A DNA stretch of 38,716 nucleotides, taken from the IMG/VR virus record IMGVR_UViG_3300017770_000042, positions 1 to 38,716 of that record; one strand, given 5' to 3'. How positions within the stretch are numbered: position 1 is the stretch's first letter; the number at the start of each line of letters is the position of its first letter. Shown here in pieces: positions 1 through 38,716 of the stretch. The notes below the pieces were generated by a model, which saw nothing but the letters and a program-made list of their open reading frames with translations, was not told where the DNA came from and made no database searches. A program made the translations under genes and the position numbers. This stretch comes from a virus. Lineage: Duplodnaviria > Caudoviricetes.

Positions 1-421
1 TTTCTTCTCCACCCACAGTATTAAAAATGTCACCTTTAATATTATCAGCTAGTGATTGTTGACCTTGTATATAAGAATCCACAATATTTTTAGGGATACC
101 TCTTGATTCAAGTTCAGCATAAGTATCAGAAGATAATTGACCGTTCTCCATATACTCTTCACTCATAGCATCAAAATTTAAACCAACACTTTCTACTGCT
201 TCTTTAGCATCTTCTGTAGGTGTTGATTCAGTTTCTTCAACTGGTGTTTCTTCTTGTCTTGATTTAGTAAATTGCTTTTCTAGTTCTCCATAGGCTTTAG
301 CCATATCTTCTGGAGACTTAAATTTTTCAGGTAACCACTCAGGACGTTCCTGTACCACTTCTTCTTCTGGTGCTTCACTTCCTGTAATATTACCTTCCAT
401 CTGTATTGTTTCTGTACTCAT
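1..421 (-). CDS. Capsid scaffolding protein (T7 gp9-like), N-terminal part; continues at window end (38386-38716)
   Basis: Manual translation from ATG at 421: MSTETIQMEGNITGSEAPEEEVVQERPEWLPEKFKSPEDMAKAYGELEK...GDIFNTVGGEE. Acidic, LPEKF...AY.ELEK motif, lies between portal and capsid. Confidence 0.9.
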   Translation of the reverse strand, partial: MSTETIQMEGNITGSEAPEEEVVQERPEWLPEKFKSPEDMAKAYGELEKQFTKSRQEETPVEETESTPTEDAKEAVESVGLNFDAMSEEYMENGQLSSDTYAELESRGIPKNIVDSYIQGQQSLADNIKGDIFNTVGGEE

Positions 422-573
422 AAGGGTTTATTACCTTTTTTAATTAAATTTCCATTGTCTTTAATATAAGTAACCCCTATTTCAGCTTTGTCTGTTCCCT
501 GCCATTTAGGATAACTTTTCTCTTTAGGAGTTTCCTTTTTAGGTTCTAGTTCTTTTAGACTTTTTTCTGCCAT
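418..573 (-). CDS. Small hypothetical protein (51 aa), not in ORF track
   Basis: MAEKSLKELEPKKETPKEKSYPKWQGTDKAEIGVTYIKDNGNLIKKGNKPL. Starts right after the portal stop with GAGG RBS; its TGA overlaps the scaffold ATG (ATGA). Confidence 0.7.
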   Translation of the reverse strand: MAEKSLKELEPKKETPKEKSYPKWQGTDKAEIGVTYIKDNGNLIKKGNKPL

Positions 574-574
574 T

Positions 575-2131
575 TTATTCCTCTACAGTTTCTTGTTGAT
601 TTTGCATTGCACCCTTTGCCATTTCTTTAGCAACATTTGGTGCTGAATCTTGCATAGTCTGCATCATCATTTGGTCTTGTTGTGCTTGTTGTTGTTGTTG
701 CATTTCTGCTTGTAATTGTTCTTCAGTCTTTATAAGACCTATAGTATCAATACCATGACCAGTAGCTAGTCTTGCAACTAGGTCATTAAAATTTATCATT
801 TGTATTGCTTGTGGATTTGCTTGTGCTAATTGCATCAAATCCTGAACATAACCTCTTAACTTGTTAAGGTCATTTCCTCTACCTAATGCTTCTACTCCTG
901 TAACAATAACAGGTGTAACTGTACCTTTAGGTAACTTAGGTATCTTCTTAGATGTAGACATCCTATCCATTAATATATGTACAATAGGTAACTGCATCTC
1001 TTGAGACAGAATAGAATACACACCACCTAAAGCTGACTCTAATTCTTGAGCCATAAATCTTATCTCTTCGGCTGTAACTCTTTCTGCATCTCTTTGTATA
1101 GATGTATTTAATAAGAAAGCAAATGCTAATCTATCTTCAATTCTCTTAACTGTTTCTAAGACAACTCTCAAGTCACTACTCTTTTCAGTCTGTAGTACTT
1201 TAACGTCATCAGGAGAACCAACTATAACTGCACCATTCTTAGCATTAGTTAGGTCACGTCTCTTTACAGATGCGTTTGGTCTAACTAAGAATACTAATTT
1301 AGATGAAGCTGCAGCAGCACTCACTATAGATTCCATTAAGCCTTCTAGTGATTTTAGGTCACCAAGGTATTCTTCAACGTAAGACCTTCCATAGTCTTCA
1401 CCATCTAGGTGAACCATACGTAAGGCTCTCCAAGGTAATAGTTCTTTCTTATAAGTTCCTTCTGAATCAGGAACTACCATACCTTCTACTTCTTGGTATA
1501 TATAGTATTCGTCTTCTTTAGTTCTAGTTACTTTAGTATAAATCTTTATATCTTTTTCAGATGTATAATCTATACCATCCATACCTTCAGGTAATACTTT
1601 AGGAGATACAGTTTCTTCTACTATAACTTCTAACAGTTCTCCGTTAGGGTCACGTTTACATACATAACTAGATAAAGGAAATACTCTTACTCCACCTTTT
1701 TTTGGTAGATGAAGTAACACATTACCTGATACTATAAGATGCTTTAGTGCCTCAAAGACATGAACTCTCATGGCAGAGTTTTCTATCTCTCCCATAACCT
1801 CACGTTCTACACCTGCTAAACCTTGTTCTATTTCTGCTCTTAATTGTCCCTCTTGGTCTAATTCCATTTTGGTTTTTGTGTCCATTGCCAAACGGAAGAA
1901 GGGGGAGTTAGGAGGAAATAAAAGTAATAATAGTTTAGAAGCTAAATTATTGACACCTCTAGCACCTGTGCTTTGAAAAGGTTGGTATAAGTCTGTAGCA
2001 GAACTGAAACCTTCAGGTGTTATAAGGGATGGTAATGTAAGTTCAGAACATTCTCTTGCTCTGTCTAAGTATATTTCCCTGTCCCCTGTAAATTTGTGAT
2101 ATCTTTGGGAGCATGAAATATTATTTATCAT
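575..2131 (-). CDS. Head-to-tail connector (portal) protein, T7 gp8-like
   Basis: 518 aa; QSTGARGVNNLASKL, GEDYGRSYVEEYLGDL and ERVTAEEIR motifs; Gln-rich C-terminus. Confidence 0.97.
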   Translation of the reverse strand: MINNISCSQRYHKFTGDREIYLDRARECSELTLPSLITPEGFSSATDLYQPFQSTGARGVNNLASKLLLLLFPPNSPFFRLAMDTKTKMELDQEGQLRAEIEQGLAGVEREVMGEIENSAMRVHVFEALKHLIVSGNVLLHLPKKGGVRVFPLSSYVCKRDPNGELLEVIVEETVSPKVLPEGMDGIDYTSEKDIKIYTKVTRTKEDEYYIYQEVEGMVVPDSEGTYKKELLPWRALRMVHLDGEDYGRSYVEEYLGDLKSLEGLMESIVSAAAASSKLVFLVRPNASVKRRDLTNAKNGAVIVGSPDDVKVLQTEKSSDLRVVLETVKRIEDRLAFAFLLNTSIQRDAERVTAEEIRFMAQELESALGGVYSILSQEMQLPIVHILMDRMSTSKKIPKLPKGTVTPVIVTGVEALGRGNDLNKLRGYVQDLMQLAQANPQAIQMINFNDLVARLATGHGIDTIGLIKTEEQLQAEMQQQQQAQQDQMMMQTMQDSAPNVAKEMAKGAMQNQQETVEE

Positions 2132-2135
2132 TATA

Positions 2136-2369
2136 CTATCCTACGTTTAATCCTGCACCTGTTGCTGAACCCCCTGAACCAATACTCAAGTCTGTTCTTA
2201 AAGATGTCTTACCTTTTTTCTTAGACTTAGTAGTATTAGTAGACTTATTAACTTTACTAGCTTTATCAACTTGGTGTGGTGTTGAATCATAAATCTCTTG
2301 CTTAGTAGGCTCTTCTACTACAGGTGGTGGTGGTGGAGTTGGGGCAGGTCTTGACCTTGGCATACACAT
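2136..2369 (-). CDS. Small virion/tail assembly protein (T7 gp6.7/7.3-like position)
   Basis: Likely start MCMPRSRPAPTPPPPP at 2369. Pro-rich N-terminus, KKKGKTSLRTDL and Gly-rich end; immediately upstream of portal. Confidence 0.65.
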   Translation of the reverse strand: MCMPRSRPAPTPPPPPVVEEPTKQEIYDSTPHQVDKASKVNKSTNTTKSKKKGKTSLRTDLSIGSGGSATGAGLNVG

Positions 2370-2374
2370 GAATC

Positions 2375-2575
2375 TTAATCCTCGTTCTGTTGTTCTTCCC
2401 TCTTTTGTAATTCTACAAGCCAATTAACTACTGACCTTTGTCCACCTTTAAACATTAGTTCTTCGATAGACATACCTAGTTCGGCAGATTTTTCTGGGAA
2501 TACTTTATTTAATTTATCTACTAATTGGCTTCCAGTATAGGGTAAAGAATCTTCGTCTTGATTATTTAAAGCCAT
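2375..2575 (-). CDS. Conserved hypothetical protein (first late gene, T7 gp6.5-like position)
   Basis: 66 aa with L..LNKVFPE...GQRSVVNWL pattern; GAGGA RBS; directly behind a phage promoter. Confidence 0.7.
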   Translation of the reverse strand: MALNNQDEDSLPYTGSQLVDKLNKVFPEKSAELGMSIEELMFKGGQRSVVNWLVELQKREEQQNED

Positions 2576-2583
2576 GATAGTCC

Positions 2584-2602
2584 TCTTTATGAGAGGGCAT
2601 TA
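2584..2602 (-). promoter_or_regulatory. Phage RNAP promoter for the structural operon
   Basis: Minus strand TAATGCCCTCTCATAAAGA; aligns without gaps to copies at 11003-11021 and 18642-18660. Confidence 0.75.
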
Positions 2603-4294
2603 GGAACATTCCTTTTGCCCTGTGGTTGGGTCAATAAAACAAGCCTCTGCTTTAGGCTTATCTTCTTTAACTTCATTTAAGATACCATATCTTTTACCTG
2701 CAGCACGAAAGGTTGTTATACCTTTACATCCTAGTTCCCAAGCATTTGTATATAGTTTCTTAAAGTCTTCGTAAGTAACATCATCACCTACATTACAAGT
2801 CTTACTAACAGCACTATCAATATACTTAGATGTAATAGCTAGTACTTCTAAATGTTCTTGTGCACTAATTTCGTTAGCAGTTCTACTCTTAACACCTTGC
2901 GTGTAAGCATAGTCTTCTACTCGTTCTATCTGGTGTCCATCAAACTGTTGTATAGTTCTGTCATAGAACAATGAGTAAGGTGGTTCAATACCTGAACTCA
3001 CGTTGTCTGCAGTAAGAGAGATAGTTCCTGTTGGTGCAATAGAAGTTAGGTGAGAGTTTCTAATACCATTCTGTAATATCTTTTCTTTTACCCAATCAGG
3101 TAATGTCTGTATGTATTTACTTTTCATGTAATGGTATTGGTCATACAATGGGAAAGAACCTTTTTCTTTTGCAAGGTCTGCACTAGTTGCATAACAGTAG
3201 TCTCTTAATGTTGACATTACTTTTTCTGTAAACTCATTAAACTTTTCAGAAGCATATGGATAACCACACATCTCTGCAGCATTAGATAAGGCTGTAACTC
3301 CTAGTCCCATTCTTCTCTTGTTCTCAGCTTCTGTTCTTTGTTCTTTCAATGGGTATATAGTTCTATCGACTACGTTATCCATTGCTCTAACAACAGTAGC
3401 TATGTCACCTGTAAACAAACCAAAGTCAAACTTCTTGTCAGTTACATACTTAACTAAGTTAAATGAACCTAGAAGACAAGCACCGTATGGTGGTAACGGT
3501 TGTTCTCCACATGGATTAGTTGCAGCAATAGTTTCACAGTAATATAGATTGTTCATCTTGTTGATGGTATCTATAAATAAAACCCCAGGCTCTGCCCAAT
3601 CCCATGTACTTCTCATTATCATATCCCACAAGGCAACAGGGTCTACTTCCTTGTAGACTTTACCTTCATAGGTTAGAGGAAAAGGTCGTTCTTCTTTTAG
3701 ACATCTCATAAACTCATCTGTAACTCCAACAGAAATATTAAATCCTGTTAATGAAGTAGAGTCATGTTTAGCTGTGATGAATTGCTCAATGTCTGGATGG
3801 TCAATTCTAAGTACACCCATCTGTGCACCACGTCTGTGACCTGATGATGCGATAGTCTGACAGATAGAATCATAGATACCCATGAAAGACACAGAGCCTG
3901 ATGCCCTTGAGTCCAAAGATTTTATAAGGTCACCTCTTGGACGTAGCTTAGAGAAGTCATAACCTATACCACCACCACGTCTCATAGTCTCAGATGCTTC
4001 GGTGGCTCGTGCCATTATAGATTCCATAGAATCATCAATAGTCCCAGACACAAAACAGTTAAATGCTGTAGTCTGTCTTGCAGCACCCATAGCATTTTGT
4101 ACTCTACCTGCAGGAAGAAACCTCATGTTACGTAACGCATCTTTGAAATCTTCAAAGTGTGTAGGTGAATCTTTCAATGCACCTGCAATACGAACTACCT
4201 TACTATAAAAGTCTTCTCCTGTTTGTCTGTATTTTTGTGTGTCTATTTCTTCTGATAATGGTAGTGTCATTCCATAATGCTGATTAGGTATCAT
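2600..4294 (-). CDS. nrdJ: Class II (adenosylcobalamin-dependent) ribonucleotide reductase
   Basis: 564 aa; FLPAGR, NCFV, GGGIG, ATNPCGEQPL active site, SIAPTGTIS, C-terminal Cys pair (CFIDPTTGQKECS). No beta-subunit gene in the genome. Confidence 0.9.
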   Translation of the reverse strand: MIPNQHYGMTLPLSEEIDTQKYRQTGEDFYSKVVRIAGALKDSPTHFEDFKDALRNMRFLPAGRVQNAMGAARQTTAFNCFVSGTIDDSMESIMARATEASETMRRGGGIGYDFSKLRPRGDLIKSLDSRASGSVSFMGIYDSICQTIASSGHRRGAQMGVLRIDHPDIEQFITAKHDSTSLTGFNISVGVTDEFMRCLKEERPFPLTYEGKVYKEVDPVALWDMIMRSTWDWAEPGVLFIDTINKMNNLYYCETIAATNPCGEQPLPPYGACLLGSFNLVKYVTDKKFDFGLFTGDIATVVRAMDNVVDRTIYPLKEQRTEAENKRRMGLGVTALSNAAEMCGYPYASEKFNEFTEKVMSTLRDYCYATSADLAKEKGSFPLYDQYHYMKSKYIQTLPDWVKEKILQNGIRNSHLTSIAPTGTISLTADNVSSGIEPPYSLFYDRTIQQFDGHQIERVEDYAYTQGVKSRTANEISAQEHLEVLAITSKYIDSAVSKTCNVGDDVTYEDFKKLYTNAWELGCKGITTFRAAGKRYGILNEVKEDKPKAEACFIDPTTGQKECS

Positions 4295-4569
4295 CCCTGT
4301 TCCTCTTCCTTCTTAATAATAAAATCTATGTACTGTCTTGCTTTCTTTAAATCAGTAATGCCATTCTTCATCTGCCAACGCATGATGTACTTAATGATGT
4401 TACCTTCACAAAACCCTAAGTCATTTTCCATAATGAAAGTTATAGGTTCTATCTTCCATTGACTGTAATGCTTGGGGTCTATTGGACTACTATCGTCTTC
4501 CTTTTCCATCTCTTCATTTATCCTTCTAACCATATAGTTTGCATAAGACTCCATTAACTGGGACTCCAC
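4291..4569 (-). CDS. DUF3310-family protein (T7 gp1.7-like nucleotide kinase / SaV-like)
   Basis: PKHY...IEPITFI...GFCEGNIIKYIMRW..KNG.TDLKKARQY motif. Confidence 0.85.
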   Translation of the reverse strand: MESQLMESYANYMVRRINEEMEKEDDSSPIDPKHYSQWKIEPITFIMENDLGFCEGNIIKYIMRWQMKNGITDLKKARQYIDFIIKKEEEQG

Positions 4570-5285
4570 ATATTAGGAACACCGTACTCAAAGTTATAAT
4601 CTTCAAACCTTAGAATACGAGAAAGACGTGCTTGAATTAACGCATCTTCTTTTGTGTATCCTGCCTTGATGAAAGCAGCTTCGACACTTGCCCAAGTAGG
4701 TACAGTAAGTATTGTTTTCGCTTTAACCTCGCCAACTCCTCGTAGTCCTGAGTAGCCATCTGTAGTGTCTCCTGTTAGTGTTTGGAATAAATGATTGTAG
4801 TCTGCTTCTTCTTTAGTAATGTTTAGTAACTCACCACTTCTCCATAACTTACATGGAATTGTTTTCAAGTCTTTGTCTTCAGATACAATAACTTTTTCAC
4901 CTTCAATGAAACGGTCACCTGAAGTTGCCATGATTCCTAATACATCATCAGCTTCTAAACCATGCCACTCTTCAGTATCATAGTTTTCTTCTATCCATTC
5001 CTTTAAGGCTTTGTAACAAACAGGTTTACGTTTATCTTTACGGTTAGATTTGTAAGTATCTAAGATGTCTTTCCTAAAGTTATCCTTGCCTGTGAAACAA
5101 AACACCAACTCATCTGCTGCTGTCTTCTCCATTAATATATCTATGTATTGTAGGATTAACTGTTTAGCTTCCTTGGCATCAGCCCATAAAGACCATACGT
5201 CATCACCCCAATTAACTTCCTTCTCTACAGTAGAAGAGTATTGGTAGATAACAATGTCTCCATCAATTAGCAACGTCCTTTTCAT
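4554..5285 (-). CDS. 5'-3' exonuclease, T7 gp6-like
   Basis: LLIDGD, YKSNR, LEADDVLGI, SEDKDLKTIP, GDTTDGYSGLRGVG motifs. Confidence 0.95.
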   Translation of the reverse strand: MKRTLLIDGDIVIYQYSSTVEKEVNWGDDVWSLWADAKEAKQLILQYIDILMEKTAADELVFCFTGKDNFRKDILDTYKSNRKDKRKPVCYKALKEWIEENYDTEEWHGLEADDVLGIMATSGDRFIEGEKVIVSEDKDLKTIPCKLWRSGELLNITKEEADYNHLFQTLTGDTTDGYSGLRGVGEVKAKTILTVPTWASVEAAFIKAGYTKEDALIQARLSRILRFEDYNFEYGVPNMWSPS

Positions 5286-5710
5286 CCATTTTCTCCTTGA
5301 AAAGTTTAAGTGTGTCAGTTGAAAATAATTTAGATAAGTTAACTAAGTACATCTTGGATGCCCAGTTATCACCACCCTTAATAACTTTGTGGTAATCTAG
5401 TTTCTCTACAATATTTTTAAGCATTGGTGTTGAGAAAACTAATGTGCAATATACTTCGTCATCAATAGATAAGTTGTGAAACCAATAGTCTGCTTCAGTA
5501 ACATTTATACCTGAAGGTTTACCATATGATTCAAACTCGATTGCAATGTTGCCTGACTTCTGCCAGATATTCTTTTCTGTTTTTACTTCAATCTTTTTTC
5601 CTTGAAGCATATCTTTGATTTTATCTTCAAAGACTTTTCCATAAGCTAGGTCAATATCAAACTTCTTACGGTTCTTCTTAGTGGGTGTTAGCCCAGTTGC
5701 TTCCAACTTT
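5263..5710 (-). CDS. Putative PD-(D/E)XK nuclease-like protein; start uncertain, near the pol stop
   Basis: KFDIDLAYG...IEVKTE...SGNIAIEFES.GKPSGI..TEADYW. The track's upstream extension overlaps pol and is probably not real. Confidence 0.6.
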
Positions 5711-7423
5711 GAACTCTCCGTCAAGTTGGCATCTGATTCCAAAGTGCTCTCCTGCTCTTTGAATAGATTTAACTGCGATTCTTCCGACTTCATCTGAGTA
5801 TCCTTTCTCAACTTCTACTTGGATTTCGTCATGTATCCATGCTACTTGTTGTGCCTGTTTACATAACCCTGTTTCCTTTAGGGCATGGTCAAATTCTATT
5901 AACCATTGTTTGCATATCAATGCACCTGCTGATTGCAGTAGGGTATTGAGTGCTGCATACTCTGCTCTTACTTTGATACGTCTGCCATCAAGCCCAATCA
6001 AATATCCTTTTGTTGATGCCTGTTGTACTTTCTGTATTAAAGTATTGAGAGCAGGAAGTGCCTTCAAGAATCTTGCTTTTAATTTTGCTCCTTCTTTAGC
6101 AGAGCCACCGACAATCTGTCCCAGTTTTGCTGCACCTCCACCGTATAAGAATCCATAAATAAATGTCTTGGCTTGGTTTCTTGTGGTAAGCCCTGCAGCT
6201 TTTTGATTCTCTGTGTGAATGTCCCCATGAACAACCTTCTCGGCATAGTCTCCTCCATCATATTTAGCTATGTAATGTGCCAAGCATCTAAGTTCCAAAC
6301 CAGAAACATCAATGCCTACTAATTCTTTTCCTAAAGATGGAATGAAAAGTGAACGACACTCCTTACCATACGGTACACCGTTGGCAGGTACTTGGGCTAC
6401 GTTTGGGTATGCATGGGTTGCACGTCCAGTTATAGCCCCATTTGTATTTACAGAGCCATGTATGCGAGAGTCTTTCTCTACCTTTAACCATGCTTGGTTA
6501 CCATCTCCAAGTTGTCCTAACCTTTTAAGTAAGGTGTAATATTCAACAAGAAGTTTTGCTTCAGGATAATCTAGGTGTGATAGAACTTCTTCATCCACCT
6601 TGGGTTTACCATCATTGGTAAAGTCTTTTGGTATCCATCCTCGAATAGTTTGTAAACGATTAGCAACATGGTCACGACTACTAGGGTTAAACTCTATGAG
6701 TTTTACTTTATGTGTAGGTACACCTTTCTCGTACCCAAACTTTTTTGAATTTACTTTCGGAGTAAATGGTGTCTTAACTTCCCAATCAGGGAAGACCGTT
6801 CTAAGTTTAGTTTCAAGTTCATGTTTTCTGGCTGACAGTTCTGCATATAAAGAACCTGCAGCCTGTTTGTCAAAGGCAAATCCATAAGTCTCTTGCCTGT
6901 AAATAATTTCAGTAAGTTCATGCTCTAACTCCAAGGCTTGTTGCGAATAATTTTTTTCACTAATTCTATTCCATAACGTATGAGTAACATTACAATCTTG
7001 GATACAATAGTCCCACATCTCCTGACTGAATGTTTCCCATCCACCATCATAGTCATCTTTATAATCTCCAATCCTATGACCCCATGCTCGTAGACTATGA
7101 GAGCCTATAAGTTTGCTAGGGAAGTTTGTTCTTGTGAAGTCACCTTGCTTTATGTCTGCCCATATTAAACGTGTGCATACAAGTGTATCTCTTACAAGAC
7201 CTTTAGGGTTAAACGTAGTCAGCTTCTTTAGTACAGGTATGTCATACTTAATAACATTGTGTCCTATAATTAACTCAGCATCTTCTAATCGTTTAACCCC
7301 TTCTTCCCAATTATCTACATAAGATATAATTTCATTTGTATCTATGTCTTTTAATATAAGACAATGGACTTTACTAACTGTATCTAACAGTCCATCTGTT
7401 TCTATATCGAATACATATCTCAA
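5678..7423 (-). CDS. DNA polymerase family A, T7 gp5-like
   Basis: Exo motif FDIETDGL, FNPSSRDH, motif A DVSGLELR, motif B RNQAKTFIYGFLYG, motif C HDE. Confidence 0.97.
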   Translation of the reverse strand: MRYVFDIETDGLLDTVSKVHCLILKDIDTNEIISYVDNWEEGVKRLEDAELIIGHNVIKYDIPVLKKLTTFNPKGLVRDTLVCTRLIWADIKQGDFTRTNFPSKLIGSHSLRAWGHRIGDYKDDYDGGWETFSQEMWDYCIQDCNVTHTLWNRISEKNYSQQALELEHELTEIIYRQETYGFAFDKQAAGSLYAELSARKHELETKLRTVFPDWEVKTPFTPKVNSKKFGYEKGVPTHKVKLIEFNPSSRDHVANRLQTIRGWIPKDFTNDGKPKVDEEVLSHLDYPEAKLLVEYYTLLKRLGQLGDGNQAWLKVEKDSRIHGSVNTNGAITGRATHAYPNVAQVPANGVPYGKECRSLFIPSLGKELVGIDVSGLELRCLAHYIAKYDGGDYAEKVVHGDIHTENQKAAGLTTRNQAKTFIYGFLYGGGAAKLGQIVGGSAKEGAKLKARFLKALPALNTLIQKVQQASTKGYLIGLDGRRIKVRAEYAALNTLLQSAGALICKQWLIEFDHALKETGLCKQAQQVAWIHDEIQVEVEKGYSDEVGRIAVKSIQRAGEHFGIRCQLDGEFKVGSNWANTH

Positions 7424-7827
7424 ACTAAATCCTCCATGTTTGGTGGTTTATAATTCTTACCCTTCTGAACCTTACCCCAATCGTTTAATTGAGGGATGCC
7501 ATTAACTAACTTACTCATGTTAGATTGGTGTACTCTGTTGAAGGCTACTTGAACTGGAAGTCCAAAGGTAACTGCAAAGCCTGATACTACATACATCAAA
7601 TCACATAGTTCTTTAAGAATGTTTTGTTTAGTTTCTTTGTTTATCTTTCCACTATTCTCTTTAAACTCAAAGATACTTTTCTCTACTTCATCTTGTAGTT
7701 CATTTAGTTCTTCTTTGATTAAGTTCATTCTTAGGTATAAGGCTTTCGGATTGTAAGGTATGTCAATATCTTGACCCATACACTTTTGAAAGTCTCTGAC
7801 GTATGTTTCTCGTAGGTTCTCTGACAT
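7420..7827 (-). CDS. MazG-like / PRA-PH nucleoside triphosphate pyrophosphohydrolase
   Basis: LIKEELNEL...KELCDLMYV...VHQSNMSKL...GKVQKG.NY.PP pattern. Confidence 0.85.
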   Translation of the reverse strand: MSENLRETYVRDFQKCMGQDIDIPYNPKALYLRMNLIKEELNELQDEVEKSIFEFKENSGKINKETKQNILKELCDLMYVVSGFAVTFGLPVQVAFNRVHQSNMSKLVNGIPQLNDWGKVQKGKNYKPPNMEDLV

Positions 7828-7876
7828 TTCGTTCCTTTCATAATTTCTTCAGCTATTATAAATACGTGTCCTAACA

Positions 7877-9526
7877 TTAGAACTCATCCTTCTCTTCATT
7901 AAACTCTAGTGTTGTCTCAGTCATTCTTCCTGTGTCTGGAGAATACTGAACGTGACAGGCAACTCCTGTGTCACCACTAAACCTGTTCTTTAATACACGA
8001 ACAGTAGTTAAGTTAGAGTCATCACCTTGTTGGTTTCTTTCAAGAGAGATAACCATGTCCGATAGTTGTGCAATAGCATGACTACCTCTTAATTGAGACA
8101 GAGATGTTTGTGCACCTTCTTCATGTCCTTTGTTTCCATCAGGACGTTTTAGGTGTGATACTAATATCAAACCAACACCTGTCTCTTGTACTAAGGTTCT
8201 TAACATAGTCATTGCATTATCTATCAATCGTCTTTCATCACCATCCCCAAGACCAGAAACAACAATACTGAGATGGTCAAGAACAATCCAATCACATTCT
8301 GTTCCTTGTGATAGAAAACGTACTCGACTGAGGAGGTTGTCGATAGAAGTGCTACCGTAACTATCGTAGAAAAATACCCTACCATTACCGATGCACTTAT
8401 TGTACGCATCAAGTAACTCAGACTCTTCGGTAGGAACATTACCAAGATGTAAAGGTTTGTTAAGGTGTAGCCCCATAAGTCCAAGAGCAGTTCTCTTAAC
8501 GGTTTCTTCGAGCATAATAAAACCAACACGTTCTCCCATTTTGATAAGGTTGTAACCTATCTCTCTGACAAGAGCACTCTTACCTATACCTGAACCTGCA
8601 GTTATAGTTGTAAGTTCTGACTTACGTAAGCCATGTGTCTTCTCATTGAGTCCAACAAAAGGATAGTCAACAGAGACAACTACATCTTCTTTAGATACGT
8701 CACCCCATAAGTCTTCTCCACTTACAATACCATCAGGTCTAAATGTTTTAGCTGACCATATGGCATCTATAAGTTCTTTGATTCTACCTTCGACTAACAT
8801 ATCGTTAGCATCCTTGAGAGGGAGTTGTGCTATCTTAGCTTTCCCAGGCTTTAGTACAGAAGCACAAGCATGAGCAGCCGATTGTCCTGAATCGTCCATG
8901 TCAAACATAAAGATGACACTCTCAAACTTCTCTAACCATTCGAGAGACTTTTGTACATCTCGCTTCGCACCTTGCGAACCATTCTTTATGGAGACAACTG
9001 CCCATTTATTTCCCTGTGCCTGACTAACACTCATGCAGTCTAGTTCACCTTCGGTAACGACAACCATCTTGCCACCGTCTCTCCACAGGTGTTGACCAAA
9101 CAAGCCAACATCTTGTGATGAACCAATCCACTTAAATGTCTTATCAGCAAACCTCAACTTCTGTGCTACTATCTTATTGTTGTGCTTGTAGTTCGCTACC
9201 TGACATGGATTACCCATGTGAGTCGTAACTCGGTAGTCAAATTTAATACAAGTATCTTTGTTTATTGCACGTCTGTTGAGGCTTTTGATTTCACCTTCCG
9301 AGAATATTGTTTCTTGTTCTTTATTATCTGTTGCGAGTACTTTGTGGAAACCAAACTTCTCGCTACTAGATTCCGTTGCTTCCATTTCGTTTCCTTTTTC
9401 ATAATGACCACACCCAAAGCAGTAACCATGTCCATCAGAGTAACGTGCCAAGTTATCCTTGGAGTCACACTTAGGACATGGTTCGTGCATAATAAAAATT
9501 ACATCACTCGTTTGCGTACTCGTCAT
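7877..9526 (-). CDS. Primase/helicase, T7 gp4-like (start approximate)
   Basis: Zn finger CPKC...CFGC, Toprim TEGELD and FDMD, Walker A AGSGIGKS, LDHLSI, LRGS, KNRFSG. Confidence 0.97.
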   Translation of the reverse strand: MTSTQTSDVIFIMHEPCPKCDSKDNLARYSDGHGYCFGCGHYEKGNEMEATESSSEKFGFHKVLATDNKEQETIFSEGEIKSLNRRAINKDTCIKFDYRVTTHMGNPCQVANYKHNNKIVAQKLRFADKTFKWIGSSQDVGLFGQHLWRDGGKMVVVTEGELDCMSVSQAQGNKWAVVSIKNGSQGAKRDVQKSLEWLEKFESVIFMFDMDDSGQSAAHACASVLKPGKAKIAQLPLKDANDMLVEGRIKELIDAIWSAKTFRPDGIVSGEDLWGDVSKEDVVVSVDYPFVGLNEKTHGLRKSELTTITAGSGIGKSALVREIGYNLIKMGERVGFIMLEETVKRTALGLMGLHLNKPLHLGNVPTEESELLDAYNKCIGNGRVFFYDSYGSTSIDNLLSRVRFLSQGTECDWIVLDHLSIVVSGLGDGDERRLIDNAMTMLRTLVQETGVGLILVSHLKRPDGNKGHEEGAQTSLSQLRGSHAIAQLSDMVISLERNQQGDDSNLTTVRVLKNRFSGDTGVACHVQYSPDTGRMTETTLEFNEEKDEF

Positions 9527-9950
9527 CTGACCTGTATTGTGCATACCATTCTCCTACATTAAATGTTGGACAATCTTTCTTAGATATGTCGTTGTGTCCA
9601 ATGACCTTTGCGTTAGGGTATCTGTTTGTCAGAGTGTCAATGACTGCTCCGAAAGATTCCCATTGCTCTTCTGTGAAATTGTTTTCAGATGACTTACCAT
9701 CTTCAGACAGTCCACCTATCAAGCAGACAGAAACAGAACCAGAGTTGTAACCACTTGCGTGTGCTCCTACTTCTTCTATATGTCTACCTTCTTCTATCTC
9801 TCCGTTACGTCTAATAACAAAGTGATAACCTATCTTTAACCAACCACGTTCCCTGTGCCATCTGTCTATATCAGCAGCACTTGTATCCATGCTTGGTTTA
9901 GTTGCAGCACAATGCACAACTATAAAGTTAGTCTTAGTTCTTTTATTCAT
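9504..9950 (-). CDS. N-acetylmuramoyl-L-alanine amidase (T7 gp3.5 lysozyme-like)
   Basis: IVVHCAAT, IGYHFVIRRNG, GAHASGYN, GHND...KDCP motifs. Confidence 0.95.
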   Translation of the reverse strand: MNKRTKTNFIVVHCAATKPSMDTSAADIDRWHRERGWLKIGYHFVIRRNGEIEEGRHIEEVGAHASGYNSGSVSVCLIGGLSEDGKSSENNFTEEQWESFGAVIDTLTNRYPNAKVIGHNDISKKDCPTFNVGEWYAQYRSDDEYANE

Positions 9951-10387
9951 ATTCCTAATACCTTAATTGCCTTCATCCTAGAAAGGGTTTGGTTTTCATT
10001 TATCCATTCGCTAGGGATACTTCTATCTGCATAGTCGAATCCATACTTGATACACCACATTGCATAGGTAGTCTTAGACTTAGTACCTAATCTTTTTTTG
10101 GAATTACTAAACACAAATCTAATATCAATCTTAGGGTGTTGTTCCTTTATGAGTTTATGTTTAGTTCTATCTGAACTAAGGAACTGTCCTTTTGTTTCTA
10201 CTATGATTCCATTCGGTAATACAAAATCTGGTTTGTATCTTGAGGTAGGTTTGTTGTAAGTGACCCAACCTTTAGGTTCATAACTAAACTTGATACCTAA
10301 TGCGTTGAGTTCACTTGCAACTTTTTCTTCGAGTCCACTACGATAACCTTTAGCCCTAGCGATTTTACTAAAAGTCCTCTTGTGCAT
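9947..10387 (-). CDS. Endonuclease I (Holliday junction resolvase), T7 gp3-like
   Basis: GYRSGLE, YKPDFVLPNGIIVETKG, DIRFVF, TYAMWC. Likely start MHKRTF at 10387. Confidence 0.95.
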   Translation of the reverse strand: MHKRTFSKIARAKGYRSGLEEKVASELNALGIKFSYEPKGWVTYNKPTSRYKPDFVLPNGIIVETKGQFLSSDRTKHKLIKEQHPKIDIRFVFSNSKKRLGTKSKTTYAMWCIKYGFDYADRSIPSEWINENQTLSRMKAIKVLGI

Positions 10388-10976
10388 CTGCAGTATCGAA
10401 CCCACTTTGACTTGCCTCTGACGAGGCTTCATAACCTTCGGTTGCTTCAAAACCGTAGCTGTTTGCATTACCACCACCCTTTACTAATTCAATTATCTGT
10501 ACTGCTTTTAGTCTCAGGCTTACACCTGCACCAACAGCACCGACATAGTAAGGAGCAAGGTCAGCACTAATCTTAATCTTAGAACCACCCCAGATGTCAT
10601 CTACATCCCTGAGTAAAGTTCCTTTAGCATCAAAAAGTTTTGGAGAGATACGTACAGTCTTACCATCTTTAGTTTGTATCTGTGCTTTAGACTTAAACTT
10701 AAACAAGATGTTACCTGTCTCCTGTTCATCCCCATCTACTTCATTGTAGTAAGGTGGGTCTTGTAACTTAATCTTCTTACCTTCAGGTGCTAGGGCTTTT
10801 GCTTTTTCCATAGCTTCATCTATCTTCTTGATGAGAGGTTCAGCTTCACTACTATGTAGCGAAAGGCTAACCTTGTATTCACCTAACGCATTAAACTTTG
10901 TGTCAGGATTAATCAACCAAGGATAGATTGCTCTACCTGCAGGTGTGACTATATTTTCGTATTGTATTTTATTCAT
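10368..10976 (-). CDS. Single-stranded DNA-binding protein, T7 gp2.5-like
   Basis: TPAGRAIYPWL..PD, GVSLRLKAVQIIEL, acidic tail ending in F (AQEDF). Confidence 0.93.
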   Translation of the reverse strand: MNKIQYENIVTPAGRAIYPWLINPDTKFNALGEYKVSLSLHSSEAEPLIKKIDEAMEKAKALAPEGKKIKLQDPPYYNEVDGDEQETGNILFKFKSKAQIQTKDGKTVRISPKLFDAKGTLLRDVDDIWGGSKIKISADLAPYYVGAVGAGVSLRLKAVQIIELVKGGGNANSYGFEATEGYEASSEASQSGFDTADAQEDF

Positions 10977-11002
10977 TATTAACCTCTTAATAGTTTCATT
11001 GG

Positions 11003-11021
11003 TCTAAGTGAGTGGGTATTA
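11003..11021 (-). promoter_or_regulatory. Phage RNAP promoter for the replication operon
   Basis: TAATACCCACTCACTTAGA immediately after the RNAP stop; resembles T7/T3 promoters. Confidence 0.8.
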
Positions 11022-11022
11022 A

Positions 11023-13428
11023 TTATGCAAAGAAAAAGGAACTCTCAAGCACGTGGTCTAAAACAAGATTACCTTTAGTTGGTATTGGTTCTATCTCTTT
11101 GTGTCTGTGTTCAGGTAGAACTTCTAAAAGATAATTCCTAAACTCTTCTAGTACATCCATCTGTGAATACATCTCAACAAATGCAGTACGTAATGCACCC
11201 CACATTTCTTCAGCATCTGCAGCATGAGTACCATAGCTATCATGTACCATTGCAAAAGAATGTATGTCTAACTGCTTGGCAACATGAAGAGTAATCATCA
11301 GGTGACTAGCATCAATACTATGTACAAAGTTAGGAGAGATACCATTAGCCTGTCGGTTCTTATCTAACTTACCTGTCTGTGCATACACTCTAGGTTTAAA
11401 TACTTTGCCAAGTAACTTGGTTTGTATCTGACTAGACTTAACTTCTTGGTATGCCTGTAGCACAGGAAGATTACATGGTGTGTCCCACCTGATAGGTAGT
11501 CCTTCTGAAGATGCAACCCTTGCTGCTTTTTGTAACCATGCCATAGCATCAGTTGCTGCATGAACAACCTCAGATATAGATTGCCATATCAACTTGGACA
11601 AGAAGGTTGCTGCTTTAAATACATCCTCACCGAATGGATGTGAGATACCTTTGTCACGTTGCTCAACAATATAATCCATTACAAAATCTGTAAAAGAATA
11701 TTGCTTACCACCATAAGGCAACACCATACATGGACGTTTGCAACAAGACCTAGATACACCATACTCAATCCACTTCTGTGCTAAATCATCTGGCATTTCT
11801 TTTAGCTTATGTGTAACTGTATCAGCTACCTTCTGATAGATGTCTTGTGGGTCATCCATTGGTACAAGATTAACTTCTTTACCTGTAGTCTCTGACCTTA
11901 ACATTGCTGCAAAATGTTGGAGTCCATTACAACTACCATCAGCACAGACAGGAAGACTAGACTCAAAGTTCTCAGGGTCAGCAACAAGACCTTCCCATTC
12001 TTTACAGAAAGCTAAGAACTGAAAAGGTTTATCAGATTCTTTAGCCCACCATAGGTCAGCCAATGGGTCTTTGGCACAGGATAGTATTCTCTCTTGGTTA
12101 TCTTGCACCCAATCAATACGTTCTTGCAAAGATGATTTATCATAACCAAACATATTTGCCCCATGTATAGCTAAGTGACAAGCCCCTTGCTCATTTAATT
12201 TTTTTGCCTCAGAAAAAAGCAGTAGTCCTTTGGCAAAGTCTGTGCCCTGTGGGTTCAGATAGTTTGGTACTGCATAGATACGTCCTCTAAAATCTAACTG
12301 ATACACCATGTAGATAGCCTTCTCATCTTTGAACTTGTCAGCTATCTGTATTGTCTTCCTTAACAAGAGTCTCTTTGATGCCATACGATTGTTCTCTGTA
12401 TGTATGATGACTGCATTTCTTTTCCAATTAATCTTAGCTTGTTTATTGGTAGCAATATCATGTGGCTTGTTAGGAATTTCTGCGTTCTCTGATGGTGGTA
12501 AGCTAGGTAAAGCTATGCCACTATCCCAGATGTCCTTCAGTACCTGTAAGACAAACTGATTGACCTTGAACCCTGTCTGTTGCATGGCATTGACTGCTCC
12601 ATACACCATAGGCATATCAAAGTGCTTGAGTTCTTGTAGGTAGTTCTTGTTCTCAGTCTTAACAAGAGGTATCTGACGAACATGATGAGTGTGATAACCA
12701 CCATCCGTAGGTGTAGTCCAATCTTTAGGTGGAACAACACAAGGATAAAACTCAGGTCTGAGTATCTCTTGGAAAGCACTAAGGTCTTTGATTATCTTTA
12801 GTGTAGTTTCTGATGCCAACAAGAGTTGTCTTCTCTTGCCACCCTTCATCATACTCTTCAGTTCTAACAGACCTGTATTGACTATAGTTAAATCAAGTAA
12901 GGCATTACCCACCAAGAGTTTCTCTCTCTGTGTCCATGATGCCCACTCTTGACCATCTCTTCTTGATGACTCAATTAACTTACGTCTCTTATAAGTATAG
13001 CCTGATGACCTCTTGTCTAGGTCTTTCTTAACTACCCTATACAGACGAGGATTGTTTTCCTCAAAGGTTCTTATCCTCAACTCATCTTCAATAGCCATAC
13101 CTAAAGCTACTGCAGAACTACTATAGTCTCTCTTCCTAGTTATCTGTGATAGTGCCACCCTCAAGGTGATGACTGCTATGACTGATGGCTCTAGGTCATT
13201 CAACAAGACTGCTGATGTAGCTGACTTACCTGACCTACCCTTCATAGAAGATTCTATATGCTCATTGATGGCTTCTTCTACCTTTAAGACTGTCTGTCTC
13301 AAGAGGTATTGACCATAGGTAGTTGTAGATTCTTGGGCTTTCTCTGCTTTTTGTAGGTTATTCTTGTGGAATCTGTGGATTCCTTCTTCTCGCATTTCAC
13401 GTTCTAACGATACTTGTCGTGTGTCCAT
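11023..13428 (-). CDS. Single-subunit DNA-directed RNA polymerase, T7 gp1-like
   Basis: 801 aa; DFRGRIY, DGSCNGLQH, RSCCKRPCMVLPYG, PNFVHSIDA, HDS, C-terminal FFFA. Confidence 0.98.
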   Translation of the reverse strand: MDTRQVSLEREMREEGIHRFHKNNLQKAEKAQESTTTYGQYLLRQTVLKVEEAINEHIESSMKGRSGKSATSAVLLNDLEPSVIAVITLRVALSQITRKRDYSSSAVALGMAIEDELRIRTFEENNPRLYRVVKKDLDKRSSGYTYKRRKLIESSRRDGQEWASWTQREKLLVGNALLDLTIVNTGLLELKSMMKGGKRRQLLLASETTLKIIKDLSAFQEILRPEFYPCVVPPKDWTTPTDGGYHTHHVRQIPLVKTENKNYLQELKHFDMPMVYGAVNAMQQTGFKVNQFVLQVLKDIWDSGIALPSLPPSENAEIPNKPHDIATNKQAKINWKRNAVIIHTENNRMASKRLLLRKTIQIADKFKDEKAIYMVYQLDFRGRIYAVPNYLNPQGTDFAKGLLLFSEAKKLNEQGACHLAIHGANMFGYDKSSLQERIDWVQDNQERILSCAKDPLADLWWAKESDKPFQFLAFCKEWEGLVADPENFESSLPVCADGSCNGLQHFAAMLRSETTGKEVNLVPMDDPQDIYQKVADTVTHKLKEMPDDLAQKWIEYGVSRSCCKRPCMVLPYGGKQYSFTDFVMDYIVEQRDKGISHPFGEDVFKAATFLSKLIWQSISEVVHAATDAMAWLQKAARVASSEGLPIRWDTPCNLPVLQAYQEVKSSQIQTKLLGKVFKPRVYAQTGKLDKNRQANGISPNFVHSIDASHLMITLHVAKQLDIHSFAMVHDSYGTHAADAEEMWGALRTAFVEMYSQMDVLEEFRNYLLEVLPEHRHKEIEPIPTKGNLVLDHVLESSFFFA

Positions 13429-13486
13429 ACTGAACTCTCCATAAAAGTTGTCTACGATTGTCTAAAAAACCTGACGTAAACAGGAT

Positions 13487-13511
13487 TAAAATGCCCCTGA
13501 GAAATCAGGGG
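13487..13511 (-). terminator. Probable intrinsic terminator between attP core and RNAP gene
   Basis: Perfect 7-bp stem CCCCTGA-TTTC-TCAGGGG followed by CATTTT on the minus strand. Confidence 0.6.
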
Positions 13512-13551
13512 ACTTGTTAACTTTATGAAGTATTTGAATTACTTAGAAGGT

Positions 13552-13606
13552 GTGCCCAGGGTCGGACTCGAACCGACATGACTGTTAAGTCGAGGGATTT
13601 TAAGTC
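13552..13606 (-). mobile_element. attP core: 3' half of tRNA-Leu(TAA)
   Basis: Minus strand GACTTAAAATCCCTCGACTTAACAGTCATGTCGGTTCGAGTCCGACCCTGGGCAC: anticodon loop with TAA, long variable arm, T-arm GTCGG-TTCGAGT-CCGAC, acceptor strand. 5' half absent; lies just downstream of the integrase. Confidence 0.9.
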
Positions 13607-13651
13607 GAGTGACTTAGAATTACCAATCTATAATTCAGATACTTACACATA

Positions 13652-14683
13652 TCAGCCTGTCATATTGTCCATAAATTTGTCATCAGATTCTAACACTCTA
13701 CTCGCATCTAAAAGATTTTGCGTATCTAGGTGTGCATATCTTAGAGTCATGTGTATAGACTTATGACCAAGCCATTGTTGTACAACTTGCAGTTGTATTC
13801 CTCGCTGAACAAGACGAGATGCACAGGTGTGACGTAAGCTATGTAAGACAAACTCTTTGTCATCTTGTAGACCCATGTCCTCACGTAGCCATTCCCATAC
13901 ACGTCTTATCTTGTCTTCTGTAAGATTAAATATAGGTTTGTTTTTTAGTCTGCCTTCTGTGTCAATACGAGTCTGTAATATATTTTTGACTCGTCTTGTC
14001 AACGGAACAGTACGAGGATGTCCGTTCTTAGTTTCCCAAACAGAAAGAGTTCCTTTGTCTAGGTCAACGTCACGACAGGACAAACGTAAGCCCTCTCCTC
14101 TACGTAAACCTGTGTCCAACAGGAACAAGAAAAAATCTCTGCAGTCTATCTCTTGTTTAGCAGTTAAGATTTGAACAAGATAGGCTTCTTCTTCTTGGAT
14201 TAAATATCTTAGTCTACCATTCTTAGTTGGTATCCAATCAAGTTTAGGTTTCCTATCTATCCACCCTCTGTCTACTGCTAGATTTAGTGACTTAGATATA
14301 CAAGCACTAATCTTGTTGAGTGATGATGCTGATGCACCATTCTTTTTGAAGTGTTGTATAACGTCATCAATCAGAGTGGCACTTATGTCTGCAATAGGAA
14401 CATGACGTCCCATGACATCAAGTATTTTATCTTGTCTACGTATCTGTGTTAGACCCCAATCAGAGTCTGACCAATACTTATCTGCAGTTTTACGGAACAA
14501 GATTTCAGATGTCATACCTAAGACACAGTTTGCCTCTGGTAAAGGTAACCCATCTTCAATACATTTCATACAATGCTTCTCAAGTTTGACTGCATCATTC
14601 CTAGAGGAACATGACTTGCGAAATACGACACCCTTCTTACGAATGTCTACTTGCCAAGCATTTGCTATTTTTCTAATTGGCAT
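13652..14683 (-). CDS. int: Tyrosine integrase
   Basis: TGLRRGE (R), TKNG (K), HSLRHTCASRL (HxxR), WLGHKS (H), TLRYAH (Y). Confidence 0.95.
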   Translation of the reverse strand: MPIRKIANAWQVDIRKKGVVFRKSCSSRNDAVKLEKHCMKCIEDGLPLPEANCVLGMTSEILFRKTADKYWSDSDWGLTQIRRQDKILDVMGRHVPIADISATLIDDVIQHFKKNGASASSLNKISACISKSLNLAVDRGWIDRKPKLDWIPTKNGRLRYLIQEEEAYLVQILTAKQEIDCRDFFLFLLDTGLRRGEGLRLSCRDVDLDKGTLSVWETKNGHPRTVPLTRRVKNILQTRIDTEGRLKNKPIFNLTEDKIRRVWEWLREDMGLQDDKEFVLHSLRHTCASRLVQRGIQLQVVQQWLGHKSIHMTLRYAHLDTQNLLDASRVLESDDKFMDNMTG

Positions 14684-14718
14684 ATGATTCTCCTATGGTT
14701 TGAGGTGCGTATATTAAT

Positions 14719-14973
14719 TTAAAATAAAGGGTCAAACAAGATACCTTTTTGCATTAATTTATGATAATGATTTGCTTGTGATTTGTAGAACTCTGCTCGT
14801 TGGGAGTTCTCGTCCCATTCAAAGTCATACTGAAGTTGACGTAGCTTTTTATATTCGCTTACTACGTCAACAAGATGTGTGTTTGTTGGTATTGGGTCAA
14901 TGTACAAGTATCTTCTCCTCTTTAACTCTGTAAAAATCTGAATCATTAGTACATATATCGTTATCCTCATCAT
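14719..14973 (-). CDS. Hypothetical early protein (true start probably ~14907)
   Basis: ORF track; fills the gap before the integrase. Confidence 0.55.
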   Translation of the reverse strand: MMRITIYVLMIQIFTELKRRRYLYIDPIPTNTHLVDVVSEYKKLRQLQYDFEWDENSQRAEFYKSQANHYHKLMQKGILFDPLF

Positions 14974-15187
14974 AATAACAAGAGTAGATAGAACAATATG
15001 TCACATTAGTAACATCATCAGTCCATATATTAAAATCATATGGTCTATCTCTGTACCAAAATGAGTGCCAAGTATCACCAATGTCATCATTTTGTATTGC
15101 TTCTGCCCACATAGTTTTTACTGAAGCATCAACAAACAATTTAAATTTATTACTTGTTTTATATTCAAGTTCAATCAGGTTCATCAT
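14897..15187 (-). CDS. Hypothetical early protein
   Basis: 96 aa, AAGGA RBS, packed in operon. Confidence 0.7.
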   Translation of the reverse strand: MMNLIELEYKTSNKFKLFVDASVKTMWAEAIQNDDIGDTWHSFWYRDRPYDFNIWTDDVTNVTYCSIYSCYYDEDNDICTNDSDFYRVKEEKILVH

Positions 15188-15347
15188 CAGTCCTTTCTAT
15201 AGGTAAATAAACGTCAACATGAGAGTTACAATTAGGGTTAGGACAAGAGAGGTTAGTGACTATACCTTCGTATGCATAGCCATCCTCCTCGCTTATATCA
15301 TGGTCACCACCCCATATTAATTCAGTATTACAATGCCAACAGTTCAT
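15171..15347 (-). CDS. Small zinc-ribbon protein (58 aa), not in ORF track
   Basis: MNCWHCNTELIWGGDHDISEEDGYAYEGIVTNLSCPNPNCNSHVDVYLPIERTDDEPD; start overlaps the upstream stop (TAATG). Confidence 0.8.
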   Translation of the reverse strand: MNCWHCNTELIWGGDHDISEEDGYAYEGIVTNLSCPNPNCNSHVDVYLPIERTDDEPD

Positions 15348-15709
15348 TAGTTTCCCTTAGTACAATAAGTATTTATTTGTGAGTCATCACCATACTCAGT
15401 ACCATGATACTCAACAGAAGACGTATCAAGATGGGCTACTTGTCCTTCAGCATAACCATGCTCACTACATAATTCTCCTACTTGTTCATCAGTCAATGGA
15501 ACGTCTGACTCTACAGTCCATGTCCTGATGTCAACTGATTGTTCTTCATGTGTATATCTATACTTCACAGAGTCCTCCTCTAAAGTTTCTAATCGTTCTA
15601 TCATTTGTTTATATTGTTCGTCATTACTTTGAGTACAACCATCAAGACCTAACATATCTTTGATAGCATACTTAACCTTTAATAGTTCTAGTTTAATTTT
15701 CTGTGTCAT
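15347..15709 (-). CDS. Hypothetical acidic early protein
   Basis: 120 aa, TAATG coupling on both sides. Confidence 0.7.
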   Translation of the reverse strand: MTQKIKLELLKVKYAIKDMLGLDGCTQSNDEQYKQMIERLETLEEDSVKYRYTHEEQSVDIRTWTVESDVPLTDEQVGELCSEHGYAEGQVAHLDTSSVEYHGTEYGDDSQINTYCTKGN

Positions 15710-15951
15710 TAAACTTGTTCCTTTATAAATACTTTATTCCAAGTTTCTTCAATCTCATCATCAAGATTACCTTCTTCAATAAAATCTAGTTGGTCTTTGA
15801 CGTATTGCATACGACATTGTTCAAGTGTCCAAAAGTCTGTTGCTACTTCTTCAAAAAACAATACAGGTTGAAGTTCTTCCTTGCTCATATTTAATGCTTG
15901 GTAATATAAAATATTAACCAATGCTTTTTTATATCGTGTTTCTACTTTCAT
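15709..15951 (-). CDS. Hypothetical acidic early protein
   Basis: 80 aa, GGAG RBS. Confidence 0.7.
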   Translation of the reverse strand: MKVETRYKKALVNILYYQALNMSKEELQPVLFFEEVATDFWTLEQCRMQYVKDQLDFIEEGNLDDEIEETWNKVFIKEQV

Positions 15952-15954
15952 TGT

Positions 15955-16242
15955 TTACTCCACTTCAATACCAATTTGGTCTACGTCATTTATAGTTAAC
16001 TTAATAGTATCTCCAACTTTGATGTACTTCTTCCACATAGGAAAAGCTATACGTCTATCTTTCCTACCCTTAGTCCTAAATAGTTTAAGAGTACAATCAT
16101 CTTCGTATATACCTCTAATCATGTAGTAAGCACCATAAGTATTGAATGGTTCTTCACCAAAGTAATGCTCAAAGAAACCCATGACAGACTTGTTAGCATC
16201 TATACAAGACTTGTCATACATTGTTTGTGTTACAGTAATCAT
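15955..16242 (-). CDS. Hypothetical early protein
   Basis: 95 aa, strong GGAGG RBS. Confidence 0.75.
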   Translation of the reverse strand: MITVTQTMYDKSCIDANKSVMGFFEHYFGEEPFNTYGAYYMIRGIYEDDCTLKLFRTKGRKDRRIAFPMWKKYIKVGDTIKLTINDVDQIGIEVE

Positions 16243-16251
16243 TTAGTCCTC

Positions 16252-16410
16252 CTATATATTTAATTGGCTTAAGTTATCTAAGGCTAAGTTATCTAGTACT
16301 AAGTACCTTACCTCTGTATAACAATCATCACATAATAATAAATCTGATATATTGTTTGCCATATCTTCAGGGTTACCCTTAACCTCTTTACATTTACCAC
16401 ATTTAATCAT
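16252..16410 (-). CDS. Small zinc-finger protein (52 aa), not in ORF track
   Basis: MIKCGKCKEVKGNPEDMANNISDLLLCDDCYTEVRYLVLDNLALDNLSQLNI; two CxxC; GGAGG RBS. Confidence 0.8.
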   Translation of the reverse strand: MIKCGKCKEVKGNPEDMANNISDLLLCDDCYTEVRYLVLDNLALDNLSQLNI

Positions 16411-16431
16411 TTAGTCCTCCATTAAAGTTAA

Positions 16432-16483
16432 TACTTGTAGACACATGGAAAAACTATGAAGAAAAGCCATGTGTCTACAAATA
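16432..16483 (-). promoter_or_regulatory. Long leader hairpin (RNase III-site-like)
   Basis: Perfect 14-bp inverted repeat TTGTAGACACATGG (16435-48) / CCATGTGTCTACAA (16467-80), extended by a G-U pair on the minus strand. Confidence 0.65.
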
Positions 16484-16549
16484 CAAACTTACATATAGGA
16501 AGTGCTATATAAAATTACAAGAGGGAACAAGAAAAAAAATTTATGAAGG

Positions 16550-16564
16550 GAACAAGAAGGGAAC
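16550..16564. promoter_or_regulatory. Alphaproteobacterial-type LexA (SOS) box over a candidate early promoter
   Basis: GAAC-AAGAAGG-GAAC = GAAC-N7-GAAC; extra half-site at 16525-28; minus-strand TTGTTC-N17-TAAATT overlaps it. Confidence 0.65.
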
Positions 16565-16667
16565 AAGATGCAAAATATGGTGAATTTTTGGGAAATTTTA
16601 GAATATAGATTATTAACTTGTTAAATAAAATTCTCGAGCTGAGTTTTTTTAATTAATTTTAGGCAAT

Positions 16668-16705
16668 AAAAAAGGTCTATAAAAATTAATCTATAGACCT
16701 TTTTT
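16668..16705. terminator. Intrinsic terminator (potentially bidirectional) closing the first-entry module
   Basis: AAAAAAGGTCTATA...TATAGACCTTTTTT inverted repeat directly after the 16706 stop codon. Confidence 0.75.
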
Positions 16706-17314
16706 TTATTTAACCTTTTCAATAATAGTAGTCGTTTTATTTTTGGTGTAACAAAGTAAACAATCTTTACATTTAGAAAAACAATTTATTTTAAAATCAT
16801 TAACTTTGTCTTTAGTAATATTATTAAATGTTTTATCAAAATGTTTAATTGGAAAATAAACAGGTTTGTTTAATTTACTATTTGAATAAACCAAAAATAA
16901 GTTTTTAGGTTTTTTATGAGTATCAAAAAATATGGTTATTAAATCATATCTTTTAGACCATAATGTAAAATTACAATGTTTATTCTTTTTTGCAATATTT
17001 ACCAGATTTTCAAGATGTATTAAATTAATTAATTCACCATGCGAATTGAACCTAAAATAACTATTAAATATAGTAGGTAATAAAGATTTTTGAATTAATT
17101 GCTCACTTAATAAACGACTATTCTTATCTAAAACATTTACCATATTTTTACGAAAAGTTTTTAATGATTTTTGGCTATAACATAAACTACAAATAGACTT
17201 TTTATTTTTAGCTTGTTTACTACAATAATCATTAGTTAAGGTATTTGTTGAAATACTATTAATTAACTCTAGTTTTCCAGAACCTTTTGAAATATGTATT
17301 TGTGAAAATTCCAT
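16706..17314 (-). CDS. Phage GP88-like Cys-rich protein (radical-SAM-like features)
   Basis: Start MEFSQ at 17314 with AAGGGG RBS; C-x9-C-x2-CY, FRFNSHGE, LWSKR, C-terminal C-x3-C-x2-C-x2-C. Confidence 0.65.
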   Translation of the reverse strand: MEFSQIHISKGSGKLELINSISTNTLTNDYCSKQAKNKKSICSLCYSQKSLKTFRKNMVNVLDKNSRLLSEQLIQKSLLPTIFNSYFRFNSHGELINLIHLENLVNIAKKNKHCNFTLWSKRYDLITIFFDTHKKPKNLFLVYSNSKLNKPVYFPIKHFDKTFNNITKDKVNDFKINCFSKCKDCLLCYTKNKTTTIIEKVK

Positions 17315-17348
17315 TTTAAACCCCTTGTAATAGTTAAAAGTTAATATC

Positions 17349-17367
17349 CAAGGTTTTAGAAGGTTAG
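17349..17367. repeat. Arm of long-range inverted repeat (partner 18090-18108)
   Basis: CAAGGTTTTAGAAGGTTAG is the exact reverse complement of CTAACCTTCTAAAACCTTG. Confidence 0.9.
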
Positions 17368-17476
17368 ACGATTTAAAACCGTCCAAACCCTTTTAAAATG
17401 TTTTTAAGCTATAATTAATATAAAACCAATAAAGCTAATTAATAAGATTGTTTCAAGTAATGCTTTAATAATCATA

Positions 17477-17710
17477 TTAGAACCTACTATCACTAAAACG
17501 TGATAACCCACGTTTATTTAATATATAACTAAAAGCTATATCATAAGATTTACCACCAAATACACTATGTACAATATGACATAATTGTTTAGTTGAAAAA
17601 CCTTTAGTACTTGAGTTTTTAGCTTCTATAATTAAATCATCAACGTATTTATGGACATCAACAATTAAATTATAACTATCTTGTAGCCTGTTAGCTTTTT
17701 CATTAATCAT
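17477..17710 (-). CDS. Hypothetical early protein
   Basis: 77 aa, AAGGTG RBS, TAATG coupling. Confidence 0.65.
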   Translation of the reverse strand: MINEKANRLQDSYNLIVDVHKYVDDLIIEAKNSSTKGFSTKQLCHIVHSVFGGKSYDIAFSYILNKRGLSRFSDSRF

Positions 17711-18039
17711 TATATTACACCTTTTTCAAAGTTAGAAAATAAACCTACATACTTTCTGGTTTTATCATTCCTATTATTAGTAACAATTATATTTTCTGCG
17801 TTAACCTTTAAATACTTGTTACGTTCCATAGTAGGTAAAGAAGGTATAAATGTTTTATTTCCTGCATTACCTAAAAAATAATATTTAGATTTTAAACCAA
17901 AATGTAACCCTAGTGATTGCTTACCTCTAGTTATACCGTATCTTTTTTTATAAACTCTTGAAGGTTTTTCGAATACCCTTCTTGCTTTGATTAAAGATAA
18001 TATTTCGATTAATGATATTTTATTATTATTGTTTTTCAT
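17710..18039 (-). CDS. Hypothetical basic protein, probably the first gene of the genome
   Basis: Likely ATG at 18039 (MKNNNNK); very K/R-rich. Confidence 0.6.
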   Translation of the reverse strand: MKNNNNKISLIEILSLIKARRVFEKPSRVYKKRYGITRGKQSLGLHFGLKSKYYFLGNAGNKTFIPSLPTMERNKYLKVNAENIIVTNNRNDKTRKYVGLFSNFEKGVI

Positions 18040-18089
18040 AGTTTTAGACTTTCTAAAATACTTAACATTATTGTTAAGCAAGGTTATTG

Positions 18090-18108
18090 CTAACCTTCTA
18101 AAACCTTG
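18090..18108. repeat. Arm of long-range inverted repeat (partner 17349-17367)
   Basis: 19/19 match, 22/23 when extended. Confidence 0.9.
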
Positions 18109-18185
18109 AATAATTCACCAACGATGAGAAGCAGATAGATTAAAAAAGTAAACAAATGAAATTTAAATAATAATCTAGTCTTATA

Positions 18186-18214
18186 TAAATAATCTTTTTT
18201 TATGTTTAATTCAA
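18186..18214 (-). promoter_or_regulatory. Candidate host sigma70 early promoter
   Basis: TTGAAT-N17-TATTTA with AT-rich upstream element; the AT-rich background weakens specificity. Confidence 0.35.
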
Positions 18215-18489
18215 GTTATTTATAATTTATTTTAAACTTAAAGATTAATGAAGGTTTATTAATTAGAAAAAAATAGACCAAAAGAAAGACAAAGCTAAAG
18301 AAAAAAACTAAAAGATAACCATTAATAATAGTAATAGGTTATTTAATCTCATGGTAAACCAGTCATTCCTTAATATTTAATGGAATAATACGCAATATTA
18401 ATAGACAATACCCTACTACCCTCTTGATTTTTTAAAGGCTTGGCTAGGTCGAATGGGGTAAATTGGCAGCAGCATCTACGTATAAGCCC

Positions 18490-18625
18490 CTCAGATTTTT
18501 TTAGTAAAACTAAAGGCTCATTTCAAGCCTCACCTAAAGTAACACCTAAAGTAATACTTAAAGAAATGACATATCCCTATTACCTATATACTACCTATAT
18601 AGTTATACTATAGTTATACTATAGT
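18490..18625. repeat. Genome-end/packaging region with short repeats (T7 SRR-like)
   Basis: CACCTAAAGTAA x2 plus degenerate third (18531-63), TACCTATATA x2, TAGTTATACTA x2; minus-strand AAAAATCTGAG at 18490-18500. Confidence 0.7.
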
Positions 18626-18641
18626 GGGGTTTACCCCCCTA

Positions 18642-18660
18642 TCTATGTGAGGGGGTATTA
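18642..18660 (-). promoter_or_regulatory. Phage RNAP promoter, phiOR-like (packaging/replication)
   Basis: TAATACCCCCTCACATAGA just after the terminase stop, pointing into the end repeats. Confidence 0.8.
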
Positions 18661-18664
18661 ATTG

Positions 18665-20341
18665 TTATGGTCTATCTCTACCTTCATACAGGTTAGTCCA
18701 GTTGTCTGTATTACCTTTCTTACCCATAGCTGCTTCCATGAATCTGTCTAACTCTTCTTCTAACAGTTCGTTCTTATGGTCTTGTACAGCCATGTCTATG
18801 TCTCTATCCATAGTTTCAATCCAGTAAGCTACAGCTATACTTAAAGCATCTAACCTATCGTCATGTATAAGTGCACCTCTGTCACGTGTAAGTCTGGTAA
18901 GTTGATAGAAAAGTTTATACTTTAGTTCTGTCTCAGAGTTGTAGTCATCAAGTATTACCCTCTCATCTACTACAAGCCTGTGTTGATTGAGCATAGGTTC
19001 TAATGTATCAATGATACGTTTCTCTTTTTGAACATTGTGTCTAACTTCTTCTATACTTACAGGATGCTTCTTAGCTAAAACAGGCTTTAATAATTGTGTA
19101 AACATTCCGTCTCCGAAGTTGCTTTCTACAATTATTTTGTTGACGTTCTGCGACTTGGCTACGTGAGTCAAGACTGCCAGAGAATCCTCTTGATAACCAT
19201 TCTTCGTCCCACCACATGCTGTCAGATATAGTTGACCTTTCATCATCTTGACTACTGCGTAAGCTGTTTCGTCCTTTCCTCGTCCTGCAGGGTCTATGCT
19301 CATCACACTTCCGTCCCAGACAGCAGTCTCTGGGGATATCGTCATAGGATTGCACCAATAGTCTCCTTTTAATCCAATGTTAGGTAAATGCTTACATCCA
19401 TCTAGTTGTTCTTTGCCTGATGCCCATTGTAGTTTTACTGGGACTTCAGACCATGTAGAACAGCCAGACATAACCATAAGGTCATTTAGCTTTAAAGGAT
19501 ACTTATTGGCATCAGAGAGGCTTACATCAAGCATAAACTGTAATGCAAATCCTGACTTACCATAAGATGCTTCTCGTTCTAGTAGGTCATCATCATCAAA
19601 TCTTAATGGGTCTGTAGGTTTTCCTTCGTGTCCTTCTTTATCAGCAATGACAGGTGCTAGTTTTCTACCCATAGCTACCTTTAGTCGGTCATCAGGAAAC
19701 CTAGAAGTCCATATTCTAGTTTTATATCCACGTTCATCTAGTAAGTTATAGATGGACATTTCTGTTTGTGGTGTACCTAAGAACACAATACGTCCTTTAG
19801 GTTTTATAATAGCTTCAAATTCTTTAATAGTTTCTGCTAACTTGTCTCTCATCATTTGTGTCATAGAGTTGTTAGCTGACTCAACGTCATCTGCAATAAT
19901 TAAATCAGCACGACTTCCTGTTAACTGTCCAGTTACCCCTAGAGACTTCACAGACGGTGCGTGAGAGGCTTTAGCAGGTGCGACATCAAATGATATCTTA
20001 GACATTCTTTGTCCATCCTTGGGTCTTAAATGGGCAAGAAGAGGCATCTCATGTATTAACCTTAATGTAAAGGTACTAAAGTCATCTGCTCTAGTCTTTG
20101 ATGCTGACACCACAAGTATATTCATTTGTGGATTTAGAAATAATTGGTGACAAACATAAGCAGATGTAATCCACGACTTTCCTACACCTCGAAATGCTTC
20201 TATGACTTCACGTCTTTCGTTGGTGTTCTGTAGATAATCTGCTATGTCGTATTGTATTGGTGTTGGGTCTGGTAGGTTTAGATGCTTCCATGCCATATAC
20301 AGGAAGTTCTTAAAATCTTTTACCATGCTTTGCAACTCCAA
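18665..20341 (-). CDS. Terminase large subunit, T7 gp19-like
   Basis: AFRGVGKSW, TGSRADLIIADDVE, LGTPQTE, IDPAGRGKDET, ESNFGDGMF, HDDRLDAL. Confidence 0.97.
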   Translation of the reverse strand: MELQSMVKDFKNFLYMAWKHLNLPDPTPIQYDIADYLQNTNERREVIEAFRGVGKSWITSAYVCHQLFLNPQMNILVVSASKTRADDFSTFTLRLIHEMPLLAHLRPKDGQRMSKISFDVAPAKASHAPSVKSLGVTGQLTGSRADLIIADDVESANNSMTQMMRDKLAETIKEFEAIIKPKGRIVFLGTPQTEMSIYNLLDERGYKTRIWTSRFPDDRLKVAMGRKLAPVIADKEGHEGKPTDPLRFDDDDLLEREASYGKSGFALQFMLDVSLSDANKYPLKLNDLMVMSGCSTWSEVPVKLQWASGKEQLDGCKHLPNIGLKGDYWCNPMTISPETAVWDGSVMSIDPAGRGKDETAYAVVKMMKGQLYLTACGGTKNGYQEDSLAVLTHVAKSQNVNKIIVESNFGDGMFTQLLKPVLAKKHPVSIEEVRHNVQKEKRIIDTLEPMLNQHRLVVDERVILDDYNSETELKYKLFYQLTRLTRDRGALIHDDRLDALSIAVAYWIETMDRDIDMAVQDHKNELLEEELDRFMEAAMGKKGNTDNWTNLYEGRDRP

Positions 20342-20577
20342 TAACGTGCTGATGTTTTATCTTTGGCTGTAGAGCAGTTGTGTCTAGCACGAAAACTTTT
20401 TCTGTTAGAAGGTTGATTCTTTTTGATGCTCATATTAGGGTCACCAAACATAACCTTCTTAACTTTACCGTTGTTCATTACGTAGACTTTAGATTTCTTT
20501 CTACCATAACCTGCTTCACCTTTGCCTATCCTAGATGGTTTACCTATGGATACACTTGCTCCTCCATATGTAGCCAT
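20320..20577 (-). CDS. Small basic hypothetical protein
   Basis: KKVMFGDPNMSIKK...RKSFRARHNC...ARYWSCKAW; a type I recall from aquatic phages. Confidence 0.75.
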   Translation of the reverse strand: MATYGGASVSIGKPSRIGKGEAGYGRKKSKVYVMNNGKVKKVMFGDPNMSIKKNQPSNRKSFRARHNCSTAKDKTSARYWSCKAW

Positions 20578-20579
20578 GA

Positions 20580-20714
20580 CTAAGACTTCTTAGCTTTTTT
20601 CTTTGGAAACCCTGCCTTCATGTTTGCGTAGGCTTTTGGTGATACTGTTGATTTTGACTTAGGACGAGATGTCCCTGCCTTTTTTCTTTTGTTCATATTG
20701 TCATATAGTGACAT
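20580..20714 (-). CDS. Small highly basic protein (44 aa), not in ORF track
   Basis: MSLYDNMNKRKKAGTSRPKSKSTVSPKAYANMKAGFPKKKAKKS; GGGAG RBS. Confidence 0.75.
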   Translation of the reverse strand: MSLYDNMNKRKKAGTSRPKSKSTVSPKAYANMKAGFPKKKAKKS

Positions 20715-20884
20715 CTGTTCTCCCACTTCTTTTTTCTAATTTTTGTGTTGGTTAAAATATCTAGTGCTTCTCTATCATCTGCTTGTTGCCATTTAGCAAT
20801 CTCTGAGGCTGTCCTAAAACATCCTGTGCAATATCCGAAGTCTGGATTTACGTGACATTTCTGGGTGCATGGACTGTTAATCAT
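20693..20884 (-). CDS. DUF1289-family Cys-rich protein
   Basis: SPCTQKC...YCTGCFRT.SEI..W motif. Confidence 0.8.
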   Translation of the reverse strand: MINSPCTQKCHVNPDFGYCTGCFRTASEIAKWQQADDREALDILTNTKIRKKKWENRCHYMTI

Positions 20885-21099
20885 TGTACTGAATCAAGTT
20901 CCTCATCAAATGGTAAATCTTTTAGTATCTGCTGCATGACATTATCGTCAGTAGGCAATGCTGTCATGTCATTGTCTTTTAGGAATTGTCTAACTACATT
21001 CATTTCACTAGCCTTAGACTCTGGGTCACGTACTGTTTCCAAAAGTTTATATGCTAGTTCTTCATGTAGTTGTTCCATTAGCTTCTTCATTTTTGACAT
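20881..21099 (-). CDS. Terminase small subunit, T7 gp18-like
   Basis: LHEELA..LL...ASEMNVVRQFLKDN...LPF. Confidence 0.85.
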   Translation of the reverse strand: MSKMKKLMEQLHEELAYKLLETVRDPESKASEMNVVRQFLKDNDMTALPTDDNVMQQILKDLPFDEELDSVQ

Positions 21100-21224
21100 T
21101 TACATGACTCCTTCTTCTCTTTCATACGGTACACAATGTTTATACCTGTATTAACAAAAACACCTATTACTGTTAGGGTCTGTAGAAACAACCCAATTAA
21201 AACTAAATCTATTACTGTCTCCAT
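21087..21224 (-). CDS. Small membrane protein (45 aa), not in ORF track
   Basis: METVIDLVLIGLFLQTLTVIGVFVNTGINIVYRMKEKKESCKCQK; hydrophobic helix plus basic tail; abuts the holin stop. Confidence 0.6.
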   Translation of the reverse strand: METVIDLVLIGLFLQTLTVIGVFVNTGINIVYRMKEKKESCKCQK

Positions 21225-21605
21225 TTATTTTTTTCCAAACATCTTTGTTGCACCTTTGATTCCAAATGAAGCCGACACTATGACTCCTAAAGTGTACTGA
21301 AACCATACTGGTGTTTGCTCTAGTGCCATAAACCCTCTTTCTACATACTCAACTGTCCAAGGCAAGAAGCATAGTAGTAAGGGTATGCTAAACAAAATTG
21401 TTAAATACTCGTCTTTCCATGAGTCCTTTGAACCCTTTATGGCTTCTACATCCCAAGCAATTTCACCTGTGATTTGTTTTTCCATTAAGGATGTTTCTGC
21501 TTCTATCTTAACTAGCTTTTGTTTTGCTTTGGCTTTCTTAGTTTCTACATAACCATCAACAGCACTTCCTGCTAGTCCTAATAGACCTGTTAGTATTTGT
21601 ATCAT
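21225..21605 (-). CDS. Putative holin (3TM, GTA-release-like)
   Basis: Hydrophobic N-terminus, SWKDEYLTILFSIPL, P.WFQYTLGVIVSASFG. Confidence 0.65.
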   Translation of the reverse strand: MIQILTGLLGLAGSAVDGYVETKKAKAKQKLVKIEAETSLMEKQITGEIAWDVEAIKGSKDSWKDEYLTILFSIPLLLCFLPWTVEYVERGFMALEQTPVWFQYTLGVIVSASFGIKGATKMFGKK

Positions 21606-21808
21606 GTGAACTTACCTTTTCTTAATTGAATACATTTGTACATTATAGCTTTCATATCTTTTAGTTCTTGTGCAATATCTTTACGCATCTCATAAACTCT
21701 TTCGATACATTGCTGTTCTGTATCTAGTTTGTACATAGTGTCCTCGAATGTAATACACATCTTTGGGTTTGCTATGGCACAAGCTACAACTAATGCTTTA
21801 AACATCAT
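21602..21808 (-). CDS. Hypothetical secreted/Cys-containing protein
   Basis: 68 aa; hydrophobic N-terminus with Cys; overlapping start/stop with neighbours. Confidence 0.65.
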   Translation of the reverse strand: MMFKALVVACAIANPKMCITFEDTMYKLDTEQQCIERVYEMRKDIAQELKDMKAIMYKCIQLRKGKFT

Positions 21809-22257
21809 AATGTTCCTTGTAAAAATTTAATCCAAGTAATCATTCCTATACCACCTAATATTAAGATAATAGTTACGACAGTTATGGTTAGGTTTCTTTC
21901 TTTTATCTTTTGTTGTATAGCTAATTCTTTTTTGATTCTGGCTCTTTCTGAAGCTATTTCAGACTGTAATCTTTCCCATTGCCCAGGTTTTCCATATAGA
22001 AGGAACATAGAACGCAATTCGTTTCTCATGTCATCTAGCTGTTCTTTCTTGAAATGTTTTTCTATGGCTGAATCTTCTGCGAAGGAGAACCTACTGTTCT
22101 TTTTTTGGGTTTCTGCGAATTGAAGGTGGGCTTCACCTTGGGCATATTTTCCCACAGCATGAGAAAGTGAACTCAAATCTTTTCCAATTTGTATAGCTTT
22201 CATAATTGTATTGTGCCCTGCAGTAATTGCAGCGAAAGCAGAAATTGGGTCTATCAT
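21805..22257 (-). CDS. Hypothetical protein with C-terminal TM helix
   Basis: MIDPISAFAA start, coiled coil, C-terminal hydrophobic helix. Confidence 0.75.
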   Translation of the reverse strand: MIDPISAFAAITAGHNTIMKAIQIGKDLSSLSHAVGKYAQGEAHLQFAETQKKNSRFSFAEDSAIEKHFKKEQLDDMRNELRSMFLLYGKPGQWERLQSEIASERARIKKELAIQQKIKERNLTITVVTIILILGGIGMITWIKFLQGTL

Positions 22258-22269
22258 TTAGCTAACTTT

Positions 22270-22464
22270 CTATTTCATAATTATACTTATCATAAGGGCA
22301 ACTACAGTTATAGTACTTGCCATTATCATTGCTTCTATTCTCCACATACGTTTATCAAGTGCTACAAGTTTGTCATCTACCATTTTATAACGTAAGGCAC
22401 ACTCCTTCTCGTGGGCATCAAGTTCTAGTTGTACTTGGAGTTCAGGCTTTAGTTCCATTTTCAT
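22270..22464 (-). CDS. Small coiled-coil/TM protein (holin-like or XhlA-like)
   Basis: HEKECALRY...coiled coil plus C-terminal TM. Confidence 0.6.
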   Translation of the reverse strand: MKMELKPELQVQLELDAHEKECALRYKMVDDKLVALDKRMWRIEAMIMASTITVVALMISIIMK

Positions 22465-22967
22465 TACTGTTTAATCTCCTGAGCAGTAATTGTGTGTTTT
22501 GCTCCACCATACCATTTTAAATAAAGGGAAGTTGCTGAGTCAGTTGAACCCCCTGCTATTCTAGTTTGCACTTTATATGTTTGAGAACTTATTGATGAAG
22601 GAGAAAAATAACCATGAAAAGTATCATGCAAACTTAAATTACCACTTACTTGATTATCTGTTCCTATGTAACGACCTTCAAAAGCTATTTCACTAGCATC
22701 ATTATTTATTAATCTTATATCATATCTAGCTGCCGTTGTGCTTGCTGACTTTGAAACTGCAATATTTGTAGACACAAAAACTAAAATCTTACTACTAGTT
22801 GAAGTTGGAGTTATATTTATTGATAATCCATTATCTGTATAACTTGTTAATGAACTTGCAGCAATCCATGGATTAGCACCATCCATTGTATTGTGAACAA
22901 CTTGCAACACACTCCCAACTGGAAGCCTATCAATGACACTTGCTGAATTTAATTTGGTGAGTGGCAT
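22464..22967 (-). CDS. Tail-fibre array module (beta-sandwich, class B)
   Basis: GSVLQVV, SINITPTSTSSKILV, TYKVQ, ITAQEI; paralog of 22969-23544. Confidence 0.65.
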   Translation of the reverse strand: MPLTKLNSASVIDRLPVGSVLQVVHNTMDGANPWIAASSLTSYTDNGLSINITPTSTSSKILVFVSTNIAVSKSASTTAARYDIRLINNDASEIAFEGRYIGTDNQVSGNLSLHDTFHGYFSPSSISSQTYKVQTRIAGGSTDSATSLYLKWYGGAKHTITAQEIKQ

Positions 22968-22968
22968 A

Positions 22969-23544
22969 TTATCCTCCTATCTCTTGTGCTATTAATATGG
23001 ATATACCTCTTTCAAAACCAGTTGTATCACTATCATTAACTGTTCTATTAAGATACAGTACAGTATTTCCACTACTATTTTGAAAAGATACAGTATAAGT
23101 AATGGCTGACGTTGTATTAGGGCTATCATAATAATAATAATTAGCTACATCAGGAGTACTAGCAGCATCATTATCCCAATAACCCATAGCAGTCTGTCCA
23201 ATACCACTTCTTCTGTTTCCTACAATAGGTGGTGCAAGTTTTGTACTGTCTCTATAAAAACTCCATAAAGTTGAATTATTTCCTGCATGATTAATTTCGT
23301 GAAATACACATGCAGTAAGCAGTATCTTAGAGTTAACTGACTTTGGTGTAATGCTTAATGATAAATGACTAGTTGAATCTCCTGCATTAGAAGCTAACAT
23401 TATCATGTCATTTGTGCCACTTTGTGTAAAACTTGTAGCACCATCTTCTTGTTGAACTATTGTTTGAAGAGTATGACCTTTAATATAAGGAGTGCCAGAA
23501 CCACTAGCATCTTGGAGGGTGTCTACTTTAAGAATTGATGTCAT
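22969..23544 (-). CDS. Tail-fibre array module (class B)
   Basis: MTSILKVDTLQ leader; SITPKSVNSKILL, DSPNTTSAITY, IAQEIGG. Confidence 0.65.
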   Translation of the reverse strand: MTSILKVDTLQDASGSGTPYIKGHTLQTIVQQEDGATSFTQSGTNDMIMLASNAGDSTSHLSLSITPKSVNSKILLTACVFHEINHAGNNSTLWSFYRDSTKLAPPIVGNRRSGIGQTAMGYWDNDAASTPDVANYYYYDSPNTTSAITYTVSFQNSSGNTVLYLNRTVNDSDTTGFERGISILIAQEIGG

Positions 23545-23555
23545 TTGTTATCCTC

Positions 23556-24119
23556 CTATACTGACGGACATAGTTTAATAAATTGAACAAAAGTAGAGGC
23601 TGAACCTGAACCAGTTGTCTGAACAATCACATTACTAGCAGTATTAGTTTCAAATTTTATTTTTTGATTAGATGTATTTGTTATATTAACAATGTAATTA
23701 ATTACAAGATTACTATAAGTGCCATTTGCATAAATGTTTGTATATGCTGACCTTACATTAGTATAACTAGAATTATTTTCAGTTTGAAATATTTGTATAC
23801 CTGCCCAAGGAACAGCACCAGTTGCATGGATATTGAATTGTATACTTGCACTCCAAACACCAGTAGATGGGAAAGTCCAAATACCACTACTCTCACTCAT
23901 GCCACCATTCTTATTTGGCAATAAACCACTAGTTTGTCTAGCCCACCCACTCAATACTGTTGCATTAGCTATTGATGCATTTGTTGTACCATAATCCCAA
24001 ACTTCTATTACACTATTAAAAGGGTCAGAGGTAAATGTAGTTGCACCACCACTACTAATAGTCATAGCATTTGTGCCGTTTGTGTGTGCTATGTTTTGCA
24101 CACCTAGTTTACTACTCAT
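23556..24119 (-). CDS. Tail-fibre array module (C1q/TNF-like)
   Basis: MSSKLGVQNI leader; ESSGIWTFPSTGVW. Confidence 0.65.
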   Translation of the reverse strand: MSSKLGVQNIAHTNGTNAMTISSGGATTFTSDPFNSVIEVWDYGTTNASIANATVLSGWARQTSGLLPNKNGGMSESSGIWTFPSTGVWSASIQFNIHATGAVPWAGIQIFQTENNSSYTNVRSAYTNIYANGTYSNLVINYIVNITNTSNQKIKFETNTASNVIVQTTGSGSASTFVQFIKLCPSV

Positions 24120-24132
24120 GATGATGCTCCTA

Positions 24133-24618
24133 TCATATTAAATAACCACTAAAAAATGATGCCCTTTCAGGAGAACTTCCTTCATACACATTTGCATTAG
24201 CACTAGCTGACCAAACATATAACTGTACTGTATCAGCTGAATTAAGTTTTATTGAAATACTTCCCCCTGCACCATGTGGATTTTGTGCAGTAGGAACTCC
24301 TACTGAAGCAAATCTGTATTTATTTACACCATTAATATAAAGCCTAGTATTTGCTTGGCTTGTAGTATAAACATACAACCAATGGTTAAATTGATATAAC
24401 CCTGAGACTGGGCAAGTAAATGTATAATTTGATGTATTATAATGACCACCAGTATTATCGTCTGTTTCGTTAAATTCAACTATTTCATTTGTTGCAGTAG
24501 CTAGAGGTTGAAGACCTGAAGTCAATCTATGTGCTAAAAATGATGGTCTATTAGGATTAGAAGTAATTATACCACCAGTAGTCTTAGGCTGTATTTCGTC
24601 AACGAATAATTTAGACAA
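24133..24618 (-). CDS. Tail-fibre array module (C1q-like)
   Basis: MSKLFVDEI leader; YNTSNYTFTCPVSGLYQF; ends FSGYLI. Confidence 0.7.
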   Translation of the reverse strand: MSKLFVDEIQPKTTGGIITSNPNRPSFLAHRLTSGLQPLATATNEIVEFNETDDNTGGHYNTSNYTFTCPVSGLYQFNHWLYVYTTSQANTRLYINGVNKYRFASVGVPTAQNPHGAGGSISIKLNSADTVQLYVWSASANANVYEGSSPERASFFSGYLI

Positions 24619-25084
24619 TGGTCAATACTCCATTTACTGTTAATGTTCTGCTTGTGGGAATGGTGTAGTCTCCTGCAACCATGGCTCTTTCTCCACTAGC
24701 TATTGTTACGTCATCAGTAGCTTGACTACCATTAATCCTTATGCCGTCTTTATAGACAGACGATGAGAACTTATCTGCACTTACTGAACCATCTGTAGGC
24801 ACAACTGAGTTGCCAACTTCTCCTAAAGCCAAGATATAATCTATTGTATCTGCTGTAGTTAAGTCTTCTGCAAACTGTATACTTGAACCTGATACTGTAT
24901 AGGCATCATTAGGTGCTTGAGTAACACCATTGACTGATACGATTAGTTGCTCTGCTGTTGCAGGGAAGAAAGCTGCTGAACCTTTAGTTAAAGGGTAAGT
25001 GTCTGTTAAACTATTTGCCCCTGCACTAATGGCTGTCAGCTTAGTGAATTGCCCTGTGAGGGGTTGTTTTCCTATGTAGGGCAT
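24611..25084 (-). CDS. Tail-fibre array adaptor-like module
   Basis: MPYIGKQP, VSVNGVTQAP..AYTVSGS, VPTDGSVS, C-terminal AMVAGDYTI...TLTVNGVLTIV. Confidence 0.65.
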   Translation of the reverse strand: MPYIGKQPLTGQFTKLTAISAGANSLTDTYPLTKGSAAFFPATAEQLIVSVNGVTQAPNDAYTVSGSSIQFAEDLTTADTIDYILALGEVGNSVVPTDGSVSADKFSSSVYKDGIRINGSQATDDVTIASGERAMVAGDYTIPTSRTLTVNGVLTIV

Positions 25085-25087
25085 GGC

Positions 25088-25363
25088 TTACTCCTTTGGG
25101 TGCTTGTCTTTAATAGCTTTGATAGTTGTTTTCCAACCATCTATGCCATTGTGATACAAGTCATCTAATTGATTTGCTATTGTTGGGTATTCAGTTGCTC
25201 TACTTCTAGCATAGGCTTTGGCTTCCCATTCTGCTTTTAGAGTAGCCATATGCTTTGTTCTTTTAGTTTTATTGTCATAATCAGACTGACCAAACCTAGA
25301 AACTATTTCTTTCCAAACAGAACTGTGTTCGTTATCCCATGTTTTTAATTCTAAATAATTCAT
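25088..25363 (-). CDS. Putative tail-fibre assembly chaperone
   Basis: YARSRATEYPTIANQLDDLYH...IKAIKDKHPK pattern typical of small fibre-adjacent proteins. Confidence 0.55.
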   Translation of the reverse strand: MNYLELKTWDNEHSSVWKEIVSRFGQSDYDNKTKRTKHMATLKAEWEAKAYARSRATEYPTIANQLDDLYHNGIDGWKTTIKAIKDKHPKE

Positions 25364-25372
25364 AATAATCTC

Positions 25373-25888
25373 CTATGCCAAACGGCAACCTCCCCATTGA
25401 GAACGACCCTTATAATAATCTGACTGTTCAGCCGTAACTACTGCCATAGTATCTCCGCTTGTTAAGGGAAGAATAATGGAAGCTGTTTGAATATGGTCAG
25501 CAGTACCTACACCAGAAAAACTTATGTATTTATTATTTGTTGTTAATGAAAAGTTTAGTTTTGTAGAATTTTTTAAGAATGTAAAACCGTTTGCTGCTTC
25601 ATTTTCAGCTGTATATACTGAAAACCAAAACGTATAAACACCAGTAGCAGGGGCTGTAAATTTATAAGTTGAAGTGTTATAAACCCCATCTGTATCAAAA
25701 CAATCTCCAGTAGAAACATCATTAAAAAGAAGAATAGTTCCATCAGCAACTGTTGATTGCCAAGCTGCAACACTTGTTCTTGCACAAAATGCATTACTTC
25801 CTGCGACACTAGTACCACTTACAGTTCCACTAAATGCATAGGTGTCTGCTAAGTTCATTGACTCAGCTTGTATTTTACTTAATGCCAT
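25373..25888 (-). CDS. Tail-fibre array module (C1q-like)
   Basis: MALSKI leader; YNTSTYKFTAPATGVYTF; LTSGDTM. Confidence 0.7.
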   Translation of the reverse strand: MALSKIQAESMNLADTYAFSGTVSGTSVAGSNAFCARTSVAAWQSTVADGTILLFNDVSTGDCFDTDGVYNTSTYKFTAPATGVYTFWFSVYTAENEAANGFTFLKNSTKLNFSLTTNNKYISFSGVGTADHIQTASIILPLTSGDTMAVVTAEQSDYYKGRSQWGGCRLA

Positions 25889-25891
25889 TCT

Positions 25892-26722
25892 CTATGCTCC
25901 TAACTTAATTACTGTAAAGCCAGTTTCTGATGATGTTGAATCACCTTTTAAAGCTGTACCACTTGCAAAACTTGATGTGCTAAATTTAAACTTATGAGTT
26001 GATATGTTTGTTACATTAAAAAGATGACTATTAGAACTAGCATTGATATTGCCATCACTACCACTATTGCCACTTGATGCTATAGCTACTGATGTATAAG
26101 AAGAATTATCTGTTGTAACTTTTAACAAAAAGTTAGCAACGTCATCAGAAGCAGTTATAACTATACGAGCATTAAAATTTATAAAATATATACCAGTAGA
26201 TGGAAAACTAAAAATACCACTGCTTTCAGTTAACCCCGTTCCTATACCACCATAACCAACTCCATCATTTACTTCCCAATTTGCAGTAACGTCTGCTTGT
26301 GTACTTTCATTTGTAGTAGTAGTTAATCTCCATTGCTGTGCCAAAGCAGTAGACATACCACTTCCACCATTAGCGACTGGCAATACACCAGTAACCTTAG
26401 ATGTAAGGTCTACTGCACTACTAGCTATCTTTGCTGTACTTACAGAACCATCAGGGGGAACTACAGTTTGCAAAGCCTTACCAGAAAATATGACGTAGAT
26501 ATCATCTGATGCTGCAACTGTGTAATTTACAAAACTTAATGTAGTACCATTAGTTGTATAAGATGTTGTTGGTTCTTGTCTTACATTGTTGATGTACAAT
26601 TCTACTTCATTAGCATTAGCTACAGGATGACTCAAGGTAACTGAAGCACCTGATGCTCCTGTTAAATCTTGTTTAACCATAGAAGAGTACGAGTTTGTAG
26701 ATTGATTGCCTATGTATGGCAT
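25892..26722 (-). CDS. Tail-fibre array module (MPYIG adaptor fused to C1q-like domain)
   Basis: MPYIGNQ, INNVRQEP, VPPDGSVS, GVLPVANGG, ESSGIFSFPSTGIY. Confidence 0.7.
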   Translation of the reverse strand: MPYIGNQSTNSYSSMVKQDLTGASGASVTLSHPVANANEVELYINNVRQEPTTSYTTNGTTLSFVNYTVAASDDIYVIFSGKALQTVVPPDGSVSTAKIASSAVDLTSKVTGVLPVANGGSGMSTALAQQWRLTTTTNESTQADVTANWEVNDGVGYGGIGTGLTESSGIFSFPSTGIYFINFNARIVITASDDVANFLLKVTTDNSSYTSVAIASSGNSGSDGNINASSNSHLFNVTNISTHKFKFSTSSFASGTALKGDSTSSETGFTVIKLGA

Positions 26723-26733
26723 ATGAACTCTCC

Positions 26734-27105
26734 TTAGTTACTAATAGCTTTTACTGTTGAAATCCAAGCATCTACTGATGAAGGAGTATCTGACTGCACC
26801 CAAAGTCTATCACCGTCTTGTACAACAATTTTTGCTCCACCATCTAATATCTGTAGAGCACCTCCACTTGCTATTGGTGCACCTTTGACTAGGTAATATG
26901 TATCATTTGGATTGTTACTTGGGTCATCATCTGCATCATCATTATATGTAGTTATAAACACATCTACGTTAATTGCAGTTGTTGCTCTGTTTGCACAATG
27001 AATACCTACTATGGTATCAAAGGTATTAAAGTCTGTTCCGTCAGGTGCATCTTGAGCAGAAGTTCCTACGTCTCTCATCTTATATCGTCTAAATAATTGT
27101 GACAT
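26734..27105 (-). CDS. Virion protein associated with tail fibre (beta-rich)
   Basis: 123 aa; GIHCAN, YLVKGAPI..GGALQILDGGAKIVVQDGD. Confidence 0.65.
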   Translation of the reverse strand: MSQLFRRYKMRDVGTSAQDAPDGTDFNTFDTIVGIHCANRATTAINVDVFITTYNDDADDDPSNNPNDTYYLVKGAPIASGGALQILDGGAKIVVQDGDRLWVQSDTPSSVDAWISTVKAISN

Positions 27106-27115
27106 TTCTATTTCC

Positions 27116-28252
27116 TTATAAAGCTATTGCCATTGCTATAGCCACACCTTTAGTTGCAAAAGAACTTGTGTCTGTAGCTTCTATGTTTGCCCAATTTGAG
27201 CCATTGTAATATTTAAGTGTATTGGTACTTGTATTAAAATATAAATCTCCTGCTTCTAATGCAGAACCATCAGGGTCTTGTGTAGGGTCTGAAGGTGCTG
27301 CCCCATGATAAACATTAGAGAACTCAGTCTTAGAAGCTGCTGCTTGTTCTGCATAATACTTAGCTGAAAACAAACCACCTGCTACAGCTTCTGATGTAGT
27401 AAAACCAGTACCACCACCAACAGCCCATTGTTTAGATGAACCTAATGATTGTCCTGATTGTGTTCCTACAGCATATTCTTTAGCTGAGTATTCTGAGCCA
27501 TTTGCTGTACCTGTAGTATATGAAGCCCATTCTTTAGCAGAACCTTTACCATTTGTTCTCATAGAATAAGTACTTGTACCACCAGTTGCCCAAGACTTAG
27601 CTGAATCATCAGTAGTACCAGTTACTGTTGAATCTGTTTCTGTAGCATAGTTTTGTGCTAGTGTTGCATTGGCTGAAGCATTTTGAATAACAGTAATATT
27701 AGTTGCATTTAAATTAATATTTGTTGCATTATCTTTTACTGCATTAATGTTTGTTAAATTATTATTAACTGCATTAACACTTGTTTTGTCAGCCTCAGAT
27801 AACCATGTGGTTTCTAAATAATTCTTAGTTGCAACATCCTGTGCTGACGTTGGGTCAGCTACATTAGTTACTCTTAATGAGGTGGCATCAAACTGATTGT
27901 TAGAGTCAGAAATTGCGATAGAATCTTTGGCTATATCTATAGCTTCTTGAGCCATATTAAAACCTTGGATACTATCGTTATCTAGGTCAGATTCCTTTAA
28001 GACAGAACCTGCAGCATAGTCTACTATTCTTGCATCCTGACTAGTGCTTCTTCGTAAAACTATAGCAGCACCGTTAGCAGGAGGTGTGACAAAACTAATC
28101 GTACTAGCTGAAGGGAAACTGTAGTGGGTGGTAAGATTTAATACTGTTCCTGCCACCGTTACTACAACGTCTGAAGCAGTACGATAAGTAAATGGTATTG
28201 TGTAGTTTGTAAGTGTACCGTTTCCTGTGTACCTTTTGAGTGCGAAAGACAT
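27116..28252 (-). CDS. Tail fibre, T7 gp17-like N-terminal anchor
   Basis: YTGNG..TNYTIPF.Y, RRST, DY..GSVLKESDLD, five S[AS]Kx[WY]A repeats, ends AIAMAIAL. Confidence 0.88.
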   Translation of the reverse strand: MSFALKRYTGNGTLTNYTIPFTYRTASDVVVTVAGTVLNLTTHYSFPSASTISFVTPPANGAAIVLRRSTSQDARIVDYAAGSVLKESDLDNDSIQGFNMAQEAIDIAKDSIAISDSNNQFDATSLRVTNVADPTSAQDVATKNYLETTWLSEADKTSVNAVNNNLTNINAVKDNATNINLNATNITVIQNASANATLAQNYATETDSTVTGTTDDSAKSWATGGTSTYSMRTNGKGSAKEWASYTTGTANGSEYSAKEYAVGTQSGQSLGSSKQWAVGGGTGFTTSEAVAGGLFSAKYYAEQAAASKTEFSNVYHGAAPSDPTQDPDGSALEAGDLYFNTSTNTLKYYNGSNWANIEATDTSSFATKGVAIAMAIAL

Positions 28253-28255
28253 ATT

Positions 28256-31200
28256 TTATTTCCTTAATACGTTAAATGGTAAATTAGTTGAGTCATTAGT
28301 TCCTGTAGCTTTTAGTTTCTTATCTACAATCATCTCTGTTGACCTCTTGATTCCTGCTTCTTCATTTAAAAGTTTTATCATTGCTACTTCTCTAAAAGTA
28401 TTAATAATATTCTTTACATTCTTAACAGCAATACTTTCACTTGAGGGGACACCTATAGGTAACTTAGATTTTGTAATAGGATACAAAGCCTCTTTTAGTC
28501 TTCCTTCATAGGTATATCTCATCCACCTGTCATACAAAGTTTCTTTACCATCTGAAGTCATTTCTGTTCTCAAGTCAACGTCAGGTAATAACTTATGTTT
28601 GTATGGTGCAGTAAAGTGAGTATTGTTAGACCTAGCTAATACATATAAGTATTGTTCTATAGCTAATTCTTTATCATCTTTACCTTTTCTTCTTTGTTCA
28701 GCAGAAGTAGTAGAAAATAAATTAAAAGCCCCCATAGGATTACTTAAAGTTCTAGGTGCACCTAAAGCTGTATATTGTTTAGGGACAGTAGAATCATTAG
28801 GATTTACTCTACTCATAAAATATTGACCTAAATTTTCTGGGTCATTTAATACAGGATGGTCTTGTAGTTGCAGTTTATACCAAGTGTTAGGAACTGCAGT
28901 CTGTACTTTTTCTCCAAAAAACTTTATAAACTCACCTTCACTATCTTCTTTATATAAGTCTTCACCTAATTCTAAGATTGCATTAGCACCTGCAAACAAG
29001 TTAGCATCTCTTACAGATTGAAGTATTGCAGTTAAAGCTATTAGACTTTTATCATATAGGTGCATATATTCATTTTCACCTACGTGCTCCCCTTGTTCTG
29101 TTCTATAAGCAAGTTCGTCTAAACCTTCTAAAGCATTTACCATAATTTTTATTGGTGTAGAAAAAGGGTCAAAGTTACGATAGTTAAACTCAGAGTCACC
29201 TATAATAATTGTGTAAGGTTCTATGCCACCTGCATTTTCACCTTGTCTTCTTATTTTGTAATCTCTTCCTTGTGCTCCTGTAATATTACCTGTGGCATAT
29301 AGACTATATATAGAACCTGCAATAGCTAAAGATGTTAGAGCCTCTCCTTGTGCTCTTACTTGTCTATGGATAGGGACACCTGTTCCCCCCATTAAGTCTT
29401 TCCTAAAGTTAGGCATTACCATATTTAATCCTGGGGTCAATCTAAAACCTTCTTCAAACACACGTATAGGTGTTCTAAAGAATAATTGACCTACCAATCT
29501 CATATATGGGTTTCTATTTATGTAACCTTCATACCATTTAGCAAGTTGAGATACAGAGGATTCACCAGAAAAGTCTCGCTTAAATAAAGCATCAAGTGTG
29601 TAATCTTTACCTGCTTTGTTTGAAGCAGATTTCATTAAGTCACCATTCTTAGCTAACTCATCTGATACCCATTTGTCTACTGATTTACCTAATCTACCAA
29701 CTACACCTCTTGATACAGCTTCATCAGTTAATAATTCAGCAGCATTAGGTGCATCATCATAAGCATCATTTACAGCTTCCTTGACTTTTTTATTTACATA
29801 ATCATCTAAGTCTTTTCCTTTAAGTTTCTTTGCAGCAGCATCTTCTAGTGCTCTTGCAGTTGCATCTCCTACAACAAATTGCCTATATAGTACTTGCTCA
29901 AACATGGCATCAGTTGCTAATAAAAGTCTAGGAAAAAATCGTACAACACCACCACCATACTTCTTAGGTATGACGTTATATGATTCTAAAAATCTAGCTG
30001 TGTCTCCTGTTAGAACTGCTCTCTCGTATCTAAAAGCTGCAACACCAGAACGTAATGCTGTTTTCCATATACCTCTTATTGCACCATATTCTGATGACAT
30101 TTGTCGTAAGGCTTTTCTAGTTAAACCATCTCTCATTAAATTATTCATAAATGGTTTATAAAATGTTTTAAGTGCAGAAGGAATTGTGTTTAACATTATA
30201 GTTTTAGGTGAGAAAACATTACCAATAATAACTTCGTTAACACCTTTTAATGCTACGTTAGCCCCTCTTCCTATTTTTGCAGAAAGGTTCTGAGATAACA
30301 CTTCATCTTTAATTTCAGATACTAGTAAGTCACGTTCTCTACGTAACTCTTTAGCCTCTAAATGTCTACCTGCAACATTAGCTTCATCAATCTGTGTATT
30401 TAATCTTCTAACTTCTACATCAAGGTCAGCCTTCTTATTAGCTGTTTCCATAATATTTAAGAATCTTACTTCAGCTTGACTTCTACTTAATCCCTCGTCA
30501 GCCATTAAATTAGCTATAGATAAACCTCTACCTTCACCTGTGGTAGTACTCTTTTGAGTTTGACGTAATCTTCTAGCTGCAGATTTAGATAATGCTATAT
30601 AAACACTATCTACTGGTGCTTTTAGTTTTTCTATTTTATCTATAGTATTTCTTATTTTTTCTACTTCAGTAGGTGTAAGATTTTCTTTTCTTGCTAACTT
30701 AACTAACTCTGCTGTTTGTTGATTATATTTATCTACAACAGTCTGTGAAGATTTTTGTAATACTTGCTGTTGATTTTCTCCCATCTTAGATTTATTAAGA
30801 AAGTCAACAATTTCATCTGGACTCTTTGCACTAGCTTTTAGTAATACTTCGTTAATTTTATTAGATACTTCTTCTAATTTTGCTAGACTTTGTGTTCCAT
30901 CTTCTGTTAATCCCATAACTTTACCAGACGGTGCAACTTTATCTAACTCTACTAATACATCATTCATCTTAGTATTAATTTTTTCTGGGCTAGTATCGTC
31001 TACAATTTTATTAGCAGTAGAAAGATTTTCAGTAACTTCTTCACTAATTTCTTCAGTCACCTCTTCAGTAACTTCATTAGTTTTTACTTTAGACTTTTTA
31101 CCTTTTATAGCTGCAGTTGCGTACTTAGTACCAAAGGTAACTCCTGTTCCTAAAGCCTTACCTAATCCAAAACCAACTGCTGCACTTTTAGCAACTTCAC

Positions 31201-31951
31201 CTGAATCTATTTCTTCTCCAGTTACAGATGTTGTTACCACTTGTCTAGCTACGTTATCTGTAGCTGCATAAACAGCACCTTCTACTCCTGTGTACATTCC
31301 TGCTTTTACAGAATGTTTTAGAAGTTGCATTAGACCTTCTTTAGTAGCAATCTTTGCAGTTTGTCCACCTAAAGCAACTAAACCAAAAGTTCCTAGTCCT
31401 GCCCATGTAGTAGGGTCAGCTAATATTCCTGTAAAAAATCTACCTGTTCCTGCCAAAGATACACCTAAGTCATCATAAGATTCCATCAAGTATAGAAAGG
31501 CACGTTTCTGTGATTCAGATGCACCATGTACTCTTGCAGCATCAACAGCCATTTTAGGTAAGTTATAGTTAAAGAAACCCATCATCTCAATGCCATACTT
31601 AGCAGCATCTTCATCAGACTTACCGACAGAATCTTTAGCTTTCTTATCTCCCCAAGTAATACCTCTATTCATTTTATAAAGTATCTTTGAGGCTTCTATA
31701 AACTTTGTATCTTTAATTAAGTCTTCATCATATATAGATTCATCAGGGGTTTTATCCTCAAACCTATCAGTAAAGATAGGCTCATTTGTTGACACTTGTT
31801 GAGAATTGTTATTAGTGTTAGTAGTGTTGGTGGTTGTAGTAGGGTTTGATTTTAAATGATTTTGTATTTTTGTTTTGGCTTCATCATCAGAAAGAGAACT
31901 ATCTAATCTATATAGCTTTCCTTCATATCGAAATAATTTCTTTTCTGCCAT
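28256..31951 (-). CDS. Large internal virion protein (T7 gp16-like position)
   Basis: 1231 aa, helical; located between the gp15-like gene and tail fibre. Confidence 0.75.
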   Translation of the reverse strand: MAEKKLFRYEGKLYRLDSSLSDDEAKTKIQNHLKSNPTTTTNTTNTNNNSQQVSTNEPIFTDRFEDKTPDESIYDEDLIKDTKFIEASKILYKMNRGITWGDKKAKDSVGKSDEDAAKYGIEMMGFFNYNLPKMAVDAARVHGASESQKRAFLYLMESYDDLGVSLAGTGRFFTGILADPTTWAGLGTFGLVALGGQTAKIATKEGLMQLLKHSVKAGMYTGVEGAVYAATDNVARQVVTTSVTGEEIDSGEVAKSAAVGFGLGKALGTGVTFGTKYATAAIKGKKSKVKTNEVTEEVTEEISEEVTENLSTANKIVDDTSPEKINTKMNDVLVELDKVAPSGKVMGLTEDGTQSLAKLEEVSNKINEVLLKASAKSPDEIVDFLNKSKMGENQQQVLQKSSQTVVDKYNQQTAELVKLARKENLTPTEVEKIRNTIDKIEKLKAPVDSVYIALSKSAARRLRQTQKSTTTGEGRGLSIANLMADEGLSRSQAEVRFLNIMETANKKADLDVEVRRLNTQIDEANVAGRHLEAKELRRERDLLVSEIKDEVLSQNLSAKIGRGANVALKGVNEVIIGNVFSPKTIMLNTIPSALKTFYKPFMNNLMRDGLTRKALRQMSSEYGAIRGIWKTALRSGVAAFRYERAVLTGDTARFLESYNVIPKKYGGGVVRFFPRLLLATDAMFEQVLYRQFVVGDATARALEDAAAKKLKGKDLDDYVNKKVKEAVNDAYDDAPNAAELLTDEAVSRGVVGRLGKSVDKWVSDELAKNGDLMKSASNKAGKDYTLDALFKRDFSGESSVSQLAKWYEGYINRNPYMRLVGQLFFRTPIRVFEEGFRLTPGLNMVMPNFRKDLMGGTGVPIHRQVRAQGEALTSLAIAGSIYSLYATGNITGAQGRDYKIRRQGENAGGIEPYTIIIGDSEFNYRNFDPFSTPIKIMVNALEGLDELAYRTEQGEHVGENEYMHLYDKSLIALTAILQSVRDANLFAGANAILELGEDLYKEDSEGEFIKFFGEKVQTAVPNTWYKLQLQDHPVLNDPENLGQYFMSRVNPNDSTVPKQYTALGAPRTLSNPMGAFNLFSTTSAEQRRKGKDDKELAIEQYLYVLARSNNTHFTAPYKHKLLPDVDLRTEMTSDGKETLYDRWMRYTYEGRLKEALYPITKSKLPIGVPSSESIAVKNVKNIINTFREVAMIKLLNEEAGIKRSTEMIVDKKLKATGTNDSTNLPFNVLRK

Positions 31952-31966
31952 TTAATCATCCTTAAT

Positions 31967-33541
31967 TTACAAATTAGTAACTGGTTCATTTAAAATTCCA
32001 CCTGCTTCTAAAACAAATCTCTTCAAAGAGTCCCCTGCTTTTTTATCAGCTTTTTCTATAATTTTTAGAAAGTCATCACCCTTTGGAATTTTCTTTTTAG
32101 TTTCTATGTAAGCCTTAACTTCTTGTCTTATAGTATTATAATACTTTTCTTTAACAACACTTTGAGTTCTAATTCCTAGGGCTTTGTTTGCTCCTGAAAA
32201 TGCACTCTTCATAAACTCTGCTAGTTCTTCTTTTATTCCCACGTCATAATTTCTATTTACTTCTGTACTAAATACTAAGTTAGCACCTTCAAATAAAGTA
32301 GGTACTTTAGCAATCAATGCAGTTTTTTCTCTAGGATGAAGGTCATTTCTAGACATGATGTGGTCAATAACTTCACTTTCTGTAGACTCATCATTAAGAC
32401 TTGAGTGAATACTACTCATAGTTCCACCTTCAGAAGCATGAGTTAAAATAGCTGACTCTAACTTTGTTGATACTGCTACACTTTTATGTTGTGGTATTGT
32501 ACCTTCATTCATAATACTTATCCTATAACCCTCTAACTCAGCATAATTAGGGTCTTTTGGGTCTAAAGTAGTAGGTTTTTGCTCAATGTGATTTTTCATT
32601 ATTTCATTTTTAGAGTTTCTAAGATTCTCTTTTCTTTTATGTGCAAGTGCAGTTTTTTGTGCAGTAAACTCACTAAGTTTTAATTTATTAATTTTATTTG
32701 TTGTATCCTGTAGTCTACTTGCTGTTTCACCACTCCAGTATTTCTTAGGTAATTTAGTTAGTATCTCTGTATCTTTATTATTTATAGCTAATTCTACAGT
32801 TGCATCTACTATTTGCTTTTTCATTTCTGCATTATTTAATGGAGATACTCTTTTGTTTTTGTTATCTAGTTGGTCAATAGCACCATCTTTTTCAAATGCC
32901 TTTGCACCATTTATTTGTAGATTTCTATAGACTTCACCGTACATATATTTTTTAGCTTCACCTAATTGAAACTGTGCTCTTTGTGCTGTCCATGCAGAAT
33001 TGTTTTGACTTATAACTGAATCAAATCCTTGAAGTACACCACTCTGATAAAAGTCAGCACCTTGGTGCATATCAGATAATCTTTTTCTTTCTGCAAGTAC
33101 CTTCTTATCTAGTTCTACTTTATTATTAAATATATCAGGTTCTTCGTTTCTTAATCTTTCAATAAAATTATTTGCATCTATTTTAGCTTGGTTGTTTCCC
33201 ATAAATTCAGCAATAGCCATAGAAGTTGTTTCTGAGGCTTCAGGTACTAACTCTTTAATTTTTACAGCATCTATTTTTTTACCTTCAGACTCTGCTTTAA
33301 TTCTTTTAGCTAACACTTCTTTCTTAGCTAGTAATAATCTTTGTTTTTGTTTCTCTTCATCTACAGCAGTCTTCATAAGATTTTGACTAGATACTTTTAA
33401 GGCAGTAGCTAATTGTGATAATGTGTTGTTTTTGTTAACTTGAGGAGCACCTCTGAAGGTATCTAAACCACGTGCAGCAGGTGTACTGGTATATGAACCA
33501 AAACCTTTTACATCAGAAGTTTGTATTCTTTCTTTTGCCAT
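31967..33541 (-). CDS. Internal virion protein (gp15-like position)
   Basis: 524 aa helical; LSQLATAL N-terminal motif; synteny. Confidence 0.65.
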   Translation of the reverse strand: MAKERIQTSDVKGFGSYTSTPAARGLDTFRGAPQVNKNNTLSQLATALKVSSQNLMKTAVDEEKQKQRLLLAKKEVLAKRIKAESEGKKIDAVKIKELVPEASETTSMAIAEFMGNNQAKIDANNFIERLRNEEPDIFNNKVELDKKVLAERKRLSDMHQGADFYQSGVLQGFDSVISQNNSAWTAQRAQFQLGEAKKYMYGEVYRNLQINGAKAFEKDGAIDQLDNKNKRVSPLNNAEMKKQIVDATVELAINNKDTEILTKLPKKYWSGETASRLQDTTNKINKLKLSEFTAQKTALAHKRKENLRNSKNEIMKNHIEQKPTTLDPKDPNYAELEGYRISIMNEGTIPQHKSVAVSTKLESAILTHASEGGTMSSIHSSLNDESTESEVIDHIMSRNDLHPREKTALIAKVPTLFEGANLVFSTEVNRNYDVGIKEELAEFMKSAFSGANKALGIRTQSVVKEKYYNTIRQEVKAYIETKKKIPKGDDFLKIIEKADKKAGDSLKRFVLEAGGILNEPVTNL

Positions 33542-33549
33542 AATAAATC

Positions 33550-34083
33550 CTATGCGTTTCTAAATGCTAAGTCACCGTTTGAATCAAATTTTAGGTCTGT
33601 AGCTAATCCTGTACCTACTTCTAAAGCTGTACCTAAGAATGATGGTTGTTGTACAGATGATAAAGAATTGTATCTACCTGCCATTTGTGCGTATGCTTGT
33701 GTTTTATCATCATTAAGTTTAGCAATAGTATTTTTAGTTGAAGTAAGGTTTCTATTTAGAACTGTACCTTCTTGATAATCTACCTCATGTAATATACTAT
33801 CTATTGAAATACCTGCGACACCAGACTCACCTGCAGAAGCTATAGCTGTAGCTTTTTTATTTCTAGCATCTACCATCACATCTTGTTCAGCTTGTACTGA
33901 TGCTAATTTTTCTTCATCCATTCGCCTATCAATCATCTTAACTTGTTCTTTATAGGCTCTGTCAGCTTCTGTAGCTATTGCATTATTTCTTCTAGTTTGC
34001 TCTTTAGCTTGTTGGTCAGCAGCCATATAAGACATTGCTGCTCCTGCTATTTGCATTACTACCATTGTTGTTGGGTCACACAT
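33550..34083 (-). CDS. Internal virion protein (gp14-like)
   Basis: MCDP start, AGESGVAGISID motif. Confidence 0.8.
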   Translation of the reverse strand: MCDPTTMVVMQIAGAAMSYMAADQQAKEQTRRNNAIATEADRAYKEQVKMIDRRMDEEKLASVQAEQDVMVDARNKKATAIASAGESGVAGISIDSILHEVDYQEGTVLNRNLTSTKNTIAKLNDDKTQAYAQMAGRYNSLSSVQQPSFLGTALEVGTGLATDLKFDSNGDLAFRNA

Positions 34084-34589
34084 TATTTTTTCTCTCTTAT
34101 AAATAGGTAAAAGTCTTCACTCCCTGCACCATAAGTGCGTGATGTTTTAATATCAAATCCACACCATTGTAGCCATCTCATACCTTGAGCATTTTTACAA
34201 TGAACCATGTTGTATAGAACGTCATACTTATCTTCTAATTTTTTAATCCAATCTTTGCAATAACGTAGAAAAGGTCTTGAGTAATCTTCTAAATCACTAG
34301 AAGCTAACATCCAAGGTACACCATATTCAGGTACTTCAACTGAATCAGATATACCAAACATAGCTATAACTTTAGATTCTTGTGTCTCAGCTTTAGTTTC
34401 TAATATTGTATAAACTTCAGCATTAGGTAATTCAAAAGATTCCATTAGTGCTTTGAAAGGTGTATGTCCCATTGCTGTTACTTCAATAAGGTCAGGCTTT
34501 CTTAAACGTGGTGCAAGAACTAAAGCATCCATAGGGTCAGCTTCAACAATACTCACTATAGTTGTATCATCTATCATGTATGTATTCAT
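34083..34589 (-). CDS. gp13-like protein (acetyltransferase-like fold)
   Basis: LRKPD..EV, GVPWMLAS, LYNMV...N....RWLQWCGF. Confidence 0.75.
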   Translation of the reverse strand: MNTYMIDDTTIVSIVEADPMDALVLAPRLRKPDLIEVTAMGHTPFKALMESFELPNAEVYTILETKAETQESKVIAMFGISDSVEVPEYGVPWMLASSDLEDYSRPFLRYCKDWIKKLEDKYDVLYNMVHCKNAQGMRWLQWCGFDIKTSRTYGAGSEDFYLFIREKK

Positions 34590-36632
34590 CTATATCCTCT
34601 GTGAATGTATGGTATAGAAACCTTCCCACTCAGCAGATTGAAAAGAACATGGCAAATAACTATCTGAAGTTATCTTTACTGTTACTCTGTCATTCTTAGA
34701 TTGAATTGGAAATCTGAATGTTCCATCAGAAATGTTTACGTCTTCAATAGTTGTTGATGGACTATTAATTACGTTACCACTAAATTCATATATGTTTGTA
34801 CCTCTAGCTTCAGGTGTTACTTCTATTTTAAAGAAACCAGAGTCTTCATAATTAACTCTCATAGTTCTTAATTGTAATCGTCCTGATTGTACAGATTGTT
34901 TACCTTGGTTTTCTTTAACGTGTTGTTCTGAAAACTGGTACTCGAATGTATAAGGGATTCCTATAGTTACTGTAGATGCAGAATAATCTCCTGTAGCAGC
35001 AACTGTAGATGTTGTAGGTCTGGTTACTGTTATATCAGTACCCTTCCTGCTTGACCATGCACCAGACTTTATTGCTTTAACTGTTCCGTCGTAGACGTAT
35101 GGCAATGTCCAAGTTGTGATATTTGTTCCTGAATTGTAAGAACCTGAGACTGTAACTTTCCTGTCAACACGACTGCAGAAAGTAAGCCCAGAATCATTAG
35201 GATATTGAAGCTGTAATTTTTCAATGAATACTCCATCACTTCTACTTATTACTATAAATAAATCGTTCTCTAATATTGTTACATCAAGTACACTTGAGCC
35301 TGTGTGCATATGCCACTCAGACCAACTTGATACTAGCTTAGTTGTTCCTTGCCAATACCATTTGTATATGTATAACTTAGAACGGTCTTCACTTGATAGA
35401 CCTACTAATATATCTTCATTAGATGAGGAGGCTAATTTAACCACGTTTTTAGGTAAGTACTTAGGGCAATGGCTCGTGATTTCAGCAGCATCCACGATGA
35501 CTGTATCACTCTCCACGTAATACTCACGAACAGACGTAAAGTCTCCTCGCTTAGACGTAAAATATAAGTAGTTCCCTGAAGCAACAGGCGAAACTTTTGT
35601 ATCATTTTCAAACTCCGTACTAGGTACTATTGATATTGTTTTAGGTGTTAGTATTCCATTAGTCTCAATACTAAACTGTGTGTTGTCACTAAATAATGTT
35701 AGTGAATCATTAAAAGGAATTGCGTGTTTTAAGATAGATACTTTGGTGTGACTAACAGAAACATCTATAGGTGCATCATCTAAAACTGCAGTTACTGTTG
35801 TAGCAAAGAAATTAAAGAACTCTGCTGACTGACTAAAGATAATATTTTCATCTGATAATAAACCTAGTCTATTTTTATAGAAGAATATATTATTAATATT
35901 TCTACCTACAAAAGAAGGATTAGGATTAGAATCTAAATCACCTGCATCTCTATCAGCATATGTTTGTCTATTAAATGTAAATGAACCTGAAGTCAAAACT
36001 AAACTGTGAGGCATAGTAGTATTATCTAATTCATATATAATCCCAGGCTTTACAGTTTCTTCATAAGTATTAGCACTTAATGCTTTTACAAAGTAATTAT
36101 CAAAGTTATTATTTTGGTCACCAAGTATTTCATATACATTACCTGTAGAAGCATTTGTAGGTAAATCAGCAAATTCTTGTACACTACTACTTACTGAACC
36201 AGATACTGTTGCAGTAGTCATGGCAACTGTCTTAGTTTTGTTAACAATAAAAGTAAAATCAGCTACTGTTACGAAAGCTAAATCTGTTTGTGGGTTATTA
36301 CAATGTAAATAAGCTGTACCATTAGGTACGTTAACAGTTGCAGAATTACCTGCTAAATCAAAGGCTTGTATAGTGGCTGAACTGCTAGTTGCAGTAATAG
36401 CAATAATGTATTGATTAGCTTCATCACGATTAACAACGTGGATAGCTGCACCACTTACGGCTGAGTTTATAATTTTAGCAACGTGTTCTGTAGGTTGTCT
36501 TTTAATTAAGCCATCTATGATAGATGAAAAACCATTTACTTGACTTTCCCCCTGTGTAGTCTGTCGCAACGTAGATGGTTGCTGACTAACCCCATTTAAG
36601 AGATTAGGTAGTCCTGTACTAACGAGAGGCAT
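34590..36632 (-). CDS. Tail tubular protein B (nozzle), T7 gp12-like
   Basis: LLNGVSQQP, GLIKR, PSFVG, FFYKNRLG, GRLQLR, AEWEG. Confidence 0.93.
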   Translation of the reverse strand: MPLVSTGLPNLLNGVSQQPSTLRQTTQGESQVNGFSSIIDGLIKRQPTEHVAKIINSAVSGAAIHVVNRDEANQYIIAITATSSSATIQAFDLAGNSATVNVPNGTAYLHCNNPQTDLAFVTVADFTFIVNKTKTVAMTTATVSGSVSSSVQEFADLPTNASTGNVYEILGDQNNNFDNYFVKALSANTYEETVKPGIIYELDNTTMPHSLVLTSGSFTFNRQTYADRDAGDLDSNPNPSFVGRNINNIFFYKNRLGLLSDENIIFSQSAEFFNFFATTVTAVLDDAPIDVSVSHTKVSILKHAIPFNDSLTLFSDNTQFSIETNGILTPKTISIVPSTEFENDTKVSPVASGNYLYFTSKRGDFTSVREYYVESDTVIVDAAEITSHCPKYLPKNVVKLASSSNEDILVGLSSEDRSKLYIYKWYWQGTTKLVSSWSEWHMHTGSSVLDVTILENDLFIVISRSDGVFIEKLQLQYPNDSGLTFCSRVDRKVTVSGSYNSGTNITTWTLPYVYDGTVKAIKSGAWSSRKGTDITVTRPTTSTVAATGDYSASTVTIGIPYTFEYQFSEQHVKENQGKQSVQSGRLQLRTMRVNYEDSGFFKIEVTPEARGTNIYEFSGNVINSPSTTIEDVNISDGTFRFPIQSKNDRVTVKITSDSYLPCSFQSAEWEGFYTIHSQRI

Positions 36633-36636
36633 ATCA

Positions 36637-37242
36637 TCACCTTATTGCTCTACGTGGTGCTCCACGAATTATTATTTTAGATACATCATAGTTATCAAGT
36701 AACATATTACTGTCTTCTGTTTGTGCTTCACATTGTTCAAAATAAACCATAGCTTCTGATTCATCTTTTTCTGTAAATCCACCTAAAGTATCTGAACCCA
36801 TAAATCTACCTTGAAATCTTCTTGCAGACTTAACTGTAACGTATCTCTTAACGTGCTCTGGTAAATCATTAAAGTCTAATAGTAGAACCATATCTACATA
36901 ATATGTACCTTCAAATGTTGTGAAGGAAAATTTCTTACGGTCATATAATCTTGTACCTCTTTGAACAACATCAACATCACTAGTAGAACCAGAAGTGTCT
37001 ATTTTCACACAGTTACTAGGTACATTTAATTGTCCATCTGTATCAGGCACAATAGGATATTCATATTCAGTATTACAATGAAGTCCTTGAGATTGTAAAG
37101 ACCTAGAAGTTTCATCTAATATTGACTTAGCAATAGATACATCTACAAGTTGAGCATCATCTAAACTAGATACAGGAGACTCACCTATAGAAGCTAACAT
37201 AATGTTAACTGCTTCAAGTTCTGTTGTTGGTGTAGTTGACAT
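36637..37242 (-). CDS. Tail tubular protein A, T7 gp11-like
   Basis: TELEAVNIMLASIGESPVSSL motif; likely ATG at 37242. Confidence 0.93.
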   Translation of the reverse strand: MSTTPTTELEAVNIMLASIGESPVSSLDDAQLVDVSIAKSILDETSRSLQSQGLHCNTEYEYPIVPDTDGQLNVPSNCVKIDTSGSTSDVDVVQRGTRLYDRKKFSFTTFEGTYYVDMVLLLDFNDLPEHVKRYVTVKSARRFQGRFMGSDTLGGFTEKDESEAMVYFEQCEAQTEDSNMLLDNYDVSKIIIRGAPRRAIR

Positions 37243-37254
37243 AATCAATCCTGT

Positions 37255-37289
37255 AAAAAAAAGCGAAAGCCAAATGAATGACTCTCGCT
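37255..37289 (-). terminator. Terminator after major capsid gene (T-phi-like)
   Basis: AGCGAGAGTCA...TGGCTTTCGCT stem followed by a T run on the minus strand. Confidence 0.85.
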
Positions 37290-37299
37290 ATGATTAAAA

Positions 37300-38253
37300 T
37301 TAAGCAGTTTGAATTTGTACTGCAGCCTCTGGACGTAGTGCACCATGACCCATTGCATACTTTGCAACCATTAGTGTACCTTGTCTTCGGATGTCGTACT
37401 CTGATTCAACAGCTAAATCCATTAACTTAACTGTACCTACAGCAGAAGTATGAGCAATAATTGCAACTGTGTTAGATGCGTTAATTACCTGTGCTCCACC
37501 TGCACCACCTGCATCAACTCCAGTACCAGTTACGTTACCAGTTGGTAGATGAGGGGTCTTAATTAGGTTAATACCTGCTAACTGAGGGATTGTACCTTCA
37601 GCAATAGAACCTCTACCTGAGAAGTCTACATTAACAGCATTAGTAGCATTAGCTAATAGGTAATACTGTTCAGGTTTTAGATAACAGAATCTTCCTTCTG
37701 ATGGTACATAACCGTCATCTAGTGCTTCAGCAGCATCAAAGATTGAAGTAATTAATGAAGCAGCAGATGTATTAGCATCTGAGTCTGTAATAATTGTACC
37801 TGCTTCGTAACCTGAGTCACCTACGTTTGCAGTTCCTGCAGCAGCTTGAAGCATAGTTTGAAGAACGTGCTTATCCATTTGGAAAGCTAGTGCTCTACCC
37901 ATCTCTGACGAATATACAGAACGAACATCGTAATGGTTCTTAGCTTCTTGAATATTTGCAATGAAGTGGTTAGAGATTAGAAGGTCATTAATAGTAATAA
38001 CTTTCTCTGCGTGATTTAGGGCTGTGCCTGTTATCTCATTTCCTGGGGTATGATATGCAGCAGAACTTCTACCCATAACTGGGAACTGTGCAGACTTACC
38101 TGATGCGATTGTACGTATCATGTGCTTGTCGGCTGTAACAGTAGTCTGCTCGAAAGAAGTTAATACTTCCCCAGAGAACTGTTTAAGAAACATAGCATCA
38201 GCAGTACCAGTATTATTAACTTTACCGATATCTGATATAGTTGCGTTTGACAT
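37300..38253 (-). CDS. Major capsid protein, T7 gp10-like
   Basis: FLKQFSGEVLTSF, RTIASGKSAQFP, ITINDLL, YAMGHGALRPEAA. Confidence 0.97.
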   Translation of the reverse strand: MSNATISDIGKVNNTGTADAMFLKQFSGEVLTSFEQTTVTADKHMIRTIASGKSAQFPVMGRSSAAYHTPGNEITGTALNHAEKVITINDLLISNHFIANIQEAKNHYDVRSVYSSEMGRALAFQMDKHVLQTMLQAAAGTANVGDSGYEAGTIITDSDANTSAASLITSIFDAAEALDDGYVPSEGRFCYLKPEQYYLLANATNAVNVDFSGRGSIAEGTIPQLAGINLIKTPHLPTGNVTGTGVDAGGAGGAQVINASNTVAIIAHTSAVGTVKLMDLAVESEYDIRRQGTLMVAKYAMGHGALRPEAAVQIQTA

Positions 38254-38385
38254 ATAAATGTCTCCTTATTGTAAAAAGTTGAAATAAAAGTGCGTTCCAA
38301 CATTCCTACCGTACACATGAGTATCCTCGCAAGGGTCTAGTCTTTGGTTTGATGTTTTGAACTTATAGCTTCCTTGTTAGGAAGA

Positions 38386-38716
38386 CTATGATAATTTGCT
38401 TCGTCCTAGCTTCTTCTCTACCGTTGCTCTAAAAGCAGGGTCTTTAGAATAAGCAGGATTTTTCATATCGGTTGTAACTTGTGCCCAACTTTGGTATGTG
38501 TCCACAGACTCTGAGGGTCTACCCCCAACCAAGTTTGGCTCTACTCCGACCATGTTTTTGTAACGTGCATTTAAGGCTTCGACTGCTAGTTTAGCTTGAG
38601 CCATATCTCCTGAATTAACAGCAAGATTAAAAGCATCTTTCTCAGCTTGATTCATATTATCGGCTGCCCATTCTGTCATCTGTGTATAGTTTTCTTCACC
38701 ACCTACAGAATTAAAA
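38386..38716 (-). CDS. Capsid scaffolding protein, C-terminal part
   Basis: Frame open to the window end (FNSVGGEENYTQMTEWA...); MKNPAY.KDPAFR..VEKKLGRS C-terminus. Confidence 0.9.
   Translation of the reverse strand, partial: FNSVGGEENYTQMTEWAADNMNQAEKDAFNLAVNSGDMAQAKLAVEALNARYKNMVGVEPNLVGGRPSESVDTYQSWAQVTTDMKNPAYSKDPAFRATVEKKLGRSKLS

Follow-up and report, generated by a model that had tools for sequence, protein, structure and literature searches.

In HTVC019P-type pelagiphages, the attachment site (attP) lies in the spacer between the integrase gene (int) and the RNA polymerase (RNAP) gene in all 12 phages with mapped sites; the targets are tRNA genes, including tRNA-Leu(TAA), and integration was shown by PCR (10.1101/410191). 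In phage LUZ100, a terminator after int stops most transcripts, a phage promoter precedes RNAP and a MarR gene precedes int (PMC10134795). The authors of that work suggest that sporadic read-through leads on to positive feedback and that MarR represses in lysogeny; no stable lysogen was obtained (PMC10134795). The T7-like cyanophages S-TIP37 and P-SSP7 have int and an attP matching tRNA-Leu, and no known repressor is reported for them in the accessible part of PMC8776855. In T7-like cyanophages that carry int and, downstream of it, attP, integration does not lead to stable lysogeny; deletion mutants of int and attP were constructed, and loss of int left fitness unchanged (PMC8776855). Lysogeny of the Bacillus tectivirus GIL01, a non-integrating linear replicon (PMC9700832), is kept by host LexA, and not by a repressor of its own, with the help of small phage proteins (PMC6182141). 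For the latency of T7-like phages, which are built on one strong polymerase, the MarR model is a hypothesis of the LUZ100 paper (PMC10134795).

The window (the whole stretch of DNA analysed, a virus record of 38.7 kb from a marine T7-like phage) shares with the HTVC019P type a T7-like genome, a tyrosine integrase upstream of RNAP and an attP in the int-RNAP spacer. It differs from the five int-bearing isolate records of this type, which have MarR beside int and no GTTC box upstream, and it carries a tRNA 3' half, so that the restored tRNA would lie in front of RNAP. The accessible part of the pelagiphage preprint does not use the words repressor, LexA or terminator (10.1101/410191). With LUZ100 it shares the order int, terminator or hairpin, RNAP, and a proposed read-through as first source of RNAP. 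LUZ100 has MarR, a T-tailed terminator and the promoter phi1 in its spacer, whereas the window has neither MarR nor such a promoter and its hairpin is weakly tailed. S-TIP37 and P-SSP7 resemble it in int, tRNA-Leu attP and lack of a known repressor; LexA control is not mentioned in the accessible part of PMC8776855. GIL01 differs in having no phage RNAP, no att site and a different LexA box. The int-attP-RNAP layout is already known from published work on pelagiphages and, in combination with a terminator, on LUZ100 (10.1101/410191; PMC10134795). The new features are the loss of MarR and of its presumed operators, LexA-type boxes, and attP deletions in the wild. No description of LexA boxes or of MarR loss in T7-like phages was found in the literature searched (titles and beginnings of abstracts).

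The clade of the window is a natural MarR knockout that has kept att and int, gained LexA-type boxes and shed attP in the wild, so that the parts of the switch can be tested separately. If the model of the first-pass annotation of this DNA were true, it would be a lysis-lysogeny switch without phage repressor, run by recombination geometry. Recombination at attP is a genetic switch in the integration-dependent immunity of mycobacteriophage BPs and in the sib retroregulation of lambda. There, attP splits a repressor gene (BPs) or parts int from a downstream decay signal (lambda); in the window, it would part promoters from the gene of the master polymerase. Boeckman 2022 may already discuss the parting of RNAP from its promoters by integration.

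Genome organization

The window has the T7 gene order and its minus strand carries all genes. The T7-like (Autographivirales) set includes single-subunit RNAP, SSB, endonuclease, amidase, primase-helicase, DNA polymerase A, exonuclease, portal, capsid, tail and terminase genes. The record break falls within the scaffold gene; the early region is therefore contiguous. The T7-type single-subunit RNAP (801 aa; 11023..13428, minus strand; PF00940, PF14700) is 40-44% identical to the RNAPs of pelagiphages and LUZ100. Its ribosome-binding site (13437..13440, minus strand), assigned from the sequence, is retained in the deletion variants described below. The tyrosine integrase (343 aa, intact; 13652..14683, minus strand; PF00589, phrog_1) is 26-40% identical to integrases of integrating T7-like phages and is encoded upstream of RNAP, as in those phages (HTVC019P-type, LUZ100, Pasto). 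Its catalytic residues R/K/H-x-x-R/H/Y are invariant in the comparison with relatives, among which dN of int is far below dS. The int-RNAP spacer is 223 bp long.

The first-pass annotation had described, in the direction of transcription, early genes, int, a tRNA-Leu 3' half, a GC-rich hairpin and RNAP. This minus-strand order is confirmed, with early ORFs at 14719-16410 and a tRNA-Leu(TAA) half. The seven small early ORFs (14719..16410, minus strand) match no Pfam family and no named PHROG, and none is MarR-like.

Loss of MarR

A MarR profile built from 8 reference phages has no match in the six frames of the whole window. A MarR gene is found directly upstream of int in 11/11 integrase-bearing reference phages (the 8 that built the profile and 3 independent ones) and in 15/15 sister-clade loci with at least 175 nt upstream. 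In the clade of the window, MarR is found in 0/7 loci with at least 2.8 kb upstream, versus 26/26 elsewhere. The MarR and box counts leave out six sister-clade loci (L078, L231, L234, L239, L240 and L242; almost nothing upstream of int, or int-less), two isolates that lack int, MarR and the box alike, and L009, in which the 968 nt upstream hold neither MarR nor a box.

In the RNAP tree, the window, its close relatives, L084 and L225 form one clade (FastTree support 1.0) with MarR-bearing outgroups; the loss of MarR is therefore derived. Six of the seven clade loci are near-identical phages and L084 is the sole independent member; the clade is one evolutionary event with two independent members.

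Repeats of the ATCCAC/GTGGAT type, a motif picked by eye from the same spacers in which it was counted, are present in 2-4 copies per spacer in 19/19 sister-clade loci and in 2 copies in LUZ100; the window and L084 have 0. These repeats are plausible MarR operators. In their place, a GC hairpin follows the tRNA half in the window and in L084.

Attachment site

The 3' half of a tRNA-Leu(TAA) gene (13553..13606, minus strand) is assigned as attP from sequence, covariation and scripted joins. It runs from the anticodon loop to the discriminator, with an invariant 16-bp core (~13591-13606) across the anticodon loop. Over 6 phage variants, 54/54 cells are paired (100%) and 4/9 pairs have two-sided changes (a count from 6 related sequences, not a probability). 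Scripted joins of 3 phage variants with 4 stand-in host 5' halves give a whole tRNA-Leu(taa) on the RNAP side in 12/12 cases and on the int side in 0/12. This geometry, together with the covarying tRNA half, bears out the earlier claim that RNAP would end up behind the restored host tRNA, and supports the claim that recombination would part it from the early promoters. From these sequence features, the spacer likely holds a working attachment site for the host tRNA-Leu(TAA) gene. ARAGORN finds no whole tRNA in the window, and Rfam gives only miRNA matches at chance level.

Two TAGACAA direct repeats (13448..13464, minus strand) and three NGACA repeats within the 3' end of int (13657..13682, minus strand) are likely integrase arm sites, a function suggested by their sequence. 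L084 has GGGACA repeats at the position matching that of the TAGACAA repeats, and sister-clade loci have similar repeats at the end of int. NGACA repeats on both sides of the core, recurrent in relatives, would fit integrase arm sites.

The same tRNA-Leu anticodon-loop core is found in HTVC200P, HTVC119P, L088 and L010, and in the LUZ100 spacer (L066:3900-4000), where it lies just before terminator T4 and is an apparent attP. The LUZ100 record lists no attP feature, and the term attP is never used in the accessible part of PMC10134795.

Hairpins and promoters of the spacer

The GC-rich hairpin (13494..13511, minus strand; -12.8 kcal/mol, z -4.0, 0/200 shuffles as good) has a weak U tail. Its stem is kept in close relatives, with loop inversions and a G-U change; L084 has a different stem sequence at this position. 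In the 8 bases that follow the stem, T occurs 4-5 times in 9 close loci and twice in L084, compared with 8 T for the hairpin after the capsid gene of the window. Of the features of intrinsic terminators, the stable GC-rich stem is present and a conserved U-rich tail is absent. The element had been annotated as a terminator: the hairpin is well supported, but its tail (4-5 T in 8; 2 in 8 in L084) does not support termination. Judged from its sequence, it probably acts as a leaky attenuator or as a processing stem. With a weak U tail that is not conserved, read-through probably amounts to simple leak, which answers without an antiterminator the earlier question of how the hairpin is passed in lytic growth. 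The 4-base loop (13501-13504) is inverted in some relatives (L002, L008).

The second hairpin with a T run that had been proposed (13464..13484, minus strand; -3.8 kcal/mol, z -0.83) is unsupported as a feature: 26/200 shuffles are as good, the T run is broken in several relatives and the hairpin is absent from L084.

Between 13437 and 13530, the best sigma70-like site scores 7/12, below the shuffle mean of 8.2, and there is no copy of the phage-RNAP promoter motif. A 9/12 promoter-like site straddling the core (13597-13626) was set aside: it is upstream of the hairpin, and L084 differs there. A strong independent host promoter at 13429-13490, which the first-pass annotation had named as evidence that would count against its model, is thus not seen by sequence. 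A reading in which the hairpin is only a replacement tRNA trailer, an unrecognised promoter between attP and the gene drives RNAP, and integration is not the switch, is very unlikely. LUZ100 offers a precedent in phi1, a phage-RNAP promoter between terminator T4 and RNAP (PMC10134795, accessible part); moreover, the promoter consensus of the host may differ, and the phage motif rests on two copies. Against this, the spacer has no motif match, and L009 has lost nearly the whole spacer (~36 nt left), so that no promoter located there can be essential.

Good copies of the phage-RNAP promoter motif occur at two places only (11022, 18661); no copy was found before the capsid gene. The first predicted promoter, before the SSB gene (11003..11022, minus strand), is a 20-mer identical in close relatives and nearly identical to the second, after the terminase gene (18642..18661, minus strand). 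The role of this 20-mer is inferred by analogy with T7 organisation. At 18540-18661, the motif precedes AT-rich repeats, short and in tandem, along with a small hairpin; this is likely the genome-end region.

Candidate early promoter and LexA-type boxes

A candidate early promoter (16493..16521, minus strand) matches 10/12 positions of an alphaproteobacterial-type sigma70 consensus. A second 10/12 site, of the E. coli type, is at 16595-16624. A strong T-flanked, terminator-like hairpin (16667..16705, minus strand; -18.2 kcal/mol) lies upstream of the early promoter, and L084 has a counterpart at the equivalent place. Between the GTTC box and int, the early stretch has no hairpin below -7 kcal/mol with a T tail. 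A 9/12 promoter-like site at 14735 could, by its sequence, express int without LexA. A GP88-family gene (PF17338; 379 homologues at E 1e-10 or better) is located at 16706-17386, before the terminator-like hairpin. The leader of the first early gene contains, on the downstream side of the candidate promoter, a long inverted repeat (16420-16495; -31.2 kcal/mol), which is a possible processing or regulatory stem.

A GTTC-N7-GTTC motif (16550..16564, minus strand), presumably the alphaproteobacterial LexA box, is predicted to bind LexA. It includes two of three clustered TGTTCCC repeats, the third starting at 16529. The window has 0 E. coli-type LexA boxes. The LexA box of the first-pass annotation is retained in part: the single GTTC-N7-GTTC of the window lies within the 295-bp early-promoter stretch (p ~0.004, the stretch having been chosen after the match was seen), but its genome-wide occurrence is at chance level (59/100 shuffles). 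Comparison with relatives gives such a box upstream of int in 7/7 clade loci versus 1/17 MarR-bearing loci with at least 2.4 kb upstream; the clade boxes are ~1.6-2.7 kb upstream of int, at the early promoter. L084 (RNAP 81% identical) has two perfect boxes at positions non-homologous to that of the window (0/20000 shuffles). With a matrix made from lexA boxes of candidate hosts, the window box ranks second, level with background (11.9 vs 12.0), and the L084 boxes rank first and second. The MarR-bearing roseophage CRP-804 (L251) has one GTTC-N7-GTTC ~720 bp upstream of int, directly before the gene preceding marR-int, which may be due to chance or to joint control by LexA and MarR.

One early ORF (15955..16242, minus strand) encodes a 95-aa protein with a predicted B3/EcoRII-N DNA-binding fold, a candidate phage regulator. 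Its AlphaFold model has a pLDDT of 77 and derives from a 3-sequence alignment. The leading Foldseek rows are B3-family proteins with probability near 1.0 and a best E of 1.7e-3 (none at or below 1e-3). The protein has no Pfam match and an atlas lead of 0.84; the viral fold library gives one match, and a profile-free search gives 15 relatives; small relatives of the protein exist. Among the early genes, its own is the best conserved (99-100% identity across 6 clade loci); a 43% homologue is found in the MarR-bearing L233. The modelled fold could correspond to a repressor, to a LexA helper as in GIL01 or to an anti-restriction factor. The description of the phage as repressor-free therefore stands as regards MarR, absent from the clade by profile search, but is weakened by this early gene. 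The protein is 100% identical in the window and L084 (L084:2105-2392) despite RNAPs that are 81% identical, and this sequence identity suggests a recent exchange of the gene between the two lineages.

This protein may have replaced MarR by binding the three clustered TGTTCC(C/A) repeats that the window and L084 both have at their early promoter, the likeness to LexA boxes being partly incidental. This is rated as improbable. The fold, the conservation of the gene and the shared triplet speak for it, but no PDB match reaches E 1e-3 and the model comes from 3 sequences. Moreover, the two perfect N7 boxes of L084 are separate from its triplet, a homologue occurs in a MarR-bearing phage, the full identity with L084 may reflect recent exchange, and a B3 fold could equally serve anti-restriction.

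Proposed switch

The best explanation, held at somewhat below even confidence, is that of an attP-bearing clade without MarR and operator-like repeats and with a switch based on leak and LexA. In the free phage, host polymerase would start at the early promoter, pass int and leak past the weak hairpin, giving the first RNAP, which would then drive middle and late genes. Upon integration, the host tRNA promoter would take the place of the early promoter in front of RNAP; cleavage would release the restored tRNA from its transcript and the hairpin would damp the remaining read-on, keeping RNAP low. The early operon, at the other end of the prophage, is predicted to be repressed by host LexA. With LexA lifted by DNA damage, excision of the prophage by int would restore the connection to RNAP. 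Further control, encoded by the phage, may come from the B3-fold early protein.

The first-pass annotation had considered the prophage to be silenced by topology. This is overstated: the host tRNA promoter faces the same hairpin after integration, and topology is therefore not enough to silence RNAP. For silence, 3' processing of the tRNA, a decay of the trailer, which is untranslated, or a weaker input would be needed. A stricter form of the model, in which the repressor was discarded, integration unplugs RNAP from its only promoters, LexA shuts the int operon and SOS excision rewires the circuit, is tentative and leans towards the unlikely. The view of the co-occurring attP-deleted variants as hard-wired lytic derivatives is part of this form and is covered by the same joint estimate.

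Natural attP deletions and search for integrated copies

In L005-L007, 191 bp are missing (13465-13655, with 5 bases instead); the core and both hairpins are gone and int is full length. L009 has a different, larger loss, with ~36 nt between the int match and RNAP. In these attP-less variants (L005-L007, L009), int is joined directly to the ribosome site of RNAP. The GTTC box is kept (L005/L222). Contigs of run X10 include the 191-bp deletion form beside the intact form, and run X11 has the deletion form alone; X10 and X11 are from two studies. Run X12 is intact and run X20 (guessed to be RNA) has another joint. The depths of run contigs are not frequencies. The existence of variants without attP and hairpins implies that the spacer is dispensable for propagation and that RNAP can likely be fed from upstream transcripts alone. 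The variants also fit a drift towards lytic life. The dN/dS values of L009 int (0.05/0.52) were not counted as a sign that int stayed functional once attP was lost, as the divergence may predate that loss.

The search for attL and attR in metagenomes that had been proposed with the earlier model gave none in 5 viral and 8 metagenome pattern matches nor in four runs; these searches are shallow. The loose ends of run contigs at 13606 are short tRNA contigs with no continuation into phage DNA. A T7-like RNAP is found in 0/126 genomes of the best candidate host order. The exact att pattern has 0 matches in genome contigs, and a looser pattern gives 21 loci, none exact. The exact match is also absent from samples of 401 Pseudomonadota and 401 alphaproteobacterial-class genomes, from 61 + 81 + 41 + 151 relatives, and from 126 order-level and 44 small genomes.

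These results bear on an alternative in which the phage is essentially lytic and integrates rarely or transiently, without stable lysogeny: loss of MarR and then of attP would lead to an obligately lytic phage, and the GTTC boxes would only tune early expression. The precedent is that of cyanophages with int and attP, in which no repressor was found and which gave no stable lysogens (PMC8776855, accessible part). At least two different natural attP deletions, and the failure to find an integrated copy in the pattern matches, the four runs and the 126 genomes, point the same way. However, every base pair of the tRNA half is kept despite differences between relatives, the arm-like repeats and the hairpin are retained at 60% int identity, and two lineages have perfect boxes, each at its own position; in addition, integrated copies were sought only in shallow searches. 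On balance, this alternative is considered unlikely, and the switch based on leak and LexA is preferred.

Candidate hosts

The best among 84 distinct host-type tRNA halves share 48-49/54 bases with attP and are mostly from one gammaproteobacterial order, whose variable arms recur in phage variants. As regards SAR11, the host of pelagiphages, the tRNA-Leu(TAA) 5' part carried by HTVC109P would pair only incompletely, in the anticodon stem, with the 3' half of the window. Bins of Dadabacteria and Deltaproteobacteria have a few bases in common with the window past the tRNA end, but in the two checked, which are incomplete genomes, no LexA was found; they were not assigned as hosts. A recA box is absent in 5/5 candidate genomes checked. 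No locus was found for the integrase P0009.

In the gammaproteobacterial group, divergent lexA genes have an exact GTTC-N7-GTTC or its reverse upstream in 12/16 loci, plus L211 (L144 in G003, L164-L171, L173-L175, L211), often as an inverted pair of boxes; canonical lexA loci of the group have the box in 0/15. The divergent lexA boxes would reconcile a gamma-like tRNA with an alpha-like box.

In G003, a whole tRNA-Leu(TAA) is accompanied by two 3' halves in a stretch of 14 kb (G003:C1:2550946-2564383), an arrangement of sequence that suggests tandem islands inserted at the same core. P0160, an L084-type integrase, is filed under a Lentimicrobiaceae bin with contigs of up to 38.6 kb and is probably from a mis-binned phage.

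Follow-up and report, generated by a model that had tools for sequence, protein, structure and literature searches.

A Clade-Wide Repeat Cluster at the Second Early Promoter of T7-like Phages and Its LexA-Type Register in a MarR-less Branch

The window, which is the whole stretch of 38,716 nucleotides that was analyzed here, comes from a marine T7-like phage; the virus record is complete, and the main genes are all on the minus strand. The T7-like RNA polymerase and gene order, the tyrosine integrase, and the tRNA-type attP between the integrase and the polymerase, which is the usual position of attP in pelagiphages (10.1101/410191, in the part available), are those of the temperate Autographiviridae. 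The window also encodes a terminase, a capsid protein, and a class II ribonucleotide reductase, and the top matches of its RNA polymerase among cultured phages are from pelagiphages (44%). The features of the region are as follows.

11023–13428, minus strand: T7-like RNA polymerase
13553–13606, minus strand: attP, the 3' half of a gamma-like tRNA-Leu(TAA) without an encoded CCA, between the integrase and the RNA polymerase
13652–14683, minus strand: tyrosine integrase, at the end of the second early gene run
14492–14502, minus strand: fourth, single copy of the repeat unit (TCTTGTTCCGT), within the integrase gene
14719–16410, minus strand: second early operon, seven small ORFs without MarR
16435–16480, minus strand: 14-bp perfect inverted repeat in the second-operon leader (z −7.4)
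16492–16521, minus strand: candidate promoter P2, CTTGTA-N17-CTATAT / TTGTAA-N17-TATATG, conserved in all 8 close relatives
16512–16517, minus strand: TAATTT, candidate −10, which by-eye alignment would make the orthologue of the TATAAC in the promoter of the relative L259
16522–16532, minus strand: repeat unit 3, the third copy
16538–16566, minus strand: candidate promoter P1 with the sequence TTGTTC-N17-TAAATT, shared by 7 of 8 close relatives and lost in L015
16547–16557, minus strand: repeat unit 2, 11 bp after unit 1
16550–16564, minus strand: GTTC-N7-GTTC arising from units 1 and 2, the highest-scoring alpha-type SOS box of the genome at 18.5 bits
16558–16568, minus strand: repeat unit 1 (TCTTGTTCCCT), containing the −35 of P1
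16666–16707, minus strand: terminator-like hairpin after the gp88-like gene, dividing the first early operon from the repeat cluster
16706–17314, minus strand: gp88-like early gene, common to Roseobacter phage CRP-5 and pelagiphage Greip (52%)
17477–17710, minus strand: 77-aa ORF of the first operon, a candidate binder with three helices and weak winged-helix-like matches

The original prediction was that the repeats form a host LexA box on the early promoter of a temperate phage that lacks a repressor of its own. The sequence elements on which it was built are present. The sequence AGGGAACAAGA occurs exactly three times in the window, at 16522, 16547, and 16558, the GAAC-N7-GAAC at 16550–16564 is the sole exact match in the window, and the gene run ends, as described, in the integrase at 13652–14683. 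Both promoter sequences that had been named (TTGTTC-N17-TAAATT and TTGTAA-N17-TATATG) were found, and neither is among the nine consensus hits of the genome promoter scan. The LexA-type box overlaps the weak candidate P1 and lies about 30 bp upstream of candidate P2, which we take to be similar to the rhizobial promoter consensus CTTGAC-N17-CTATAT. The proposed terminator is a stable hairpin with T tails at approximately 16666–16707 (z −5.6), although it was not listed by the terminator scan. The inverted repeat in the second-operon leader is possibly an RNase III site of the kind seen in T7 early RNA. Two RNA runs contained small shares of the virus, as contigs. An antisense ECF-sigma promoter reading was dropped, since by eye there is no shared −10 at the correct distance.

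The alphaproteobacterial SOS box is GTTC-N7-GTTC, to judge from the available parts of the papers that describe it (PMC3323433, PMC8565304). A matrix for this box was constructed from 84 pooled sites of alphaproteobacterial lexA and recA promoters, in which sites were sought in the N7 register only. The exact motif was found in 25 of 28 lexA upstream regions (30 loci fetched, 2 left out), and a site within one mismatch was found in 17 of 29 recA upstream regions. The window site, at 18.5 bits, has the top score in its genome, and the median for the host sites is 17.6; 5 of 100 simulated genomes, and none of 1000 simulated intergenic regions, had a site that scored as high. The pair is an exact direct repeat with host-like flanks, in which TT precedes each half. 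A single exact occurrence of the eight-base pattern in a genome is at the chance level (mean 0.99; 59 of 100 shuffles). Gamma-type and Gram-positive-type LexA boxes were not found in the window, and TTAA-N7-TTAA, the CtrA motif, was not found in this intergenic region. The box is unchanged in 7 of the 7 close relatives that span it, but since these are 90–100% identical the conservation among them says little; none of the 12 listed substitutions falls inside the units, which is not significant.

The window's group and L237, its closest divergent relative and likewise without MarR, form one clade (support 100) amid MarR-bearing lineages in an RNA polymerase tree that was made by a quick method with 40 rows. 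MarR is found in every integrase-bearing sister lineage (~70% RNA polymerase identity) that covers the region, and in the window the best E values from two MarR profiles against 653 six-frame segments were 0.44 and 0.46. Because the MarR-less members form a single clade among MarR-bearing lineages, a single loss of MarR is likely. L237 has two near-perfect boxes of 20.5 and 21.8 bits in the corresponding gap, directly behind the first-operon terminator. None of the eight MarR-bearing sisters with a whole early region has a site above 12.1 bits, and three other MarR-less integrase lineages (L286, L320, and L333) are without a box (10.3 bits at most). The box and the integrase are both kept in the close relative L005 although the tRNA half of attP is gone. 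Exact matches in L268 and RHEph21 were discounted as coding and low-scoring. Conservation among relatives had been offered as one check on the LexA claim. At the orthologous site in divergent relatives the N7 register is not kept: eight of the 15 clade records have a spacing of 10 bp, and L237, with 20/13 bp, has its separate boxes nearby.

The unit is represented across the clade by the word TC(A/T)TGTTCC(C/G)T. In 22 clade loci this word was counted 34 times on the early sense strand, never on the early antisense strand, and never in 154 kb elsewhere; in the 15 loci left after dereplication it was found 24 times on the early sense strand and nowhere else, and 17 outgroup loci have none. For 300 shuffled words the mean was 0.28 and the maximum was 6, an enrichment that is partly circular because the word was drawn from these same loci. 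Both in L237 and in phages with MarR, the copies cluster at the promoter that follows the terminator of the first operon. The word is kept at one promoter and on one strand across ~70% RNA polymerase identity and unalignable flanks. The cluster is also found in the complete integrase-less genome G006, and it is therefore not tied to lysogeny.

The spacing of the copies differs between lineages. A close pair 11 bp apart is found in 7 records of the window's group and nowhere else in the clade, and in the other 8 of the 15 clade records the close pair is 10 bp apart. The copies in L237 are 20 and 13 bp apart. In the MarR-bearing L259, L264, and L260 the spacings are 10, 13, and 23 bp; they are 10 and 60 in L256, 22, 10, and 37 in L253, 10, 13, and 44 in L593, and 10, 14, and 19 in the integrase-less L017. 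With 10 bp in most clade records and 20/13 in L237, the cluster predates the LexA register, and by eye the window pair and the boxes of L237 both resemble the 10-bp pair with one base added. A search for the paired word gave 48 viral hits, 15 of which are from this clade, and most of the others lie in ORFs or are spaced 15–24 bp; the 10-bp form is restricted to this clade among the 48, bar one unplaced hit. The last copy in L259 lies inside TTGACA-N17-TATAAC, which by its position is a repressor-like geometry, and the counterpart of unit 3 is in the promoter spacer directly before a −10 in L259, L264, L256, and L593. A palindrome-like GTTAG-N6-CTAAC, possibly a MarR operator, was noted just upstream of the cluster in L259 (6760–6820), L264, L256, L593, and L253.

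The statement that the genome has no HTH repressor was borne out for MarR, which is absent, and for the early ORFs, none of which matches an HTH family, but the 77-aa ORF at 17477–17710 is weakly winged-helix-like. This ORF has no Pfam or PHROG hit and no profile match to MarR. Its structure was modeled from 13 sequences (pLDDT 75), and many of the top structural matches of the model are winged-helix domains, the best with Z 7.4 and rmsd 2.9 over 70 aligned residues; all of the matches have Z < 8, which the structure tool classes as a common arrangement. The term "repressor-less" is therefore not secure. Atlas searches with two early ORFs gave scores under 0.9. Members of the 77-aa family were found in the window's group, L237, L017, L245, L259, L264, and L621, and no homologue was found in the cluster-bearing L256 and L593 or in the single-copy L232, L234, and L235. 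In the L234 group, the single copy of the word is instead followed directly by a Cro/C1-type HTH gene; this arrangement, together with MarR, was seen in L234 (6620–6820), L232, L235, L265, and L278.

The host is likely, in our judgment, to have an alpha-type LexA, and the closest cultured relatives of the RNA polymerase, gp88, and class II ribonucleotide reductase infect Alphaproteobacteria. The attP tRNA, on the other hand, looks gammaproteobacterial. In the genomes sampled, the tRNA half is matched with at most two mismatches in 25 of 301 Gammaproteobacteria versus 0 of 161 Alphaproteobacteria, and at three mismatches in 1 of 161 Alphaproteobacteria; a stricter pattern was absent from 401 Alphaproteobacteria, and the 14 alphaproteobacterial hits among 120 tRNA hits have 3–6 mismatches. 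tRNAs restored by a phage may differ from the host copy, according to the part of 10.1101/410191 that is available. Exact attP tRNA patterns gave no hits in species genomes and no host-type hits in metagenomes, all eight metagenome hits to the attP flanks were unintegrated phage with no junctions, contigs from four runs held no att junction and only other tRNAs (5–8 differences), and the record G007 held phage DNA only, with no junction. Among four gammaproteobacterial genomes with a matching tRNA, CTGT-N8-ACAG was found at lexA in two and the alpha box in none. A GTTC-N7-GTTC at recA of the gammaproteobacterial genome G569 was dismissed since it overlaps the start codon, and a member of the L237-type integrase cluster that is filed under a Lentimicrobiaceae bin, on a 38.6-kb contig, is probably a misbinned whole phage. 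The gammaproteobacterial sequences upstream of lexA in L445 (G632) and of recA in L446 (G635) contain CGAACAATAA instead of CTGT-N8-ACAG, and the LexA of G632 is divergent; order-level searches around G632 and G144 had two genomes and one genome in scope, respectively. The attP itself is variable. Three of the seven aligned close relatives (L005, L007, and L009) are without the tRNA half and the hairpin and keep a full-length integrase, and L010 has a complete tRNA-Leu(TAA) between MarR and the integrase (1064–1150), with a short core alone left at attP.

LexA-type boxes were also found in other phages. The sole strong box in the fetched early regions of 11 named T7-like records, most of which were covered at the record start only so that left-end promoters filed at the record end were missed, is that of Roseobacter phage CRP-804 (OR420734.1), a cultured T7-like roseophage with a known alphaproteobacterial host. 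This perfect alpha SOS box lies over the −10 of TTGACT-N17-TAGTTT (L341, 1702–1737) and precedes the gp4-MarR-integrase run; no such box was found in the fetched record starts of CRP-403 and CRP-118. Sites of at least 15 bits occur in 14 of 72 other loci having a gp88-like gene, including a complete cobavirus-like genome that has no tyrosine integrase and a genome of 55 kb that has. Strong alpha boxes lie ahead of early genes in L027, L034, L050, L052, L053, L066, L068, L076, L078, L080, and L084, and in most of these cobavirus-like and 55-kb marine phages the boxes are paired or arrayed. Paired boxes in the 11-bp register were estimated to occur in ~280 viral stretches (124 seen in 28 of 64 parts), compared with 11 for the N9 control; 70 of the 79 stretches with flanks are intergenic, and a T7 RNA polymerase or integrase is in none of the flanks. 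In a distant T7-like phage of 67% GC, a 17.5-bit alpha box lies ~300 bp upstream of MarR (L270, 7975–7989).

We suggest that the repeats are a clade-wide operator cluster for a clade-specific regulator, not primarily LexA, that represses the second early operon, and we put the chances of this interpretation at about even. The conservation, spacing, and position of the cluster, the loss of MarR, and the restriction of the word to one strand of the early region, over the second-operon promoter, are observed; the binder, the negative sign of control, and the use of the candidate promoters are inferred. The 77-aa winged-helix-like protein is the best candidate for the binder, though taken by itself a rather doubtful one, and the site is asymmetric, such that a host factor could equally read it. 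As this protein accumulates from the first operon after infection, it would turn down the second early promoter, and in the prophage the same regulator would keep the integrase run quiet. To judge from the gene order, integration at attP would disconnect the early promoters and the RNA polymerase gene (cf. the LUZ100 model, PMC10134795, in the part available), and control of the integrase run would then be enough to govern excision. In the MarR-less branch, the 11-bp register coincides with that of alphaproteobacterial LexA and may add an input from DNA damage, which is conceivable but somewhat less than an even prospect. The operator-cluster mechanism leaves the two separate, near-perfect LexA-type boxes of L237 unexplained.

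In the reading originally proposed, a host alphaproteobacterial LexA bound to GTTC-N7-GTTC replaces MarR, silences the prophage, and frees the integrase run upon DNA damage. The motif is present in 25 of 28 alphaproteobacterial lexA promoters, the window site scores near the host median and at the top of its genome, and MarR loss coincides with LexA-register boxes on the branch of the window and L237, although that coincidence is one evolutionary event only. The box on the −10 in CRP-804 and the alphaproteobacterial hosts of the closest cultured relatives argue in the same direction. However, the orthologous repeats are out of register beyond the window's group, the cluster is found in an integrase-less genome and LexA-type boxes in a complete integrase-less phage, the MarR-less lineages L286, L320, and L333 are without a box, the box persists in the attP-less L005, the attP tRNA is gamma-like, and the box lies about 30 bp upstream of the start of P2, the promoter that is conserved best. 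The proposal is supported in part, and we consider it quite unlikely that LexA holds lysogeny in this way. An equally slim prospect is that the MarR-less lineage turned an ancestral 10-bp operator pair into an 11-bp LexA box by a one-base shift, that integration would silence the RNA polymerase gene, and that the host SOS response alone would trigger integrase expression and excision.

Lysogeny need not enter if one host factor, either a LexA that tolerates relaxed spacing or a response regulator bound head to tail on repeats of 10–11 bp, times early transcription in phages of any lifestyle. Every unit contains the good LexA half-site TGTTCC, pairs in the 11-bp register are common in viral contigs, including an integrase-less cobavirus-like genome, and clusters are present where a 77-aa homologue was not found. 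The restriction of the 10-bp form to this clade, with one unplaced exception in 48 viral hits, stands against such a general factor, as does the relaxed spacing, which is without support here because the host lexA and recA sites were sought in the N7 register only; we regard this reading as unlikely. A functionless local duplication that matches the LexA box by chance would agree with the one exact match expected per genome, with the 90–100% identity of the close relatives, and with the nonsignificant 0 of 12 substitutions in the units. It is made very improbable by the presence of the word at the same promoter, on one strand, in lineages of ~70% RNA polymerase identity with unalignable flanks.

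A literature search, with most subscription journals outside its range, turned up nothing on the clade word or on LexA sites of Autographiviridae, and the clade-wide cis-element with its lineage-specific LexA register is real and apparently undescribed. It bears on how lysogeny is maintained and ended in T7-like phages. Integrase was reported in 625 of 1143 marine Autographiviridae populations (PMC12361551), and the role of MarR in T7-like lysogeny is a proposal only (PMC10134795), according to the available parts of these papers. The clade provides a defined cis-element, a candidate binder, and natural variants with or without MarR, with or without the integrase, and with 10 or 11 bp spacing. 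CRP-804 and its host are a cultured pair for a direct test of LexA control. If the LexA overlay is true, it would show how control of an operator passes from another regulator to a repressor of the host; if the one-base-shift reading is true, the window would represent a T7-like lysogen that has no repressor of its own and depends on host LexA, and CRP-804 would be the cultured test case for LexA control in the Autographiviridae.

The window pair resembles the alphaproteobacterial SOS box in being an exact direct repeat with a host-level score that overlaps or adjoins promoter-like sequence. It differs in that it belongs to a cluster of three copies, for which the usual spacing in orthologues is 10 bp, and in that a host of the matching class is no more than likely. 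Pasto is a temperate T7-like phage with a MarR-integrase module. Such modules are described for LUZ100 (PMC10134795), HTVC019P-type pelagiphages (10.1101/410191), and the roseophages CRP-804, CRP-403, and CRP-118 (PMC11092137), and in the available text these phages and Pasto share with the window the order of host promoter, small genes, integrase, tRNA-type attP, hairpin, and RNA polymerase. They differ from it in that the window's branch lost MarR, in that the clade word is absent from them, and in that LUZ100- and Pasto-type modules have a MarR-like gene directly upstream of the integrase, which is not so in the window. The available literature on the LUZ100, HTVC019P-type, and CRP phages contains no mapped operator. 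Conserved sites that resemble those of a host regulator, CtrA, occur in alphaproteobacterial phage promoters independent of lysogeny (PMC9437464, available part), as the LexA-like sites do here in phage promoters, but the motif is a different one. Host-LexA control was demonstrated by experiment for GIL01, CTXphi, 186, and SPC32H (PMC9437464, PMC4551915, and PMC6182141, in the parts available). None of these four is T7-like according to those sources, and the element of the window occurs also in an integrase-less relative. The likeness is that a host repressor site on an early promoter would tie induction to DNA damage, and in those systems, as the same sources describe, a small phage protein often joins the host repressor there.
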